Positions 1 to 15,965 are shown, counted from the stretch's first letter. The stretch is DNA of 15,965 bases from Octopus sinensis (GCF_006345805.1 NW_021825301.1:1-15965); one strand, 5' to 3'. Notes: a model not told the origin generated them from the sequence alone. A program made the numbers and translations.

Positions 1-160
1 CTAAGGACATGTACAACTGGTTCAGGTCAAGCAACTCACAAGCAAATCTGTTGTCTGAGCAGAATATTTGCTGTAGCCCATCTTTTACACCAAGACAAAA
101 CAATGTACATGATAACACTTCCAATCAGTTAAGAAGCCACGAGAGCCACAATACCTGGGC
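1..160 (+). repeat. 3' fragment of an interspersed repeat, family unassigned
   Basis: The segment gataacacttccaatcagttaagaagccacgagagccac resembles a repeat I recall from octopus DNA. It ends in a short (TAT)n run at 161-170. Recall only. Confidence 0.3.
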
Positions 161-172
161 TATTATTATTAA

Positions 173-345
173 GCCTGCGAGCTGGCAGGATCTTTCGCAC
201 GCTGGACGAAATGCTTAGCGATATTTCGTCCATCGCTACGTTCTGAGTTCAAATTCCGCTGAGGTCGATTTTGCCTTTCATCCTTTCGGGGTGGATAGCC
301 AGTTGGTCACCAAAATTTCAGATCTTGTGCCTATAGTAGAAAGGG
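173..345 (+). mobile_element. tRNA-derived SINE family A, internally deleted copy with tail type 1
   Basis: Head gcgagctggcagga (A-box-like) and ctgagttcaaattcc (B-box-like), body gaggtcgattttgcctttcatcctttcgggg, tail ccaaaatttcag..cctatagtagaaagg. Homologous to the copies at 5989-6148 and 10147-10361. Confidence 0.8.
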
Positions 346-366
346 TTATTATTGTTATTATTATTA

Positions 367-431
<65 letters not shown>
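346..431. repeat. (TTA)n microsatellite between SINE tail and R4-like LINE 3' end
   Basis: Direct reading; source of the poly-L and poly-N ORFs. Confidence 0.98.
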
Positions 432-663
432 TGATGAAAACTCACAACTCATTTTGCTGAGTATGATGCTAAGTGGCAGCTGTCCACAGTCAGCAGACCA
501 AGGTGACACTTGTTTACTGGTCATACTTCAAGAAACTTGCGAAGATTTCCTGCAAATCCCAGCAATGCTGATTTTTGTAAGTATTCTGCCTTCGCACTTG
601 CACCAATCTTTTGAAGCCGTGTTAGTAGCTGAGCTCTGATACTTCCAAGTGCGCCAATTACTA
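432..663 (-). mobile_element. 3' end of an R4/Dong-clade non-LTR retrotransposon (C-terminal ORF remnant plus 3' UTR)
   Basis: Minus frame 661->521 reads VIGALGSIRAQLLTRLQKIGASAKAEYLQKSALLGFAGNLRKFLEV*. This matches the R4-type C-terminal signature VIGALG...LQK.ALLG...LR..L. About 90 nt of UTR follow, then (AAT)n. Confidence 0.75.
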
Positions 664-805
664 TTGCCTTTCACCCTTTCATCCTTTCGAGGTCTATTAA
701 AAAATTACCAGTTACGCACTGGGGTCGATGTAATCGACTTAATCCCTTTGTCTGTCCTTGTTTGCCCCCTCTACGTTTAGCCCCATATGGGCAAAAAAGA
801 AATAA
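664..805 (+). mobile_element. 5'-truncated SINE family A, tail type 2
   Basis: ctttcatcctttcgagg..accagttacgcactggggtcgatgtaatcgacttaatccctttgtctgtcc..aaagaaataa is nearly identical to 6019-6148. Confidence 0.85.
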
Positions 806-1066
806 ATTACTATTGGTATCACGTCTACACCCTTCGTATTTCCCACTTCAAATCGTCAGAGTAGTTCAATTTTTCTTCTTCTTTCTCTCTGATCCTGTTA
901 TCATCGCATATTTTGACATGCTTTCGGTTGAACACGCAGAAATGCCCTAAATGAACAGCTGATTTGGCTCGTTAGTTTCTGAAAGAAATTTTTATTTATT
1001 TACCTTTGTTTTAAAGTGCAAGACAGGAGAAAGTGAAAGATGTATGTACGTGTATATGAAATGGAC

Positions 1067-1081
1067 GTGTGTGTGCGTGTA

Positions 1082-1137
<56 letters not shown>

Positions 1138-1252
1138 CTACTTAGGCATCAGTCTCTCTCTGTCTCCCTCCCACACGCACACATACATACAAAAACGATG
1201 TATGCACATGTACTTATGCATGTACGTATACATGGCAACACACTCCTTCACT

Positions 1253-1286
<34 letters not shown>

Positions 1287-1290
1287 AACA
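1067..1290. repeat. Compound (GT)n/(GA)n/(CT)n/(CA)n microsatellite cluster
   Basis: Direct reading. Confidence 0.9.
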
Positions 1291-1926
1291 CACATATACA
1301 TAAACGTATGCAAAAGTACATACAAAAACATACGTGTGCGTGTGTGACTGACTACAAATACGTGGAGCTGAACACGGCGCGCAAGAAATAAATTGATAAA
1401 TAAATTGTTACGGAAATTGACGAAGTGTGCAGATTTAAGCGACAGAATGCCCATATCTTTTTGGACGCCCCATGTTGAATTGCAAAATTTTAATGTGATA
1501 TTTGTGTAATAACAAAAATCAAACCTGGAGTGTTTGTGTTTATATTACAGAGACAGTGTGTGTGTAAGTGTGAGAGAGAAAGAGAGATTGGCGGGAGAGA
1601 ACATTGCAAACAATGAATGAAATAAACATGAAATGAAAATTTCATATATAAGCAAAAATTCGTTAAAAACTATCTTGTACCGAATATTTATATTTGTGAA
1701 CTTGAAATATTCAATAATAAAAGTAAGTTCAGAAAGTAAATTTTCTTGAAAACTTCAATTTATAAAAAATTTCACTTGCTTAGAAAATATTTCTTTCAGC
1801 AATTTATCTTAGTTCTTTGCAAATAGCAAATGAAGATCTGAAATGAAAACATTAAAATAAAGAGCGAGCGACTTAGCAAATGGAAACGGAAAATTTCGCC
1901 TGCAACGAATTAATATAGTTTAAATA

Positions 1927-1955
1927 GTTGCTATGTCAATACCGGAAGTTGACAT
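1927..1955. promoter_or_regulatory. Candidate RFX X-box-like site abutting an ETS site
   Basis: GTTGCTATGTCAAT (1927-1940) matches GTTGCCATGGCAAC at 11 of 14 positions. ACCGGAAGT follows at 1941-1949 and is flanked by ATGTCAA/TTGACAT inverted arms. Confidence 0.3.
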
Positions 1956-2120
1956 TGAAAAACCTTTTTAAAGATGTTAATCATATATATATATATAAAT
2001 CAATAACATTTATTTAAAAAAAAATAAAGTGAAGGCCCTATTATGTATCCGAGGTCAAATTATTCATGCATCCCAAGTATGGAACCGATTCACGCAGTCA
2101 TTTTCGTGTGAAAAGCTAAT

Positions 2121-2124
2121 ACAC

Positions 2125-2193
<69 letters not shown>

Positions 2194-2316
2194 GCACAAA
2201 TCTATTTTATATAATGTGTGTATATATATATGTGTGTGTGTGTGTGTGAGTAAATATGTATGTATATATAGATATATGTGCATGAATGTATACATACATA
2301 CATACATACATACATA
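2121..2316. repeat. (CA)n, (TG)n and (TACA)n microsatellites
   Basis: Direct reading. Confidence 0.9.
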
Positions 2317-2399
2317 CAAATGGATCAGCAAAAATATGCAAGATTTTCTTAAATTTAGAATGTGCCTTTCGAGGAAGATTTTAAATAGATAAAAACAGA

Positions 2400-3155
2400 A
2401 AGCTTGCTGGTACAGATTGGTAAAGTATGATTGGTAGAATGTTAGCTTCTTGTACCAACATCCAACAATCATGTCTTTTCCAGATGCTTTTCCATCCTGG
2501 AGTTTCTGGATCACAGTTGCAAGAGTTTTACCATCAATGTTGTATGTCTTGGATGTAACACAGGAGCAATAACTTTTTCGGATTTCTTCCAGCCACAGAG
2601 CATCTTGGTTAAATTCCTTCTCTTCACTCCAGATTTTCCTCCAGAAGGAGTCTATGCCTTCGCGTGAAGGAGGTTCCGTGTTATTTATTGCTCCTCCTCT
2701 CATGTATCTGTATACTGCTGCCTGGTCGCTGGTAAATTTTTTGTTTATTGTTCTTCTCTCGGTTATTCTCTTCTGATGGAATTTTTCACTGAAAGCTTTT
2801 AGCTCCTGTTTTTGGGTAATCAGTTTGCAAGTGAGTGTCCACTTTTTGCTGTCTCCAAACATAATTTCGATCTCATTTTTTACTTCCTGTTGATGGGACG
2901 TATAGTGATTTGCTTGTTTGCATGCAATAAGCATCATTACATGACTGACGGTCTTCCGTAAACCAGTTATCTTTTTTTTCTGTCTTCAAAACCTATGATG
3001 ATACTTTCTTTGTTATTTCGGTTTTGTTCACTTTTTGAGTATCATTCATTTACTGTTTTACAGTTGCAGCCAGTATGTGGGTTCATCACACTGTTGTAAA
3101 TACTCATCACCAATTTCGTTAACAGCTTTTAATACTGTATCTGGTGTTTTTTTTT
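2400..3155 (-). mobile_element. Decayed R4/Dong-clade LINE ORF fragment, region just upstream of the RT domain
   Basis: ORF 2116..2937(-) contains INKKFTSDQAAVYRYM..PPSREGIDSFWRKIWSEEKEFNQDALWL..KASGKDMIVGCWYKKL. These correspond to the FW..IW...HN..A.W and KAPG.D.I..FW.K motifs of RLE-type LINEs. Frameshifted sequence continues upstream (KTPDTVLKAVNEIGDEYLQQCDEPTYW). Homology stops near 2400. Confidence 0.8.
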
Positions 3156-3264
3156 AATATTTACTTTGGTAGAGAATTTTCTCTCCTCGAGAGAGTACCT
3201 CAAAGCCAGTTATTTTTTCTCGGAAAATTTCACTAAGAGCACATTTCACCGGCATATAATCCTG

Positions 3265-3293
3265 ACTACTACTACTACTACTACTACTACTAC
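3265..3293. repeat. (CTA)n microsatellite
   Basis: Direct reading. Confidence 0.95.
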
Positions 3294-3732
3294 AATAATC
3301 GTTGCGGTTGTGTCTGCAATTTACCATAGTCGTAGTAGGGGGACCGTGGTCAGTTATGTATGTATGCATGTATGTCTAAGTGTGTGTGTGTTTGTGCGCG
3401 CCTGCGTGTGTGTACATAAATACATGCATAAAATATATATATATATAGGTAACAACTATGAGATCGCTTCCGTGAGCTCCTTCCAGTAGTCTTCTACTCA
3501 CTCAGGCTTACCTATTTCATCACACCTGATGAATCGATTAATCACCTCTCTGTGTTCAACGATTCTGACCACCAAGTGATATCACTTACCAGAAAACACC
3601 CAAAAACAATGCACGGGAGATTTTCTCTTTTGCACCTTAATGAACGTTTCCCCCTCGTCGTCATCGTTTTTGCCTCTTAATATTATCAAGTTCACCCACC
3701 CACTTATTGTTTTGTGTGGACGTTATCCAGTA

Positions 3733-4301
3733 CGAGGGTGTGCTAAAAATTTCCTGGTTTTGGGTTTAAAAAAATACAGGAGGATCAGTTACTTATGATT
3801 TTATTCAACATATTTGAAGCACTCCGTCGGTTATGACGACGAGGGTTCCGGTTGATCCGAATCAACGGAACAGCCTACTCGTGAAATTAACGTGTAAGTG
3901 GCTGAGCACTCCACAGACACGTGTATCCTTAAAGTAGTTCTCGGGGATATTCAACGTGACACAAAGAGTGACAAGGCCGGCCATTTGAAATACAGGTACA
4001 GCAGAAACAGGAAGTAAGAGTGAGAGAAAGTTGGGGTGAAAGAGTACAGCAGGGATCACCACCATCCCCTGCCGGAGCCTCGTGGAGCTTTAGGTGTTTT
4101 CGCTCAATAAACACTCACAACGCCCGGTCTGGGAATCGAAACCGCGATCTTATGACTGCGAGTCCGCTGCCCTATCAGTTTCACACACTTATTGCAGCGG
4201 TCCTTTAGTTTTTCTAAACTCTGTAAAAGAATTCGAGGTTGGGAACTCCAACTAATCCTTTCGTGATGCCCTTAAAAGCAAGAACTTTCAGCACCTCCTC
4301 G
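3733..4301 (-). mobile_element. Mariner-derived MITE (about 215 bp) interrupted by a SINE
   Basis: Imperfect TIRs: cgagggtgtgctaaaaatttcctggtttt (3733-) versus the reverse complement of aaaagcaagaactttcagcacctcctcg (-4301). TA lies on the left and TG on the right. The minus strand encodes a mariner transposase C-terminus, LEKLKDRCNKCVKLIG/[SINE]/YVE*. Confidence 0.8.
3815..4169 (-). mobile_element. tRNA-derived SINE family C, 5'-truncated
   Basis: Minus strand starts gcagcggactcgcagtcataagatcgcGGTTTCGATTCCCagaccggg (B-box / T-arm-like). It sits exactly between the two MITE halves. Confidence 0.75.
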
Positions 4302-4501
4302 TGTGCTTCTAGCAGAATACAAAACAAAAAAAGAAATAGTTATTCGCACTGTGTACAGCAAGATCTGAAACGATGGTTTTGTATATTTCTTCTTAATATG
4401 GTACGGCAGATTCGAACACAAAATATGAGAGTGGTTGTTGTGCTTGTTACAGGAGCCTAGCATATTTTGTTTTTGACTTTGCCTGAACGTATTAATAACC
4501 A

Positions 4502-4657
4502 GGTAGGAGAGTCCAGTTTGCTGGACATTGTTGTAGAGCTGAAAAAGAGGTAATTTCTACTCTCCTCCTCTGGAAGCCATCTACTCGCAATACCAGAGGG
4601 CGCACACTCTCCTACCCTGATGTAATCTCCAGGGATACAGGCATCCAGCAACAGGAT
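4502..4657 (+). mobile_element. RTE-like LINE C-terminal ORF fragment
   Basis: Translates to GRRVQFAGHCCRAEKEVISTLLLWKPSTRNTRGRTLSYPDVISRDTGIQQQD. This matches the post-RT R....GH..R.....L.W.P...R..GR.....D...D motif of RTE-group elements. Confidence 0.75.
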
Positions 4658-4742
4658 ATAAGCACTAATCAGAAAACATTTTGCTCACAGAAACTATGAG
4701 CGAAACCAGTGGCTTGTTTAAGTTCAAAAGATCCCAGTTACG

Positions 4743-4783
4743 TCCGGCTGACGAGACACATGACGAAACACCGATGTTCCAGA
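4743..4783 (+). ncRNA. Degenerate minimal type I hammerhead-like motif
   Basis: TCCGG-CTGACGA-G(ACACATGA)C-GAA-ACA(CCGA)TGT-T-CCAGA. Stem I has 4/5 pairs, stem II 2/3 and stem III 3/3; the triplet is GUU. Confidence 0.35.
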
Positions 4784-5470
4784 GTCCCTTCTGCCACTGA
4801 GTCGAGCGTCTTACGAACACAAAGTCGCCGTAAAACGAAGTTGTTTTCTTCTGACATTCACAACAGCGCCTAGCATCTTTTGCATTCGAATTTGCCGGAA
4901 TGTATTAAGAATAGATATGCAAACCACAGTTTATGGCAGAATTTTCTCCATTGTTTGCGAGCGCATATTAGCGTTAACCTGATAGCCGCAAGCATAACTC
5001 GAACAATCTGTGTGAATTTATTACCTCACATCTGTATGTGTTTAATCGTACATCTACTATAAATCTGTGCGTGTATGTTTGTATCCTTGTCTAAACTTTG
5101 TTTGCCCAACATCCTGACTTCGACTTTCTCTATGCATGTGAACTGAAGCATCTTTAAGTAACACTGTTAATAAGCGTCTCGTCTTGATCGCTGACCTCGC
5201 CAATAAATGAATCACACTTCTTGCCTGTTACTGAACATATCTTCCTACTTTCCTCTCCTGTCCCTTTATTGCTCTAGTTCTCTCTCTCTATCTCCCTCTT
5301 CCTCTCCCTCTTGCTACTGTTGGCGGGATGGTTGATTACGAAGGTAATGATCAGCATAGAAAGGAAAGTTATAGTAGCAGAGATGATTATCGCATTGCTG
5401 GTCAGTTCTTATTCAATTTCGATCATTCCATTGTAAAACACATGAAATATTAAAAATGAATTTGTATCCT

Positions 5471-5523
5471 TCAAGGCGGTGACCCAGCATGGCCACAGTC
5501 CAAAGCCTGAAACAATTAAAAGA
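5471..5523 (+). mobile_element. SINE family B 3' tail fragment
   Basis: aaggcggtgacccagcatggccacagtccaaagcctgaaacaattaaaaga is homologous to 7681-7735. Confidence 0.65.
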
Positions 5524-5916
5524 CACTCACACACGAAATAATATGTATATCTACACACCTTTATGCACAGTATGCAGGAGAATGCCAAACAAGCGCAACA
5601 ACACAGCAGTGTTCAGATGAATGAGAATTTAAACTCCAGCCTTTTCAACCAGGGGCTAGCGCCTTGATATTGAAAGTTAGCTATAAGAACGATCTTTGTC
5701 GAGCTGTTATAGAGGTAGAAAGGCAGCTAAACGCAAGAATGCTTAAAGCGTGTGTTTACATGGAATATAAAATACACATTATAGATTAAAAAACAAAAGG
5801 AATTATGTAATTTACTTACACACACAAACACATACGCACACACCATTCTCTCTCTCTCCCTTTATTTCATATTTAAATTCTCTTCCGTTCTCTCTCCTTT
5901 CGACTGGCCATTTTTT

Positions 5917-5988
5917 CATCGACCCCAGTGCGTAACTGGTACTTAATTTATCGACCCCGAAAGGATGAAAGGTAAAGTCAACCTCGGC
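5917..5988 (-). mobile_element. Inverted SINE family A fragment (left arm of foldback)
   Basis: Its reverse complement matches 6003-6074 at 68 of 72 positions. Confidence 0.85.
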
Positions 5989-6148
5989 TGAGTTCAAATT
6001 CCGCCGAGGTCGACTTTGCCTTTCATCCTTTCAGGGTCGATAAATTAAGTACCAGTTACTCACTGGGGTCGATGGAATCGACTTAATCCCTTTGTCTGTC
6101 CTTGTTTGTCCCCTCTGTGTTTAGCCCCTTGTGGGTAGTAAAGAAATA
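5989..6148 (+). mobile_element. 5'-truncated SINE family A, tail type 2
   Basis: Runs from tgagttcaaattccgccgaggtcgactttgcc to gtgggtagtaaagaaata. Confidence 0.9.
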
Positions 6149-6299
6149 TATATTCACATTCATCTTAACTGCTCTTTCTCTACTTTTATCCTCTTTGTTC
6201 AACTTCTTATCACAATCCGATCATTACCAATTCCCACAGATGTACAAAAATGTCAATACCTACACAACTTCCTCTCCTCTCATTCAGTAAGGATGCACC

Positions 6300-6424
6300 T
6301 AAAATTTCTCTCTCTTTTCTTTCTCTCTCTACCCCACCCTTCTGTCTGTCTGCTTCTCTGTCTCTCTCTCTCTTTCTCTGTCTCTCTCTCTCCCCCCTCT
6401 CTCTCTCTGTCTCTCTCTCTCTCT
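6300..6424. repeat. CT-rich microsatellite
   Basis: Direct reading. Confidence 0.9.
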
Positions 6425-6554
6425 GCCTTGTCGAGAACTTCCCTACATAACGAACGGCCTGAATGATTTGGATTTTATACCAATAATTAAAATAAATTTT
6501 TTTGCTGGCGCAGACTGCAAGCATTCAATTTGGTTTCTATGTTTCTACATTATA

Positions 6555-6597
6555 GCATGGCTGTCTAGTGACTGAAACAAGTAAAAGATAAAAAAGA
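6555..6597 (+). mobile_element. SINE family B extreme 3' tail
   Basis: gcatggctgtctagtgactgaaacaagtaaaagataaaa; followed by (TACA)n(CA)n to 6673. Confidence 0.65.
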
Positions 6598-6628
6598 TAT
6601 ACATACGTACATACATACATACATACAT

Positions 6629-6677
<49 letters not shown>

Positions 6678-6846
6678 TATAATATTTTTTAATATATTTT
6701 TAATGTGTATTTTTTAATGTGCATTATTTAGTACAGAGATTTTTAGTACAATATTAATAATAATATATTTAAATTTATATTTCATTATAGATAATATCTT
6801 TCCTTATTAATTGAATTACTTTATTGAGGTTCTGTCTCTTAATTTT

Positions 6847-6850
<4 letters not shown>

Positions 6851-6883
<33 letters not shown>

Positions 6884-6902
6884 CTCTCTCTCTCTCTCTC
6901 AG

Positions 6903-6942
<40 letters not shown>
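6851..6942. repeat. (CT)n/(TA)n microsatellite
   Basis: Direct reading. Confidence 0.95.
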
Positions 6943-7077
6943 AAGAAAGAAGAAGATACGGAGATTGTGAAGTTAATAATAGTTTATCCACAACAAATCG
7001 AACATTATCCCTTGCACCTGTTTCAATTATACTGAGTGAATTAATTAAATATTAATTTCATATTGCTGAGCATGAGG

Positions 7078-7213
7078 TTAGGTTCAGTCCCACTGAGTGG
7101 CACCTTGGAAAAGTGTCTTTTACAATAGCCTGGGGCCGACCAAAGCCTTGTGAGTGGATTTGGTAAACTGAAACTGAAAGAAGCCCGCCACCCGTCCTAT
7201 TATATTTTAGGTG

Positions 7214-7273
<60 letters not shown>

Positions 7274-7432
7274 ATTATATATATCTTGATAAAACACCAA
7301 GGTTCAGATGTCGGGGTGGAGTTTTGTCATGGCTACCGAAATAATTGTCACATATTACATTTACCGATAAATTCCTCTATTTATATAATATCGAGGTATC
7401 TTTCATTCTTGTTGTTTCTTACCATTTCTATC

Positions 7433-7490
<58 letters not shown>

Positions 7491-7740
7491 CCATATGCGC
7501 GCGTGTGTGTGGTGTGTGTGTGTGTGTGTGTGTGTGTTTGTTCCCCCAACATCGCTTGACAACCAATGTTGGTGTGTTTACATGTTTACATCTCCTTAAC
7601 CTAACGGTTCGGCAAAATACACCGAAAGAATAAGTACTAGGCTTACAAAGAATAAGTCCTGAGCTCGATTTGTTCGACTAAAGGTGGTGCTCTAACATGG
7701 CCGCAATCAAATGACTGAAACAAGTAAAAGAGTAAAAAAA
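7078..7740 (+). mobile_element. SINE family B with expanded internal microsatellite and nested insert
   Basis: The 5' half runs from ggttcagtcccactgagtggcacc to gaaactgaaagaagcccg (7081-7187). The 3' half runs from gtttgttcccccaacatcgcttgacaacc to tgactgaaacaagtaaaagag (about 7536-7735). Both match the minus copy at 14401-14752. Confidence 0.85.
7285..7435. mobile_element. Unclassified ~150-bp insert between two (TA)n tracts inside the SINE
   Basis: Non-microsatellite sequence bounded by (TA)n at about 7216-7268 and 7436-7488. It is absent from the 14401-14752 SINE copy. Confidence 0.45.
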
Positions 7741-7786
7741 AGTAGGTAGAATACTGATATTTCTGGCAAACTGAGCGATTACTTAC

Positions 7787-7820
7787 CTGTTTCATCAAGC
7801 CCCTGTCGAAAAAGAGGAAG
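7787..7820 (-). other. Candidate micro-exon (34 nt, or 16 nt using an internal acceptor)
   Basis: Minus strand reads ctCTAACgtgttatttataatacAG|CTTCCTCTTTTTCGACAG|GGGCTTGATGAAACAG|GTAAGT. It has a branch-point consensus, two possible acceptors and a perfect donor. Confidence 0.35.
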
Positions 7821-8288
7821 CTGTATTATAAATAACACGTTAGAGATAATATAGTTAAGAAACATGTAGACAAAACATGAATATTACAAATAAACAGAGA
7901 AAGAGGGTTTCTTTTCTTTTAGCTCATTCTACAGAATCTTGTTCGTTTAAACATGCACAGAAAGGAAATAATAATGTTGCTGTTGGTTTTTATGACTGGA
8001 TATTTATGAGCTAAGAAAGAGGGGCAAACATGTGTTTTTGGGTGAACAGAAGTAGTTTTTTGGGTAAGAAGAACAATTATACGTAAAGAAGAATGCGTAG
8101 GTGAGAACTGTTTCTTAAAATATTGGTTGTAGTGCAATTGAATTTGCTTGAAAGGGAAAGAGAGAGAATGGGGGAAAAAGTATAAACAATCGGAAATGAA
8201 ATATTTGCTTGTGTTTGGAAGAGGAAGAGAGAGAGTGTGAAAGAGAGAGAGAGAGAGAGCATAGACGAAGGGCTAAAAATATTACCGA

Positions 8289-8711
8289 ATGGCTGCAACA
8301 ACAACAGCAACAGTAGAAGAGCAACCATCACCACCACTAGCACCACCGCCACCACCGCCGCCGCCACCGCCGCCATCAGCACTGTTGCCGCCGTTGATGT
8401 CTCCGCCGATGCCTCCACCAACGCCGACGCCTCCGACGCCTCCAATGCCTTCTGCCCCGGCCGCCACCAGCAGCACCATTAGCACCCACTCCAACACCCC
8501 TCAATATCTTCTCAAATCTCCAACGCTCCTAACACCCCGACACCCGACACCCGATACCCCAAACACCCCATCCCCACCAGTACCTCTATTTCCACCCAAT
8601 AATAACACACAGGATCTTCATCAACTCTACCACCGCCACTTCCACTACCAAGAACAATACTTACAATATCGCCAACGTCGCCAGCACCAGCGAAATAAAG
8701 TTTTGCCCTAA
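8289..8711 (+). CDS. Possible proline-rich low-complexity ORF (140 aa); may be non-coding
   Basis: ATG-initiated ORF in a CpG-rich island after a GA-rich tract. Pro codons use mixed wobble bases. No recognisable domain. Confidence 0.22.
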   Translation: MAATTTATVEEQPSPPLAPPPPPPPPPPPSALLPPLMSPPMPPPTPTPPTPPMPSAPAATSSTISTHSNTPQYLLKSPTLLTPRHPTPDTPNTPSPPVPLFPPNNNTQDLHQLYHRHFHYQEQYLQYRQRRQHQRNKVLP

Positions 8712-8923
8712 AGTCTTCTAAGCATTCTTCTAACCATTTTCTCTGGCCTTAGACGTCAGCCAAAGGAAACTTACCTGTCCTTCATTACAAAAGAAAGACG
8801 GTGGGTCAGCTATTACGAACAATGTGTCTTCCAGCTAGACCTGGCTTTCATGCGTTTACATTCATGATTTTTGATTTGGGTTAGTGGGCAATATTCGTCC
8901 CCATGTTATACGTGTATCTAGAC

Positions 8924-9223
8924 CAAGGGGTTCTCAACCATTTTTTACCTTTAATTACTATTTTAGTCTGGTGGACACCTCCACTAACTATTTGATGTTT
9001 AAAAACTAGTTTTTTAGATACTTCTCTTAATATTTCTATTATGTTTTCCACACATTAACTTGTGTAGGTTGAAACTTTACCAATACATTTATCTAAAGCA
9101 AACTTTTCTCAGAGGCCCTTAAAATACTATTGTGGATCTCAAATCTATCATTTTGTTGTGTGGGTCCCCAGAAATTCTATATGGACCTCCAGGGATATCA
9201 TGGATCCCGTTTGAGAAACACTG
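8924..9223. mobile_element. hAT (Charlie-type) MITE, 300 bp
   Basis: TIRs caaggggttctcaa and ttgagaaacactg. The 8-bp flanks atctagac (8916-8923) and gtcaagac (9224-9231) match at 6/8 and fit the NTCTAGAN target. Confidence 0.75.
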
Positions 9224-9349
9224 GTCAAGACAGAATCGGAAAAAAAGCATAAGATAAAATATATTTTCTTCCAAAACACCCCCACTCTTTTCTTCATACT
9301 TCGTACTCTGTACGGTCTTACTTCTAACATCCTGTATGAAAAAAAAAAA

Positions 9350-10103
9350 TTCTGAGTTTCGTCTGAATAGGCTAGGTAGGAAGGATTTCTATATGGAGCT
9401 AGTTTAGGGTAAGAGCAACGATGGCCTAGGATTGACTGGACATCGATGGGAACAGTCTGAGAAGTTTTATTTCCGGAGGTCTTTCGGGTCGAACACCATG
9501 GTCATTTTCCATAAGTATTTGGGAAGGAAGGTAGTGCCAAAAGTCTTTGACGTGGCAGTGCCTATTCTAGACAAGATCTTCAAGCATGGAAGTACCAAGG
9601 TCCTACCTACTCGAGAAGAATGCAGGGTGTTGAGAGTGTCCCGCATGCAATCGTTCAGTGTCTGTGTATTAACAAATTATATAGGATTCAGCTGTTCACC
9701 GAGTGTATAGTGAAAATCTACGCACCACCTTCCTTTGGCAGAGAAGAGAGGCAGATCTTTCTCTGCTTAGTGACTGTAACAAAAGAGGTGGATCCGTCTC
9801 AAAGGCTTGAAGACAGGCACTTTCCTATCTGGCCAAGCTCTCACAATTTCTTCAAATATTTAAAGAGAAAGATGAGGGCAGAAAGAGGGCTGCTGCCTTC
9901 TAGTGTGTTTATCAAAAGGTGGATGAGAGAGGTAAGACTGATGAGGCTGAATGGATCTACTCTGAGTATGATTTTCTAAGTAGGAGAAAAGAAACTGTAA
10001 GAAGGCACTTCCCTTGCCTTGGGGATAACAGAGTACTGGTAATTTTTGTGTGGGGTTTACCCTGAATTACCCTCCATGCTTTGAACCTATGTGGCCAATA
10101 CAA
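9350..10103 (+). mobile_element. Decayed 3' end of an L1/Tx1-clade LINE
   Basis: Frameshifted C-terminus: KDFYMELV*..FRRSFGSNTM..VPILDKIFKHGS, then a decayed CCHC knuckle YSRRMQGVESVPHAIVQC, then ..PPSFGREERQIFLCLV..KRKMRAER..FIKRW..LSMIF* (stop at 9979). A UTR and (ATT)n tail follow. Confidence 0.75.

Positions 10104-10146
<43 letters not shown>
10104..10146. repeat. (ATT)n tail / microsatellite
   Basis: Direct reading. Confidence 0.97.
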
Positions 10147-10147
<1 letters not shown>

Positions 10148-10361
10148 GGCGGCGAGCTGACAAAATCGTTTGCGCGCCGGACAAAATGCTTAGCGGTTCG
10201 TCCATCTCTACGTTCTGAGTTCAAATGCCGCCGAGGTCGACTTCGCCATTCATCCGTTTGGGGAACAATAAAATAAGTACCAGTTGAGCACTGGAGCAGA
10301 TGTAATCGACTCGTCACCCCATACCAAAATTTCAAACCTTACGCCTATAATAAAAAGGATT
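10147..10361 (+). mobile_element. Full-length diverged SINE family A, tail type 1
   Basis: Starts aggcggcgagctgacaaaatcg, contains gagttcaaatgcc and ends ccaaaatttcaaaccttacgcctataataaaaaggatt. Confidence 0.85.
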
Positions 10362-10623
10362 AGTATTGTTGTTGTTGTTTGTGTTGCTGTTTTCTAACTT
10401 TTGCTTTCTCATGAAGCTGGAACTAGTTATAATTCTTTCTTGCTATCTCCTCAATAAACCATTTGTGGCGCATTAATTACACCATAATTCCAACAACAAC
10501 AACAACAACAGCAAAAAGATAAAAAAACAAAAGCAGACGATAGGAATAAAATATTACAAACATTGTACTCTTTAAAATACAATTTGGTAATACCTTTTCT
10601 CACTCTCAAAATTCACTCTCAAA

Positions 10624-10700
10624 ATGATAATGATGACGATGATGATGATAATGATGATGATGATGATAATGATTGATGATGATGATGATGATAATAATTG
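10624..10700. repeat. (GAT)n microsatellite
   Basis: Direct reading. Confidence 0.9.
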
Positions 10701-10707
10701 GTGGTGA

Positions 10708-10786
10708 TAGTTTCAAATTTTAGTTCAAATGCTCAAATGGTACTTATCTTGTCGACCTCGAAAGAATGAAAAGCAAAGTTAGTCCC

Positions 10787-10787
<1 letters not shown>
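10708..10787 (-). mobile_element. Old SINE family A fragment
   Basis: tttcaaatttt..gctcaaatggtacttatcttgtcgacctcgaaagaatgaaaagcaaagt is a diverged reverse complement of the SINE A body and tail 1. It adjoins (AAT)n at 10788-10850. Confidence 0.65.
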
Positions 10788-10823
<36 letters not shown>

Positions 10824-10825
10824 TA

Positions 10826-10858
<33 letters not shown>

Positions 10859-11864
10859 GCGAATTGGCTTTATTTCTTCCTACACACAAATGAAACATGT
10901 CGAAGAATCACTTTGTTCAATTTTGAGGCAAACATTTAATTGTATTTATATAATTAAATAAATTCAATTTTCCTTCAAGAAAACAATGGCTATCTTTTTT
11001 TGTTCTTTATGATGGTGGCTGCTCCTTTACAAATTTCAAAGGGAATTAAAATTCATTGAGCCGAACACATAGTTGTGGATTCACTTAATAACACAAATGC
11101 TCATCACACGTGCTCATCCCTTCGCTCATCCACTACAGAGCGTAGGCACGAAGCAATTGTGTCTACCTTTTATCGGAAATCAATTATTATTATTATTATA
11201 TTTTTTTTTCTTTCATTGATATCTCTTCAATACAAATATACCCGCTGGATGTATTCATTCATCACAGACTGACGATAATTACAAACCGAAACAAACATAT
11301 TTTAGAAAAGCCCATGGGGAATCTTAAATTACCATTATTCTACTATATAATCAAAATTCCTTACTGATAATTTCAAACAAAAATCTAGATGCTGTTACCT
11401 TGAATATCTGAATTTTAATATAATATAATTTAATATAATTCTTTCATTAAAGGAATATTTATTCTTGATTTTTTCATGATTTTTATTTTCATAATTCAAA
11501 ACTTTATGAAAATTTTCCTTTTTTATGTGTTTGAATTTGTGCGTTTGTTGTTATATATCTTTTTACTTTTTTTTATATCGTGTTGTTCTTAAGAAATATT
11601 TCGTTTATTCTTTTCTTTTACTTTTTGTGATATAATTATGAAATTATATTAATTATAATAAATTTAGCCACTTTTTGACAAAGGAACATCCTGCAATATG
11701 CTGCTGCAGACACTCACACACACACAGCGCGCGCGCGCACGCATAGTCAACCGTACATGAGGTGGGCACAAAATTGTTTTTGCGGTTACATACGCTTATA
11801 CATCTCTCTCTTTCTCTTGCATACATTGTATACATGTGAGTGTATGTGTGTGTGTATTTATATA

Positions 11865-11928
11865 TATATATATCCACATACATATATATATATATACAAA
11901 ACACACATATATATATTATATATATATA

Positions 11929-11964
<36 letters not shown>

Positions 11965-11982
11965 CATATATATATATATACA
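11865..11982. repeat. (TA)n-rich microsatellite
   Basis: Direct reading. Confidence 0.95.
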
Positions 11983-11985
11983 TTT

Positions 11986-12182
11986 ACGGAGATGTACTTG
12001 CGTAGCAAGTGACCTGATCTGAGATCGTGTGCTTGAACGAATGCACGGAATTTGTCAATGAACAGGTCGCAGTCTCAAAGCGACGAAAATATTTTTACAA
12101 TTAGATTAAATGTTGAAGTGAATCTAACGGATTTTGTGTGCTTCTTAAATGGCTTTAAACACCTTCCACGCTACAATTGTGT
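11986..12182 (+). mobile_element. (TA)n-flanked repeat carrying a hammerhead-shaped fold; putative PLE terminal-repeat remnant
   Basis: About 200 bp between (TA)n tracts, containing the motif at 12052-12100. The PLE assignment is inferred from ribozyme architecture. Confidence 0.45.
12052..12100 (+). ncRNA. Minimal type I hammerhead-like motif with variant core (A3/C8)
   Basis: TTGTCA-ATGAACA-G-GTCGC(AGTCTCAAA)GCGAC-GAA-AATATT-T-TTACAA. Stem I has 5/6 pairs, stem II 5/5, and stem III is palindromic. Confidence 0.5.
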
Positions 12183-12183
12183 G

Positions 12184-12450
<267 letters not shown>

Positions 12451-12899
12451 GCATACACATACAAGCTCTCTTTTATAGATATAGATATCCTTTTGTATAC
12501 TACATTATACATGCATTATATCTCTGGTAATGGAAATGATACATACTACTGGTCATTCTTAGCTCGTTTCCATATCATGCAAATTTCCGAGCCCGTAAAT
12601 GTGTCTTACTCATTCTAGGTGTCTCCTCTTCTAGAGATATGGCAGGACAATTGCTGTGTCGATGCTGTGTAGAAACACACATACCCACCTTCCCTCTTGT
12701 CTTCTCTCAATGACAGGTCAGATTTAGAGAATACTCGATTATTGCGGTTGTCTCCCCTTCTCGCTGGATTTAATATCAATTGCTAGTTAGCAGTTTCTGG
12801 AAATGGAAATAATTTCAGTAATTCAAGAATTTACTTATTTACTTATTTTCTGTTTCTTTCTTTTTATTTCTTTACATAGGAGTTCTTCATATACCTATC

Positions 12900-13365
12900 C
12901 TTATATACATACATACACACTTGCTTTCCCCACACACCACTACACCATACACCACCATAACACACACCACATCACACCACACCACACCACCACGCACACA
13001 CTAGCACTGACCACTTCCCAGCCCCACATACATACACGCATACATCAAGGTCACCAACCCTCTTCCACACGCACATACATATACTCTTATACACACGCAC
13101 GCGCACCTTCGTTTTGGGATCACCACTACTTTATTATCTCCCCTTCTTCCTAGCACTCCTGCGTGACCCCTCTGTCTGGCATTCGCCATGATAGATCGCT
13201 AGCCACGACACATTCTTTATTTTCTCTCCTTGTTTCTTTCAGTGTTCCTTTCTGTGGAAGAGCGTAGGCTCGAAACGTTAAAGACTTTTTCATTTCCCGA
13301 GTGTTAAACTAATACACCTGTTTGTTGTCTACACCACCTGTCTTCATCTTTTGATTTTTTGTGAA
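12900..13365 (+). mobile_element. Putative Penelope-like terminal-repeat remnant
   Basis: CA/pyrimidine-rich tract followed by about 250 bp (13108-13362) homologous to the minus copy at 14780-15001. It contains the minimal hammerhead at 13248-13283. Confidence 0.5.
13248..13283 (+). ncRNA. Minimal type I hammerhead-like motif (A6U variant)
   Basis: CTTT-CTGTGGA-A-GAGC(GTAG)GCTC-GAA-ACGT-T-AAAG. Stem I has 4/4 pairs, stem II 4/4, and the minimal stem III is the palindrome ACGT. Confidence 0.55.
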
Positions 13366-13415
13366 TTCCCCCCCCCCCACCTATATATATATATATATAT
13401 ATATATTTATACATA

Positions 13416-13676
13416 CAACAACAATTGAGGAACGGCTACAATAGGCCGTTCGACCCACTAGAAATAGCAGCCAGGGCTCCAACCGCAAATAGTAGTAATT
13501 CCGAAATCTAAGGAAAAATTAAAAAACATTTACCCTGTTCTTCTTTAGACAATGCATTGTTTCGGCGTTTTTTTAATGGTAAACCAGCCTGATTAAATTA
13601 AATTAAACTTAATCAAGTCAATCTTCCAAAAGGCCAACGCGCTCATCAGTAAAGAGCCGTTCCTCAATTGTTGTTG
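13416..13676. mobile_element. 261-bp element with perfect 22-bp terminal inverted repeats, containing a hammerhead ribozyme
   Basis: caacaacaattgaggaacggct (13416-13437) is the exact reverse complement of agccgttcctcaattgttgttg (13655-13676). No clear target-site duplication. Confidence 0.8.
13542..13655 (-). ncRNA. Type I hammerhead ribozyme with intact core
   Basis: Minus strand reads UCUUUA-CUGAUGA-G[C]GCGUU..(66 nt)..AACGCC-GAA-ACAA(UGCA)UUGU-C^UAAAGA. All conserved core bases are present, stem I is 6 bp, and the triplet is GUC. Predicted cut is between 13548 and 13547. Confidence 0.8.
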
Positions 13677-13875
13677 AATTTATTCATAGTCTCTGACTAT
13701 TTCCTCTTTCTCACTAGACCGCTGGTGTCAAATAATTTCTATTGAATTTTTTGCTAATATATTTATGCATATAAAATTTTATCTACATATACTTTTTCTG
13801 TGAGGATTTTCTGTCCCTCAAACTCCTGGTGTCATTTCCTACATATGTTTAAGGATCTTTTCGATGGTAATACTT

Positions 13876-13925
<50 letters not shown>

Positions 13926-14400
13926 AATGCAATGCAGACCTTGAAGAGTGAAGGCATGTCATTGATGAGGATGCGAACAGCGGCAAGAAGATTCTGACAG
14001 AGAGAACTAAGAACTGATTGATTGTTCAGTCAACACATTAAACAAATCATTAGATAGTTAGTTGGTAAAATAAACGAGAGGTATTGAATCTGCGTATGTT
14101 TGTTTTAATTCTTATTGGCATAATGACCCTCTCTAAACACAACAATAAATGTAAATGCATTCTCGAATAAATAGCTCTTTACTTTTGAAGCTCTGATGAA
14201 GAAGCAATAAGCTGATATACAAGCATTCAACGATGAGTGCATTGTATCTTATAGCAGAATGAAATTCATGATATTTTCCTCTGTCATTCCAATTTTTTAT
14301 TACTGCTCTGTACTCCACTGGTGCATCGTTTCTGAAGTGTTGGTATATATAAATATATACACAGAACATATATATGTATATATATAAATAAATATATACT

Positions 14401-14752
14401 CTTTTACTCTTTTACTTGTTTCAGTCATTTGAATGCGGCCATGCTGGAGCACCGCCTTTAATCGAGCAACTCGACCCCGGGACTTATTCTTTGTAAGCCC
14501 AGTACTTATTCTATCGGTCTCTTTTGCCGAACCGCTAAGTGACGGGGACGTAAACACACCAGCATCGGTTGTCAGGCAATGCTAGGGGGACAAACAACAC
14601 AAGACACCACACACACCACATCATATACATATATATATATAACGACAGGATTCTTTCAGTTTCCGTCTTCTTTCGGTTTCCGTAGTGGGACTGAACCCGG
14701 AACCATGTGGTTGGTAAACAAGCTACTTATCACACAGTCACTCCTGCGCCTA
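14401..14752 (-). mobile_element. SINE family B, full length with internal deletion
   Basis: Minus strand head taggcgcaggagtgactgtgtgataag..ccgggttcagtcccact and tail tgactgaaacaagtaaaagagtaaaag. It lacks about 70 bp present at 7098-7165. Confidence 0.85.
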
Positions 14753-14779
14753 TATATATATATTTCAAATTTACAGAAA

Positions 14780-15001
14780 ACAAAAAATGAAGACAAGTGA
14801 AAGAAGAAGCAGGTGTATTAGTTTAACACACTCGGGAAGAATGGAAAAGTCTTTTACGGTTCCACCCCACACTCTTCGACAGAAAGGATTAGGAGGAAAA
14901 AAGAAACCGTTAGAGAAAAAAATGTGTAGGGCGTAACGGTTGACATGATGAGATAGCCGGAAGAAAGAAGCTGAATGAAAGGGAGATAATAACGGTGACC
15001 C
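14780..15001 (-). mobile_element. Second, more decayed copy of the 13108-13362 repeat
   Basis: Shares gggtcacc..ttattatctccc, ctttctgtNgaagag..cgtaaaagactttt and ttcccgagtg..ttaaactaatacacctg. The hammerhead remnant is at 14851-14886. Confidence 0.6.
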
Positions 15002-15542
15002 AGATATAAGGGAGAGACTGAATCCAGCAAGACTGAGAACTGAAGTGACCCGGATTTTTTGAATTTTTCCGATTTTCTGAAGGCAGTCTAAATCCATAGT
15101 TAAAGTATAAAATAATCTATGCCAAATAAAAAGCTAAATACTATTTCAGCGATTCGAACTATTACATTTCCTAAGACAGGTCCGTTTGATATTTATTAAT
15201 CCACCGAAAATTCGTAAATCATATTATACTGTAATATAGATGCAATATACAGTTTGTAGAAAGAAAATTAGATGAAGAAAAGTAAAGAACAGGATTTTGT
15301 TTAAAAGATACAGGTACAAATTAATACAATTGTAATGCAGAGAATATTTAGTCTTTATCAATGTGCTTAAACAGTACAAAACAATACTATTTTAACATAC
15401 CGTGTGCAAATTAAACGAACTTCAAAAGTAGGGTCTGTTTTACTCAGTACAGGGTACAGTAAATTGCACCGTCTCTCCGTATCTATCGAAGCCGGATAAG
15501 TGATCCGGTAATGTATTATTTATGAAAGAACGATTGATGTAA

Positions 15543-15685
15543 TGTATATATATATATATATATATATAATATATTATATATATATATATATAGATATATA
15601 TAATATATATATATATTATAGATATATATATATACATATATATATATATCCTATATATATATATAATATATAATATATGTATATA

Positions 15686-15724
<39 letters not shown>

Positions 15725-15727
15725 TAC

Positions 15728-15758
<31 letters not shown>
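15543..15758. repeat. Long (TA)n-rich microsatellite
   Basis: Direct reading. Confidence 0.97.
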
Positions 15759-15965
15759 ATAAACTATTAGGGAATAAATCCAAACTTACAGGGAAAAATC
15801 AGAGTTAGGATTGAATCTCTTTTATAGTAAACTCCTATTATACTATATTAAATTAGAGATAAAACCACTATTAGGCAAATCATACAATGAAAAACTTTAG
15901 CCAATACATAAGATAAATTAATTAATTGTTAAACCTCGCTAAGATAAATATTTCAATCACTGAAG

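What the first reader, a model, noticed from the sequence alone, without database searches (positions are those of the whole stretch)
13416..13676. Intact hammerhead ribozyme packaged between perfect 22-bp terminal inverted repeats
Seen: on the minus strand the ribozyme starts at the inner edge of the TIR. It has a 6-bp stem I (UCUUUA/UAAAGA), CUGAUGA, stem II (G-C, bulged C, GCGUU/AACGC), GAAA, a fully palindromic stem III (ACAAUGCAUUGU) and a GUC site. Known: metazoan type I hammerheads occur mainly in PLE terminal repeats and tandem non-LTR retrozymes, whereas TIR-bounded short elements are normally DNA MITEs without ribozymes. Inference: this non-coding element combines both features and may be an undescribed ribozyme-bearing mobile or regulatory RNA. 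The TIR duplex would hold the two cleavage products together. Perfect TIRs and an intact core suggest it is young or constrained. With only one ribozyme, circle formation would need tandem copies or dimer cleavage. I cannot confirm novelty without a search.
Basis: partly seen in the sequence, partly recalled or inferred. Interest (0 to 1): 0.88.

Follow-up and report, generated by a model that had tools for sequence, protein, structure and literature searches.

The report
Truncated Penelope-type retroelement carrying a hammerhead
The hammerhead ribozyme motif and the perfect 22-bp inverted ends are real, but together they look like the usual footprint of a truncated Penelope-like retrotransposon insertion in an animal (probably octopod) genome, not a new kind of ribozyme-bearing element.

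Summary
A perfect 22-bp inverted repeat (13416-13437 / 13655-13676) encloses a complete type I hammerhead on the minus strand, with cleavage predicted at 13548|13547. A descriptor search finds this hammerhead once in the window and never at the observed stem lengths in 300 shuffles.

The interpretation as an undescribed MITE-ribozyme hybrid is not supported. [quoted passage not shown]

The insert is 262 bp. It is flanked by an 11-bp target duplication (10/11 match) and sits at a (TA)n tract. Its 3' end lies 132 nt after the cut site.

PLE insertions are known to carry a head-to-head inverted, 5'-truncated partner copy, so their 3' ends form terminal inverted repeats. I reproduced this in a weevil PLE locus fetched here. 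A second, PLE-style minimal hammerhead relic lies about 130 bp away on the other strand, across the same (TA)n tract.

No RT/endonuclease ORF and no other copy of the element was found. The source genome could not be searched.

Verdict: a new member of a known kind, of low to moderate interest.

The parts
13416..13677 (-). Whole inserted element B (262 bp), read 5'->3' on the minus strand: 22-nt inverted copy, hammerhead, 3' region, 3' terminus at 13416
   Evidence: Bounded by the TIRs and by an 11-bp direct repeat. No other copy in the window.
13655..13676 (-). Right TIR arm. Interpreted as a 22-nt, 5'-truncated, head-to-head inverted copy of the element's 3' terminus.
   Evidence: Perfect reverse complement of 13416-13437. 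The interpretation rests on analogy with the PLE architecture (PMC8557442; control locus L013).
13541..13655 (-). Type I hammerhead ribozyme motif. Stem I 13655-13650/13547-13542; CUGAUGA 13649-13643; helix II 13642-13564 with bulged C 13641 and 66-nt hairpin insert 13635-13570; GAAA 13563-13560; helix III 13560-13549; C17 13548; cleavage 13548|13547.
   Evidence: Sequence reading, constrained fold, descriptor search against shuffles, dimer cofold. Not detected by Rfam.
13438..13540 (-). Non-coding region between the ribozyme and the 3' terminal repeat. Its 3' part includes the 5' arm and loop of a terminal hairpin (the arm at 13445-13451 pairs with 13430-13436, which lies inside the left TIR arm).
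   Evidence: No ORF of 30 aa or more lies wholly inside the element. Without the TIRs the interior is not unusually structured (z = -1.1). Hairpin seen.
13416..13437 (-). Left TIR arm, which is the 3' terminal 22 nt of the hammerhead-strand copy (...AGCCGUUCCUCAAUUGUUGUUG-3')
   Evidence: It lies 132 nt downstream of the cut site. By comparison, the distance is 92 nt in Anolis PAc (PMC11167929).
13405..13415 (.). Left copy of the putative target-site duplication, ATTTATACATA
   Evidence: Matches 13678-13688 at 10/11. An equal or better repeat occurred in 20 of 20000 flank shuffles and at 9 of 2227 control positions in the window.
13678..13688 (.). Right copy of the putative target-site duplication, ATTTATTCATA. 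One extra A (13677) lies between it and the TIR.
13368..13405 (.). C11 run (13368-13378) followed by a (TA)12 microsatellite (13382-13405). This AT-rich tract is shared by the two hammerhead-bearing fragments.
   Evidence: (TA)n and AT-rich targets are reported for PLEs (PMC8557442, PMC11167929).
13200..13367 (+). Element A, a fragment of a dispersed repeat. It carries a PLE-style minimal hammerhead relic at 13248-13283 (CUUU|CUGUGGA|A|GAGC-GUAG-GCUC|GAAA|CGU|U|AAAG; A6 is U). Its 3' end lies 88 nt after the would-be cut site and abuts the C-run/(TA)n.
   Evidence: It is the only hit of a min-HHR descriptor allowing one core mismatch, with 0 hits in 200 shuffles. Repeat family shown. The layout matches the Sitophilus and Anolis PLE hammerheads.
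14768..14888 (-). Second, more decayed copy of element A. It also ends at a (TA)n run.
   Evidence: 80% identity over 126 nt; alignment.

Best explanation
The 262-bp element (13416-13677) is a dead-on-arrival product of Penelope-like-element (PLE) retrotransposition in an animal genome, probably that of an octopod. It is either a severely 5'-truncated PLE/pseudo-LTR copy or a PLE-mobilised, non-coding, retrozyme-like derivative. The PLE enzyme nicks AT-rich DNA, here at the edge of a (TA)n tract. It starts reverse transcription at a defined site a short way downstream of the hammerhead. Because both target strands can be nicked and extended, two cDNAs are made head-to-head. One ran about 240 nt, through the 3' region and the whole hammerhead. 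The other ran only 22 nt. Joining them left the element's 3' terminus at both outer ends, which produces the 'TIR', and an 11-bp target duplication. On this reading the hammerhead is cargo inherited from the parent element. Its weak 4-bp helix III is a 12-nt palindrome, so if it cleaves at all it does so as a double hammerhead between two copies of the RNA, as proposed for PLE, newt and viroid hammerheads. Shown here: the motifs, the TIR, the TSD statistics, the neighbouring second hammerhead relic, and the same architecture in a real PLE locus. Inferred: the double-priming origin of the 22-bp arm, PLE parentage, and any catalytic activity.
For: (1) The hammerhead has the published PLE marks (PMC4209133). 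These are an unpaired base at the 5' end of a long helix II, G10.1-C11.1, a palindromic helix III, no recognisable loop-loop contacts, and occurrence as a single dispersed motif. (2) An 11-bp direct repeat (10/11) flanks the element; an equal or better repeat appeared in 20 of 20000 flank shuffles and at 9 of 2227 control positions. PLE TSDs of 8, 9 and 10 bp are reported (PMC3846280), and I found an 8-bp TSD in control locus L013. (3) The insertion is at (TA)12/AT-rich DNA, which is a preferred PLE target (PMC8557442, PMC11167929). (4) The distance from cut site to 3' end is 132 nt, against 92 nt in PAc and about 50 to 86 nt in L013 (counted from the coordinates). (5) Control locus L013 (Sitophilus oryzae) shows a PLE unit at 1432-7432. 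It has a head-to-head inverted copy, hammerheads about 87 nt inside each outer end, terminal inverted repeats formed by the 3' ends, an 8-bp TSD and a 36-bp tail at one end. (6) Purified PAc protein cleaves and extends both target strands from the same RT start sites (PMC11167929). (7) A second, PLE-type minimal hammerhead relic lies on the opposite strand about 130 bp away, ending at the same (TA)n. It belongs to a repeat family with two copies in the window. Close pairs of minimal hammerheads on opposite strands were noted for PLEs (PMC4209133). (8) The best named homologues of a LINE ORF in the window are from the octopod Argonauta hians. Octopus vulgaris has recently active Penelope families (PMC13282606).
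Against: No RT or GIY-YIG coding sequence is in the window. No other copy of element B was found in the window or in any collection searched. Homology of the TIR/3' end to a real PLE is therefore untested. Helix II carries a 66-nt insert and helix III is longer than in typical PLE minimal hammerheads. The usual 30-40-bp PLE tail is absent, with only one extra A. The TSD is imperfect and offset by 1 nt, in low-complexity DNA. Elements A and B share no sequence outside the ribozyme core. The octopod assignment rests on 37% protein identity.
Confidence: 0.65

Rival explanations
1. It is a true MITE: a non-autonomous cut-and-paste DNA transposon whose 22-bp TIRs are transposase binding sites and which happens to have captured a hammerhead-bearing fragment.
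For: Perfect 22-bp TIRs, small size (262 bp), non-coding and AT-rich. An 11-bp flanking repeat would fit the 9-11-bp TSDs I recall for Mutator-like elements. DNA transposons, including Mutator and MITEs, are annotated in Octopus vulgaris (PMC13282606).
Against: The TSD does not abut both TIRs (an extra A at 13677) and is imperfect, although the TIRs are perfect. No second copy or TIR match exists in the window. Every other feature matches PLE insertions, for which TIR-like ends are already explained: the hammerhead type, the distance from ribozyme to end, the (TA)n target and the neighbouring hammerhead relic.
Confidence: 0.12
2. It is a solo monomer of a tandem non-LTR retrozyme (a satellite-like hammerhead repeat). 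The 22-bp inverted arm is a later local rearrangement or an assembly artefact.
For: The unit size of about 240 nt lies within the 150-450-bp range of metazoan retrozymes (PMC7229834). Solo monomers are common in some families (bioRxiv 10.64898/2026.07.22.740005). PLE-type inverted structures are said to disturb assemblies (PMC8557442).
Against: No tandem copy is in the window. The interior is not highly self-paired (z = -1.1), unlike retrozyme circRNAs. The ribozyme lacks the canonical loop 1/loop 2 layout. Because retrozymes are now argued to be PLE derivatives, this rival differs from the best explanation mainly in how the TIR arose.
Confidence: 0.12
3. It is a host-domesticated ribozyme or regulatory RNA, for example an intronic or UTR hammerhead, whose panhandle formed by the TIR is functional.
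For: The catalytic core is intact, the TIR is perfect, and the whole-element fold is strongly stabilised (z = -6.3).
Against: The stability comes only from the TIR. No gene context was found in the window. The surroundings are microsatellites and decayed repeats. No conservation data are available.
Confidence: 0.05
4. The hammerhead resemblance is a chance match.
For: Rfam reports nothing, and the hammerhead fold is not the MFE.
Against: There were 0 matches at the observed stem lengths in 300 shuffles. Rfam also misses validated PLE hammerheads. A second hammerhead relic lies next door.
Confidence: 0.02

Closest known systems
Hammerheads in the pseudo-LTRs and 3' ends of Penelope-like elements (Cervera & de la Pena 2014, PMC4209133; Craig et al. 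2021, PMC8557442; Arkhipova et al. 2013, PMC3846280; PMC11167929)
   Same: Type I topology. [quoted passage not shown] Mostly found as single dispersed motifs from truncated copies. The ribozyme sits a short distance upstream of the element's 3' end. AT-rich/(TA)n targets, TSDs of about 8-11 bp, and a head-to-head inverted partner copy that makes inverted terminal repeats.
   Different: No RT/GIY-YIG ORF nearby. The inverted partner is only 22 bp, so there is one ribozyme, not two. There is a 66-nt hairpin insert in helix II, a 4-bp stem plus tetraloop helix III instead of 0-2 bp, and no 30-40-bp tail. Homology to a specific PLE was not shown.
Metazoan non-LTR retrozymes (Cervera & de la Pena 2020, PMC7229834; Li et al. 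2026 preprint, 10.64898/2026.07.22.740005)
   Same: Short, non-coding, low-GC unit of about 240 nt with a type I hammerhead. Solo monomers exist, and the family is thought to be PLE-derived and PLE-mobilised.
   Different: Not tandem here. The interior is not highly self-paired. The ribozyme lacks the canonical 6-bp/4-bp helices with interacting loops. No inverted termini are described for retrozymes.
MITEs (miniature inverted-repeat transposable elements)
   Same: Size, non-coding nature, perfect short TIRs and a flanking direct repeat.
   Different: The TSD does not abut both TIRs and is imperfect. The element contains a ribozyme of the retroelement type. No family of copies was shown. The TIRs are better explained as duplicated 3' ends.
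Schistosoma Sm-alpha SINE-like hammerhead elements and newt satellite 2 hammerheads
   Same: Short non-autonomous repeats carrying type I hammerheads with a weak, palindromic helix III. At least the newt and other amphibian hammerheads were found to cleave efficiently as dimers (PMC7229834).
   Different: Those have canonical loop-loop contacts and short helix II loops. No pol III boxes or tRNA-like part were found here.

Membership tests
Hammerhead ribozyme, type I | Conserved core C3-U4-G5-A6-N7-G8-A9 ... G12-A13-A14, an A15.1-U16.1 pair and an N-U-H cleavage triplet | tested here: met
   CUGAUGA at 13649-13643, GAAA at 13563-13560, GUC ending at 13548.
Hammerhead ribozyme, type I | Three helices around the core, with helix I open and helices II and III closed | tested here: met
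   6-bp helix I, 1+5-bp helix II with a hairpin extension, 4-bp helix III with a UGCA loop. 0 of 300 shuffles reach these stem lengths.
Hammerhead ribozyme, type I | Match to the Rfam covariance model (Hammerhead_1) at gathering score | tested here: not met
   No hammerhead hit at gathering score or at E<=10. Control: the validated PAc hammerheads in L007 are also missed at E<=1.
Hammerhead ribozyme, type I | Loop 1/loop 2 tertiary contacts of fast natural hammerheads | tested here: inconclusive
   Helix I has no internal loop, and helix II opens into a large internal loop and hairpin. Contacts cannot be predicted with these tools.
Hammerhead ribozyme, type I | Self-cleavage at the predicted site | not testable with these tools
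   Needs in vitro transcription of a monomer and a dimer, with core mutants.
Penelope-like element insertion (PLE / pseudo-LTR fragment) | ORF with RT and GIY-YIG endonuclease | tested here: not met
   No RVT or GIY-YIG hit in 60 six-frame pieces of the window. This is expected for a 5'-truncated or non-autonomous copy, but it leaves parentage unproven.
Penelope-like element insertion (PLE / pseudo-LTR fragment) | PLE-style hammerhead: unpaired base at the 5' end of a long helix II, G10.1-C11.1, palindromic helix III | tested here: met
   compared with PMC4209133 and with the PAc and Sitophilus motifs seen.
Penelope-like element insertion (PLE / pseudo-LTR fragment) | Hammerhead in sense orientation a short distance upstream of the insertion's 3' end | tested here: met
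   132 nt from cut site to 3' end, against 92 nt in PAc and about 50-86 nt in L013 (counted).
Penelope-like element insertion (PLE / pseudo-LTR fragment) | Head-to-head inverted 5'-truncated partner, so that 3' ends form inverted terminal repeats | tested here: met
   The 22-bp arm at 13655-13676 is the reverse complement of the 3' terminus. The same topology occurs in L013. That the arm arose this way is inferred.
Penelope-like element insertion (PLE / pseudo-LTR fragment) | Short variable TSD and an AT-rich/(TA)n target | tested here: met
   11-bp repeat matching 10/11 (equal or better in 20/20000 flank shuffles and 9/2227 control positions), adjacent to (TA)12.
Penelope-like element insertion (PLE / pseudo-LTR fragment) | Optional 30-40-bp tail at one end | tested here: not met
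   Only one extra base (A 13677). The tail is optional in the literature (PMC8557442).
Penelope-like element insertion (PLE / pseudo-LTR fragment) | Sequence homology to the pseudo-LTR/3' end of a full-length PLE of the same genome | not testable with these tools
   The source genome is not in the searchable collections. No cephalopod PLE appeared among the 120 listed PLE proteins.
Non-LTR retrozyme | Tandem head-to-tail repeats of a 150-450-bp unit, each with a hammerhead | tested here: not met
   Single copy in the window; no tandem array.
Non-LTR retrozyme | Expressed as a highly self-paired circular RNA | tested here: inconclusive
   The interior fold has z = -1.1. Expression and circularity cannot be tested here.
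MITE | Terminal inverted repeats | tested here: met
   22 bp, perfect.
MITE | TSD of superfamily-specific length directly abutting both TIRs | tested here: not met
   Bases immediately outside the TIRs differ (..CATA| vs |AATT..). The 11-bp repeat is offset by 1 nt and has 1 mismatch.
MITE | Many copies sharing the TIRs, and a related autonomous transposase element | not testable with these tools
   No further copy in the window or in the collections.

The most novel reading that the evidence does not exclude
The 22-bp TIRs may not be an insertion scar. They could be a conserved, functional part of a family of short hammerhead-bearing elements. In that case a panhandle RNA would hold the two cleavage products together or present the ends for ligation or priming. 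That would make it a distinct non-autonomous class between MITEs and retrozymes, with an unusually large helix II.
Probability: 0.07. Interest if true: 0.6.

Novelty: new member of a known kind. Interest (0 to 1): 0.25.

Why it matters
If the reading is right, this is one more truncated PLE or retrozyme-type copy. Its main value is for annotation. Short TIR-bounded elements carrying hammerheads should not be called MITEs, and Rfam-based scans miss this class of ribozyme. Minor points of interest are the 66-nt hairpin inside helix II, the 12-nt palindromic helix III, and the pair of unrelated hammerhead fragments that share one (TA)n tract. The pair fits reuse of AT-rich microsatellites as PLE landing sites in a cephalopod-like genome.

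Tried and rejected
- **Rfam.** The scan found no hammerhead at gathering score (whole window) or at E<=10 (region 13350-13750). A control on the Anolis PAc locus shows this is uninformative.
- **Exact-pattern scans.** Viral contigs gave 0 hits for the TIR and for the hammerhead pattern.
- **Metagenome scan with a 19-mer of the TIR.** It gave 6 hits, all bacterial chance matches. Three related bacterial contigs (L002, L004, L006) carry the same 18-nt sequence as a tight intergenic hairpin. L002 encodes ordinary bacterial proteins, so I take this as coincidence.
- **Prokaryote genome scan with a 20-mer of the hammerhead 3' half.** It gave one chance hit with no CUGAUGA upstream.
- **Protein routes to more DNA of the source genome.** Eight window ORFs are not in the protein collection. 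The word-index search with the LINE ORF found nothing. The all-against-all search gave only weak taxon evidence, from Argonauta hians. The Anolis PLE protein, taken from the supplement of PMC11167929, retrieved 2531 PLE proteins, but none of the 120 listed was from a cephalopod. A search with P0001 returned only P0001 itself.
- **SRA run numbers of the closest Logan contigs.** They could not be tied to a species through the paper library.
- **tRNA-like or pol III SINE origin.** ARAGORN found nothing.
- **Homology between elements A and B.** None beyond the ribozyme core.
- **Bacterial promoter/terminator scan.** Not meaningful for a eukaryotic window.
- **Supplements of PMC4209133 and PMC8557442.** Not held.

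Full report
**What is in the sequence**

The window is eukaryotic. It is full of microsatellites and decayed dispersed repeats, has about 37% GC, and yields no Rfam or tRNA hits.

The 22-mer CAACAACAATTGAGGAACGGCT occurs once on each strand, at 13416-13437 and 13655-13676. There are no other matches at up to three mismatches, and none in 200 shuffles.

On the minus strand, starting at the last base of the right arm, lies a complete type I hammerhead:
- helix I: UCUUUA (13655-13650) pairs with UAAAGA (13547-13542)
- CUGAUGA: 13649-13643
- helix II: G10.1 (13642) pairs with C11.1 (13564), C 13641 is bulged, and GCGUU (13640-13636) pairs with AACGC (13569-13565)
- GAAA: 13563-13560
- helix III: ACAA[UGCA]UUGU, 13560-13549
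- C17: 13548, so the predicted cleavage is 13548|13547

Helix II also encloses 66 nt (13635-13570) that fold into a long imperfect hairpin.

**Is it more than chance?**

My type I descriptor finds only this site in the window. In 300 dinucleotide-preserving shuffles it gave nine relaxed hits in total and none with the observed stem lengths.

Rfam reports no hammerhead here, either at gathering score or at E<=10. To judge that negative result I fetched the Anolis carolinensis Poseidon (PAc) locus. Its hammerhead has been validated by C3G, G8C and rescue mutants (PMC11167929). Both genomic copies of that ribozyme in L007 are also invisible to Rfam at E<=1. Rfam silence is therefore not evidence against a hammerhead of this type.

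**Folding**

The hammerhead conformation is 4 kcal/mol above the MFE of the 115-nt segment (-24.8 vs -28.9). Helix III alone has no predicted stability as a hairpin. Its 12-nt palindrome forms a -16.5 kcal/mol duplex between two copies.

The MFE of two copies is exactly a double hammerhead. It has an intermolecular 12-bp helix III and helices I formed in trans (-66.7 vs 2 x -28.9 kcal/mol). The whole 261-nt RNA is closed by the TIR duplex (z = -6.3). Without the TIRs the interior is ordinary (z = -1.1).

**Boundaries and target**

The element is flanked by ATTTATACATA (13405-13415) and ATTTATTCATA (13678-13688). These match at 10 of 11 positions, with one extra A (13677) on the right. A repeat this good next to the boundaries arose in 20 of 20000 flank shuffles and at 9 of 2227 control positions in the window. 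The bases directly abutting the TIRs do not form a TSD. The left flank is C11 followed by (TA)12.

**Surroundings**

No RT or GIY-YIG domain is detectable in any of 60 six-frame pieces of the window. No second copy of the element exists in the window.

A second hammerhead-like motif lies 130 bp to the left, on the other strand, at 13248-13283: CUUU|CUGUGGA|A|GAGC-GUAG-GCUC|GAAA|CGU|U|AAAG. It has the minimal PLE layout: an extra base between positions 9 and 10.1, G10.1-C11.1, and a palindromic ACGU helix III. It has one core change (A6 to U). It is the only hit of a minimal-hammerhead descriptor that allows one core mismatch, and 200 shuffles gave none.

This motif sits in a dispersed repeat (element A, about 13200-13367). 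An inverted, more decayed copy lies at 14768-14888. Both copies end at a (TA)n run, and in element A the end is 88 nt after the would-be cut site. Two unrelated hammerhead-bearing fragments therefore lie tail-to-tail across one (TA)n tract. They share no similarity outside the ribozyme core.

**What the literature says about this pattern**

- Cervera and de la Pena (PMC4209133) found hammerheads in the flanking repeats of all the PLEs they examined.
  - The metazoan forms have a larger helix II, an unpaired base at its 5' end, G10.1-C11.1 and a palindromic helix III.
  - They are thought to act as dimers, and most occur as single dispersed motifs from truncated PLEs.
  - Some occur as pairs 100-700 bp apart on opposite strands.
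- Craig et al. (PMC8557442) state three things. PLE insertions are heavily 5'-truncated. [quoted passage not shown] Microsatellites such as (TA)n are preferred targets.
- Arkhipova et al. (PMC3846280) report such inverted units with 8-, 9- and 10-bp TSDs, and head-to-head as the commonest arrangement.
- PMC11167929 shows that purified PAc protein cuts and extends both strands of AT-rich DNA. Reverse transcription starts at an internal stem-loop about 90 nt downstream of the hammerhead cut site.

**A control done here**

A Sitophilus oryzae PLE locus (L013) shows the whole pattern. The unit at 1432-7432 consists of an inverted copy head-to-head with a partial tandem. Hammerheads lie about 87 nt inside each outer end. 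The 3' ends form terminal inverted repeats. An 8-bp TSD (TTGTGATA) flanks the unit, and a 36-bp tail is present at one end only.

In the Anolis locus the insertion ends 92 nt after the cut site. The window element is a miniature of this design: a 240-nt forward copy with 132 nt from cut site to 3' end, a 22-nt inverted partner, an 11-bp TSD and a (TA)n target.

**Best explanation**

Element B is an insertion made by reverse transcription, from the PLE/retrozyme lineage. It is either a severely 5'-truncated PLE or a non-coding pseudo-LTR-derived element mobilised by a PLE. Its 'TIR' is the element's 3' terminus copied twice in opposite directions during head-to-head priming.

The ribozyme is inherited cargo with an intact core. 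Any activity is likely to need two RNA copies. The double-priming step, the PLE parentage and the activity are inferences. I put the overall reading at about 0.65.

**Rivals**

- A genuine MITE (0.12) would explain the perfect TIRs. It could fit an 11-bp TSD only for a Mutator-like family. It does not explain the offset, imperfect TSD or the PLE-type features.
- A solo retrozyme monomer with a secondary rearrangement or assembly artefact (0.12) overlaps strongly with the main reading.
- A domesticated functional RNA (0.05) and a chance match (0.02) have little support.

**Taxon**

The only named relatives of a LINE-like ORF (2119-2985, minus strand) are Argonauta hians proteins at 37% identity. 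Unnamed Logan contigs reach about 80% DNA identity. An octopod or other cephalopod source is therefore plausible but unproven. Penelope-like elements are an annotated and recently active order in Octopus vulgaris (PMC13282606). Rfam found 235 Hammerhead_1 matches in the giant squid genome (PMC6962438).

**Limits**

The source genome could not be searched. Pattern scans of the viral, metagenome and prokaryote collections gave nothing or chance hits. Copy number, TIR retention in other copies and homology to a full-length PLE, which are the decisive tests, remain open.

**Verdict**

The element is a new member of a known kind, of low to moderate interest.

Noticed in passing
window 13248-13283 (+), within repeat 13200-13367; second copy 14768-14888 (-): A PLE-style minimal hammerhead relic (CUGUGGA core, A6->U) lies in a dispersed repeat whose 3' end abuts (TA)n. 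It is tail-to-tail with the reported element. It is the only hit of the relaxed descriptor, with 0 hits in 200 shuffles.
   Followed up: yes
window 7508-7737 (+) and 14402-14620 (-); partial copies 6554-6625 and 5470-5523: A SINE-like dispersed repeat of about 170-230 bp (83-87% identity between copies). It ends in ...AAATGACTGAAACAAGTAAAAGAGTAAAAG and is often followed by a microsatellite. From memory it resembles abundant octopus SINEs; this was not verified.
   Followed up: partly
window 5914-6077; related copies 161-371, 675-807, 10136-10385: An almost perfect 164-bp palindrome (81-nt arms, 91% complementary, 2-nt spacer) is built from another dispersed repeat. It may be a head-to-head duplication or a foldback element.
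   Followed up: partly
window 2119-2985 (-): A 289-aa open frame resembling the N-terminal part of a LINE ORF2, with no Pfam hit. It is cut off by an (AC)n microsatellite. There are 581 homologues at E<=0.001, and the only named ones looked up are from Argonauta hians.
   Followed up: partly
whole window: Very high microsatellite density: (TA)n, (TC)n, (AC)n, (ATAC)n, (ATT)n, (ATG)n, and a 266-bp TA-rich microsatellite array at 12184-12449. Several dispersed repeats end at such tracts.
   Followed up: no
L002 1783-1830, and the related contigs L004 and L006 (metagenome contigs): Bacterial contigs carry ACAATTGAGGAACGGCTT/AAGCCGTTCCTCAATTGT as a tight intergenic hairpin, matching 19 nt of the window TIR exactly. 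I judge this a coincidence, because L002 encodes ordinary bacterial proteins and the contigs' flanks match one another but not the window.
   Followed up: yes
L007 5995 and 8633 (Anolis carolinensis PAc locus): Rfam release 15 at E<=1 does not detect the experimentally validated PAc hammerhead. PLE-type hammerheads are therefore systematically missed by covariance-model scans.
   Followed up: yes
L013 1432-7432 (Sitophilus oryzae): A textbook composite PLE insertion: an inverted copy plus a partial tandem, three identical minimal hammerheads, an 8-bp TSD TTGTGATA, and a 36-bp tail at one end only.
   Followed up: yes
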